Source: Eledone cirrhosa (taxonomy: Eukaryota). From it: a DNA stretch of 64,000 bases. This document shows, piece after piece, positions 1-64,000 of this stretch (its first letter is position 1; every line of letters starts with the position of its first letter). Location: positions 309,442,001 through 309,506,000 of the forward strand of contig OZ024740.1 of the NCBI GenBank assembly GCA_964016885.1. The letters run 5' to 3'. A model generated the notes under the pieces. The model did no database searches. It saw nothing but the letters and a program-made list of their open reading frames with translations, and had not been told where the DNA came from. A program made the translations under genes and the position numbers.

Positions 1-189
1 TCGATCCCTAAACCCCAAATTTCATGTCTTGTTCCTATAGTAGAAATGAGTATAACTGGTGAAAATTTTCACGCACCACCACGTTTGGCCCACTGTGCCT
101 CTCCTCCAGGACGTAATAGCCCTTTTGTGTCCTTGAGCTTGAGACCCCTCTTCTACCCCACCCCACATATATATTTTACTTTTTTTCTG

Positions 190-428
190 TCTCTGGACTA
201 CGCCCATGCTGGAGCATCACCTTGGTAGGTTATAGGGACGTCAACAAACCAACAAGCATTGGTGGGAGGGCAAACACAAGCGCAAAGACACAGACAGACA
301 TATATACATATATACGACGGGCTTCTTTTAGTTTCGATCTATCAAATCCACTCACAGGGCTTTGGTCGGCTCAGGCAGTGGGACTGAACCCGGAAATATG
401 TGGTTGGGAAACAAGCTTCTTGTCACAC

Positions 429-430
<2 letters not shown>
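190..430 (-). mobile_element. Second SINE family (tRNA-like head AAGAAGCTTGTTTCCCAACCAC...GGGTTCAGTCCC)
   Basis: B-box-like GGTTCAGTCCC; related decayed copies near 28740-28910 and 37210-37380. Confidence 0.5.
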
Positions 431-478
<48 letters not shown>

Positions 479-679
479 CGTGCGTGTGTGTATAATATAT
501 ATATTATACACACACACACACATATATATATATATAACTTTACGCACTTAAATATAAATGCATGTATATATATACAAATGTATAAATGCATAGCTAGCTA
601 TATACATACGTAAATGTATGTATGTATATATGTATGTATGTATGTAGATTTATATATATGTATGTATATATGTATGTAG

Positions 680-739
<60 letters not shown>

Positions 740-741
<2 letters not shown>

Positions 742-1385
742 GTTTACATATATATAAAGTCATAGATATATATGTGTTTTGCAGCGGGTCACGTTGTGGC
801 TCAATGAAGAATTAATATATTAAATAATCAGAGCTATATATCATAAAACATGTCTATAGAATCACTAGATAAAATATATACCGTTTCCTCTCCCAATTAG
901 CATAATTAACCATATTAAAAAATCAATTAGACCAAGCTCTAAGAATAAAGGCTTCTATGAAGAAATCTCCAACAAATAACCGAAAGCAGCCCCTTCGCGG
1001 CGGTTACGACGGAGTATTTATCGAACATTTCGACAGCATGTATAAATGGACCAGATATACAGTCAACTAAACATAATTAAGTGTAAAATAAACTTGGAAG
1101 AAATGTGTACATATTTATTTACCTCTACTATGGTTTCGTCCGTATTTTAAGACATCCGATAACAGGGGACATCCAGAGCTTCAGATTCATCAGGAGTTAT
1201 CTCAAATTTAGACAATTAATTTTCCAAAGTGATCGCGCCAAGAATACATTCAAAAATGGCTAAGAATCGTGACGTGGCAGCGGTCAAGTTAGAAAGGATG
1301 TGATTAGTTGCTTACGGTTGGTAGGTTTATTGCTAGAAAGCGCAGCCCAATACAGGAAACGGTATATATTTTATCTAGTGATTCT
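740..1385 (-). mobile_element. Older copy of the 673-nt hammerhead element family (degenerate ribozyme at 1122-1196)
   Basis: Similar to 13774-14473 but in permuted order. Minus strand reads CTC-CTGATGA-ATCTG...CGGAC-GAAAC-CATA-GTA-GAG. Confidence 0.75.
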
Positions 1386-1399
1386 ATAGACATGTTTTA

Positions 1400-1462
<63 letters not shown>

Positions 1463-1464
<2 letters not shown>

Positions 1465-2102
1465 CGATATTAACAAATGGAAACTATATTTATAAAACCA
1501 TATTTATTCCATTATACATATTTCAAGGACACCAAGTTAAATTATGGTGTGCTTTAATCAGATAAAATATAATATAGATCAGTTTTATAAATAAATATTG
1601 ACATACTCTTAAAAAATGCAACCATTACTGTTGGAAGCTCCCGGATAGTGGAATTGTAGCTTTAATTATATTATTAGTATTGGATATTTTTATTTTTAAA
1701 ATAAGCCGTTGGGTTACGGAGAAAGAGAAAGATAGAGAAGGAAAGAGAGAGAGAAAGACCAGAACAACAGAGAGAGAAATATATATAGAGAGAGAGGAGA
1801 CAGAGAAAAGGAGAGAGAACGAAAAACTCTAAGTTGAGTTAACTTGTTGAGTTAACTTAACAATTGAGATGAAATGAATAAATAAAATTAGAAATGTTAA
1901 TAAAGCTACAACTCCACTATCCGGGAGCTTCCAACAGTAATGGTTGCATTCTTTAAGGGTATGTCAATATTTATTTATAAAACTGATCTATATTATATTT
2001 TATCTGATGAAAGCACACCATAATTTAACTTGGTGTCCTTGAAATATGTATAATGAAATAAATATGGTTTTATAAATATAGTTTCCATTTGTTAATATCG
2101 TA
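1463..2102. mobile_element. Fold-back element with about 200-bp inverted arms (1463-1664 / 1901-2102) carrying a hammerhead, within (TA)n
   Basis: The arms are reverse complements with few mismatches. The left-arm ribozyme copy reads CTGATTA (core mutated). Confidence 0.75.
1996..2060 (+). ncRNA. Type-I hammerhead ribozyme motif
   Basis: ATTTTAT-CTGATGA-AAGCACACCA-loop-TGGTGTCCTT-GAAA-TATGTA-TA-ATGAAAT. Stems I and II pair; near-palindromic loop 3; GUA cleavage triplet. Confidence 0.75.
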
Positions 2103-2187
2103 TTTTTAGTCCAAATATTTGTTGAGTGCTTTATATCAGTTATAAAAATATTTGCTTGTTGTATCCCAACAATTTAAATAGAACTTT

Positions 2188-2230
<43 letters not shown>

Positions 2231-2254
2231 ATTTATATATATATATGTATGTAG

Positions 2255-2288
<34 letters not shown>

Positions 2289-2547
2289 CTACATACATAC
2301 ATATATACATACATTTACGTATGTATATAGCTATGCATTTATACATTTGTATATATACATGCATTTATATTTAAGTGTGTAAGGATGTTGATATGATCTA
2401 TGTCTTCTTTTTTTGGTAAGGAGAACATTTTTGTCGCCAGATTTTATTATCTAGGGAGTTTAAATATCACACTTCTGGCTGAAAGTTGACCGGGTTCTCA
2501 ACTTCATCAAACACTAACGCCGGCCCGTGTGTGTATATATATATGTG

Positions 2548-2578
<31 letters not shown>

Positions 2579-3879
2579 GTGTGTGTGTATGTATGTGTGT
2601 GTATGTTCACCACCATTGCTTCTTCTTGTCATTTCTGTTGAAGTAGTCCTTACTTTCATTCTCTTTGATTTCTTTTGATTTTCTTTTATCTTCCTAGGGA
2701 ATTCGTTGACAAGCTTCTTTAATTTATTTTCTTTGTTTTCTTCATTCAAATCACTGACTGTCTAAGAGACGTACAAATATGACTTATAAAACTTACCAAA
2801 CTAAAGGGGCTTCTAGCGCCCTCAAAGTTTCAAACGCCCCCTTACTGCATAACGCCCCCTTGGAGCTACGAAACGCCCCCCCCCCCGTTGAGAACCTTTG
2901 ATCTACATGATAAAATGCACTTGATAGAACATGACAATGTATGTAGGTGAGATATCGGCATCCAGCCTATCTGAGAGATCAGTAGCTTCGTTTGAGTACA
3001 GACTTGGTTTGTGAACACCTGTTCAATCCTTGTTATCAGGGAAGATGGATGTTAAAAGATGATGTTTACTGTCCTCACACTTAAATGATGGAGTTAATCT
3101 CTGGACTAAATCCCTTATAGTACTCTCAGGTCCTAAATAATGGGAGGTTGGGGTGGAAAACTGATAATATTTTTAGGTTATCTCCATTGATTAAACCCCC
3201 CCCCCCCAGAATTAGTCGTTTAGTTTACATATTGGAACCCCAACCCATCTTATTTACTTTATAATATATGGGATTTCTAGTAATGTACGTTTTTGTCATG
3301 TATAATGTTTTTTAATGTATAAAGAAAATTAATTGGCAGGGGAAAGCTACTACTTAAAATAACATTTCTCCAGAGATAGATTAGCAAAATTTAATAAGTG
3401 GGGGGCAGGGGGATAGTGGAATAAGAACAGTGGGTGGAAAATTCTGAAAAATGAATAAGAAGTGGGGGATGGGGGATACGATTATTCAAAATTCCAGAGT
3501 ATTTACTTTTAGTAAATTTTTATTATTACACCCATCTCGTAAGTTATATAAAAGAAAAATTCAATTCAATGAATTTCACAAGGACCATATAAAAGAGCTT
3601 TTCATGAGAGCCTATATTTCCTTGATTTATTACATATAATTCTAGTAACAGAAACTACTGCTTCTTTCACACCCTTCTGTATGCTAATTATCCTTTCTTG
3701 GAAAGGAGGGTTGGGTCGATGGAAAAGTCTTCTCCTGGGGTAAACATGCAGGTAAGTGGATTAAATTTTATTGTTAGATTAGTATATATACCAACAGACT
3801 TATGTATATCTCAAATCGCATATGAGAAAGTAAAAATAGATGTCAGAAAAGGTATTGCTGTTACATTTCCAGACAGCAA

Positions 3880-4230
3880 AGGTCCTCCTATGGCACTGAC
3901 ATGCAGCATCTGTACAAGACTCTGCAAAGCTGGACTCAGGCTGGTGGACTACCAGGCTGCTGTTGGAGATGATACTCATCATACCTGTCAAGCATGTGGA
4001 AAAGAGTGTAGATCAGCAGGAGGGCTCAAACGACATGCAAAAGTACATGATGACCAACCACAGCCGGCTATTGCCAGTGAATGTTTTTATCATGGTTGCC
4101 AACTCTGAGCAAGACATTTTAGATTATTGGCTGGGCTAAAAAGCCACATTCGATCACAACACAATGATTCATTAATATATATGTTATTCATCGTGCAATG
4201 GCCATACAATAACAAGGGGGCAGCCATCAT
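3880..4230 (+). mobile_element. LINE 3' end with C2H2-like fingers
   Basis: CQACGKECRSAGGLKRHAKVH and AGLKSHIRSQH. The terminal ATCGTGCAATGGCCATAC...GGGGCAGCCATCAT recurs at 56604-56645, before a microsatellite tail. Confidence 0.55.
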
Positions 4231-4332
4231 GTACATATGTGTGTATGCATGCATGTATATATGTAGGTATATATATATATATATATATATATTTATTTGT
4301 CTGCCTCTCTGTTTTGTTCCCGTATAAATTTG

Positions 4333-4378
<46 letters not shown>

Positions 4379-4514
4379 ATTATTATTATTTATTTATGTT
4401 CATACACAGAACAAATGTGCTACCTAAGGTTTCAAGGCCCAATATTTACCATATCTCCAGGGGTCAATTGTGACCTAATCTTTAGGTGCTTTACGAGTTT
4501 ATAAGATACCGCTA

Positions 4515-4705
4515 AAAATAAGTGTTTCTACTTTAGGCACAAGGTCAGCAATTACCCAGTGCTTTACTGGTACTTTATTTTATCGACCCCGTAAGGATGA
4601 AAGGCAAAGTCAACCTCGGCGGGATTTGAACTCAGATCGTAAAAGAATGTAACTATGCTGTAAAGCATGGCGTCCGACCCTCTACCGATACTGCCAATCC
4701 ACCGC
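4515..4705 (-). mobile_element. tRNA-derived SINE (major family)
   Basis: A-box TGGCAGTATCGG, B-box GAGTTCAAATCCC, central GCCTTTCATCCTTACGGGGTCGATAAAATAAAGTACCAG (resembles a MetaSINE-type conserved domain). Confidence 0.85.
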
Positions 4706-5130
4706 TAAAAATAATGCATGCTAAAATGCTAGTTTATGAAAAACATATTTTAACTTTGGGCATCTTTACTGTCTCAGGACCAAGTATGCAGATACTATTG
4801 CATTCAAATTCAGAGAACTCTCTGAGCAAACTTAGGATGTTGAGACAGTCAAGATTATTCAGTGCAGCAGTTTCTGCTTCAGATGTTAAATGCTGTGGGT
4901 GAAAGAGGCTTGATATGGCACTGGATGGCAGAAGGTTTAATCAAGAGGTCAAAGTTTCCATCCGAGCAAAAAAGGAGGCTTACAAAGCTTGGCTTGGAAA
5001 TAAGTCTCCTTGTACTTGTGGTACAAGCAGGCAGGAAGAATCTATAAACCCACTGTACAAATTTATGATATTATTCCAATGCAAATAATCAATATTTTAG
5101 AGTATAAATAATAGAATTTCAAAAATAATT

Positions 5131-5226
5131 GTTGATACATGAAAAGATAGTCATGTTGATACATGAAAAGATAGTCATGTTGATACATGAAAAGATAGTC
5201 ATGTTGATACATGAAAAGATAGTCAC
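5131..5226 (+). repeat. 24-bp tandem repeat, four copies (GTTGATACATGAAAAGATAGTCAT)
   Basis: Direct reading; adjoins an imperfect inverted repeat at about 5210-5430. Confidence 0.9.
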
Positions 5227-5516
5227 CACAATGCAGATAACCATAAACTAGATAACTAGATAACTATAAACAAAGGTTGAATAAATCAAGTAAAGCACCC
5301 GTAGACAGAAGCACCTCTAGGGAATTAAATCACACTTCAGTCACCAAGGTTGTTTCACTTGATTTATTTAATCATTGCTTATAATTATCACATATTGTAG
5401 TTATCTGCATTGCAGTAACTATATTTTCAAATTTCAAAAAGGTTCACAAATCAAGCCAGTCTGTTATCTATTGACAACCCTTGCTAGCAGGGAAAATGAT
5501 CATTATCGTCACTAAC

Positions 5517-5547
<31 letters not shown>

Positions 5548-5819
5548 CGACGATGACTTTATTGTAATGAAGGAAAATGCAGAAAGCTACGAACTGCAGC
5601 AGATCATCCACTTCCTCTCATCTCTCTCACACTAAGAAATAAAATGAGATTTTTATATATACATGTTTTACATTAAACAATAAATCTTTTGATTTACACA
5701 TGTCACATTCCTAGCAACATTTCAAAATTTGCTACAGATGTTTCTTTAACTACATATGGGTCTCATATTTTCTGACTATAATGTGAAGAAAATATTCCAA
5801 AGATGTATGAATCATCTCA

Positions 5820-6385
5820 AATGAGCAAAAATAAGATATCTTCTTCTTCGCCTACTTATTCCTGCGAGTGTCGTGGGGTCAGAGACCTTAAACACTCCTT
5901 CCTGCGAATTCTGTCAGAAGCAACCATCTCCAATAGATCTTGCTGGATCGCCAAGCAAGACCAGCCAAGCTCATGGTTGTTATCCAACCATCTTGCTCAG
6001 GGTCTACTCCTGACTCTCCTGCCAATTGGTTTTGCCTGTAAAATCTGTCCAACAATTCTTTCCTGAGACATTCTAACCACATACCCATATTATCGGAGCT
6101 GTCATCTCTCAATTCAGAGAAGTAGCAGCTCTGCCTGGAGTGCCTCTCTGATATCTGAGCTACACACTCTATTGAGTAACATTACTCCAAAGAGCCTTTG
6201 GAGGAACCCCATTTTGGCCACCTGTATTTGCAATCGTATTCTTTTGGTCATTTCTCAGGATTCATAACTATAGGTAAGGGTTGGCATGAATACTGAATCG
6301 AAAATAGCGAGTTTGGCTTTTACACCTACCCCCCTTCTTCTGATTACTGAATGCTGAAGCTGGTACATTACTGCACCATATCCTT
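5820..6385 (-). mobile_element. RTE-clade LINE 3' fragment
   Basis: PTLTYSYESWE-like and terminal RT-thumb sequence; ends in an (AAG)n-like tail; similar to 11190-11650. Confidence 0.7.
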
Positions 6386-6539
6386 ATCAGGGCAGAGATA
6401 TCGTGGATGTCTGGTATTGCCACAGAAGTGGTATGATTGCTTGTGATTGGCTGCTGAAGTAAGTTTTGACAGAGCACACCAGCATTATTAGTCTCTGAAA
6501 GAGCATTAGAAAATTTAGGTTGAGCATACTCTTCATAGT

Positions 6540-6915
6540 CCTGTGCAATATCAAGAGATCTAGCTTGTTGGAAGGCTTCATCAAGTCATAGAGTTTTATT
6601 TTCTAGAAGACGCTGTCGGATAGTCCTTGAGTTCAAGCCTGATATAAAGGCTTCTCTGATAGATTTGTTGCTATACTCTTCTGCCGTGATAGGTTTGAAG
6701 TTACAGTCCTTTGCAAGTTTTCGTAGTGCCTGTAGAAATTCATCAAGGTATTCATTTGGTTACTGCTTCCTGGTTTCTAGCTGATGTCGTGCACTCATTT
6801 CACTCTTAGGTTTTACATATAGTGATGTCAGTGATTCTATTGCTGCATCATAGGAAGTGGAATCTGCTATGTAGTCATATACAGATGGCGAATCAAAGTT
6901 GATAAGCATATTGAG
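6540..6915 (-). pseudogene. Ty3/Gypsy gag relic
   Basis: Reading through stops gives YDAAIESLTSLYVKPKSEMSARHQLETRKQ*PNEYLDEFLQALRKLAKDCNF...IREAFISGLNSRTIRQRLLE. Confidence 0.75.
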
Positions 6916-7504
6916 TTGCATAGCTGCATCGGTGATATTAGCTGCTGAAAAATCAGCCGTCCACCACAAGAGACAATGTAACATTTTGCGGTATGTCAAC
7001 ATGCTCGCAGCATTACCGCAGATGTGGGCAAGGCTACTCTGAAAGTACTAACCATGGTGGTGTTTAGAGTTACCTCCCCTCCATTTAATTAATTAAGCTG
7101 GTGAACACGTATTTTTGAAAGACGTAAATATAACACGAAAGCAGGTGTTGAAATTCAAACCATAATGATGTAATTGAGTCCATAGATAAATTACAATATC
7201 TGTATCGATTGTCTTAACTTTATTATATCTAGACCTTTCATTTATGGAATATTAAGGTGGGTGAGTTGCACAAACTCTGGATATCGATCGGTTTACAAGA
7301 TATTCTACTCTAGCGCAAAGTTATTTTTCTTTATTACCTGAACTATAAATATATTTCATCTAAGTATTCCTCCCTGTTACTTTCTTTTCCTCTTATTTAG
7401 ACACACATTTCTTAAGCTCATAGAATTTGTTCACGCTGTTTCGGGGAGAATTGATGACTTTCGTTGTGTTGTGTAATTTTGAAAATACGCAAATATTACA
7501 TTAT

Positions 7505-7680
7505 AAATAATTGTTTCTACTTTTGGCACAAGGCCAGCAATTACTCAGTGCATTACTGGTGTTTTAATTTATCGACCCCTTAAGGATGAAAGGCAAAGTT
7601 AACCTCGGTGGGATTTGAACTCAGAACGTAAACTTTATGCTGTAAAGCATGGTGTCAGATGCTCTACCGATACTGCCAAT
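7505..7680 (-). mobile_element. tRNA-derived SINE (major family)
   Basis: Same consensus as 4515-4705. Confidence 0.85.
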
Positions 7681-8399
7681 AAATAATAATAGTTTGATGA
7701 TATCTAAGGGAAACAACTACAAATTATCTGTAGGGAACTTGAAATGATTAAAAGGCATTCTACAGAAATTGACTATACAGGGGGAAATAACTCGTTTGAC
7801 TTTCTGTGTTTAAAAAATGTCCGGAATTGTAAGTATTGATACTTGTCTTTTCCCAATCAGTGGGTTGATATCATAATAAAACATATTACAGCTTAGCTTC
7901 TATTATTTCAATTCTAAACTTCGCTCATTGCGTTCCAAACATACTTCCTATATTTATTTATGTTTATTTTGTAAATTTATATTCAATTACCTACAGTGGT
8001 AATTGAATAGTTAGTAACATAAAGAAGGGGATTTCAAAGTCTCACACAAGGATAAATTTTAATAACGTAGAAAAACATTGCATTCTTTTTTTTGTTATTG
8101 ATTGAATAAACTTGTTACAACTGAATACCTTTCGTTATAGGGCTGATGAGGGCGGTGGAATCCTTCCGAGGCTAGTTTTGCCTTTCACCCTTACGAGGTT
8201 TATAAAATATAACACCACCATATATATAAATATAACACCACCATATATATATATATATATATATACTGTATTTTTTTTTTAATTTCCAGTCTGAGGAGAA
8301 GATTGATAATGGTTAACCCTGAGCCAATCTTCTGTGAAACGCGCATAACATGTTGATACACAATAAAAAAACTAAATACATGTAAATGAAACTTTTTTC

Positions 8400-8670
8400 T
8401 TAATATATACACACTGTCTGTGCATCAAGTGCTCGTTTTGGTACCACCACCAGTAATTCACTGAATCATTTACACTATATATATCGACAGTCGATCGACT
8501 TTCGTCTTTCCAATTGCTAATACTATCTATCGGTCGCAACTCCAGGTAGAAGGAGCAACGTGAAATAAAGTGTCTTGCTCAAGAACATAACGCATCACCC
8601 GGGTCCGATAATCAAACTCACAACCTCACGATTATGCATCCAATTCTCTAACCACTCAGCCACACGCCTC

Positions 8671-8671
<1 letters not shown>
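8400..8671 (-). mobile_element. Third SINE family
   Basis: Head AGGCGTGTGGCTGAGTGGTTAGAG followed by TTCTTGAGCAAGACACTTTATTTCACGTTGCTCC; related copy near 37560-37770. Confidence 0.6.
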
Positions 8672-8737
<66 letters not shown>

Positions 8738-8761
8738 TGTATTCGTGAGTTTTATATAAAA

Positions 8762-8955
8762 TAATAATTGTTTCTACTTTTGGCACAAGGCCAGCAATTA
8801 CCCAGTGTATTACTGGTACTTTATTTTATCGACCCCATAAGGATGAAAGGCAAAGTTAACCTCGGCGGGATTTGAACTCAGAATGGCAAGGGCCGTATTT
8901 CTATGCGTAAAGCATGGCGTCCGACCCTCTACCTATACTGCCAATCCACCGCCCT
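8762..8955 (-). mobile_element. tRNA-derived SINE (major family)
   Basis: Full length including the GGGCGGTGGATTGGCAG head. Confidence 0.85.
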
Positions 8956-9084
8956 ACTGATACTGATACAATCCACCCACTCTACCGATACTGCCAATAT
9001 AATAATATTTGATTCGTTTGCCTGCAAACAGCCTCATTATGGTATGTTTTTTTAGATGACAATTATCATCCTTTTGTTCTAGAG

Positions 9085-9335
9085 TAGTCATAGGAAACCC
9101 GCGGCCCGCAAAGCTTTCTGAATGGCTCACCTAAGTCACCTAAGTGAAATCTTTCTGAATTTTTTACACCAACTTTTCGTCTTTCTATCATTTTTACGAT
9201 CGAGGAAAACAACTTGTACGAATTCTGAATAAACAAATCAGTTACCGCCCCTTTTTTAATATGTGGCCACGAATGTAAATGATGATGAACCATATCTCAT
9301 GCAGTCCCCTTCTCGAAAAAGGTTGCCCATGCCTG
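9085..9335. mobile_element. hAT-like MITE
   Basis: Imperfect 15-bp TIRs (TAGTCATAGGAAACC / GGTTGCCCATGCCTG) and an 8-bp TSD TTCTAGAG at 9077-9084 and 9336-9343. Confidence 0.75.
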
Positions 9336-9779
9336 TTCTAGAGAAGCAGTAAAAAAACATTGGGTCATTGCCCTTTGTCAAGATTGTGTATCTCTTTTCT
9401 TTTACTCACTAGAACTCTTGACAATATATAGTATTTTTTAAAGTAGTAACTCTTTCTTTCAAGTTCAGAGCAATTAATAGTTAATGCAATCCCAATGAAA
9501 ATGGCATTATCACTATCTCTTTGATTATATTGTATGTGTGCGCATGCGCACACATATATACATAAATAATTTATGTAGAGGTATAGAGAAAAAGACAGTC
9601 AGCCAAATAGTTAGAAAGACATTACATAGAAAGACTGACAGAGACAGAGAGCAGATAATAAAAGGATTAAGTGGAATTCGTGATATACATCATTACAACC
9701 AACTGATGCAACTGCCACCACCACCACCATCATAATGTATGTATGTATCCGTAACTCCTGATGGAGTCATAGATCTCCA

Positions 9780-10095
9780 AGTATCGGTCGCTCTCCGACA
9801 GGTTTGAGGCCGTGCCCCTGGCAGTGGAGACTTCTGGTATCTTTGGCCCCCTAGGGCTACCCCCCACTACTTAGCATCATGGGAGCTGAGCTGGCTAGCC
9901 ACATGTGTGAGCCTCGCGTAATGGAATGGCTCTTCCAGCGCATCTCCCTTTCTATTCTCCGGGGAAACGTCTTCTCCATTCTGTCCGCCGGGACCGTCGG
10001 GCGGCCAGCACGTGGGACCCCATTTGCTCATAATACAGAGAGATGAAGAGGGTGAGAGAGATGGAGGCGATGAGAGTGGGAGTTCGGCTCCTCCG
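9780..10095 (+). mobile_element. CRE-like LINE 3' fragment
   Basis: PLAVETSGIFGP and WLFQRISLSILRGNV motifs; other copies at 40795-41072 and 55085-55270. Confidence 0.65.
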
Positions 10096-10293
10096 TTTTC
10101 GTACACATTTATCAATTCTATGTTGCTACCTTCCTTATTAGGATTTAAATTTTAATTGATTTTGTTTTTGTTTGAGTGTTTTAGTTTTCATTCACCACTA
10201 GATAATGCCAACGCATTTATTTGGGGTATCAACATAAAAGGGCACTATAGTGATATACAGCAGCCGATTTTTTCTTTCAGAGAGAGAGAGAGA

Positions 10294-10350
<57 letters not shown>

Positions 10351-10568
10351 TTGCCCCTATCCTTGCACACATAAATCTTTGAAAGGATGAAAGACAATCT
10401 TGAACTCAGAGTTGGAATGCATACCACAAATCATTCTATCCACCGTTCAATTCACTGCCTATAACCATAAAATGAACATTATCATATATGAAATATATTC
10501 TATATCCCCCCAAATTTACAAAACTATATATTCTCTCTCTCTTTTATAAGTATAATGAGTACCCCCCC

Positions 10569-10630
<62 letters not shown>

Positions 10631-10675
10631 AAGTTAAATAAAAAGTCAAATGTTTAAAATTTAGCTTCGTTTATT

Positions 10676-10740
10676 ACTGCTATATATATTTCAGTGACAG
10701 CCATCTTTGGCTGTGACCTCTTCAGGCAGTCCGAATTAGT
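10676..10740 (-). ncRNA. Type-I hammerhead ribozyme motif
   Basis: ACTGC-CTGAAGA-GGTCACAGCCA-AAGA-TGGCTGTCACT-GAAA-TATATA-TA-GCAGT. Perfect stem I, long stem II, palindromic loop 3. The host element (about 10625-10845) is flanked by TA tracts. Confidence 0.85.
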
Positions 10741-11088
10741 GTGGTATAGACAAGTACATATGTTGTTGAGGTGTATAATTTTGTCAATACTCTGATATGC
10801 CCAGTTCCTGGTTGGGTTGTTATTTCACTGAGGAACTGGAATCATATATATATATATGTCATTTCTTTTGCTGTGTTTTACAGCTGACTGTCCTTGCCGA
10901 CATCATCCCATTTAATTGCCTCTTACAACATGAGGGATTTTATATGCCTATGTTAAAAGTTGGGATACACACATCTCTGAACTCGGCTGGTCTCACTTGG
11001 GGATCCAGTCAGATCAATTGGAGATAGTTGCTTTTGATAGGACCTTCCAAGAATAAGTGGGTGAAGAAGAAGGAGGGATACACACAAC

Positions 11089-11137
<49 letters not shown>

Positions 11138-11149
11138 GTGTGTGTATGT

Positions 11150-12320
11150 ATAGATCTACTTCACGCACCAGGAGTCTCGTGAGGGCAGATAACTCAAGCA
11201 CGCCTTCCAATAGGTCCTGTCAGAAGCAACCATCTCCAATTGGTCTGGCTGGACCCCAAAGTGAGACAGCCGAGCTCGTGGATGTTATCCAGTCATCTAT
11301 CTCAGGTTTGTCCGTAAAATCTGTCCAACGATTCTTTCCTGAGACATTCTAACCACATGTCTGTAGTATTGCAGCTATGATTTTTCAATTCGGAAACGTA
11401 GTGGCTCAACCTGGAGTGACTCTCCGATCTCCAAACAATGCACTGTGTCAAGTAACATTATTCCGAAGAGCCTTTGGAGGAACCTAATTTCAGCTGCTTG
11501 TATTTGCGACTGTATTATTTTGGTAATTACCCAAGATTCATGACCATAGGTAAGGGTTGGTATGAATACCAAATTGCAGATAGCGAATTTGGCTTTTACA
11601 CCTACCTCCCCTTTTCTGATGACTGACTGTTAAAGCTGGCGTATCACTGCACCAGCTCCTAGAAATCTTGCACTTAATTCAGCCTCCTTCCTTCCATGAC
11701 TTATGAAAACAGCCCCGAGATACTTGAACTTCTCTACCTGCTTCAGTGGAACTCCTCTCACATGTAGAGTGCACTGTGAGCTTTCCTTGAGAGGACAATT
11801 GTCGCAGTCTTCGCAGCAATAATTTTCATTCCTGCCATGCAAAAATCAGCAGCCAACCTATCAAGTGCATGTCAGAGATTACTTTATGATGAGTTAAGTA
11901 ATACCATGTCGTCTGCAGTGGGAATATTTAGTCGGCTGTTCTGCATTCAGGACGAAACCATATTGTTTGTCATCTATCTTAGACTGACAATATTCTTACA
12001 TCTCTTTGCCAGACACGTAGCGTAGACTTTACCAGTAATGCTTGACAAGGAGATTCCTCGATAATTGGAACAATCTCTCTTATTTCCCTTTTTGAAAATT
12101 GGAATTATCACGCCTTATTGGCATTGCTTAGGTGCCTTTCCAGAAATCCAAGCCACCCAACACAAATATGTCAGCCAGAGAATACATTCTCTATTTAAGG
12201 CTTTTACCATCTTGGGCTGAATTTCATCTTCCCCAGCAACTTTGCCAGATTTGAGCTCTTTAATTGCTTTTGACACCTCAAGGTTAGTGATCGGTCTGAT
12301 TCGTGTAATCAAAAGATGCT
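11150..12320 (-). mobile_element. RTE-clade LINE, decayed RT
   Basis: AIKELKSGKVAGEDEI, NYRGISL, QVEKFKYLG and PTLTYGHESW motifs in broken frames. Confidence 0.8.
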
Positions 12321-12575
12321 GTTGTGACCGGGTTTAGGAGCCGGTCACAACATCATCTTTTGATTACATGAGAGATGTATTGGAGGGTGGGTAGGGGTGG
12401 TCAATATATATGTATGTTTCAGCTTCAGCCTGTGCCTATGGGAAGGCGGGTCTTCTGTATTACTGTGTCTCTGAGAGGTGCAATTGGCAAGGTAAGCTTT
12501 TATAATCTCATCCCAAGTCTTCCTGGGTCTCCCCGCTCCAAGGCTTCCATCGACTTTGACCACTTTCTTTATATG

Positions 12576-13496
<921 letters not shown>

Positions 13497-13535
13497 ATAT
13501 ATATATATATATGGAAACTCTGCTTCGTAGAATCG

Positions 13536-13632
13536 AGACATATCTGAGGATCTTGCGATTTCAGAATCAGGTTTGATCATTGCATCGATCGTGCCTCGAG
13601 TTGGTCGCCAGAGAAATGATTGTAATATGTCT
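13536..13632 (+). ncRNA. Type-I hammerhead motif with extended stem II
   Basis: AGACATAT-CTGAGGA-TCTTGCGA...TCGCCAGA-GAAA-TGATTG-TA-ATATGTCT. Perfect 8-bp stem I; atypical U-A pair closing stem II. Confidence 0.7.
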
Positions 13633-13773
13633 AAAAAATATTATTCGTAGCACCACTGATTCTCCGTTTCTTATGTAATATTATACTCTGCTCTGTAAGA
13701 GCATTGAGTGCTCAAACGGCCTACAGCTTACGGACGCTTTAAGCATCCCACACCAATTATATATATATATATA

Positions 13774-14473
13774 TCATAAAGTATGTCCATAGAATCATTT
13801 CATAAAATATATACACCATTTCCTCTCCCAATTAGCATAATTAACCACATAAAAAATCAATTAGACCAGGCTATAAGGATAAAGGCTCCTATGAAGAAAT
13901 ATTTGATAAATAAACGACAGCAGCCTCTTCGCGCCCGATGCAATAGAATATTTACCCAACATTTCAACAGCATGTTGAAATCGACTAAATATACCGTCAA
14001 CCATACACAATTAGGTATAAATTTAAAGTTAGAAGAAATGCGTACACTCTTACCATGCTTATGTCCCTACCCTGGGGTTTCGTTCGCGTTTTGTGATATC
14101 CTATTAAGGATAAACTCTCGAGTTTCGAACTCATCAGGAGACAAACTCATAGGACAGGTAATTTTCCAAAGCGATCCCCGCCAGAAATAGATTCAAAAAT
14201 GGCTAAGAATCGTGACATGGCAGTGGTCAAGTTAGAAAGAATGTGATTAGTTGCTTACGGCGAGTGGGCTGGTTGCTAGAAAGCGCAGCCCAATATTTCC
14301 CAAATTGCATCTCAACCTAATGGGAGATTATTAAATATAAAGATTTACATATACACAAACTAAACAATGTCACAGATATATATGTGGCAACCATTCACGA
14401 TGTGGCTCAATGAAGAATTAATAAATTAAATAATCAGAGCAATATTTCATAAAGTATGTCCATAGAATCATTT
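13774..14473 (-). mobile_element. Terminally redundant 673-nt monomer element (27-bp direct repeats) in (TA)n
   Basis: TCATAAAGTATGTCCATAGAATCATTT occurs at 13774-13800 and 14447-14473. Circularly permuted relative to 740-1385. Confidence 0.85.
14062..14143 (-). ncRNA. Type-I hammerhead ribozyme motif
   Basis: TGTCTC-CTGATGA-GTTCG...CGAAC-GAAAC-CCCAGG-GTA-GGGACA. Canonical core, G-C closing stem II, GUA triplet. Confidence 0.85.
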
Positions 14474-14516
14474 GATATATATCTATATATATCTGTGTGT
14501 GTGTGTGCGTGTGCGT

Positions 14517-14549
<33 letters not shown>

Positions 14550-15895
14550 CGTGCGTGCGTACATATACAAATTATAACAAATCAAAACCTCCACTACACA
14601 GGTATAATTAGAACAAAAATCTTAACTAGAAAAAGTCTTCATATTACTGGTTGCTGAATATGCATTAAATTTATTGATCACAGAATAAAACGTAAATTGG
14701 TACCCCGGCAATTAGCTCAGCCTATAAATGGGTGTAAAAAATATCTCAAGAAATTCAATCCAGTCTGCCAACAATATTGATAATATAGATTTCTAACATG
14801 GTAGAAAACCAAGGTACTATGACGTCATTGGTATTCAGTAAGGAAAAGTAGAAATTGAAATAATTATTTCGAAAAATCGGAACTGGTTTCTTATGAAGCA
14901 TCAAAACAACTAGTTTTATATTCAAGAATTGTTTTAAAAGATGGTGGTGGTGAGGGAGGTATCGTCAATGTCGACCTGATTGTAGTGATGATAGTGGTGT
15001 TCTTTAGCTTCTGGAGAATCCTCATCTAGTAGACCGGTACTGAACGGTATTGAAGTAATGATTATCTAATTCAGATCTTCCTTTATTAAAATCCTGACAT
15101 GTGATTTGACTGATATTTGTCAGCTTTTTTAGCATATCAAGCTCCTGCGTAGAGGTTTTGACATTAACTAATGAAAATTGATTTAGAATGTTTTATAGCT
15201 AAAACATTCCCCCCCCCCCCCCAAAGTTAATTTTTAAAGGGAATATACAGATCTAAGTATGAACTGGCAATCTCATTACTTTTAATACCTCCAGGACAAT
15301 AGAGACGAGAAACCCCCCCTTAACAAATATTGACAATCAGCACACTCTAAATATAGGTCCAACGGAGAATTAATGAAATGAAGTATCTGCGAACATTGTG
15401 TAAATATATAAAATCTAAATACATGCAATTACGTTACTACATGCATTTATTGTAGGGGAAATAACTCTAAAACTTGTAATAAGAGTTTTGTCCCTTGAAA
15501 AATTATTATTTTGTTTACTTTCATTACATAGCTATATATTATGTTGGATATTAAGTAGATTCTTTTAATAGTGTTAAGTCAATTTTAAGCGACTCAGATT
15601 TTCTATAAATAAATGCATTTTCGTTACCCGATAGAATTAATGAGAAGCAAATTGTTTTTGATTTAGACCATATGTTATTCAATTAACATATGATATATGC
15701 TTGCTTCACGGGGTGTATATTCGTCAAATTTGTTGGCATATGTTTCTCGGTCTGTGTAGGAGTTATCTAGAATGCTTGAGATAATTTGTTCAACGTTTAT
15801 AACATTAGAACAATGTTTGACTTCTAAAACGATCTCAGACTCCACTCCTCACAACTATTTTAAAACAAATCAAATCATGTACACATCAAGTTCAC

Positions 15896-15951
15896 TTTAT
15901 TTATCAATTTCCTTTTATTACTGAAAGTAGTACGTAAACTACAGGTTTATT
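15896..15951 (-). terminator. Cluster of AATAAA polyadenylation signals for the chitin-binding protein gene
   Basis: Three AATAAA hexamers on the minus strand (15896, 15914, 15946), 260-315 nt past the stop codon. Confidence 0.4.
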
Positions 15952-16211
15952 ATATAGCAAAAATAAATTGTTTCAATTAAATCATGTATCGTAAAAAAAC
16001 TATATAAAACGAGCATTTCTCGTAATAAGGGATAAGTTAATTTCAAAATATTTTGAAATAATATTTCAAAATATCTTACATATTTTTCTTACATTGCTAA
16101 AAAAAACTTATATTTTGAAATATTACTACTGGCTGCTACCATAAGTAATTAATATATATTCTTTAGGAGGTATTTTCTAAAATAGACAAAAAATACGGAA
16201 TTCATAGAGCT

Positions 16212-18901
16212 TTAAATACAGTTATACATCTGCTGAGACCAAACTTTTCCAGGACTACATTTCAGTGTAATATAATTATACCAATTGGAGCATTGAATGT
16301 ATTTCTTTGGATCCGGATGGGAAAAACGAGCTTTATATAAATCTCTAGTGCAGGGATTATTATTTAATGGTTCATCCCACGTCGGTTTATCGTTATACTT
16401 TCTACGGGTTACACCCGGAAGTTCACTTGTCCGTACACGATGTATAGAAGCACCGAATACGCAGTCCATTTCATGCTGGTTCCATACAGTTCCAGGAGAG
16501 CAGTTACGTAACACATACGAACCTGGTACAGTGCACTGGATAAATTTCCTTGGGTCTGAATGTGCAAAATAGCCCGATCCCGATTCTATTGCTTCTGCAG
16601 TACACATACTCTTGCCAGTGTTCATACCGCCGTGTTCTTTTTCGAAGATCGTGTGATGCGAATATCTATGTATGCAGGTTTGATTTGCTTGTGACCACAG
16701 GGTACCATTGTCACAAGATTTAACAAAATATGTTCCATGAGTCGTACATTGAACATAGTACTGGGGATCTGGGTGAGCAAAAAACATTACGTTGGCTGCA
16801 ATCTTTTCTCGAGTGCAAGGGTTTTTAATTTTATTAAGTAACGATGGATTATAAACTTGTATAGTTGCGGTTTTAACTGTAGATTTGACTTTAGGTGTGG
16901 TTGTAAGTCTGGCTGCAGTTCTATATGTGACTGTTTGTTCTTCACTTATACAAGTGAGATTTGCTTGTGACCATAAAGCTTTATAATGACATTCTTTTAC
17001 AACGTAAGATCCTGGGTGAGTACATTGTATGAACTTATTAGGATCAGGATGAGGGAAGAATTGACGATGTGTTTCTAAATTCTGTTTAGTGCAATAGGTT
17101 TCAAATGTATTTAATGAAGCTCGTTTGACTGTCCCATGCTTAGACGAATTCTTAAAGGAGATTATTTTTGTTGCCTTGGTAGTATGTTCCTTGGACATAT
17201 AACGACATGTGCGGTCAGGTGCAAACCATACAGCATCATTGCCACATCGCTGTACAAAATATTGTCCCTTTGTTGTGCATTGAATAAACATGTGTCGGTT
17301 AGGGTGAGGGAAAAGAAACTTATTACTGGCTATCGCTTCTTTCGTGCAAGGATTTCTGAAACCATGAGGTTTGGCGGTTTTAGGTGTTCCTCGATATACC
17401 GAGAAAGATCTAAGTGTTGTTGTGGTTGGAGTTTTTGTGGTAGTTGGAGTTTTTGTGGTGGTTGGAGTTGTTTGGGGTCCTGTAAATGTTGGTGTTATGC
17501 ACATCATATCTGGTTGAGACCAAAAAAATAATTTTGGACAGTTTCTTATTACAAAAGATCCTGGTCCCACACATTGAAAATACATAGTTGGATAGCGATG
17601 GGCAAAATATTTGAAGCCTGCAGCAATATTTTCTTTTGTACAGTAACTTCTGTGAAATGTATAGGCAGATCTATTAAACTTCACCACTGTCGTCATGACC
17701 ATTTTTTCAGTGTAGTGCTTCATTGCTTTTGTGCTGGGTTTATGTTTTCTTCTAGGGTAATGCGTAGATATTGGTTTGGTAGCTGCCACATAGACATTAG
17801 TAGAATAAGGTTTCCGTGTTGTTTTTGGCTTAAATAAGGTTACTCGGTTGGTGTAAAATTTACGTATTCCTTTATTTCTGTAAATATATTTAGACGTCAC
17901 ATACATAGTTTTGCTTTTTTTCTCGGTAGATGTTGCTATTGTAGATGTTTTCGAAGATGTGAACTTCGATGGTTGCTTTCTGCTTGGCAGAAATGCTGCA
18001 GTTCGGTAATGTCTAACTATTTTTGACGTTCTTGGAAAGAATGTTGTGCCATTCGGTTTTTCCTTCTTAGGAAGAGTGGGATATGTAACAGGTATACCGA
18101 CCGTTTTCTTTGGTATTTTCGACCAATATATTGTGGAGTTATAGATATTTGTTTGAACTTTTCTTGACGATAAATATTGGGTGGTTGGATAATAATCTTG
18201 TATACAAGTATCACCCTTCTTGGACCACGTTTTACCAGAATCGCAATGTCTTATGACATATATTTCTACACCTGTACATTGAACAAATTTGGTTGAGTCT
18301 GGATGAGAATAATAAAGTAGTTTAGCTTCTATAGCAGCTTTAGTGCAAAGGTGTTTAAAAATATTGAACAAAGGATTTATGGTAGTTTTATCAGAGTTGG
18401 CATGTAAAGTTGTCTTGAATATCAAACGTCTATACTTTAGACGTAAATGCTCTGATGTATTTAAACACTTTGTCTCATTCTGTAGCCAGCTATTTCCTGG
18501 AATACAATCTTTTATAATGAATGAACCAACATCTATACATTGTATGTATTTGGTATTATCTGCATGTGGAAAGTATAACCTTCCAATATCAAACGTTTCC
18601 TTCGTGCAAGGATTAACATAAGCATTTAAAACTGGCATTTGTATAGCTGGTGCCTGTTTTTTATCTTTTTCAGTTTTGGATATATTATCTGACCGATGAA
18701 CGCAGGTTAGTTTACTTTGGAACCAAAATGTACCGAGAGGGCAGTGTTTGACGTAATAATCTGATGACTTTAAGCAATGTATATACATCGTTGGGTTAGG
18801 ATGGGGTAAGGTTATTGCATGAACTCCATCAGTTCTCTCACGACAAATAGTCTTCAGATACTGTTTATACAGAAGATTATCTTTTGTATAAACTTCCGGG
18901 G
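16212..18901 (-). CDS. Terminal coding exon of a secreted multi-domain chitin-binding (CBM14/peritrophin-A-like) protein; nine Cys repeats plus Thr/Lys-rich linkers
   Basis: The 858-aa ORF (16212-18788) stays open 37 codons upstream (PEVYTKDNLLYKQYLKTIC...) to a phase-1 acceptor tttcaaatttcag|CC at 18902/18901. Nine repeats of C-x(11-15)-HP-D-x2-(F/Y)-x-QC-x10-C-x5-W-x7-C. TTPTTTKTPTTTKTPTTTT mucin-like linker. Confidence 0.9.
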
Positions 18902-19960
18902 CTGAAATTTGAAAGAAATAAAATATTAAGAATTTAATTACTGATAGCTAGAAGCAAAGACGACTTATGTATATTTACATACTTGACTAAAATATCTGGT
19001 CCAGATGTACAATATCCGACTTAATTAATTTCGTGCTGTTAATTTCGTCTTATACATTTTTGAGTGAACCAGGTAGCTCTGCTATCATATTGGAAAAGAG
19101 CTAAACATCTAGAGAGTTGCTTCCTCACCTGATCTGGGGGTGACTCCTATATTCGGGGGGGGGGGGGGGGTTGGAGTACTGCAGCACTTCTTCGCCTATA
19201 AGTGTTTAACCCAAGTGTTTTAAAAAGGAAATAAGACTATGGAAGTGAAGAATACTTATGATTGGAGTGAAGAAGACATCAGATTTGAAGGAAATGATTC
19301 ATACCCATATTCATATGCACATATAGAAGTTAGTAAGGTCAATCCAGTGAAGGTTAGATAACCTAAAGCAAATGAAGTGTTGCACCAAATAAAATGAAAA
19401 GTAAAAAGAAAAAGGAGTTATTGGTGGAAAAATAGTCTCAGATAATCGGTGATTCGATACACAGGTGAGATGATTGTCACACTAAATGTAGATAGTAAGA
19501 AGTATGTTCAGAGGAGAAAAAGCAGGAAAATTCTCCTTAGAAACAAATATAGAGTCAAAGGATCGTTGAGATATAGGTAGGTGGGAATCGAGAAAAAAGA
19601 AAAGGGGAAGGATCAAGCAACAATGCCAAAGGGAATTCACTGGAAGTATTTTACAATTATCCAAATGAGCTGTAGCATGAAAGGAGAAATGGCGGCTTGG
19701 TGTGTGATAAGGTCAACTTTGCAACATCCTGTATAATATATATAGTGATAATCTTCGAGACACTCCTATCCTACTAATGTATGAGATACCGAATCGACAG
19801 AACGTGAAGCAGAATTTGATCTAAGTGACCTTCCAATTAAAAGAATCTGGAACTTCATCAAAAGAGTACGATCAAAGAGTCCGCAAGGCTCGATCCTGGT
19901 GCCGTACAAAGATTACAAGAAGTGCACCATCAAACTACTTTTCATTCTTAGAAGAGCTTA

Positions 19961-20178
19961 AGGGCGGTGGATTAGCAGTATCGGTAGAGAGTCGGACACC
20001 ATGCTCTGCAACATAGAGTTACGGTCCTTTATGGTCTGAGTTGAAATCCTGTTGAGATTAACTTTGCCTTTCATCCTTACGGGGTCGATAAAATAAAGCA
20101 CCAGTAACGTACTGGGTTCGATTTAATCGACTTTCCCCTCTCCACAAATTACTGGCCTTGTGCCAATACTAGAAATCA
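19961..20178 (+). mobile_element. tRNA-derived SINE (major family, long variant)
   Basis: Same consensus; flanked by TCATTCTTAGAAGAGCTT direct repeats. Confidence 0.85.
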
Positions 20179-20762
20179 TTCTTAGAAGAGCTTGGAAAGA
20201 GAAAGTGATTAAGGATCGCTAGGCAAGAGATTTCAGGATAGCTCATGTCAACGATGGAGGAGAAACAGTTGTATAATGGATCACTTAACGATAGAGTTGA
20301 AGGAATTAGAATCCAGAAGATGACGGAAAGTAATATTCTAATAGGAGGTATATAATCCAGGTACAATTTCAAGCAGGTACAATGTATACAGTTTTCATTA
20401 TTCTCTAGAGTGCACTGCTCATTGATGTAGTACGAATTCTAGCTAACATGTGCCAAGACTATTGAACGGTAACGTAACATCTACATTCTCATGAGATGCT
20501 TCGTCCCTTCATAAGACGTCGATTACAGCACCTTCAGAAAATAAATATTTACCCCAAATCTCTCTTTGACCCGTAACTCCCGAGCGAGTCATAGGGATTA
20601 CGAAGTGACATACAGCTTTTCTTGGACACTTTTAAAACCTGGTGGAGCCCATCTCGTCTCCAAATTTTAATACAGCCGATTTCTTCCAGAAGAGAGAGAA
20701 TGATTTAGTGAAAGGGGGAGAGAGAGAGAAAGAGAGAGAGGGTGGTGAAGAGAGTGAGTGAG

Positions 20763-20819
<57 letters not shown>

Positions 20820-22063
20820 TAGAGAGAGTGTGATAGAGATTGAGTGAAAAAAAGATATAGAGAAAGAATCGATTCTAGTGCTGAACTAGTACTCCATCGA
20901 TCTCGATATAATGAAAGGCAAAGTTGACCTCGGCGCGATTTGAATTCTGAATTCAGGGAGCCACAACGAATGCCACAAAGTATTATATCCGGCGTTCTGA
21001 GGTCTCTGTGAGTTCGCCCCCTTTTCTCAGATACTTACAGTCTTATTTATATCTATGGTAGAAATGCTGTTATAAATTATCATTCTCTAAGGACCCAAAT
21101 GAAGTGGCAATAGCTAAAAATCACAGCTGACATTTTACTGCTATATTCTGGAGGTAACAACACTTAATATTGGAGGGGAATGGCTTCATTATTCTATATG
21201 AAGAAGGTGGTCTGGCTGAACCATTAGAGAGTTGGATGACATTCTATGCTCTAGTCTTCCCAATCTTTTACGTCCTGAGTTCAAATCCTGCCAAGGTTAG
21301 CTTTGTATTTCATACTTATGTGGTCGATAAGATAAAGTACCCTCCAAAACTAACCTTCTTGCTTGAATCAGAAAAAATTATTTTATACAAATGCAAACTT
21401 TTTGAAAATGGAAGTATGTCTACGTAAACGAAATATCTAAACAAATAGGACAGAATACACCAGAATACGCATAGGTTTACTTCAGCTGAATTGGCAAAAT
21501 CGGTAGATGAGGGACACTCTGCCTATTTTTAGAATTTAATAACATCCCATTATACTTTGGGTTCGAATCTTACCGAAATAAAGGTTTGCCTTTCATCCTT
21601 CTGGGATTGATAAAATGGGTGTCAGTCAAGAAGTGGTGCGGTACAGTTGAAATTTGGGACTTCGTGCTTGTGTTGGAAATAAATATTGTTATTATCTTTC
21701 AAAGTATTTATTTCTTAGACTGGTATAGTATTTATAATTTATGTGATATTAGAATGGGACATTATCCCGTTCAATCTTTCCACATAACAATGATGATATA
21801 CGTGAATGGAAATGACTCTAACCAGGTGTTAATTCTACATTGTGGTTTCGCCTCACTGAGAGTTAAGTTCTATGCTAATATATATATGTATATTTATATA
21901 TGTTCAAAATAGACACTCTCCACGAAAAATGGGAGTATGATATAATGGATTGAATCGTCTACAGTACTTGACTATCAATATATTTTATTTATATCGGTGG
22001 AGTTTAACTAGATGGCACAAGACATTCATTCGACACTCTAAAGATCTACACTTTTATTAGTAA

Positions 22064-22469
22064 CTAGACCACCCGTGACCCGTTGGGTCATGTTCACTTC
22101 AAAATATTAAAAAAAATTCATGTTCACTTAAAAATAATTTCTAAATAATTAATTGTTTCTACTTTAGGCACAAGGTCAGCAATTACCCAGTGCATTACTG
22201 GTACTTTATTTTATCGACCCCGTAAGGATGAAAGGCAAAGTCAACCTCAGCGGGATTTGAACTCAGATCTTAAATAATTAATATATACACAGACATGTAT
22301 ATAATGTGAAATGAAACTGGAAGGCCCATATATATACGTGTGTGTATGTAAATGTGTGTGTGTGTATATATACATACACACACACACATATGTATATATG
22401 TATGTATGTGTGTATGTATATATATATGTGGGTGTCTGTGATCTATATACACTGGTCATAGACACACAG

Positions 22470-22530
<61 letters not shown>

Positions 22531-22622
22531 ACACCACCACCAGCCCTCTCTCTCTCCTCCATTCTCCTTCTCAGTCTCCTCTCCTCACTCTGTCTCTCTT
22601 TCAATCTACTCTTTCACAACCA

Positions 22623-22693
<71 letters not shown>

Positions 22694-22899
22694 TCTCTCT
22701 CTCTCTCTTTCTGAAGGTACCTGGAAAGATCCCATATCTTGGGAACCGTGCTCCGATTTATACGAAACTTGTTTTATTCATTTGTATTCGTATTTCAGGG
22801 TCAACTTCCTTTCAAAGTATTTTCCCATTATGCGTCCATTTGGGTGTATTACATCAAAGACAAGCAATCAATCAATCGCAGAGTTTAATAATATATAGA
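22064..22899 (-). mobile_element. Non-autonomous Helitron in an intron of the chitin-binding gene, with nested SINE and microsatellites
   Basis: A|TCTATATATTATTAAA...(GATT)n 5' end; TGACCCAACGGGTCA hairpin and CTAG|T 3' end. Confidence 0.6.
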
Positions 22900-22942
22900 T
22901 ATCTGAAACAAAGACAAGAATAACGAAAATAGGAAAACTTAC

Positions 22943-23210
22943 TAAGTATTTCATCTTCATTTCGTGAATCAAAAGATTGCGAAATATATTTTCGCCAGAA
23001 ATGTTTATCTTGCAACGAATCTTCTGGAATTGATTCATTGAGTGATGAAAGGAAAAGAGACATTATTGCTCCAGAATACAATGGCTTGTCTAAGTCAGCA
23101 ATATTAATCGAATGCACATCTATATCGAACTTCTTTTCAAGCAACTTACACAGGTCACGCAAACTTTGTCGACAGGAAATTTTAACTGAACCGAGTTGAT
23201 CTATAGCAAC
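22943..23210 (-). CDS. Internal coding exon of the chitin-binding protein gene (VAIDQLGSVK...RNEDEIL)
   Basis: Long polypyrimidine tract ending cctaag|GTT (phase 0) and donor CTT A|GTAAGT (phase 1). The phase matches the 18901 acceptor (A|CC = Thr). Open frame of 268 nt. Confidence 0.8.
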
Positions 23211-24131
23211 CTTAGGAAAAGAAAAAAAAGAAAAGAAACAAAAATGTTCAAAAAATTGTACAAAAATATCAGAACAGCGAAGAAAATAACAAAATATAAA
23301 ACAAGGGAATATCGCATTTGTCACTTGAGCCTGTAAAGAATCAGAACGAAACGTCCCTTAATCATACCCCTTATTTATTTCCTTTCTGTGCTACCTGTCG
23401 GTGCCTTGAGACTTCTAGTAGCATAATAGCTTTATTGCTTCTATCAGAATAGGTCTTGAAACCTTCGTTCAATATTTCAATAGCACGGAATACTGATATC
23501 AGTCACACAGTGAACATCTTATATGACGTCACGTAATACAGTACGAGGGGGAATAGAAAGAGTGAGTGACTGAGTGAATGTGTGAGTGAAAGATAAAATA
23601 GACAAATAAAGAAAAAAAAATAGTAATGCATATTGGGAAAGTCGAAGACGAAAGTAACTCGAGGGTATTTGATCCCCAGAGCAAATAGTGTAAGGCAATC
23701 TATCGGAAGCTCTAAGGACAACCATTCGATTATTACACTTAACCGTCTTAAAAAGGAAAATATCACTTTAGATAACATAATCCTAGATAAGCAGAAAAAA
23801 CGAAATGGCCATCGCAAGAACCCATTTCATCATGCATCTGCTCAAACGGAGATTACATAGAGATTAACAACAATGAAAGACAAACAAGAAAAATAAGGCC
23901 AACAAAACGAAACAGAAAATCTACCATTAGAATACGAGGAGCAAACTATTTTCTACAGACGATTCATTTCTTTAAATTTTCATTGGGCTTCGTATATTAT
24001 TGAATTGAGTGAGATACATAAAATAACTTTATGAAGATTTATATCATAATCATAAAATCTGCATTTACACACTCACACGGCTTAACAAACACAAATGTTT
24101 CAGTGTGTGTGAGTGTATCGTTGTGTGCGTA

Positions 24132-24718
<587 letters not shown>

Positions 24719-24822
24719 GCATTTAGGGTGGCTCATCTTTTTAAGGATACGCGATTCAATTGATAAATGATGACAGATATCAAGCTAACTCTGTAAATTA
24801 AAAGACATGCTGTACTTGTTAC

Positions 24823-24984
24823 CTTAAAGGCAGATGTTAGTGATTTAGAGATTGCTCGCTTCCTCAATGTTGTACGGACGTTTTTCAAAGTTCTCAAAGT
24901 GCTGAAATCCGTTGATGGGGATTCTACAGCAATTACCAAACTTAAAACGCTTGCTAAGAGTCCTAATATTATCAAAACACCCAT
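24823..24984 (-). CDS. Candidate first coding exon B (signal peptide MGVLIILGLLASVLSLVIA..., 54 codons)
   Basis: ATG followed by a hydrophobic signal-like segment and an RKR basic cluster. Donor AAG|GTAAC is phase 0, compatible with the 23210 acceptor. Confidence 0.65.
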
Positions 24985-26524
24985 ATTGTTACGTAAGGTG
25001 AGACAATTTTCGAAAACAATCTAATAAATCAATAGCACCATTCTTAAGGAGCTCAATTAATTAACAAAAAAATTTTTTCTATTTGCCAGTTGTGAACACC
25101 GTTTTAACAAAATATTCGTGAGCAATAACATTTAGGTGATCCCAATAGCTTGAATTAATTGAGTAATTAATCCACCGATAATGTTCTCACACTTACCACA
25201 TTTAATTTCGACAATAAATCCTATATAGAGCATTTAATACACGTATGTCAAGCGCAAAATACATTTTTACACGGTATGAATCACCTGTTGGTAACCAGGA
25301 ACATGTAAATCATTCAAGCCCAACATCCATTTTGTTTTAGACATTTTGACGTTTCATTTACATCTTAATACATTCTATACATTCTGTTATCTATTCATTT
25401 AGATATTTCATCATTCCTATTCCAATTTCTAGATGATGTACAAATTATTCATGCATCCATTCACACATGTTACATATTTCTCTGTTAGATATTTTATAAA
25501 TAATTATTATCAGAAATAGTGATCCTGTTGGCCCAAACATGATATTTCTATCTATACTTGTTGAATTATTTATACTATTCATACTAATTCAAACTAAAAA
25601 ACAAACATTTAATATGCAAAATCTCAGGTATCTGGTATCTGGCTTTGAACTTTGATTTTGGTTTTTGGATCTTTAGGATGGGACATATAAATGAAATTTC
25701 TGTCTATCTAGCGACAGACCGGGTCTGCACCTGTCAACATATGTACATGCCTGATGACGCGATAATTGTCTGAGTCCAGCTGTGGGCAGAATGATCGTAA
25801 CTAAACAATGGTTAGTTAATAAACATATGTTGTTTTGATATCCTCGCTCGTTGATTTTGATATACTCTGCGTTACTACGCTACGATTCGTCTGATGGTAC
25901 TGGATTTCTGAACATATGACAACTACAGACTATATGTGTATTGGTGCTCTGCTGCGCACTATTTTATCTAGTAAACGACTGGATTGAATACTGAATCTGG
26001 TTTACACCCGGATTATTTTTCATAATCTAATAACCAGAATATAAAAAAATATATATTCCATTTTATAACACACTAAAATTAAACAGCAAAAAGATGTCAA
26101 CTAACTCGGGACAAACCTTAAGTATGTTCCAATGTTACTAACTGCGATTTGATTGTTGTACACTCTCCTTTACATCCAAACCTAAACATATGAGGTTTGT
26201 GACGATATAAAAAGATAAATTATTTGCGAGGCTGAATTTTCTCAAGCTCACTTGAAGACATAAAAATCTTTTCTTTTTCTGACTAAAATGGGAGAAAATC
26301 GATAGAAATTCTTTTAAAAATCTGTATGAGACAAACCATCAATTTTACTTAATTCGAGGTGTGTTGATAATATGCACTTCTTATCCTATTGAAAGAGACT
26401 TTGCACTCACATAAATTTAGTCCCCCTTGCTTCCCTTCCGTATTACAGAACTCATATCTATATAAAAAACTAATTATCGCAACTTGAGAAATGAATGACG
26501 ATGAAATAAATGGTCTTTACTTAC

Positions 26525-26752
26525 CCGCCATATACCGCCCATACCAGACTGAAATGGAACACCATCGTTACTTTGAATGGTAGCCAGTCTTCGGAGTAGA
26601 ATTTTATTTGGAAAAATTCCATTCGCGTCCAGTTGATCAACAACGTCACCAACGACATTTTTACCTGTAGCTCCAACTTCCTTGATTCCTTCGGGAAATT
26701 GTCCACTGCAAAATGGAATCAGTAAAAAATAGACACCTATCGCAAACTTCAT
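26525..26752 (-). CDS. Candidate first coding exon A (signal peptide MKFAIGVYFLLIPFCSG-Q..., 76 codons)
   Basis: ATG at 26752 in ACAATGA context, short signal-like N-terminus, consensus donor CGG|GTAAGT in phase 0, TATA-like box about 100 nt upstream. Confidence 0.7.
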
Positions 26753-26848
26753 TGTAAGAAAATATATGTTATCGAAGTACCTTGCTTCGGTGTTAATTAA
26801 CAAAATGACACTGTAAGGTATTAGTGTCTTTATCTTTTAATATGTAAC

Positions 26849-26857
26849 TTATATATA
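26849..26857 (-). promoter_or_regulatory. Putative TATA box for exon A
   Basis: TATATATAA on the minus strand about 100 nt upstream of ATG 26752. The AT-rich background lowers specificity. Confidence 0.35.
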
Positions 26858-27756
26858 GTTTGCATAGGAATTAATAAGAATAAAACATCATTAACTGAGA
26901 AACCAATGAGAATACAAGTTACTAAACAATATGAATATGTATGATAGTGAGATGATTACTAAATACCAGTTACAAGGTTCAACGCAAGAACGAACAACCC
27001 GTTATTTATGGAACTGACGGGAAGTTGTTACGGCGGTTGACGAGGATTCATGATAACAGATATGAGGATGGCGGTGATGATGACGATGGTGATGGTGATG
27101 ATGGTGGTGGTGGTGGTGGTGATGATGATGATGGTGGTGGTAGTGGTGGGGTGGTGGTGGTGATGACGATGATGGTAATGATGTTGGTGTCTATTTTAGG
27201 CAAATGTTCAGTAATTTTGAATGAGGGTGGGACAGTCGGTTAAATAAGTTCCATTATTCCACTCGTGCTTTATTTTCTCTAGCCCGGATCTATGAAAGGA
27301 AAATTTGATCACGGCTGAGGTAAGGGGTGGAAATCAGAAAGTAAAAACCTGGGACAAATGTCGTAAAGCTATTTTATCGACCTCGGAAGAATGAAAAACA
27401 AAGTTAACAAAGACTTGATCTCAGAATGTTAAGTGCCAGACTAATAACCCAAAAGCATTTTATCCAACACACTACTAATTCTGCCAATCCATCACGTTTG
27501 TGTTTCTAAATACTCTATATAACCGGTCACGCAATCTTATCAGGCAGCATCATACAATAACGTTACGTTTCTGAGCAAATCCAATCTAAAGATAAGGAAA
27601 CGGCTAAAAATGATGTTTTCAAAGCCAATGTCCGCTTCCAAGGGAGATCGGTTACCTGATTGAACAATCACTTAGCCACGATCGTCATTGAAATATGTAT
27701 CACAGCTTTGTTAATAAAGGACTCTTTAACATCTACACCGAACTTCGCATTTTCCT

Positions 27757-27849
<93 letters not shown>

Positions 27850-29962
27850 AAGAGGAATGACGTTTCAAATAAGGTTACATCCGAATAGATATCATTTAGT
27901 TTTCTGAAACATTATTTGCCCATACTATCCAGCTGCGTATATATATATTCTATTTCCAATTATGTTATAAGGTGGTGAATTACATTATTTAAAACATCTT
28001 AACTCGTTATTCTTTCAGACTCTTTGAGCCCTGCATACAAATCCCACCACGATCTCCTTCGTATTCCATCCTTTTGAGATCGATAAATAAAATATCAGTT
28101 CGACACTCGTGTTTCTTCCTTTTTACTCGTTTCTTCCTTTTTACCCTGTTCCTCAATTCTCTCTTGGTTTATCTCTCTGTTTTTCTGGAAAATAATCAGG
28201 GTTGTTCCGACATGGATAGGGGTGGATTCCACCAGGTTTAAACTGTTTAATACATGCCGCATGTAATAACTGTGCTCTTACGAAACATCAGCAGTTCATG
28301 GCCCATGATTTGGCAAATATTGATTAATAAAGTATTAAACAATTTCAAAGAATATTATCAAGAGATTCACACTTATACTAAAATGATGAAATGAGATAAT
28401 AATAACGTTGATATAATTTATCTCTCTAGGTATAAGGAGCAGCATTGTAAAGTCGACAACTATTTACTTGATTTACATAGTTGATATAATTTCAGGTGTG
28501 GGTAAAAGTAGCTTCTCTATAATGAGGGATTTCCCCTTATATATTTACCGCTGCAAGAACTTCATATATGTTAACCAATCGAAAAATGAGTTCTAAAAAT
28601 GCCGAATAATATTTACATATATTAAATATTTGCAAGCCTTTATATGTAGATTGTTTCCCATTTTTTATACATTAGCAAAGTAATATTGATTCTTCCATAT
28701 TTAATACATACGGATAGCATTGCACCTTTAATCTGTTATTGGTTTTAGGCTTAGGACTGCAGCCACATCGGTACTATTGACCCAGTATTTATTTAATTGC
28801 TCTATTTGTTAGACTGCTAATCAATCCGAAGTTATACCAGGGACACCCGTTCCAGGTACTACAGTGAAACTGAACCAGAAACCGTATGTTTGCGAAGCAA
28901 ACGTCTTACCTGGGTAACTATACAACGCATCGCATGTATTGCCACAATAAAATATAGTTAGATGTAGAATATTTACTTCACATTAACCACACATTTATTC
29001 AATATATTGTATGTTATTTTATGATGCCATACGTTTAATCTTTTTTCGATGAAATAGAATAGGTAATGAAATCAATACACTAAAATAGGAAGACTAAAGT
29101 TAAAATGCGAAGTAGAACCCAATGTGATTTGAAATCAGAATTTACTTTGGTGAACATAATACTGCAATATATGTAATTCGGTTTCTCACTATGTCAGACA
29201 CCTTCACTGTTAAATAGAAAAGTGGCAATTTTCAATATACCATTATTTTATCAAATAATTCTTAACACCAACATTTCACCTTTGGGACAGCTTGCTGTTT
29301 TCTATCAACTCTTCCTGACATTGTCGATTCATTGTTTTTGTCACGTTTGAATTCAATCTTCTGACTAGGTTCTGTTCGATATATTACTTTTATCAAATTG
29401 CCTAAATCTAGTTTATTACATAAAAAATAGAGAAACATTTGATCAGATATATTATTTCAATTCCTTATATATTCGATATACACAGAATACATTTTTCTAA
29501 CACGCACCTTTTTTTTCTCTTATTCCATATAAAAAAAAACATAAAATTAAAATTTACCTGAGATTCATTCATAATTTACTTTTAATTTTGTAAATGTTAA
29601 TTATTTGAAACATAGATGCTTATAGAACTCCACAAAAGAAACTTCGTTTGTTTTTACGTACAGGCTATAATCCTATGTCAATATTAATTAAACATTACAC
29701 TATTACGAAGGATCCTCTAGATCAGGGCTCGGTAATAGGTGGGATTCAAACCTTTCAAAATGTTTTATGAATAAGATATGTTATGATATACAAATAAGCC
29801 ATGGCCAATACATAAATATATCAACACTGACCAATTATAAATAGAAATTACTGCTCACGATCGGCTTTAATTAGTTGCCGATTCTCCTTCTATTTTTACC
29901 ATATCGTCTTAACAACGACAGCCTTCAACCAGAACCCATCCCTAAAACTTTGTTGATATATT

Positions 29963-30207
29963 AGAGAATTGCTCACAGAAATCAGAAATTTCAGAATCAT
30001 AATACGTGCACATGAAAATGCGTACTAGAACCTCGTTTTAATACATCTCCAAAAATAGTATGACTTGACTGCTAACTGTTAAATAAGTTTTACAGATGAT
30101 CACAATGCACCGAGTAATGAAGGACCATTACATTTCTTTCAGGTCTATTTCCGATATGAGCACGTATTATGATGCTGAAATTTCTGATTTCTATGAGCAA
30201 TTCTCTG
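29963..30207. repeat. 47-bp imperfect inverted repeat (MITE-like)
   Basis: AGAGAATTGCTCACAGAAATCAGAAATTTCAG.ATCATAATACGTGC and its reverse complement at 30160-30207. Confidence 0.7.
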
Positions 30208-31297
30208 CGTTTAACTCAAAATATTTTCATGTAACCATCCTCCTTATATCCACTTCCCTGTCGCTACTGGTGTACAAAAAGTTCCGTGCAAAAGACCCTT
30301 CTATAGAGAAGGGAAATCGACAAATAACACATTGCCTGCGGCAAATATTCTACTTGTGAACCATTGAGACATCACGCCCTAGTAAATAGATGACTAAAGC
30401 AAACACACACAGGCATTCACATTCACACACATGATTTAGAGCTTACGTATTTGAAATCAATAAACATTTATGTCCTCACAGTTTCTAATATTCTTATTTC
30501 TTCATTCATTCAGAATTAATTTATTCATTTAGATAGATGTAAAGATTTCTTTACCCTTAAATTGAAACCATAATAAAAAATGTAATGAAAATATTTTAAT
30601 CACAAATTGTTTTATAGTCAATAACGTGGATAATTAAATAGCGCCCCTTCTAATTTATGTAGAAATAAATATATACCTAAAATCTCACTGAATGAGGAAT
30701 GCACTTGTCATTTTTGTATGTATCAAATAATTCCCCATTACACTCATACATATACATTTATATTTACCACTAATAATAGAGAACGGTTTTCTGTAATCCA
30801 TTATCCATTTTTTAAACAATAGCTGACTTTCATAAATATCATACATAGCGCCTTCTGTAATCGGCGATGTTTACAAGCAGTTCTTGATTTTAGAAATTAT
30901 TTTTTTATTTCTAATTTAACCGAATTGTGAAAGTAGCTAACAAGGTGAATCGGTGTGCTATATTGTGTAATATATATATATATATATATATATGTATTTT
31001 CACATGTGCGAGTGTGTATCTTTGTCTATTATTTCCTCTTATTTTGTTATTCGGTATATAGTTCTGATTATCGAGCAACACTGGTTAAGGTTGACACCAC
31101 ACACATGTGAAAATACATACATACATACATACATACATACATACATTCATAGTCTACAAATGGCTGCGATAGCTGGCACCTTCAAAATTTGCAAAACACT
31201 CTTGCGATTCAAGGGATGACAATTTCTTTTCTTTTACAACCTTGCCATCAGGAAAGGTGGCCGGTCAAAAATATACTCGAAATTAAGAGAAAGAGAG

Positions 31298-31376
<79 letters not shown>

Positions 31377-31379
31377 CAC

Positions 31380-31622
31380 AAAAAAAAGAGAATCAGTGTT
31401 GCGACGGATGGAATTTATTGGACATATTACAATCGTTTCTCTGGCGACCAGCTCTAGGCACGATCGATGTGATGATCGAACTTGACTCTGAAATCGCAAG
31501 GTCCTCAGATACGTCTTGATCTACGAAGCAGATTTTCCAAGACGTATCTGAGGACCTTGCGATTTCAGAGTCAGGTTCGATCATCACACCGATCGTGCCT
31601 CGAGCTGGTCGCTAGAGAAACG

Positions 31623-31628
<6 letters not shown>
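31380..31628. mobile_element. Fold-back pair of hammerhead-bearing fragments (same family as 13513-13757)
   Basis: Inverted arms at about 31428-31518 and 31538-31628. Minus-strand hammerhead at 31421-31515; the plus-strand copy stops at ...GAAACGATTGTA and runs into (TA)n. Confidence 0.75.
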
Positions 31629-31691
<63 letters not shown>

Positions 31692-31779
31692 GAGAGGTAT
31701 AGAGATTGTTTTAGCAAGAAGCTAACGGCATTCTATAACATATATGCGACTATAACGTCAAGATGGGAAAAGTAGTTAA

Positions 31780-31827
<48 letters not shown>

Positions 31828-31844
31828 ATATGTGTGTATCTCAT

Positions 31845-32285
31845 TATTATATTGTCTCAAACTCCCCTATGGTCGAGTTAGCCCGAAATTGTACTAACTG
31901 ATTTCTCTAGCAAATACAATAGTCACTTTCTGTCTACCTTACTACTCGCCTGTAACGTCTGTATCATCTATTAATTTCTCCCTCAGCTTTCTGAGATATT
32001 TTCATTTGCTACAAGGGAAACAGTCCTTTTTCTTGACCGATGTATCACGTGTTAATTCCTCCTTCCGCCTATAGAGATTTTCTCAGGTGTTACAAACGCG
32101 TCTGGAAAACGTACGCTCCTTTTCTCTGAGATGTTCCTTGACCAGCTTATTGGCCTCACAACGGCGGTGCATTTCTATAATGTACAATTGTTGCATATGG
32201 ATCAGCGAAACACTGCGCAGTCGGGACTTTGAAGAAAAAATAGGTATATTTTTCTCTATTATTTCCTCTTACTTTGTAATTTGAT
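31845..32285 (+). mobile_element. Diverged relative of the 593-nt element with a decayed hammerhead (32133-32227)
   Basis: Shares AACTCCC..TGGTCGAGT, TTGACCG and CCTCCTTCCGCCT blocks with 12900-13110. GTTCC-TTGACCA-GCT...AGC-GAAAC-ACTGCGCAG-TC-GGGAC. Confidence 0.6.
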
Positions 32286-33061
32286 ATATATATATATGAT
32301 TTAATATTTCTTAGAAGATAAGATTTAACAAATGAGTTAAAATATACGCCGAAAAGAATAATTCTATATCGGATATCAGTGAAATTTTATTTGAAATACG
32401 AACTCGTATGTAATAAAGCAATAAAAAAAAAAAGATCAGTTGCACTTTGATAACAGCAATAAAGTTTGTAAATTCGCCTCTGCTACTCAAATAAAGTACA
32501 CGGGAAATCACTTCCAATGATTTGAATATGTGTTTAGAATAAATACAACGTAAATTGATATTGGAAAATGAATTGGAAATATCAAGGTGATTTACAAGTT
32601 TTCAATTATTATCTTTCAATGTCGCGAACTTAATCAAATCGCAATCGATCTGAATATTATAGTTAGGCTTATCGGATAGCAGATGTACATACGTGTATAT
32701 TTTTCAATTTTATTCTCAGTAACTTATCTATATTATTTGGTAAATTATCAAATATGATCAAATATGTAGATGTATTCTACAAGGTCAACCTAATTCCATG
32801 CTCATTGAACTTATATGCTTCTCTCTCAATATTCCTCTTCTGAGAAAGATTTCAGGAAGATTAGAAAAGGTTTCGTATCTTATATATCATTTTCAGACAA
32901 GTATAGCTTATTATCAAATTGTCCTTGCTATGCTCCAGATAACTCTTCCGCAACAACGAAATTATTATTCTATTATTTTTAAATATATATTAGTCATCAT
33001 TCTTGAAACGACAAAATAAGAACCAACAGTGATATTTATTCAAAATGTCTTGTGCTAATAA

Positions 33062-33246
33062 AATTGTTTCTACTTTTAGCACAAGGCCAGCAATTATCCT
33101 AGTGTATTACAGGTACTTTATTTTATCGACCCCGTAAGGATGAAAGGCAAAGTTAACCTCGGCGGGATTTGAACTCAGACCATAAAGGGCCGTAACTCTT
33201 TGGTGGAAAGCATGGCGTCCGACCCTCTACCGATACTGCCAATCCA
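33062..33246 (-). mobile_element. tRNA-derived SINE (major family)
   Basis: Same consensus. Confidence 0.85.
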
Positions 33247-33689
33247 TAGTCAATTGTCAACATGTTTTACTCAAGAGATGAAGAATACTGAGGAATGAGC
33301 GAAATAAATACTTGCACAGGTACTTCTCAGGCAATGAATATTCCAGCAGTATTGTATCCTACTTGTGGTTGTCGAAGATTAAATGAAATAATCTAAAGTC
33401 CAATTCAAGTCGACTTACAACTGAGAATGTCAAATATTTTCAATTTCATAAAGATCTGATTTAAGCCTGGACGATGTATAATTTAATTGGAAGTTCTGCG
33501 TAATATTGTTATTCCAATAAAATGGAATGTCCGTTATAAAACAGCCATTAGACTCTTTATTGACAAACAAAATATTTGTTTCTCTGTTATATATTATCCA
33601 TGGCGATTTTTTAATATTGTGCTAAACTGTTTGTCACCACCTAACACATGAACTGGGGATGGGCCTACGACATGTACTGTGAGGTGTAG

Positions 33690-34400
33690 GATGGATGCAC
33701 AAATATTGTGTATCCCGAAACCCAAAAGAGGGTTCGAAAGGGAGCCAACCGTAACCATGAGACTCTGGAACATCACAATCCTTACAGGTGAGGTACATGA
33801 ACAAGTGGAAGAGGCTAGCAGATAGATATAGTCGGGTTTTCTTCAACATGATTCTTGGTTCTGGTACTGTAGATTTGGATAGAGGATGGAAACTCCACTA
33901 TTTAGATGTGGCACCAGAATGACTGCACAAACGGGAGTGGAAATATTCACAAGTCCCCAACTGTCAAAATGTGTTATAGACTGGATCCCATTGAGAGGGA
34001 GGATTTGCCTCTTGAAGCTTAGGCAAATGGGTGGAGTACGTTTGTGCACCAAAGAAAGTTCTGAATACAGATCCTTCCTTGACGAAGTCACCGCAGCGAT
34101 AGATGTAGATAAGACTGAGTCATATTTTGATAGATTTCAATGCACATGTTAGCACATGCTATGGAAAGAAGTTATTGGAAGGAACGGTGACCCTGATCTA
34201 AATAGGAATGGAGAGGCCTTATTAGACTAATGTTCTAGTAATGGTCTCTCTATTATGAACACATTCTTCCAACACAAAGACACCCATAAATAAACATGGT
34301 ATAAGGGGAATCGGATACAGAGGTCAACAATTGATTTGTTATTGTCTCTGATCTCTTTAATTCTCTGCTGTGTTAAGAGAGAGGCTGAGTTGTTAATTGT
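33690..34400 (+). mobile_element. RTE-clade LINE endonuclease fragment
   Basis: GSWNITIL-like start, DFNAHV, IGRNG..DLNRNG and NTFFQHK motifs across frameshifts. Confidence 0.7.
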
Positions 34401-35433
34401 TCCCCATCTAGGTATCTGCAACCTGATGCTACCTAAATCCAAGAGAGCCAAAAAAACCGAGACGCCACATGAGAAATGAAATATTGTTGGCAGAAACACA
34501 TCATGGTAGAGAAACATCTGGGTGTAGGGGTTTATCTAACATTTTTTGGTGGAATTGTTTCTGGGACGTTATAAATGTAATATGCTCTTTTTGGCGCTTG
34601 ATATGTTTTTGTTTGATGTGAAATATTGCAGAACCTGCTGAGGAGAAATAGTCGTATTATAATATGTGGTACGTGATTGAATTTTGTAGGTTTTTTTTTT
34701 TTTTACCATGGGGACCATGCCTTGCTTGGATGCATTGCTTGGTCTATATTGATGGCATATTTTCCACATAATACACATAATGTAGCGCTCAAATGGGCTT
34801 TGGAGAGAGAGGAGGGTATCAGTTATTATAGTCGCCGCTGAGGGGTTTCAGTTTTTATAGAGTTTTGTTTTGTTTGACTGACCACATTAGGTAACAGTAT
34901 TCAAGGTGGGACCGGATGAATGTAGAGAAGATAAGGATAATGTTATAAATATCCTGAGACTCTATGTTTTATCTACTAATTGCTTGGATGTTGCCATCTA
35001 AGTGTTTGCACTTATTATATTATATATTTGTGACCCTACCACATTTGAATTATAACAAGTGCAAATCTATTTATATGACTGGCACGTTACCAAACCTTGA
35101 ATATTTGCATCACGTTTTAATCCAAGCAAGAACACTGGTTTATCTCCCCTCCAGGCCACAGTTTAACTGTAGAGATGCCATTAAGGTTTAAACCGAGATT
35201 AGCTTCATTTTGCCTCTATAAGAAGTAATTGCCAGTGAAATACTTCTACTGGCTTAACCAACCCTTACACTGATGCTAGAACTCATTTATGGCTTTTCTT
35301 GATTCTGTTTATTTTGCTCTCCAATCTCAGAACGGACACATACTGGGTGAATTAATCTATCTTGCCTGCTCTGTAACCGATGCACTGTGACAAATAAATA
35401 TAGGCGATAAACAATATAAAGTGAAAAAAACCT

Positions 35434-35526
<93 letters not shown>

Positions 35527-35536
35527 GAGAGAGAGC

Positions 35537-37119
35537 AAGGGTGGTGGTAGCATTTCTGAATTGGGGTGGGGGGTGGGTCAAATTTGGACAATTTAGTTCT
35601 GATGATTAGTTTAGCACGCTGCACTCTAAAATGGTCAGAAAACTTCGATATGCGATGAACATAACATGTACATAAATTGTAGCGCATATCCAAATAGATG
35701 TGTGTTTTGTAGTTTAGTAGTTTGGGAAGAAAATATAATTATTGAGACCCCCCCCCCCCCCCGCCCGCTTATTAGATTTTGCTAATCTATCTCCGGCGAA
35801 ATTTTATTGTAAATGATTCATATTGGAGAATATAATAATAATTTTATTTTACATTAAAAAAACATTATATATGACAAAAGAAGAACATTACAAGAAATCC
35901 CATATTTACGAACGTACACTATACAATTATTGATTTCCCAAGCCCCAACATTATTGCTATCTCTCCTATTATTTAGGACCCAAGAGTGCCACCATACTCT
36001 CTTCCTCTCTATGTCTATCACACAAAACTCTCTTTTAATCCCCCTCTCTGTATCTACTGAAACCAAACTCTGCCCCTCTCTATATCTACCACAACACCGC
36101 CTCTCCTATCTCACTCGCTATATCTTCTTCTTATCATGTCCACAAGAGTATCAGTTACAAAGCTTGGCTAGATGTGGTTCCGCCACAGCTGAACACATTA
36201 CTGTTCTTTCTTATTAAATTCTGCCAAGTTCAATGTTGTGCAGGGGCTGTTCCAGCAGGGGTCATATCAGGAAGTGCTGTGTAGTCTGCGCTTCGATGCC
36301 GCAGTCACACACAACGTGCCCATCCTTTAAATCCCCATCTTGCCAGATTGACTTTTGCACGACTAACGCCGGATCTTAATCTGTTGAGGCATTTCCACAC
36401 TGCATAGTTTGTATCTGCCCCGGGGGGGGGGGGGGGGGGGGCAGTGCCTCACTCGCCTTTAGCTCCATTGTTGTTACAGATGGGAGGTTGTTGAGTTTTT
36501 CTTCCTAGCGAGTGACTCTTTCACTAATTATGCCCCAATACACTCTTTTACTATCTATAAATATCAACACTTATCTCTCCTATTGCCCCTCTATATATCA
36601 ACCAGCCCTAAACTCTCACCCTCTCACTATCTACTACAGGGCACTCTCTTCCGATCCCCTCTCTACATCAACCATACAACACTGTCTCCCAATTCCCTCT
36701 CTATATCAGTTAACATCAAAATCTCCCCCTCTATATCTACTACATGGAACTCTCTTCTAATCTCCCTCTCTATATCAATTAACATCACCCAACCCCCCTC
36801 TCTATATCTACTACATGGAACTCGCTTCAAATTTCTCTCTCTATATAAATAAACACTAATCTCTCCCGCTCTCTATATCTAATATACAACACACTCTCCC
36901 AACCTTCCTCTCTATATGAATTACCACCAAACTCTCCCCCTCTCTATATCTATATCTATCTCTCCCATCTGTCTGCACATAACATGTACATAAACCGTAG
37001 TCCATATACAAATAGATATGTGTTTTGGTAGTTTGGGGAGAAAAATATAATTATTGGTGGTGGTGGTGGTGGTGGTGGTGGGAGCATGCTCCCCTGATCC
37101 CCCACTTCGACCGCCCCTG
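35537..37119. mobile_element. Paralogous composite TIR/minisatellite element without the Tx1 insertion
   Basis: Same left module (TTGGACAATTTAGTT...GCACTCTAAAATGG.CAGAAAACTTCGATATGCG), same minisatellite, and a second right end CCGCCCCTG at 37111-37119. Confidence 0.6.
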
Positions 37120-37989
37120 TATAGTATATATATGTATGTGTGTGTGCGTGTGTGTTTGTCTTGGTGTGTGTGTTTATGTGTTTGTATGCATGCCTGTCTA
37201 TACATATAGTTGGACGCCTATAAGCCCGAGTAATTAAGAAGATCGTTTGGCAATCATGAAATCTAGGCTTTGATCTCTCTGCTTGACAATTTCGGCAAAT
37301 GTCTCTAACATAGCTTCAGCTTGATCCAGTTTTATCAATGAAATTGCGCCCACGGAATGTGTTGGAACCCATTGCATCGATTGCCTCTGCCAGACAAAGG
37401 TCTAGAATTGTCACTTTGAATCGACTTACATTAACAGTATATGTCTTCATGAAATCCATGATTACTAACACGTTAATCCATGAGTTGCAATGTTATGAAT
37501 GCCTATAGTTGTAAATGAAGTGTGGTCTCTCCATGTCACTGTTGTTAGACTTCTGTCGGTTCCAACGTCGAATATTCTAGTTGTGCGATGAATGGAATAG
37601 CCTGTTCCAGAACTTACCCTGCAAGTGGCTGAACAGCGAAACACAATGGCTCAGCTTATGATTTGTCAATTAAGAGGACTGAATATTTTGCTCAAGGACA
37701 CAACACGATGGTCGGGACGTGAACTCAGCCGAACACCTTATCGACTAAGCCAAGCTCTTTCACGTGGGTGTGTATTTGAAATTGCGGGTACGCATGTTTT
37801 CCCCTTTTCTATATTCTGAGTTTACTTTTGACCGGCCACCCTCCTAGTGGTAAGGTTGAAAATAAAAAGGAAATTGTCGTTTCTTCCATCATTTGAATGG
37901 TAAGAATATTATACAGATTACGAAGGTTCGATACATCATGACCTTTTGTAGTTAATTAATTAAGGAGCTACATTCTTTCTCCATCAATC

Positions 37990-38640
37990 CAAACTGAGTT
38001 ATACTTTGGTCCTGGTGGGTTGGTATATAACCTGTAACTCTAGTAATAAAGGGTTTGAAGCTGAGCGTGTATTTTGGATACTCGATCTGCAAACTCCTCA
38101 TCAATGGTCCTCCTTGTCTTGAATTTTTCTTACCACACTGACATCATGAGGGCAGCTGACTTCTACAAGAAAGCACGTTTTTAGTGTATGGTCCCAAATA
38201 TTAATATAAGGTCGGATGTATTTTAAATTGGTGGCGGTTTTTATTTTTAGGTTCCACCAATATTCCTTTAAGTCAGCAGTCTCAATTTGTTCATCAGTCC
38301 ATATTTGAGTTTATTTTCGTCTTCCCTAATACATTCCAGATCATTCTAGCTATCACATTATGCCTCACCGGGAGGTAGTAACGAGAATACATTCTTTCGC
38401 AGTTGGCCATAGTGTGGCAAACACAGATCTGCCAACCTTTAAAAACCTAAACGAGGAATACAATGAAAAAAGTGCCCCCAAAAGAGGAGAAATGAAGCAA
38501 ATTGGGGAGATTTTTACACGAGAAGACATCACTCACCCACCCCAAAGTGGGTCGGAGATCTTCCCGTCCGACGAGGAGAGTTGACAGATCTGCTAACATC
38601 TTCGGTCTTTGGTTTACACACCCTAAGTTTATTCTCAACT
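37990..38640 (-). mobile_element. Decayed LINE with restriction-like endonuclease remnant
   Basis: Minus strand about 38215-38140 reads ...WDHTLKTCFLVEVSCPHD. Confidence 0.5.
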
Positions 38641-40302
38641 GATGACCTTCCTCTTTTTCACAGTGAGTACTTGATGGGGATTATTCCTGGATTGCATGGA
38701 ATGTGAGATGTTATGTGCATGTGTAACATAGACTAATATGTGTAATACAGAGTGTTGAAGGACATCGTCTGACTGAAATTATTCTTACACAATTTAAAAA
38801 CAAAACTAAGCACACAAATCACAGGATATATCTACATTGGTTGATTACCGATTACCAATTAATCGGTCTTAAATTACCGGCTGATACCGATTATCTATAA
38901 TGTAATTATATATTGTGATACGAAAATGTTTATCATAATCAATTATAAGTAACATATAGTACTAGATAAGTAATCACAATTACGCAGCAGCTACAATTTG
39001 AGAGCTTTTAAGTTTGTTATTTGTTTGATTCAAGTAAAATAACAAGAATCATTATTTTTAATTTCTAATTGTGTAGGTCAATGCGTTAGAGCACTAGGGA
39101 TCGCATTATTTTATGTTGATTGACTTTACCTGGAGTCCTAGGAAATACTTGTTTCGATGTATTTCTAAATATTGGCTCCAATGTGTTTTTCTAATTTCTC
39201 TGTCACCCATGGTTTGATTCTCTTGTTTCAAAAGAATAATATATTACCAAAACCGATTAATCGCCCTTTCCACTATCAAAGTAGATATCGACTATCTGTC
39301 GATTAATCGTTACAACCTAATATATACATATATATATTCATATATTTCGCTTTTCCCTCTAGTTTATCCCATTATTTGATGCTTTGCAATTTATGCGCCA
39401 TCTATACTGTACTTATCCAGTTCGACAAGTGCGTTTAAGCATGAAACTGTAGGTTCTTGGGTAACCGATGTAGCAGATTCATGGCTACAATGCAGTAAAT
39501 ATCACCATACTTATATATCAACTTTTATTTTTTCTTATCTATAACCAAGCCCGTGTGTTTGTGTCTGTGAGAGAGAGAGAAAGGGAGAAAGAGAGAGAGA
39601 GAGAGAGAGAGTGTGTGTGTTCACACACGTGTGTGTGAGCGTGCCTTACGTATATCTATATTCTCTGTAATAAATTATACATATAACTTCCAGTTAATCA
39701 AATAATCAATATTCGTTTTCTGTGTTACAAATATGTAGCAACTTAAAAACTAAACTCGAAAATTACTTAAGTTTTCAAAGACAAAATCTATTATAAGCAA
39801 TGTGGCGTTATCAAAGTTCCGATAATTGTATTCACTCATGATGGAATACAATCAATGAAGTATTTTGTCTCCCCACTCAATTTATCGTGTATTTGTCGAT
39901 AGGCCCCAAATAGTTATAGAGAAACATTTCTGTAGTCTACCATAATGTAAAGACATCTTGAGTGAAAATTATCGACTCTGTTAACCATCCATCACAATGA
40001 TGTGAAAACTAGTTTATCTTGAATAATTTTATTCTGATCTCCATACTTTACAATTCATAATAATTTTTGCCAGTATTTCTTCTTTCGTTTTTAATTAGCA
40101 CATTGTGCGTAAGACATTTAAATATAATAAGACAAACATATGAAGCAAAAGATAACAATAAATAGTAACTCTGTAGATCATACTTGGAATGATTCAACGT
40201 CTTGTCTGAATAATAAATAAACAAGTTTATTATACACGTCACTTGCATTAATTAATATATGACCCAGAGAGTAGAAATTATATGTTAATGATACTATTCG
40301 GA

Positions 40303-40523
40303 AATAATGGTTTCTCATATAGGCACAAGGCCAGCAATTTTGGGGGAGAGGAAAGTCGATTAAATCGACCCCAGTGCGTGACTGGTACTTTATTTTATCG
40401 ACTCCCATAAAGAGAAAGGCAAAGCTAGCCTCGGCAGGATTTGAACTCAGACCGTAAAGGGCCGTAACTCTACGCCACAAAGCATGGTGTCCAACAATCC
40501 ACCGATAATGCTAATCCACCGCT
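40303..40523 (-). mobile_element. tRNA-derived SINE (major family, long variant)
   Basis: Same consensus with the extra GATTTAATCGACTTTCC segment. Confidence 0.85.
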
Positions 40524-40794
40524 CTATACTATTCAGAAATAATTCTATTCAAAAAAAGTTATATTTTGAGTAATTATTTCATGGAAGAACATTCTAAAAG
40601 TCAAGCCATTCGATTTATTTCAGATGTTATCAAAATACAGTGCACTGAATTCTAGTGAGGTCTCATTCCAATTTTCCGAAAACATTCAAATCCAGACAGA
40701 AGCTGCTATAGCAGAGAAGGGTAATTATGTCATGAAAATATAGATACTATCATATCGAATGATTAGAAGTAAACATACACACACACGTACACCA

Positions 40795-41072
40795 GGTCCG
40801 AATACAGAGGAGTCAAACTCCCACTGTCATCGCCTCCATCTCTCTCACCATCCCCATCCCTCACTATTATAAACAAATGGGGTCCCACTCGCTGGCCGCC
40901 CCACGGCCCCAAAGGACAGAATAGAGAAGACGTTTCCTCGGAGGATGGTGAGGGAGATGCGCTGGAAGAGCCATTCCATCTCGCGAGGCTCACATCTGCG
41001 GCTAGCCAGCTCAGCGCATATGGTGGGGAGTAGGGAGGTAGCTCTTGGGCCAAGGTCACCAGAAGTCTCCAC
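40795..41072 (-). mobile_element. CRE-like LINE 3' fragment
   Basis: VETSGDLGPRA...REMEWLFQRISLTILRGNVFSIL. Confidence 0.7.
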
Positions 41073-42987
41073 TTGAATTTGAACTCAAAAATATAATATG
41101 TTAATGCGATACATTGAGTGTTTCCTGATAATTGTTTACTTGCTGGGTTGCAGAAACATCGTTCTTTATCTTTGCTTTCCCATTAATCTGATAACTATGA
41201 CATAAATTAGTTCAAACTTAGGTTCACTTGCCCAGAAGCAGAAGACATTTTAGCATAACTTACTAGATACAAACCGACAATTCTTTTTTGAATATTGAGT
41301 TAGCATGAATCCTTTATTTCAAACTAAAACCAATACAATTTCAACAGTGATGCCAAGCTTGTGAAGTTTGAATTCTGAAGGTTGTTGTTGTTGTTGAAAA
41401 AGAGAGAAATCCAGAGAGAGTGTGTGTGTGTCTAAAAGATAAATAGGTTGAGAGTATTGTTACCATAGTAACGCGCGCGCGTGTGTTTCTTTATGTCCTT
41501 CAACATATAGACAACACAGATTCTAAAAGAGACCATGACATTTTTGTGTGTACTTTTATTTTTGGTTGTTCATGTGTGTGTGTGAGTGTATGTAAGTCTG
41601 TGTGTGTCTGTGTGTATTTTACCGGCTGCATAGCGAGATGTAAGACCTCGTGTTAATAATATATCTGCAGGCGTAAGATTTAGAATTTTATGTCTCATAA
41701 TTATTTTTGAATTATAAAGAATTACTGTGTTCCATTCTAAACGTTCATAATTGTAATACATAACATGTATAAAACACTTATATCATAGATATATAAATAT
41801 GGTAACAAAATTTATTTCTCCTGTTTAATCCCAAGAAATAGCCATGATGCGACAGAATTACAGACAAACTAATTACAACCCTGATTATTCTTGAGTAGGG
41901 CAAAAAATAGTATTTTTGCAAAGTTTTCTGTCTATCAATCTCTTTGGAGTATTGTCGGTCAAAAACGATACAATTAAAATTGGTTTTATAATTGTCTTTA
42001 TGTAATCTCTTTATTGTATAACTATAATGTATAATTACACGAAAATATCTAAAATTAATTGATTATTTAATGCGATTGGTCTGAGTTGATGAGACTAATA
42101 TTTTTACCGTCCACTCAATATTAGTAAAGAACGTCCCTTTATAGACATTTTCTCATTTTCTTGTTTTTTTTGTGTGTTTTATTTTTTGCAAAAATGGCGA
42201 AAATTCTCGAAAGTGTAATAAATCCATGTTGAACTAATAGAATGGTGGCAATATAATTAGAAGCATTTTCACAACGACCGTCAGTTCAGTATAAATATTG
42301 GTAATCTGATGTTGCAAACAAATTGTTACCATTTCTTACACTTGAGCTTTAAATCTTCGTTGGTTTTTAATTCAATCATTCCTTCTAGTAATTGCATTCT
42401 TGTTACATCAATATTTGTAAATAACTGTAAAACAAAATCTGGAATCTCCGTAGCAAGAATATTTTCAAATCATTTCAATGAGTCCCAATGTAATGCTTAT
42501 GAGTGATGCCAATAGACAAGATCATGTTTTTTAATTTTTCTTTGAAGCAAAATGATTCAGAAACCTGTAAAATACTCCAGGTACAGGTTGAATATGAAAA
42601 AAAAAAAAAAAAAAGGACTTTGTTCGCGTACACCGCTGTTCGAATCATCTGTCATTAATACGCTTTGGTAAGTGTAATTTTGTGGCTTATATATATATAT
42701 ATATATATATGAAAAGAGTCATGATCACGACGGCTGAGCTACGGCCGTTTCGACAGCTAGATCCGAACAGTATCGAATACCCTGGTGCGTTTTGGTCCAC
42801 CTAGTATCTTACCTCATTTTCTTTGTTATATATGTATATATATATATACAGCATGATAAAACTCCGCACTACCAGCGATTTCAAGATGAAAACACCTATA
42901 ATCCATCAAATGCTTTTGAGAAAATGCAAATTATGGTTAGTATTTATTCTATGAGATAATTCTGGCGGAATTAGCTGATGGTGATGA

Positions 42988-43197
42988 TAATGGTTTCTTA
43001 TTTAGGCACAATGCCAGCAATTTGAGAGGAGGGGAAAGTCGATTAAATCGACCCCAGTGCGTGACTGGTACTTTATTTTATCCATCCCGTAAGGATGAAA
43101 GGCAAAGTTAACCTCGGCGGAATTTGAACTCAGATCACAAAGGGCCGTAACTCTATGCCTCAAAGCATGGCGTCCGACCTTCTACCGATACTGCCAA
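42988..43197 (-). mobile_element. tRNA-derived SINE (major family, long variant)
   Basis: Same consensus. Confidence 0.85.
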
Positions 43198-43529
43198 GAT
43201 GTTGATGACAATGACGACAAAATCAACGACGTGCAGAAGAAGAAGAAGAAGAAGAAGAAGAAGAAGAAGAATGGAGATGGGGAGGAGGGATTAGATTATA
43301 TCATAATATAATTATTTATTGTGAATAGAAGAGAAAAATATCACCAAAGGCGTCTTTCTTTCGATACCTAGTTTAGTAAATGTTCATGTGACGTTGTAGC
43401 ATGTCGCATTCTTTTTCAATTTTCTGATCAATTGCGATGAAACAATTCGCGCTTGTCTTGTGAATTAGAAAAAAAGTTACATTTCTATATTTCTTATAAT
43501 ATCAAGATAATTTCATGAATTCAGTTACA

Positions 43530-43608
<79 letters not shown>

Positions 43609-43624
43609 GCTGCTGCTTCTGTTG

Positions 43625-43670
<46 letters not shown>

Positions 43671-43671
43671 C

Positions 43672-43732
<61 letters not shown>

Positions 43733-43750
43733 ATACTACTACTACTACTA
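43530..43750. repeat. Compound trinucleotide microsatellite (TAC/TGC/CAC)n
   Basis: Direct reading; representative of many (TA)n, (CA)n, (GA)n, (ATGT)n and trinucleotide tracts in the window. Confidence 0.95.
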
Positions 43751-46054
43751 ACGGTCGTTAGAATTCACTACTCAAACAAAATCAAGCCCGGTCTTGATCA
43801 AAATAGGGAGTGGTCGGAATCAATGCAATCAGTCCAATGACAACTGCAGGGTATGATTAACAATGGCAGTCGAGAGTGAATGATTGGAGCCAATGAAGTC
43901 GGGTCCAATATGTCACCGAGATCATATAGTCGGAGAGAATGTAGTCGGGCTACCGCGACCAAGAGAGCACGAAACCTGCTCGAATGTAAGAAAAGTTCAC
44001 TTGATGAGAGCTCTAATAACGGCTAAGACGTTATAAAATTATTCATATTATCCGGCCTGAAATTCCTCTAGAGTCTAGAGGAATTGATATCCACTGTACT
44101 CGTTGACGCCTGGAATCGTTTCCAAGTCTTATCTGTACATATACGTCTCTAAACTTCTTTAGAGTGTGATGGTTGACTATTCATCGCCCACAAGGTCTAT
44201 TTAGTAGAGGATAGTAAGCACGTGGTCATATTTCTAACCTTGATGTCCACTTGAACGAGATAAGTTGCAGAGTAATCAGATAGTGAAAGACACACCCTCC
44301 AAAATGTTGTATCGCATTATATGCGCCAATAAAATATAGGTCTGAAGCTAGCAAGATACGGACGTGTGGAAACTGAGAAAAAGACGATGGCTGTTATGTG
44401 TTCATGGAGGGTCACGACATTGATTTTCAAGTTCAAATCCTCTCAATCCGCGTTGATATTTTCTAACTGTGCTCCATCGTTGATGACGAAACAAAACCTG
44501 TGAAAACTGCTGAATGACATGAACACCTACCATCCCGTTTGTGGAACAAAAGGCACACGAGAACATTTTGATATGTGAAGCGGAGAAAATATAGAACAAA
44601 AGAGGGCGACGAGGATCAGTAACAGGTCTTGGACATTGATGTTCCGATAAAACAGCAGGTTGAAACTCCAGAAATGCTTGAGGAAATTGCCTTTTCCTCA
44701 GTTCCAGAATCAGATGATGCCAATACAGGACTCCACAGCCTTACACTCACGAATTTAAACGAGAGCAAAAAGTAGCAGATTATGAATAGCAGGATATAAA
44801 CGGTAGGATGATGCGAAGAAACAATAAAATTGGAAGAAGAAACAAAAGATCAAGTAGAGAAAGAAAGAAAATTGTGTTAAACACAGGAACTCCTCACTAT
44901 GCTGGGCTACATTAACTTCATCGCCGTGAGATTAAGCAATATTTCATACAGATCAGAGCTGAGCCTCCATAAAACCAACAAGGATGAAGATGTACAATTT
45001 GAATGGAGGAAGTTACGCTGATATACAGAATAGAGGAAAACAGTTAGCGTTGACTACACAAATATTTGACCAATAATATCAAACAAAAACACTCTTGTTG
45101 ACATGCCCAATCTCAAAAAACTACTCACAAGCACCTTTGCATACTCTGAGGCGAACAGAAAGAACCCAAGCCAGTGTGTGTGAAGGAATATTGTTTCGTT
45201 CACATCGTATTATAATCAATGATTACATGAACGACTAAGAAAGAACTGATAAGAGGCTTAAAGGATCAAAAAAATTGCTTTGAATAAAGTTAATTGAAGA
45301 ATGGCAAAGTAATTGTCTCCGATAATGCAAACGAAAGACACGAAATACAAAGAACTTTATGTAAACCAGCAGAAGAATCTCGAACTTTTTTTTAGCTACT
45401 TCGAACCTCAAACTACCCCGACGGACTTAGGAACGAAAAATTCAATGGATTAAGAAACTAGAAATAAGTATGGCAGAATGGTGTATTTAGTATCATAGAC
45501 ATCATGCGTGTTTCGGGGGATTACCTAGTCTAAGTTTCACATTTTATCTAAATTATAGAATGTTACTTGCGTGTTACATGTAATTTTATATATTTGTGTT
45601 TTTAAATTATATCCAATTTTTAGTATGTACAAGTAAAACCTTCTTACTCAACCCTCATTTTTATATAATTTTGTCTTGTACATCCTTACATTATTCGTCG
45701 CGCCAATGTTCAACATTATATTTGTATCCTGCTCTGATTTGTTGTGGTTAATAACATAAATTATTCCTATTTTAAATTGCAAGGGCGGTGGATTGGCAGA
45801 ATCGGTAGAGCGTCGGACACAATGCTTTTCTGCATTTTTTTTACGTTCCTTTACGCCCCATTACGTTCTGAGTTAAAATCCAGCCGCGCAGCGATTTTCG
45901 ACTTTCTCTTAACCCCAAACATTTTGGCATTGTACCTAAATCAGAAATCATTATTATATAATTTCTCATAAAAACCGACTTTAAAATTTTATTTTCCTGT
46001 TTTCCTTGTAATAACATATCACACCATACGTCATTCTACATCAACTATGGTTTA

Positions 46055-46237
46055 ATAATTGTTTCTACTTTAGGCACAAGGCCAGCAATCACCCAGTGCA
46101 TTACTGGTACTTTATTTTATCGACCCCGTAAGGATGAAAGGCAAAGTCAACCTCGGCGGGATTTGAACTCAGATCATAAAGGGACGTAACTATGCTGGAA
46201 AGCATGGCGTCCGACCCTCTACCGATACTCCCAATCC
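46055..46237 (-). mobile_element. tRNA-derived SINE (major family)
   Basis: Same consensus; CTATGGTTTAATAAT direct repeats flank it. Confidence 0.85.
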
Positions 46238-46982
46238 CTATGGTTTAATAATGCTATAATATATTGCGTTCACTGGAGAATTATTCACACACTAAGAAAT
46301 TCTTATGTAAAACAAGATCCAGAGCTTAACTTAATGCAGAGTTAATGCATCGATTTAATGCAACGAATTATATGACAACCTTATATGACAGAAAAAGTAA
46401 ATTACACCCCACCTCTAAAAAAGGAAATTTACACTTGTTTAATTTATCAGTATTACATCTGTCAATACTATTCGATTCTGTGTATTCTCATCAATTAAAT
46501 AAGTGTAGAATTCTTGTTGATGCTATATTACAGATTGCACGAGAGAAATATCAAAAGATATCAAAAGAAACAGAATATAAAATGACATCTATAACATTAC
46601 ATTTACATAAAGAATGACTACGCAGTTATAAGGTCTTGAAAGCTAGAACATATATTAAGTATCTAATAGAAATAAAAATAAACATAAACCAGAGAGAAAA
46701 GCATACGTTTTCCTGTTGTAAAATCATTTCCCATTACTGGAAACATGACAACATTCAAGTCATAAATATTCTACAACATTACACAATTCTACCTTCAATG
46801 ACAATTGCGGTGACCATTAAATGGTAACCAGTAAAAAACAAAATTTCAGATCGTATTTATTTCCATTTGTCCTTTCATCACTAGTTCCATTGGAAAATGC
46901 ATCAACGTCACAACTTGCATTTCACAGGAGGTTAATAACGCTTATCAGTTATTGTTAATGATGGAGACGATGACGAGAAAAA

Positions 46983-47014
<32 letters not shown>

Positions 47015-47299
47015 GATGATGATGGTGATGGTGACGATGATGATGATGATGATGACGATGCCGGTGGTGGTGGTTGTGATTGTGGTAGTGAGGGGTTGCG
47101 TTTGTGATAATGGTGGTGCTTGTGCTGGCATAATGAGGATGATTATGAAGAGGAAAAAGAGGGGAGGAGAAGGAGGAATACTGACCATTATATGACTTGG
47201 TTTGGAAGGTCTTATAAATGTTCTTTGCAGGCTTTTCGAGAACGGAGAGATCGATACCGTTGGTAATTAGCTTAATGAAATGTTGTAGTTCCACTCTTT

Positions 47300-48330
47300 T
47301 AGAAACGTCTAGGAGAAAGAGGTATTACAGGAGTACTGACTTTCGTGGTAGGAAGAACTGGGCATAGAAGTTAGTAGGATGCCTTGTTGTTTGGACACAA
47401 CACGGGGGAAGAATACGTATGTAGTGTTTAAGCAGAGTTGACATGAGACCAGCAAACTCTGAGGATCGGAGACAATTCTAGAAATAATATAAGACAAAGT
47501 GAGAGAAGTCAGTACATCAGTGTGAGAGGTCTGTACATACTCAATTATGGACCTCCCTCGAGCTTGTAATAGGTCATTATTTATTAGGGCTGATGAATTT
47601 CCTTGCGAAACGAAAGTCTAAATTTGGGAGGTGGTCATATGCTTAGAATGTGTCTTTTCTATGAGAGATCCTCTCTGATCGTGGAGCCTAGCATTTGGAG
47701 ACATCACAAGGCCTCTAGCCATGTGCTATTCATGATTAATAAACTTGAAGTGCGATAATTTCCATTTCTCTTTTCGTGAATCAATGGATGATTGATGTGA
47801 GTTGCCAAGATTGGATTTGTGTAACACTTAGCAGGAGAAAGGTATTGATGAATGAAGTGTGGTACCATCTGTAGAAGAGTAATCATTGTTCGACGTAATG
47901 GCTAGTAGGTTTTTGATGTAGAAAAGGAATAGTATGAGGATATAAGAGAACCTTAAGCCATACAAGAGTTGATAGAGTGTGTACTAGAGAGTGCGCTGTC
48001 AGTAAACACTGCGATAATTTGATCTGAGAGGAGAATACCGATCCAAGATCTAACAGACTGATGATTCTAATAGGTGGGCAGTTTCTTAGTAGAAATTTGC
48101 TTGCCAGGCACGGCTGAATGATTAGCTAATGTCATCTAATATCGAGGGCAACAGTATTATTTTCACAAAATCTTCCCAAGACAAGAACCAGCTGATAAGT
48201 GATATAGGAGAACAGGTTTGCAGTGGATCTGAATTTATAGAAACCATACTGATGATCCCTAAGACAAGAAAAACATTGAATGCGCTGGAAAATATCATTG
48301 TTAATGGCTCTGTCCATTGCCATTGATATA
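47300..48330 (-). mobile_element. Decayed CR1/Jockey-like LINE RT region
   Basis: DHQYGF..RSTANL and VALDI fragments. Confidence 0.5.
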
Positions 48331-48925
48331 CTGGAAATCAGTGCAATAGAATGAGAATTAGTTGGGGCATTGTGAACAGTTACACACAGATACACAGATA
48401 TAAATACACACATTTACATACTCTTTTACCTGTTCCAGCCATCCGGATGTTTGAGAATGGGATTCTTTACCCCTTCCACTTCCTCTCTGTAACATAACGA
48501 CAACTATACCTCTTATACCAATACGAATATATTTTTAATAATGTACAATGGATAATAAAAATAAGGACATTAAACTGATTAGAAGAGAGAGATGAGATAA
48601 TGTAATTTCTATCCAACTCATCTGTTTTGTAGTAACTATTCTAAAGCTAGATTGTTGTATAAAGAATAGAGAAAAAACACAGCCACAATTATAATTATAA
48701 AAACGTCGATGATGACGATAATTATACTCATGGTGATTATCATAATGGTGACTATTATAATGATGGTGAAGGGAGGAGTGATATGGACAATATAACAGAT
48801 TATTTTATTTTTATACTGAAGCTGGAGGCTGGCTTCCCATTTATAAAATTCTAATGCAAGTATTTTATATTTCTTATTTCTGTAGCCGTTTTTGTTGTAT
48901 ACGGGCTAATATTATCCTGATAATT

Positions 48926-49108
48926 GGTGGATTGGCAGTATCGGTAGAGAGTCGGACGCCATGCTTTGCAGCAAAGAGTTACGATCCTTGCCATTCTGAG
49001 TTCAAATCCCGCCGAGGTTAACTTTGCCTTTCATCCTTACGGGTCGATAAAAGAAAATACCAGTAATACACTGGGATAATTGCTGGCCTTGTGCCAAAAG
49101 TAGAAACA
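48926..49108 (+). mobile_element. tRNA-derived SINE (major family)
   Basis: Same consensus; AATATTATCCTGAT direct repeats flank it. Confidence 0.85.
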
Positions 49109-49636
49109 AATATTATCCTGATTAAGTCGGTGATAGCAAATAAGACAGAAAAAGTGCCAGTAATCGCTTATTTATTTTAAATAAAATAGACTAATGGTAG
49201 TTCACTCACAAGCATGGTCACGAACGACGCATTAATACTCATATTAAATCGCATACACATATATATTCACATATACACATGGTGCCACAATCATAAACAA
49301 AAGTATGATCAATAATAGAGCTTGTTGCAAATAGTAGTTTGATATTCCTGATATGATGCCATGCAAAGTTAGAAGAAGGAACAATTAGGTATTGTGATCC
49401 CAGACACACTATGTTTGTGCATGTTTGATCATAAGTCTTCTCAATTTCAGTTGTGATAGGACTAAACTACAATACATAAAACATGTCCATATATATATCA
49501 GATGTGAGAAAAACCACAAACCCTCCATCGCAATTCTACTTTTGAAAAGCAGAACTGCGAAACCGGTAAAGGAACTAAATAAATATATATTTTTATAAAA
49601 AAAGACTCCAGTTGCATTTTCGATTTCATCTTTTTT

Positions 49637-49670
<34 letters not shown>

Positions 49671-49676
<6 letters not shown>

Positions 49677-50580
49677 TAATATGTAAGTGATGAAACACAG
49701 ATACCAACACATCTGTATATATATTGCAAAAGAAAAATTTAGCCAGATTGAAGTATACTAATTATTATACTACAGTTTGTCCATATCGATTTAGAATAAT
49801 AAATCAACGGAGACGAACTGTATTGCCAAAAGGCCGTGATGTTTAGACACATTTAAATTTCAAAATCAAACCTGTTCCGTAGATAAGTTTAGACTTTAAG
49901 ATCCAATTTGTATACTTCAATCTGGCTAAATTTTTCTTTTGCAATATATATACAGATGTGTTGGTATCTGTGTTTCATCACTTACATATTAATTTATACA
50001 CTGCTCAGGGGATATTTTTCCTCATTCGAGCTGATTCCATTGTAAAAGAATTCATTACCTTATTAATTTTAACTGCTCCTAGTTTGAGCTGCAAACCGCC
50101 TCATATATACGACTGTTATTTCTAGCAGTACGGTTATGAGACTAGTTAGATACTGTAAAGCCATGTGCGTCACGCAGTCTTTTAAATTATTTAGAAGTGA
50201 AGCATATCAATTTGTCTCTGGATGTTTACTGAGGAGAGCGGGACATGATATTCCTACACTTATTTAACTCGAAACATATTTGGATCTTAAAGTCTAAACT
50301 TATCTACGGAACAGGTTTGATTTTGAAATTTAAATGTGTCTAAACATCACGGCCTTTTGGCAATACAGTTCGTCTCCGTTGATTTATTATTTTAAATCGA
50401 TATGGACAAACTGTAGTATAATAATTAGTATACTTCAATCTGGCTAAATTTTTCTTTTGCAATATATATACAGATGTGTTGGTATCTGTGTTTCATCACT
50501 TACATATTAATTTATACACTGCTCAGGGGATATTTTTCCTCATTCGAGCTGATTCCATTGTAAAAGAATTCATTACCTTA

Positions 50581-50585
<5 letters not shown>
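49671..50585 (+). mobile_element. Terminally redundant 518-nt monomer (158-bp direct repeats) preceded by an inverted segment of about 235 bp, in (TA)n
   Basis: 49910-50067 equals 50428-50585. 49671-49906 is the reverse complement of about 50280-50515. Confidence 0.85.
50221..50348 (+). ncRNA. Type-I hammerhead ribozyme motif with full stem III and large loop 3
   Basis: GATGTTTA-CTGAGGA-GAG...CTC-GAAA-CATATTT-(50 nt)-AAATGTG-TC-TAAACATC. Perfect 8-bp stem I; GUC triplet. Confidence 0.85.
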
Positions 50586-50671
<86 letters not shown>

Positions 50672-50672
<1 letters not shown>

Positions 50673-50993
50673 AAAAAATCGAAAAGAATGACTTCACTTG
50701 TAGTTATAAACAATTTGATTTAATTTTATATTATGATTTGGTAGATCTACCAAATAATAATATAAAATTAAATCAAATTGTTTAGAACTACAAGTGAAGT
50801 CATTCTTTTCCCTTTTTTTAAAAATACCTAACTGTACAAAGGATTTCACACATTCTCCAATGTCCTAATAACTTATTTTAGTTATTATCGCTCCAACGTG
50901 AGGTATATGATTTTTAATGCGATGAAATACCCATAATCGTTTGGTAAATCACTGATGAGGGACTGCAACCAGCAGTATTCTTCTCACCCATAT

Positions 50994-50998
<5 letters not shown>
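50672..50998. mobile_element. TA-flanked element beginning with a palindrome of about 145 bp (centre near 50745)
   Basis: GAAAAGAATGACTTCACTTGTAGTT...TTTGGTAGATCTACCAAA...AACTACAAGTGAAGTCATTCTTTTC. An isolated CTGATGAG lies near the right end. Confidence 0.6.
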
Positions 50999-51039
<41 letters not shown>

Positions 51040-51156
51040 TCTTTTTTTGAATTGAGTTTGAATTATCTTACGTTAACTATTTTCCCATTTTGACGCTATA
51101 GTCACTTATATATTATGAAATACTATGTGCTTCTTGCTCATAATAACTGCTATACT

Positions 51157-51197
<41 letters not shown>

Positions 51198-51787
51198 GAA
51201 GCGGCAGATATAAACAAGGATATAAGCTTATTTAATGAGATATGCAACACTTATATTTATATGTTTTATTTATCTATTTTGTAGTTGTTAATATTTATAT
51301 AGAGAAATAACATACCGTTTAGTCAACAATGATATATCAATGACAACAGGAGAGTGACAGTATACTCAGTGCTACACAGCGTCAATACACTCAAACCGCA
51401 ATATCATCTGCTTCTCTGTTTCTCCTTAGTCTTCATTAACATCTCAAAGGAATGGTTATGTTGTTACTTAGATCACATTAAATTATTCCGTTTTACAGTT
51501 CCGTGAACATAAACATTGTTTTGTCGGAGAATTGCTACTTAGAACGATGAACTTATCAGTTAGCTAAATGTTGGCTGAATCATTTCCCAAGTATTTAATA
51601 AATCAGACGACCGTGTATTTTAAAATTTCATTGACGTAATTCGAATGTTTAAATGGTAAATTAATCATATAATAGGACTTGTCTATGGTGGTAACTAATT
51701 GATTAAAAACACCTAGAGCTACTAAAGGAAATTTATAAGTGAGGGAGATACTTAACAAATTAATTTAAGTTTCAAGCCCACCTCATC

Positions 51788-51970
51788 ATAATTGTTTCTA
51801 CTTTTGGAACAAGGCCAGCAATTATCCCAGTGCATTACTGGTACTTTATTTTATCGACCCCGTAAGGATGAAAGGCAAAGTCAACCTCGGCGGGATTTGA
51901 ACTCAGATCCTAAAGGGCCGTAACTCTATGCTGCAAAGCATGGCGTCCGACCCTCTACCGATACTGCCAA
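51788..51970 (-). mobile_element. tRNA-derived SINE (major family); further partial copies at about 22150, 27250, 52061 and 58360
   Basis: Same consensus. Confidence 0.85.
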
Positions 51971-52292
51971 GCCCACCTAATCATAATGTGGGTAACTTAC
52001 AATGAATTCTTTGCTGAGAGATAGGGAAAGGTTTATTGTCGTTTAGAAACATCTCATTGAAATAATTGTTTCTACTTTAGGCACAAGGCCAGCAATTACC
52101 CAGTGCATTACTGGTAAATGTGTGCTTAATTTTAACATCTTTTGTTGTTGTAAATCTGATATAAAGCAGCAATGCCACCAAATGTGCCGGAGGATCTTAA
52201 TTCTATCCACATAGTAGCACACTCTCCTTGCTGCTGCTGTTACTACTACTACTACTACTACTGCTGCTGCTGCTCTGCTGCTGCTGCTGCTG

Positions 52293-52392
<100 letters not shown>

Positions 52393-53240
52393 TAGATTAA
52401 ATTTAATAATTTTTGCACAAGCTATTTAATACATGGCTTCAAGGAAGCCACCCGGCCTACTTCAAATTCCCCTCTACTATAGGAAGATTGTTTTAATATA
52501 TGAAAATGGCTCAAGTGACAAACCCCTATCTGGCGCTAGATAACAGCCACATAATCTTAAAATCGAACCATGCATTTTTAAATAAGAAGCTAATCTTAGA
52601 AATGATCACTGCTGGAATGTTATCGATCTTCTCTTTGCTCAACCATAGCATACTCTGTTCTAAAAGAAACTAAATATGAAATGAATAAAACTAGAAACAC
52701 AAAGCCTAACGTTATAATTGACCGGCAGTACAGATATCTATTTTAAAACATTTCGAACAAGAAACTAACTTCAAATGTTGTCAACGATGGTAACAATCAT
52801 AACAAATTATTGTAACGTACAATAGGTTATCAGAAAAAATGGTATAAGGAAGATAGCAACAATGAAATGAAACATTAGCTGTAGGTTTCATTATCTCTTC
52901 CAAGAGGCAGAATATTAGAAGAAATCAATTATAGTTGAGTTGAGATTTGACATGTCTAGACATAATAATTGAAAATTTGGTTCACACTGATTCAACGTTT
53001 TTCAATATTATCGTTTCTAAAGATCCGTGTTATTCTTGGAATTCGACTTTGTTTAATTTCTTAGTATTCATCGGTGTGAAAAAAACAAAACATAATTGAC
53101 AAAGTACAAGCTGCGAAAAATGTAAAAAAAATAAATTAAACGCTGTAAACCTCACGAAAGACATGAAAATAAAACGCAGACGTTCTAAATAACAAGGAAA
53201 GTAACCATAGTAAAGTCCTGTAGAAGCCTTTTATATTAAA

Positions 53241-54179
53241 CTAGCAGAATGGCCCGGCAGTGCTCGGGATTTGCTCTAGGGTTCTTATATATTTGATATA
53301 TATTTATCCTTATCGAGCCTCGTGAAATAAATACGTTTGTTTATATTTTGTTATTGTGTATGCCAAAATATCTGTACACGAATATATAATTATATATATA
53401 TATATATATTAAAATAACAGATTAAAGTTTAAGCAAAGAATCGCTGCTTTCACCCTTAACGGGATCTTCTGAAACTAAAAAAATCACTCTGTGAACGCAG
53501 AAGTAAATATTTCGAAATGTTTTTCTGTATGCAAAAATATCTGTCAGTGATGCATGTGATTATGTAATCGCCAGCCTTTTTTGTTTATATTTTGTGTTTG
53601 TGTATGCAAAAATATCTGTACACGAATATATATATTAAAATAACATATTAAAGTTTAAGCAAAGAATCGCTGCTTTCACCCTTAACGGGATTTTCTGAAA
53701 CTAAAAAAAAATCAATGTGTGAACGCAGATATAAATATTTCGAAAAACGTTGCAACCGAAGGAAAACAGGAAGACGATACTTTGGTTCGTGAAGACGTTC
53801 CCTGGCATAAGAATAAATATATATATATACACACACTATATATACATATATACACACACTATATATACATATATACACGCACACACGTCAAAATGACGTA
53901 ATGCAGATAGTCAGGCATACAGACAGATATTATAAGGGCACGACGTTATATCTATGTATCTATCTAAAAAGAGAAAGACTAAGAATTATAGAGAGAGATC
54001 GCTAAATCGCCTAATGCAGTCCCTAGGGCATTGAAAATTTGAAATTGTTTTGGCTCAAAACACTCACGGGACCATAAGTATTACATGTGTAAAGTTTGAA
54101 AAAACTCAGTTGGGTGGTTCTCGAGTTTTAGTGATTGTACAGACAGACAGACATACATTCTCTGTTTTAGTAATATAGA
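53241..54179 (-). mobile_element. Non-autonomous Helitron, copy 1
   Basis: Minus strand 5'-TCTATATTACTAAAA...(TCTG)n...CCCGAGCACTGCCGGG hairpin...CTAG-3', followed by T. Confidence 0.8.
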
Positions 54180-54557
54180 CTAGCAGAATGGCCCGGCGTT
54201 TCTCGGGATTTGCTCTAGGATTCTTATATATTTGATATATATTTATCCTTATCGAGCCTCGTGAAATCAATACGTTTGTTTATATTTTGTTATTGTGTAT
54301 GCAAAAATATCTGTACACGAATATATAATTATATATATATATGCATATATATATATATATATATATATAACAGTACAGAGAGGTACGGAATACCTCGACC
54401 TCGGAATGGTGTCTACATTTTGTGCTTATAAAAAAATTCGTCGTACATTACTAGGGTTTTTTTTACCGTACGAAGGAAATCAATACTTTATCGCGAAATA
54501 AATACTTTTGTTTATATTTTGTTATTGTGTATGCAAAAATATCTGTACACGAATAAA

Positions 54558-54607
<50 letters not shown>

Positions 54608-55075
54608 TAACAGATTAAAGTTTAATCAAAGAATCGTTGTTTTCACCCTTAACTGGATCTTCTAAAACTAAACTAAAAAAAATCAACCTGTGAACGCAGA
54701 AGTAAATATTTCGAAAAACGTTACACACACTATATATATATATATACACACACACTATATATACATATATACATATATACACACAATCACACAGCTACGT
54801 CATAATGTCATAATGCAGACATCCATGTGTACAGGGAGATATTATAAGGGCGCAACGTTATATCTATGTATCTATCTAAAAAGAGAAAGACTAAGAATTA
54901 TAGAGAGAGATCGCTAAATCGCCTAATGCAGTCCCTAGGGCATTGACCATTTGAAATTGCTCAAAACACTCACAGGACCATAAGTATTACATGTGTAAAG
55001 TTTGAAAAATATCGGTTGGGTGGTTCTCGAGTTTTAGTGATCGGACAGACAGACAGACAGACAGATAGATATTCT
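54180..55075 (-). mobile_element. Non-autonomous Helitron, copy 2 (head-to-tail with copy 1, extreme 5' end missing)
   Basis: Repeats the copy-1 sequence; the minus-strand junction is exactly CTAG|TC. Confidence 0.75.
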
Positions 55076-55084
55076 TCATAAATA

Positions 55085-55770
55085 TGGAATGATACGCGAT
55101 TGGGCCCCCGTCACAGCCCCAACGGATAGAATGGAGAAGGCGTTTCCCGGAGGACGGCAAGGGAGACGCGCTGGAAAAGCCACTCCAACTCGCGGCTGGC
55201 TAGCTCAGCGCCTATGGTGGTAAGTAGGGAGGTAGCCCTAGGGCCGAGGACACCAGAAGTCTCCACTGCCCAAAATCTATCCAACACAACTATTTTGCTA
55301 AACAGTGCTCCAGTCCTCGATTACCCGCCTTACACCACATCTCCTCAGGTTCCTACACGTAGCACATGCGACACCATCAACAGATGGAAGAGACAGTGAA
55401 ACTGTTCAGCGTGCGACGGTTTCCACCATCTCTCTTGCGTCAGGCTGACACGACGGGTCTCAAATGTGCACTCAACGTAGAGATGTAGTGGCTGCCTCTT
55501 CTCGCCTGCGCAGCTGCGGCTAACCACCACACCCTCAGACGATACAGCGTGCCGTCCTGACGCCCAACTCTAGTTGGTCAACATCGCTTGGCTAAAGAGA
55601 CTTCGGAAAATCCAGTCTGGGTGCCGTTGGTCGATGCCCTCGCATCCTCAGTCTGCAAAGCCCTGGACTCCGATCGATACAGCGATTGGGAGCGATAGTT
55701 TTATGCTCCATTCGCCCTCGGTCTCTCCGACAGTAGTGCCGATGGGGTGGTTATGTGTGCGAAGTCTTCC
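55085..55770. mobile_element. CRE-like 3' fragment (minus) joined to a GC-rich Cys/His-rich coding relic (plus)
   Basis: 55085-55270 matches 40795-41072. About 55360-55495 reads TCDT...CSACDGFHHLSCV...RCSGC with stops (PHD-finger-like). Confidence 0.5.
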
Positions 55771-56865
55771 ATCATTAATCCTTTTGATCAGAGTTGAAAT
55801 GGCGCTAAATGACAGCAAACAATTCTTTCTAGATAAAATAATTATTTCCTCTTACATCTATTTATGTCTTACATTTCATCAGTGGCATTTAGATTTCAAT
55901 TTTCTGAATTCGCTAATTATATTTATTATGTTATTTCTGTTTTTTAGTTGTGAATGAAATAAATAGAAAAACAAGTTTTAATATAATGTCTCACGTTTTA
56001 ATAATGACTATATGAGGAAAAACCGAGAATTTAATTCTGACTAGCTACAAGTGATTATGTATGTATGTATGTATGTATGTATGTATGTATGTATGTATGT
56101 ATGTATGTATGTATGTATGTATGTATGTATGTATGTATGTATGTATGTATGTATCTATGTACAAAGGGCGGTATGTATCTATGTACAAAGAACTCATAAG
56201 AGTCAACGACCAGCCAAAATTGTGTAAATATGTATATGCACATGTACATAGGTATGTATATGTGTATATACATGGGTGCATGTGTATGTATATGCGCGGG
56301 GACATAGAACTAGTCGGGCTGGACACCCGATCGCGCGGTTAAACCACCGGGAGTGAAGGACCCCCAGCCTTTGTCAGGGTATTCTTCTAGGAGAAGACAA
56401 CTCAGGAAACTGGGATAACACCGATATAAAACCTGCGGCTCAGTAGTTACCGATGATGTTGATCTTTTCTTCTTTTCGGGTTATAGCTACTGTCGCTCAG
56501 AGAGTGGGATTGGCTCAGTGCACAGTCTTTCCTCACTTTAAAAAATATCTTCACGCACAGGCATTGCACGATAGAATTAATTAATAATTATTAATAATGG
56601 TATATCGTGCAATGGCCATACTCGATGACGAGGGGCAGCCATCATTATGTATGTATGTATGTATGTATGTATGTATGTATGTATGTATGTATGTATGTAT
56701 GTATGTATGTATGTATGTATGTATGTATGTATGTATGTCGGCTCACTTTTGAGAGCTACTGGTAACATGTAACCCAGTGCAACCTGTCGCATGGTCGGGT
56801 CGTCGGCTACTAACCCCCCCCTCAAGTTTAATTCGTGAGGAGGGTGATTATATATATATATATAT

Positions 56866-57180
56866 AAAAAAAAGAAATAGGATTTCGCTTCAAGAAGCGA
56901 AATCCTATTTCTTTTTTATTATAAGTTGAGCCAACTTTTGCAGCTTCATATGCAAATGAGATTAATCACCTCATTTACACAGACGAGAATAGTATATTCT
57001 CAGCTGTCTTCTAGTCCAGCAGTCGCAAGTGGTGGGCGGGACCGTCCTGACGAAGGCCAGTTAAGCCTGAAATTCATAGACGGTTGTGCCCCTTGCTTCT
57101 GCTGGACATCACCAGTGTTTGCATAGCTACGGCTTCCTAAAACTGTATTTTTTTGGAGATACAAAATATTCATACATAAT
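56866..57180 (+). mobile_element. Second copy of the 335-nt family with a 24-bp snap-back hairpin at its 5' end
   Basis: Similar to 24258-24570 (TAAGTTGAGCCAACTT..CAGCTTCAT.TGCAAAT.AGATTAATCA). Hairpin 56868-56891 / 56894-56917; TA tracts on both sides. Confidence 0.8.
57040..57085 (+). ncRNA. Minimal type-I hammerhead ribozyme motif
   Basis: ACCGTC-CTGACGA-AGGC-CAGTTAA-GCCT-GAAA-TTCA-TA-GACGGT. Confidence 0.85.
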
Positions 57181-57411
57181 ATATATATATATATATATAC
57201 ACATACATATATATATTATAGAATAACAGAAGGCTGGACTGGTGTAATTCCTTAAAGGTTTATTATACTATGAACAATTCAATGACCGAGTTCAGTATGA
57301 ATCCGGTGACATCATCAGGTATTCCGAAATCTATCCAACAAAGGAATATAATAGACACAATCCAATGGGCTGAAAAGCAGAGAGAGATGCCTAAGACAAG
57401 AAGGCGGCTAT

Positions 57412-57488
<77 letters not shown>

Positions 57489-57610
57489 ATACTTTGGGAG
57501 GGTCATGTTGCCAATATAAACAACATGCGCACCTGTTGGTTTTCATTTCATTTTATTATAAATATCTGGGTGGTTGGTTGGTTGGTTCGATAACCGTATG
57601 GTTGTTTATA

Positions 57611-57656
57611 TAGTCGAAATACTTTCGTCACATATTCCGTGACCTCTTCAGTGACT
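57611..57656 (-). ncRNA. Hammerhead-like motif, partly degenerate
   Basis: AGTCA-CTGAAGA-GGTCAC-GGAATAT-GTGAC-GAAA-GTATT-TC-GACT. Same CTGAAGAGGTCAC start as 10676-10740; register imperfections at stems I and II. Confidence 0.5.
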
Positions 57657-58678
57657 GGGTTTTTATTTTGTATCTCTACATTGTTCTGTCCTACACTATC
57701 TTATTTTAGTGAGTTGTGTGCTGTTTCAGAAATTGAAATACGAAGTATACACACACACGCCCGCAAACACACACACACACACACACACCCACCCACACAC
57801 ACGCACACGCACACGCACACGCACACGCACACACATATATATATATACACATATATATAAAATACAAAAGGAAAACCAAGGTTGTTATTCAAATTCCATC
57901 TTTAATTTCTGCAATTGTTTCTTTGGATATAAATGTAGCACCAGCATACAGAATCAATCAATTAATCAGTCAAACAGTTAATAAGCAATAATTGAAATGG
58001 CACTCACGCATAAACCCCAGTTTCGAGAGGAAAACTGGATAGTTATATTAAGCCACTTAAAGCATAAAGATAAAATAAAGGTAAACTTTCGAAAAGCGAA
58101 CAGAACACATGAGAAATATGGAGCAGATGATTTATGTAACTAGAGAATAGTGTATTAACAGGGAAGTTGTACAGACATTAAAGGGGAAGTTATACAGAAA
58201 GGAAGCATATTACTCGAAAATGGGCTAGGTAGATTCGAAATAACAGTGCATACTTAGAACAATGATATCTAAACATGAACGTTCTGGTGTACTGCGAACA
58301 TTCATCAAAAATATTTTAAAGTCATTTTCTGCATAAAACAATTATTATTTATATATAAATAATAATTGTTTCTACTTTTGGCACAAGGCCAGCAATTACC
58401 CAGTACATTACTGGTACTTTATTTTATCGACCCCGTAAGGATGAAAGGTAAAGTTACAATATCGTTATATTGTAACCGGTGTTGTTAACTTGAATTATTA
58501 TGTACGGTGTTTGCCTTTGACAGTGGCCAGTCAAATATATATGTGTTGATATATCTTGGTTTTTCTTTTGTATTAATTATTTATGCTCCGTGGCTTTCAC
58601 TGTCAATCTACAAGGTTTGATGCATCTAACCAAAATAATAGTGGATTATTTCACTCTCATTTTCTCTCTACCCCTCTC

Positions 58679-58764
<86 letters not shown>

Positions 58765-58910
58765 TATTAGATAGAAACTATATAGTGGAAATAGTTTGGT
58801 AGAGATATTCAAGTTACAGAGCAACTCAAGTTCGTAGAATAAGTTTCAATATAATTATCATGGCGCAGTTGTAGTAGCTGGCTTTAATAATTTTATATAC
58901 ATACACACAC

Positions 58911-58989
<79 letters not shown>

Positions 58990-59468
58990 GTATGTGTGAA
59001 GGCGTACTTGTTATGGTGTTAGGCTTAACATTCTACACACACACATATATATATATATATATCCAATAATTTCCCCGAAAAAGATTTTCTTTTCATGATA
59101 CAGGAAGAAGAAACAACACCAAGCGTTCGGCCGGCCCTCTGGTATCACGAAACGAAAGTCTTTTTGGGGTTATTATTGAATTTTTCCAAATTTAAAGGTT
59201 TCTTAGGCCCTTTCAATGTTTATTTTAGGTTTTGCGCTCTGAAGAGCTCAGGTTATCTTAACTGATAGTCCTCAGTGAAATACGTATTACGGAGTTTTAA
59301 ATAAACCTGAATCAACTGAATAAGGCCTCCGATCTTTTATTAATATATAATGCTCCGACTTGCACCATTTATACAGGTCGTTGAGCGGTTCTTTTTATCT
59401 GCTTCACAACCGACAGACCCTAATGTGGTCCGCACATCTCTGTTCGATTAACCCCATACTCTAATATA

Positions 59469-59501
<33 letters not shown>

Positions 59502-60377
59502 CAGGGGCGGTGAAAACATTTCTTAATTGGTGGGGCCAAACTTGGACAATTTAGTTGTAGTGATCAGTTTAACTCTTTGCACTCTAAAATGGCCAGAAAA
59601 CTTCGATATGCGATAAATATAACATGTACATAAATTGTATCAAATATCCAAATAGATGTGTATTTTGGTAGTTTGGGGAGAAAATATAATTATTGGAGGG
59701 GGCATGCCCCCTTTCCACCGCCACTGTACTCGTATATATATATATATATCTACCACGACACCGTCTCACTTATCCCACTTTCCATATCTAAGACTAATAC
59801 ACTCTCACTCTTTATAAATATCGACACTTACCTCCCCCAATCCCCCACTGTATATCAATCACCCCTAAATTCTTACCCTCTCTATATCTACTACACTGCA
59901 TTCTCCTCTTCTGTATATCTACTACATGGAACTCTCTTCAAACCCCCTCTCTATATCAATGAACATCAATTTCTCTTCCTCTCTATATCTACTATACAAC
60001 ACACTCTCCCCCCTCACTATATCAATTACCACTAAACTACCCCCCCTCTCTATATCTACCATACAGCACTCTTTCTCATCCCATCTCACTCTATCCATCA
60101 CTACCAAACTCTCCCCCTCTCTATATCTAATATACAACAAACTGTCCCAACCTTCCTCTCTATATCAATTACCACTTGATATAGACGTGAATTACTTCGC
60201 TCCGGACTTTAACGGATTATTGTAAAAAAAAACTGCGAGTTCATTGCTCAATTTAATAGCATTCTTTAGTTTAACCCCTTGCCTGGGCCGTCAGACGTTG
60301 AGTCAACTAATTTTCGCCCCTTTCTGGGGCGAAATTTTCATTTTCATCTCAAAACTGTGTAAACTTGGTAGTCAGCA

Positions 60378-61371
60378 ATGTATGCCATTTCCACCTCGCA
60401 CACTGTCGTGAGTGCCACGCCCACTAAGAAAAGTGGTGGAGGGAAGGTAGGAGTACAAAGCTTGCAACCTTCCCCCCTCGCATTATCGAAAAACGTTGAA
60501 AATAATGAAACCACGAAACCAAACCCGGTAAATAATACCAGCACCAACAACAAGAACAATGACAATAACACCACAACCAACAACTGCAACAATAGCAACA
60601 CCAAGGAAAACATGAACAATATTACCAACAGTGACAACAACAGCAGCAACAAAAAAGACAACAACACCAAACGACGTTCGCACAGACTGTAAAATAAAAC
60701 GAACTATACACGCCAATAGACATAACAAATGCTAAACAACTACTACAAGACGCAAAACAATTCGTGACTTTTGGCGAAAACGGTGCTTTTAGCATCAATT
60801 CTCCACAGGAATTACGTAGAGAGGCTGTCCTGAAAACCACAGTTTTCAGGACAATATCGAACGAAACAAAAAACCAGCTCAATTATCACAAAATGAAATT
60901 GTGCTGGTTCTAAAAGATGCAATCAAGGACATAGCCTTCATACAAAAAGGTAAACTGTTTGGTAGTATTTCGGTGCTAATGAACAACCAGTCAACAGCAC
61001 AAAAGTACTCGGTATCACCCATTGTGTCCCCCCGCTTCACCTTTTTCCCCACATACAGGGGAAAAAGGACACAAAGAATAAAAATAATGAGTATCACACC
61101 AAATGTAAATATTTGGTGGATACTATGTGGAATCATTGACTTTGATGAAGACAAGATAATTTCAATAGGAAAGTCCTCCGGAGGTGTATTTGGTGGGACC
61201 AGCGTAGAAGTTCTGGTGCAAATGAGCCCAGAACGAATAGCGAATATCCCACAACGCGTGCCTCTGGACGGGCTAACTTATATAAACATTTCAGTGGAGG
61301 GAGCGGCCGTCATGTTACCACTGCTTAAGCAGAGGTCACCTGAGGGCTGCCTGTCCTCAATTAACGAGTAA
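60378..61371 (+). pseudogene. Tx1-like ORF1 remnant with Asn/Thr-rich N-terminus and zinc knuckle
   Basis: Broken frames 60378-60692 and 60901-61371. A shifted frame at about 61301-61354 reads RPSCYHCLSRGHLRAAC (C-x2-C-x4-H-x4-C). Confidence 0.7.
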
Positions 61372-61432
61372 AAAAAAAAGGCTCTTCTGCCAACCCCGAA
61401 CACAACAACACAACCATCGGTACCTGGATGCG

Positions 61433-63064
61433 GTGTTCGCGGCGGCAGGCTTCGGACCCGTTTTCAGAGGCTGGATTGCTGCAATGCACAGCAGCAACAC
61501 CTGCTCGAGGGTCAAGGTGAGCGGCTACCTCTCGGAGCCGTTCCAAATCACGCGATCCATCCGACAGGGATGCCCTCTCTCTTCCCTCCTGTATGTGCTG
61601 GTTCTCGAGCCACTACTGCGGAAGCTGGAGCTGTTGCAGGGCATCCCCTTGGAACCGGGATTGCGGAAAGCGGTGTCGGCCTACGCTGATGACGTGACAG
61701 CAATGGTCTCGTGCGCCTCGGAAATCGGGCAGATCGGCACCTTACTGGAGGAATATGAAAGGTTTACAGGAGCCAAGCTGAACCGGAACAAGTCCGTCGG
61801 TTTGCAACTCGGAACGTGGAGAGACAAACCGATGCCCTCCGACGGCATCGTCGGACGCTGGACGGAGGGACCGGTGAAGCTGCTCGGGGTCTGGTTCAGA
61901 CCGGACCTCCAGGTGGAGAAAAACTGGGACGAGGTAACGGGCAAGGTGTTTGCACTCGCCAAGAAGTGGGCCGAGTGCAAACTATCCCTGAAAGGTCGAG
62001 CGGAGGTGGCGAACGCTTATATAGCGTCCGTCATCTACTACCGCTTGACCGTCGTGCCTTGCCCAGAGAAAACACTCGCCAAAATGGAGCGCGCGCTCTT
62101 CCGATTTCTTTGGAAGAAGCGGGCTCCTTTGGTGAGAAGATCCATCTGCTGTCAACACCCTTCGAACGGAGGGCTGGGCATGCCGTGGCTGACGATGCGT
62201 AGACACGCATTAAGGCTACGGCACCTCCAGGTATTCCTCACCGGTGAGCCGGTGTGGGCCCTGTTTGTGAGGCGAGCCTTTCCGAGACTCGTCTCACTCA
62301 CCGAGCTGCAATCATGGGTCAAGCAAAGACCGAGAAAAGTGGGCGACTGGCACATTGAATGTGCCCAGGCGCTCACGGCCCTCTGGCAAGCGGATCCGGC
62401 AATCAGTGGAGACTCAACCTCAACATTCTATAGAGGGTTGGTGCGCAGTAAGTGCGACGACGCTCTCGGAGAGGCTCTGGGCATGGAGGTAGATGAGCTG
62501 GCCAGTCTGTTCGGTAGGACGTTTAGCCCGGGACCGATGGACAACTTCCAAAAGTCCCTGGCTTGGCAATGTTACCGAGGAGCTCTACCCGTTCGGGACA
62601 AGCTCTACAGGCACGGGCGCCCGGGTAGGGACTCCTCAAAGAAGATCTGTCCGAGATGCGTGCGTGACGAGGAAACTGTCGCACACGCATTCGTACACTG
62701 CCCGGGCGTTGCTGACCTGTGGGGCTATGTGGAACGACTACTGTCGCGGGTGGGACCAATCCGGTTGACCACCGAGAACACTGTCACGATCAAACCGCCT
62801 CCCCCTTTCAAAAACGAACGAGAGGCGGTTTCCCTCTGTGTGATAGCTATGGCGAAAGAAGTTGTATGGTGGACAAGGTTGAAAGGGCTGAGGTCAGACA
62901 CCTTTCTCTCCGGCCAACAACTGGTCTTTTTTTTCAAGTACCACTTTAGAAGAAGGATCAGAATAGAGAGAGAGGTGCTCTACCCCAGCAAGTTTTATGA
63001 AAGATGGGTGAAAGTAGCGAGAATGGCCCGAGTGAATGGGCCTTCTCTCTATATCAGCCTGTAG
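61433..63064 (+). pseudogene. Tx1-like ORF2 fragment: reverse transcriptase C-terminal half plus C-terminal CCHC domain
   Basis: RSIRQGCPLS, AYADDV, LNRNKS, GGLGMP, CPRC..EETVAHAFVHC. Starts abruptly at (D)HRYL; no endonuclease domain present. Confidence 0.9.
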
Positions 63065-63778
63065 GTGAGAGAGGAGAAGAATGAGAAGAGGAAGGAAGCA
63101 ACCGCTCTTTGTGCTCCTGAAGAGGAGGGTTGCACATTTTTTCGGGGGTGTGTGCGACCCATGTCAACGCCCCTCCCTATTGAGGACATCGATTGTTAAA
63201 TTTAATTCGTTATATGTTTTTTTACACGTCTTTTTAAATGTATGTAAACTCCCCCCTTTGTATTTGTTCCAATCTTTGATGCCCTGGTGGCAAATAAATA
63301 GAAATATATATCTAATATACAAAAAACTGTCCCAACCTTCCTCTCTATATCAATTACCACCAAACTCTCTCCCTCTCTATATCTATATCTATCTCTCCCA
63401 TCTATCTCTAAATAACATGTACATAAGTTGTAGCACATATATAAATAGATGTGTCTTTTGGTAGTTTTGGGAGAAAAACATAATTACTGGGGTGGCATAG
63501 ACCCCTGGCCATCCCCCAGTTCCACCACCCCTGTATATATATATATAATAAAAACAAGAAGTGTACGTCAACAGGTTACGGAGGAAACAGACCCACCTGC
63601 GTACTTCGTTGAGTGCTCTAACCTGAATACTGAAGTGTCGGTAAGCAACCAACATATGCTCAACGTTATATATATAATATGTAGATACTCAAGTTGCATC
63701 ACGGCGGGGGTATCCACAGTTAAAACCGGTACTCAATACATTTGTAGAGTTTAGGCATCTTTATTATATATAGAAAAT

Positions 63779-63851
63779 ACTTCAACTGGAATAGAACTGC
63801 TTCATTCGTATGAAATCACCAGGAACGAAGCAGTTCTGTTCCAGTTGAAGT
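63779..63851. repeat. 29-bp-arm hairpin
   Basis: ACTTCAACTGGAATAGAACTGCTTCATTC / GAACGAAGCAGTTCTGTTCCAGTTGAAGT. Confidence 0.75.
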
Positions 63852-64000
63852 CTTGTAATCATAATCCTGACCAGTTAAATCCAACCTGAGCCTAAATAAC
63901 AACAACCAAAGTTCCCACTGCCTGAAATGTCGAAAATGCTAACAATAGCAACCCAATCTCCAAGAAATCATACACTGCTACCATTAAATCAGAGGCACAC

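Follow-up and report, generated by a model that had tools for sequence, protein, structure and literature searches.

Penelope-like elements (PLEs) leave insertions that are defined by partial tandems, 5' inversions, tails and a bias towards (TA)n, and the function of the hammerheads in these elements is still called unclear (PMC8557442). Their tails have been explained by internal starts of reverse transcription (RT), with uncut RNA as the main substrate in vitro (PMC11167929). For animal retrozymes an origin from pLTRs is reported, their units measuring 51-972 bp and many of them being monomers (bioRxiv 10.64898/2026.07.22.740005; Li, Clavereau & Pollet), and animal non-LTR retrozymes are described as repeats that carry a type I hammerhead and are expressed in circular form (PMC7229834; Cervera & de la Pena 2020). 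Retrotranscription of more than one unit from circles was proposed for PLEs in 2014 (PMC4209133).

Here we look at an element with a 673-nt unit at position 13774 of a 64-kb stretch of DNA, the whole of which is referred to as the window. There is little doubt about its class, that of a non-autonomous PLE-type element and solo non-LTR retrozyme. Judged against the systems above it can be taken to act as a non-autonomous PLE derivative, a known kind of element, and the family itself is newly described. No published account of this family was found in the octopus, Penelope and hammerhead literature, with Repbase, Dfam and most subscription papers lying outside the scope of the search.

Like animal non-LTR retrozymes the element is built on a head-to-tail unit that is non-coding, low in GC and equipped with a single type I hammerhead (PMC7229834), its GC content lying below 45-50%, and for such retrozymes dispersed monomers have been described and mobilisation by PLEs proposed (PMC7229834; bioRxiv 10.64898/2026.07.22.740005). 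At 673 nt it is unlike the usual members (150-450 nt), yet it falls inside the preprint's 51-972 range. By the rule of the same preprint the 13774 copy, with 1.05 units, is a 'solo', and two or more tandem units that each bear a ribozyme are not present at this locus; its long loop II differs and the element is known here from DNA alone. With those EN+ PLEs that have a (TA)n bias (Neptune, Hydra, Naiad; PMC8557442) it shares a partial tandem, a 5' inverted truncated copy, (TA)n targets with no discernible target site duplication (TSD) and possibly an optional 3' extension. The partial tandem, the inverted truncated copy and (TA)n insertion without a clear TSD are traits of PLE derivatives. Unlike autonomous EN+ PLEs the 13774 family shows no RT or GIY-YIG ORF among the 87 frames searched, and its extension is ~100 nt compared with 30-40. 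Naiads fit less well as a helper because canonical hammerheads are absent from them. The short palindromic-type helix III resembles that of PLE pLTR hammerheads (PMC4209133). The anole Poseidon element PAc (PMC11167929) likewise has two internal RT start sites downstream of the ribozyme and AT-rich targets. PAc is however autonomous with an AC-rich start lacking homology to the target, whereas the 13774 family ends at TA motifs that may pair with theirs. Plant LTR retrozymes are similar in size, near 700 nt (PMC7229834; 2026 preprint), but are described with type III ribozymes in two LTRs, PBS/PPT, a 4-bp TSD and GC above 55%, in contrast to the single type I ribozyme and GC of 0.36 found here.

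Architecture of the 13774 copy and its paralogue

The features of the 13774 copy and of a paralogue at 741-1408 are as follows.

13774-14446, minus strand (hammerhead sense): one 673-nt unit, non-coding, 36% GC, from sequence comparison
13758-13774, no strand: (TA)n tract at the copy's 3' end, the likely target, from the sequence
13774-13800, minus strand: redundant segment, 3'-terminal copy (3' end site 1), equal to the end of the paralogue's inverted arm
14062-14143, minus strand: type I hammerhead with helix I 14143-14138/14067-14062, core 14137-14131, helix II 14130-14126/14086-14082, GAAA 14081-14078, helix III 14078-14069 and a predicted cut after A14068
14176-14295, minus strand: conserved block upstream of the ribozyme, 93-97% identity to the paralogue over 14195-14254
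14332-14446, minus strand: permuted block, 5' in this copy and a ~100-nt 3' extension in the paralogue, from the paralogue match
14447-14477, minus strand: 5' partial repeat, corresponding to the final ~31 nt of the unit before it, 27 of them exact, from repeat comparison and family reads
14478-14493, no strand: TA-rich right flank, then (TG)n at 14494-14557, from the sequence
741-1353, minus strand: main body of the paralogue, 3' end (site 2) at (TA)n 683-738, from sequence comparison
C3 at 1193 and cut site 1126, minus strand: degenerate hammerhead of the paralogue, from a descriptor scan
1354-1408, plus strand: 5' inverted arm of the paralogue, ending at site 1 on (TA)n 1402-1460, 55/55 identical to 835-889

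The unit gave no relevant Pfam hit. The first-pass annotation had described a copy that begins and ends with the same 27 bp, and this direct repeat is exact (13774-13800 and 14447-14473, spacing 673). Extended to 13769-13804 and 14442-14477 the two sides agree at 34 of 36 positions. At 13801 the family reads have G, like 14474 (136135.7/136376.2 in sequencing run X1 and 306/316 reads in run X6), therefore the true redundancy is ~31 bp rather than 27, reaching 14477, and the left copy carries one private change at 13801. The copy represents ~1.05 units of the head-to-tail map and spans an intact cleavage site. A host TSD was ruled out as the source of the repeat, since the same sequence lies inside the paralogue (842-868) and is deeply covered in family reads. 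Nor has the locus been cut from a long satellite, as it is flanked by microsatellite and by unrelated elements and no long array is present; on both points the initial reading stood. Another hammerhead element, 13513-13757, shares the (TA)n tract at 13758-13774, its 3' end facing that of the 13774 copy.

Circular permutation relative to the paralogue was likewise borne out by two blocks, 14332-14487 against 731-880 (79%, E 1e-33) and 13768-14295 against 835-1352 (79%, E 5e-121). The paralogue had been placed at 740-1385, and these limits had to be corrected to a body at 741-1353 followed by a 100% identical inverted arm at 1354-1408. This 5' inversion and the (TA)n targeting, which put the element among the PLEs, were missed in the earlier reading.

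Three 3' ends were mapped in all, falling at two positions ~105 nt apart. The paralogue's inverted arm and the 13774 copy have one and the same 3' site, and at this site 1 both copies end at the family's ATATAT motif. All three ends adjoin (TA)n, and each coincides with a TA motif (5-7 nt) belonging to the element, of which the 673-nt unit has only about 6 clusters; no clear TSD accompanies these microsatellite insertions. The termini are thus partly fixed, site 1 being shared and each 3' end lying at a TA motif beside (TA)n. In this respect the proposal of different breakpoints on one circular map is not supported in the form first given, and fixed termini had been named beforehand as evidence against it.

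The conserved block at 14176-14295 may be an internal promoter. Among splice signals an acceptor-like motif was common to 13899 and 965, but donor-like motifs were not at homologous places, and we propose no intron. A 136-aa plus-strand frame had no family match. As a locus this is an unremarkable copy of some age, one among several built alike in the 64-kb window.

The hammerhead ribozyme

As first annotated, the unit contains one hammerhead, a type I ribozyme on the minus strand with C3 at 14137 and GUA at 14070-14068. The strict descriptor matched 0/5000 dinucleotide shuffles of the unit and the relaxed one 1/5000. Helix I has 6/6 pairs, helix II 5/5 and helix III 3-4, and loop II is unusually long at 39 nt with an inner hairpin. 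This loop is a likely explanation for the Rfam outcome, in which nothing in the window reached the gathering score and none of 7 matches up to E 10 was a hammerhead. The active fold (-26.1 kcal/mol) lies 0.6 kcal/mol above the free minimum (-26.7 kcal/mol), and a shorter stretch of 111 nt did not outdo shuffles in its fold (z 0.36). The top of helix III is near-palindromic, with self-pairing as a dimer at -11.4 kcal/mol, and relatives with a fully palindromic helix III (ACCAUGGU) were found at loose ends in runs X1 and X5. A short palindromic helix III is regarded as a mark of metazoan hammerheads working as dimers (PMC4209133).

The paralogue keeps all core letters and the GUA where local identity is 43-73%. 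It retains 5/6 pairs in helix I and 4/5 in helix II, with one double change in each; the G10.1-C11.1 pair is gone and it is predicted not to fold. This comparison of helices between copies is based on motif-anchored pairs. In a MAFFT alignment of these two sequences only, shuffles matched the pair count in 243/500 cases and the paralogue's helices I and III were out of register.

Folded as a circle the unit reached -168.0, compared with -150.5 +/- 7.1 for shuffles, and 0/60 shuffles were as low. The paired fraction equalled that of shuffles (0.61 vs 0.62), therefore the circle fold is not rod-like. With one ribozyme the 13774 locus cannot release unit-length RNA, and the predicted 673-nt circle would need another source locus.

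Related elements in the window and in sequencing reads

By relaxed descriptor the window contains 7 hammerhead motifs, whereas 100 shuffles gave 0.02 on average. Partial tandems at (TA)n number four, the 13774 copy included; the three others have periods of 335, 518 and 593 with exact redundancies of 30, 158 and 226 bp. Inverted arms occur in three other elements. None of 87 frames from 8 element regions of the window matched RT or GIY-YIG.

The period-593 partial tandem (12678-13496) has a redundancy identical at 226/226 positions and (TA)n on both sides and looks recent; no hammerhead core was found in it. A second hammerhead family comprises 31377-31626 and 13513-13757, which have the same 5' start, the 13.5 kb copy being ~70 nt longer at the 3' end. 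In the former, two ribozymes stand back to back, one on each strand, and the inverted arm stops exactly at the GUA cut site 31626-31628 and is followed by (TA)n; this may reflect priming at the end of a cleaved RNA, or else microhomology at TA. The third family (24246-24610 and 56867-57178) has a 335-bp unit with a 30-bp terminal redundancy and a palindromic helix III; its paralogue ends ~35 nt earlier with a short inversion at the start, a classic tail. The period-518 partial tandem (49674-50585) has two inversions, one of 237 bp and one of 94 bp, nested between (TA)n tracts, and a hammerhead-like core at 50229 that did not pass the stricter descriptor. An inverted pair of 211 bp (96%) at 1462-2103 carries a hammerhead at 2004 (plus strand) and has a (TA)n tract in common with the paralogue at 741-1408, and 10626-11080 holds a hammerhead at 10725 (minus strand) with palindromic helix III.

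Other features of the window include a 911-codon open frame with repeated chitin-binding CBM_14 domains (16212-18947, minus strand, E 1.3e-30) and a 592-codon open frame with RVT_1 and zf-RVT (61286-63064, plus strand), a non-LTR retrotransposon unrelated to the PLE question. The chitin-binding gene and the microsatellites mark the host as an animal, and the look of its commonest short repeat suggests a cephalopod. A dispersed SINE-like repeat of ~190 bp lies at 4511-4716 and at least 12 other places, and ARAGORN detected no tRNA in it. Nested repeats with TA tracts and GACA runs at 53237-55063 show a possible resemblance to non-autonomous Helitron-type elements.

Eight sequencing runs came into consideration, 5 with family sequence from 3 studies and organisms and 3 added by species label, none of the eight being on record as RNA, and four of them were analysed (X1, X4, X5 and X6). 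At a fit of 80% or more we recovered 3996 contigs from X1, 64 from X4 and 5 from X5, together with 4273 reads from X6. This is a high-copy family in two species with traces in a third, although read depth gives no copy number. Four joints across X1, X4 and X6 go back by 662-673 nt, therefore the head-to-tail junction continues in other DNA copies. Four opposite-strand joints occur in X1, one contig each, and three of these four inversion joints have one side at 14038-14046, near the cut site, where alignments also break by divergence. In both X1 and X4, contigs connect the permuted block with the upstream block and contain no intervening ORF. Among the pieces from the four runs neither a whole unit nor a two-ribozyme dimer was seen.

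Depth in the well-conserved blocks of X1 was 507k, 225k and 75k from 3' to 5', but overall X1 showed no steady 5' fall and X6 showed none; the dip at the ribozyme tracks the divergence of the 13774 copy. Repeats at 13690-13770 in the left flank were left out of depth. Read-end piles in X6 (6 of 11) were considered as element ends and rejected, as all fall at AATT, the library cut sites (13839-42, 13859-62, 14009-12 and 14303-06). A 694-bp contig of organism C (X5, record 19) has only 14215-14250 in common with the element, the most conserved part of the upstream block, and this suggests a motif kept across families. Pattern scans found no copies of the family in metagenome contigs, viral contigs or prokaryote genomes.

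Template and mode of copying

On balance we consider it somewhat more likely than not that the 1.05-unit copy was put into a TA microsatellite, likely in trans by PLE RT and endonuclease, from an uncut linear tandem transcript. A PLE protein would nick (TA)n, and the DNA end would then act as primer at an internal position of the RNA. Two or more UA-rich sites that lie 3' of the ribozyme would be available for this, with site 1 at 13774 and site 2 about 105 nt further on. Copying would go back through the intact ribozyme and stop at variable points, ~31 nt past one unit in the 13774 copy. In the paralogue it would stop before a full unit, and an inverted second product would then be started at site 1. 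The apparent circular permutation would arise because two fixed 3' starts are combined with variable 5' stops on a head-to-tail template. The stretch from 13774 to 14477 crosses the intact cut site and a full unit, therefore the template should be an uncut tandem transcript or a ligated circle; a cleaved linear monomer, which would yield about 294 nt, cannot suffice. The earlier proposal of RT on a circular or tandem RNA thus survives in its requirement for such a template; the circle as such stays a proposal, and a one-ribozyme locus cannot release unit-length RNA.

Several observations sit uneasily with the PLE account. No PLE protein or autonomous partner was found in the 87 frames, the 3' extension exceeds the published tail of 30-40 bp, and neither X1 nor X6 shows the steady fall in depth toward the 5' end. 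The single PLE studied in vitro started RT at a site without homology to the cut DNA (PMC11167929), unlike the TA pairing proposed here. As to a linear template, all junction joints in the reads could stem from paralogue-like copies and a circular one fits the same DNA equally well. It is conceivable, if rather unlikely, that the same PLE machinery used a ribozyme-made, ligated 673-nt circular RNA and reverse transcribed it once round plus 31 nt. The more-than-unit copy over an intact cleavage site, the accessibility of the active fold and the stability of the circular fold relative to shuffles are consistent with such a template, and animal retrozyme circles have been documented and proposed as RT templates (PMC7229834; PMC4209133). 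Against this the 3' ends cluster at common sites, the fold is not rod-like, and ribozyme cleavage is reported as dispensable for the anole PLE in vitro (PMC11167929). The neighbouring 593-bp partial tandem has the same architecture without a hammerhead core, and ribozyme-made circles are hence not required for the pattern. The linear tandem is favoured over the circle because of this ribozyme-free neighbour and because uncut RNA was the main substrate of the anole PLE in vitro. That the family as a whole spread via a ribozyme-made 673-nt circle, with the PLE enzyme priming nicked (TA)n on internal UA motifs, is more doubtful still.

Two further explanations part with a self-spreading RNA family or with RNA altogether. 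The unit could be no more than a terminal pseudo-LTR belonging to an autonomous PLE, with the copies as 5'-truncated products of that PLE, which we judge improbable even though every structural trait is in common and most PLE insertions are said to be cut down to one terminal repeat (bioRxiv 10.64898/2026.07.22.740005). Among the ends listed, here and in contigs of two organisms, what lies upstream of the conserved block is the 3' extension of a previous unit and no ORF end; a rare copy with an ORF may still occur among 441 further loose ends. The lack of RT or GIY-YIG among the frames also argues against it, as does, weakly, the 136-aa frame with no longer relative among 209 candidates. An origin at the DNA level, by host target duplication, as a satellite slice or as a rolling-circle DNA element, appears very improbable. 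The direct terminal repeat and the presence of head-to-tail junctions in DNA would agree with it, but in the paralogue the repeat lies inside the element, the flanks contain no long array, and the conserved ribozyme and 5' inversions indicate an RNA stage; the TSD version is largely refuted.

The choice between a circle and an uncut tandem transcript as template, on which we favour the latter, is also unsettled in the literature (PMC4209133 vs PMC11167929). If a circle with (TA)n priming were the template, genomic copies would directly document rolling reverse transcription over more than one unit, and the purpose of PLE hammerheads would be shown. Given an assembly, the role of the hammerhead in PLEs could be tested by computation only, using a family that is high in copy number, whose 3' starts and 5' stops can be mapped and whose cut site is known.

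Follow-up and report, generated by a model that had tools for sequence, protein, structure and literature searches.

A TA-flanked, non-coding hammerhead insertion in Eledone cirrhosa with the layout of a Penelope-like element insertion

The 64-kb stretch of Eledone cirrhosa DNA analysed here (the window) carries on its minus strand a three-exon gene for a chitin-binding (CBM_14) repeat protein (16212-26752), whose 911-residue frame (16212-18947, minus strand) had only two matches at E ≤ 1e-20, namely chitin-binding proteins of Octopus bimaculoides (66%) and Argonauta hians (58%). Outside this gene, an insertion at 49670-50585 lies between two TA runs and consists of a forward body preceded by an inverted arm. 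This layout is real in the sequence, and its parts are:

49640..49673, no strand: left (TA)17 run, the target microsatellite, any target duplication being hidden within it
49670..49906, minus strand: inverted, 5′-truncated second copy (reverse complement of 50280-50516)
49905..49909, no strand: head-to-head junction made up either of a 2-nt microhomology and a mismatched base or of 3 untemplated bases
49910..50427, plus strand: one 518-nt unit (permuted), 33% GC, non-coding
49910..50067, plus strand: upstream copy of a 158-bp direct repeat, pseudo-LTR-like, 5′-truncated 88 nt past the virtual upstream cut site
50428..50585, plus strand: downstream copy of the 158-bp direct repeat
50517..50585, plus strand: tail of 67-73 nt on the forward body, missing from the inverted arm
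50349..50585, plus strand: structured 3′ region past the ribozyme (z −4.9, 0/100 shuffles)
50584..50669, no strand: right (AT)43 run

The inverted arm is identical to 50280-50516 at 236 of 237 positions, the sole difference being 49794/50392; its first 4 bases are common to the left TA run, and only the 3′ half of the ribozyme is aboard. The forward body (49910-50585) measures 676 bp, or 1.31 units, and its direct repeat is exact across 49910-50067 and 50428-50585 at a spacing of 518 bp, a 163-bp version taking in the junction mismatch at 49909. A preliminary description of this DNA, which had noted about 1.3 TA-flanked units in tandem plus a nearly identical inverted piece of about 235 bp, was thus borne out. 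It had also called the unit a 518-nt hammerhead monomer; one type I hammerhead with a GUC ending at C50340 was indeed found, whereas the status of monomer would follow from the repeat spacing only. Neither BLAST nor nhmmer revealed another copy of the unit or of its ribozyme in the 64-kb window, and the insertion sequence has no poly(A) tail. Folding predicted the unit at 49910-50427 to be structured on the plus strand (z −4.5; 0/60 shuffles), with −127 kcal/mol vs −104 kcal/mol on the minus strand.

Pfam searches of 49412-50670 gave no match at E ≤ 1 for any of 12 frames, the six-frame translation of the insertion was interrupted by stops, and inspection of 43.8-53.2 kb revealed no convincing coding frame. 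Having no reading frame, the insertion is therefore not an autonomous Penelope-like element (PLE). Neither a PLE reverse transcriptase nor a GIY-YIG domain was found by Pfam in the 66 of 121 short frames scanned in ribozyme-bearing regions, where the few weak matches fell below the cut-off. A sigma-70 promoter scan, a model unsuited to an animal host, gave 10 vs 9.4 in shuffles. Right after the right TA run comes a 152-bp palindrome (95%) followed by 176 bp up to the next TA run (50670-50997), and a lone hammerhead-like half core (50952) lies inside this segment; reading the left flank and this palindromic neighbour as one interrupted element gave no real alignment. A dispersed repeat of about 190 bp (72-97% identity), probably a SINE, occupies 48926-49116, 51785-51988 and over ten further sites.

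The ribozyme comprises the following parts:

50221..50348, plus strand: type I hammerhead (stem I 50221-50228/50341-50348, core 50229-50235, stem II 50236-50270, GAAA 50271-50274)
50274..50339, plus strand: helix III, a 28-pair imperfect hairpin with a tetraloop and one C-A mismatch
50340..50340, plus strand: C17 of GUC, with the predicted cut 3′ of this base

A hammerhead is described by the core CUGANGA, GAAA and NUH in type I order. These were found at 50229-50235, 50271-50274 and, as GUC, at 50338-50340, together with a stem I of 8 Watson-Crick pairs and a weak stem II of 3+4 pairs. A descriptor with stem I ≥8, stem II ≥3 and stem III ≥8 gave 1 match in the window, and 60 block-shuffled windows gave none. 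Stem III had been described beforehand as 8 bp with a 50-nt loop, which was wrong: its pairs (12+8+6+2, 6 G-U among them) make up a 28-pair hairpin with a 4-nt loop, predicted at −20.5 kcal/mol on the plus strand (z −5.4, 0/200 shuffles as stable) vs −5.2 kcal/mol on the minus strand. The remark that this ribozyme is unlike the others in the window did hold, the helix III segments of the other five motifs from a broader scan (2004, 10725, 13544, 14137 and 57047) being 6-10 nt. A-to-I editing was considered as the origin of the G-U pairs in this single copy; their excess (6 vs 1 A-C) was not significant (P 0.06).

A 141-nt ribozyme region was more stable than 198 of 200 shuffles on the plus strand (z −3.0), vs z −0.3 on the minus strand. 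Stems I and III were well predicted in local folding, and the active fold lay 3.4 kcal/mol above the minimum-energy fold (1.7-7.6 for the other five hammerheads in the window); the predicted pairing of stem II was 0, and that of stem I was 0.03-0.59 in longer contexts. When the whole-insertion RNA was folded, all three ribozyme stems dropped to 0, because the 3′ half of the ribozyme is taken up in long base pairing with the inverted arm. No loop 1-loop 2 contact was recognisable in the 50221-50348 hammerhead. Searches with Rfam gave no hammerhead at the gathering score in the window and none at E ≤ 10 in 49500-51200, and this score was not reached by any of the window's other hammerhead motifs either; 12 weak Rfam matches in 49500-51200 were hairpin or AT-rich chance matches.

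On its own, the isolated ribozyme would be likely to cleave as a monomer; this is no rarity, monomer cleavage being stated for most type I hammerheads of invertebrates (PMC7761336). The insertion holds a single complete ribozyme and should therefore be unable to cut out a monomer; with this one ribozyme, and with a read-through RNA that would form a 237-bp duplex, the locus is predicted to be a very doubtful source of monomers. Hammerheads of fungal and protist PLEs, such as that of Serpula lacrymans, are likewise of type I with a large helix III and likewise have no recognisable tertiary contact; those of the Serpula type were shown to cleave as monomers, whereas animal PLE ribozymes are of the dimer type (PMC4209133). 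The fungal and protist elements are endonuclease-less, telomere-associated PLEs, unlike the insertion, which is an animal, interstitial and non-coding unit (PMC4209133).

Among animal PLEs, the Hydra clade is (TA)n-targeting and hammerhead-bearing, with one complete family in O. bimaculoides (PMC8557442), and both its (TA)n target and the position of its hammerhead near the 3′ end are found in the insertion. Visual comparison with the ribozyme of the coral element Hydra-1_Amil showed matching 8-nt stem I arms and a matching G7 core, the rough chance being 0.004 for the arm alone. Helix III of Hydra ribozymes has 3-4 pairs and a 1-3-nt loop in 26 of 26 rows of the published ribozyme table (PMC8557442), vs 28 pairs here. 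The present ribozyme resembles a Hydra-type hammerhead in which the short palindromic helix III was extended by a long hairpin, and with the long helix III gained, a dimer would therefore no longer be needed; such a helix III is new in an animal Hydra-like ribozyme. The insertion also differs from Hydra elements in being non-coding and in ending farther past the cut than most of the Hydra consensus sequences compared.

Both copies cross the cut site at C50340, and neither begins nor ends there: the 3′ ends are located 172-176 nt (inverted arm) and 243-245 nt (forward body) past it, the former falling 67-73 nt short of the latter. The template must therefore have been uncut or re-ligated and longer than one unit, and we infer that it was a tandem transcript or a circle. 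This accords with an in vitro study in which PLE ribozyme mutants were still inserted, with uncut RNA as the main substrate; the PLE protein nicked and extended both strands, cut AT-rich DNA and initiated internally on the RNA, at two sites that set the tail (PMC11167929).

Examination of the two 3′ ends revealed what is new in this insertion, namely that both stop 5-10 nt before one signal, a TATTAAT followed by a GCTC..GAGC hairpin, which is present twice per unit:

49987..50031, plus strand: end signal 1, upstream copy (TATTAAT, 9 nt, GCTC-hairpin-GAGC; closing pairs P 0.96-0.97)
50061..50089, plus strand: end signal 2 (TATTAAT, 7 nt, GCTC-loop-GAGC; P 0.79-0.83)
50505..50549, plus strand: end signal 1, downstream copy, with the 3′ end of the inverted arm (50512-50516) 5-9 nt before the hairpin

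All end-signal hairpins of the element had a predicted P of 0.79-0.99. The 3′ end of the forward body maps 8-10 nt 5′ of the hairpin of end signal 2, which is why this hairpin is absent at the insertion's own end; it is kept only in the upstream repeat, in line with internal initiation. Exactly two TATTAAT are present in the unit, and both 3′ ends fall at them (shuffle mean 0.25; at least two in 44 of 2000 shuffles). Local alignment of signal 1 with signal 2 scored 34, equalled by 2 of 3940 random stretches, so the similarity alone is modest and the position matters; in an alignment of eight end-signal regions the motif was not in register. Scanning both strands of the 64 kb gave the composite signal four times: three are in the insertion and one is at 59338, where a TA-flanked element (59063-59474) has the full composite signal and a decayed hammerhead core at 59239. 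The GCTC..GAGC hairpin is also seen past the TA-abutting ends of two other families in the window and, by eye, close to one end of Hydra-1_Ajap, Hydra-2_Ajap and Hydra-2_Amil, three of the six published Hydra consensus sequences compared (PMC8557442); Hydra-1_Crog has hairpin variants, and it is not seen in Hydra-1_Amil or Hydra-1_Obim, the latter having no closed GCTC..GAGC hairpin.

A scripted test covered all sites in which one repeat copy stops at a TA run while another goes on (n = 19). A strict GCTC..GAGC starting ≤20 nt past the end was found at 5 of the 19 sites, 3 of them from the insertion at 49670-50585; outside it, 2 of 16 sites (842 and 13675) had the strict hairpin vs a background of 0.55% (binomial P 0.003), and 14, the 1462-2190 insertion included, had none, some of these being 5′ ends or unrelated repeats. 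The insertion, family A (842) and the Hydra sequences had already been seen when the hairpin motif was set, so that only site 13675 is independent. Judged from the sequence, the GCTC hairpin beyond both ends may be a candidate start signal for copying. No earlier description of the insertion's family or of the hairpin signal was found in the open-licence literature, nor among the matches listed for hammerheads in octopus.

Three other TA-flanked insertions in the window (739-1401, 1462-2190 and 31377-31626), each with a hammerhead core, have an inverted arm and a one-sided extension (about 103, 87 and 53 nt, respectively), so that inversion plus tail is ordinary here; their arms are 90-100% alike, which argues that the layout is biological and recurrent in the window. 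Only the insertion at 49670-50585 has the full direct repeat plus the inversion at near-perfect identity.

Other elements in the window were as follows. The TA-flanked insertion at 1462-2190 has a 211-bp inverted arm (96%), an 87-nt tail and a hammerhead at 2004 whose core is mutated in the inverted arm. Another hammerhead family, with a period of about 673 bp, has two minus-strand copies (739-1401 and 13775-14487; 79%), one of which stops at the short end while the other runs on for about 103 nt; a GCTC..GAGC hairpin stands where this tail begins. A hammerhead with a 62-nt stem II characterises the family at 31377-31628 and 13512-13757, the extension in 31377-31626 being 53 nt; the right arm of the palindromic 31377-31628 copy stops ≤2 nt from the predicted cut site, and a cleaved RNA end may have been the template there. 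The TA-flanked element at 12679-13495, which is very young, has a direct repeat of 224 bp that is perfect and spaced at 593 bp; no hammerhead was found in it, and its minus strand has 12 nt in common with end signal 2 of the insertion at 49670-50585. Two copies (76%) at 24214-24473 and 56849-57178 have a short-stem hammerhead (24412 and 57047) and a 50-bp palindrome at the start, and more hammerhead-like cores with a G-C-rich stem II are located at 10681-10725 and near 57651, both on the minus strand. A LINE remnant on the plus strand (60820-63064) has a 592-residue frame with part of a reverse transcriptase and a zf-RVT domain.

PLE insertions are described as having partial tandems, an adjacent 5′-truncated inverted copy and a one-sided 30-40-bp tail (PMC8557442), a footprint also in print in PMC8969392, and a layout of two direct copies and one inverted copy has been reported around non-PLE cargo, a host gene moved in trans (PMC3846280). 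The insertion has the partial tandem with pseudo-LTRs and the adjacent head-to-head, 5′-truncated inverted copy, and Pfam matched none of its 12 frames; the earlier proposal of a Penelope integration footprint on a non-coding unit therefore agrees with PMC8557442 and PMC3846280, and the mechanism proposed is probably right, yet largely known. Endonuclease-containing PLEs (PMC8557442; Pen2a_Av and the NRPS cargo, PMC3846280) have the same direct plus inverted layout with a one-sided tail, the same 5′ truncation and a type I hammerhead near the 3′ end. The insertion differs from them in having no reading frame, a period of 518 bp instead of 2-4 kb and a tail of about 70 nt (67-73 nt) instead of 30-40, bounded by two copies of one signal.

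Similar features are shared with metazoan non-LTR retrozymes (PMC7229834; bioRxiv 10.64898/2026.07.22.740005), which are also non-coding, below 50% GC and self-paired, with one type I hammerhead per unit and a head-to-tail period, and which have been proposed to depend on PLEs, although their mobilisation mechanism is not yet settled according to the preprint. The unit of 518 nt falls within the 51-972 bp range of the preprint but exceeds the 170-400 nt of invertebrate retrozyme circles, and with 1.3 units and one ribozyme the insertion falls outside the two-ribozyme rule for an 'active' retrozyme (bioRxiv 10.64898/2026.07.22.740005). A word search of these two sources found no description of inverted copies. 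Non-autonomous Chlamys elements such as MRC1, presumed to be moved by PLEs, are likewise non-coding with pseudo-LTRs and head-to-tail copies; unlike the insertion, they belong to green algae, mostly have no hammerhead and use (CA)n or (C)n targets (PMC8557442).

We consider it probable that the insertion is young and that a PLE which targets (TA)n, the Hydra clade being its likeliest home, supplied the protein that copied the non-autonomous 518-nt hammerhead unit in trans. Taken separately, mobilisation by a PLE is highly probable, and the chances that the partner belonged to the Hydra clade are about even. The insertion works like a PLE-mobilised non-LTR retrozyme, and this copy is probably a dead end. 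Recently active PLE families have been reported in O. vulgaris (PMC13282606). By this route, a source elsewhere (a tandem or an RNA circle) would have given a template of more than one unit, uncut or re-ligated at C50340; a PLE protein with reverse transcriptase and GIY-YIG domains would have nicked both strands of the TA run; two cDNAs would have been initiated internally on the RNA, each 5-10 nt short of a hairpin, hairpin 2 for the one of 676 nt and hairpin 1 for the one of about 235 nt; and the two truncated cDNAs would have been joined head to head via the 2-nt microhomology.

The same mechanism could have been carried out by another PLE clade (Neptune, Penelope/Poseidon or a still-active Naiad), the likeness to Hydra being due to shared features or chance. 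Microsatellite targets have been linked to Neptune and Naiad too, three Octopus species have Naiads (PMC8557442), and no extended similarity between the 3′ end of Hydra-1_Obim and the insertion was seen by eye. However, Naiads are described as having no canonical hammerheads and as long-inactive remnants in cephalopods (PMC8557442), and the matches in stem I and in the end hairpin are to the Hydra sequences, those that were compared; we regard such a partner as rather unlikely.

Less likely still, the insertion is what remains of an individual autonomous PLE after an internal deletion, with neither a family of its own nor an RNA circle; the 158-bp repeats would then be its pseudo-LTRs and the 360 bp between them leftover 5′ and 3′ untranslated sequence. 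Such an origin would fit the single copy in the window, the match of Xenopus retrozymes to PLE pseudo-LTRs (bioRxiv 10.64898/2026.07.22.740005) and the start of the unit right at the end signal, as in Hydra-1_Ajap. Nevertheless, no coding remnant was found, and the near-perfect copies and staggered ends show that the deleted form itself retrotransposed, so that a deletion accounts for the origin rather than the mechanism.

Twin priming yields adjacent segments with little overlap plus a 3′ tail. A SINE-like unit moved by a LINE (L1/Tx1, RTE, CR1 or Dong-R4) and inverted through L1-type twin priming is very improbable, as the arms overlap by at least 89 bp, no poly(A) is present and both ends are at one internal signal, even though there is microhomology at the junction, a LINE reverse-transcriptase remnant lies at 61286-63064, and such LINEs were recently active in O. 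vulgaris (PMC13282606). A fold-back chimera between long TA runs during assembly or library preparation, or a DNA-level template switch at a TA fragile site, is just as improbable. Either would agree with the 99.6-100% identity of the copies, and assemblies are known to have trouble with TA runs and with the tandem/inverted structures of PLEs (PMC8557442), but they would hardly agree with the one substitution between the arms, the 141 nt between the inner arms (no simple fold-back) or the older insertions with diverged arms (90-96%) of the same layout, and neither event explains ends at a repeated RNA hairpin signal.

With a PLE acting in trans as the preferred reading, the link between retrozymes and PLEs, which in print rests on shared ribozymes, co-occurrence and pseudo-LTR similarity, gains junction-level evidence on a non-coding unit, in which the RNA that served as template ran unbroken through the cut site. 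The layout and monomer cleavage are already known, and the repeated end signal is the more useful novelty: it is a short candidate cis-signal for internal initiation by PLEs and could be mutated in the existing type of in vitro assay. Tentatively, Hydra-clade proteins may place their internal start sites by a conserved RNA signal just past the copied region (an AT-rich motif, 5-10 nt and GCTC-hairpin-GAGC), and because the unit carries the signal twice, one integration would have used both, giving the staggered tail and the inversion. If so, the long helix III would have made a dimer-dependent ribozyme monomer-competent, and many mutually unrelated non-coding units with ribozymes would exploit this signal as parasites in octopus genomes.
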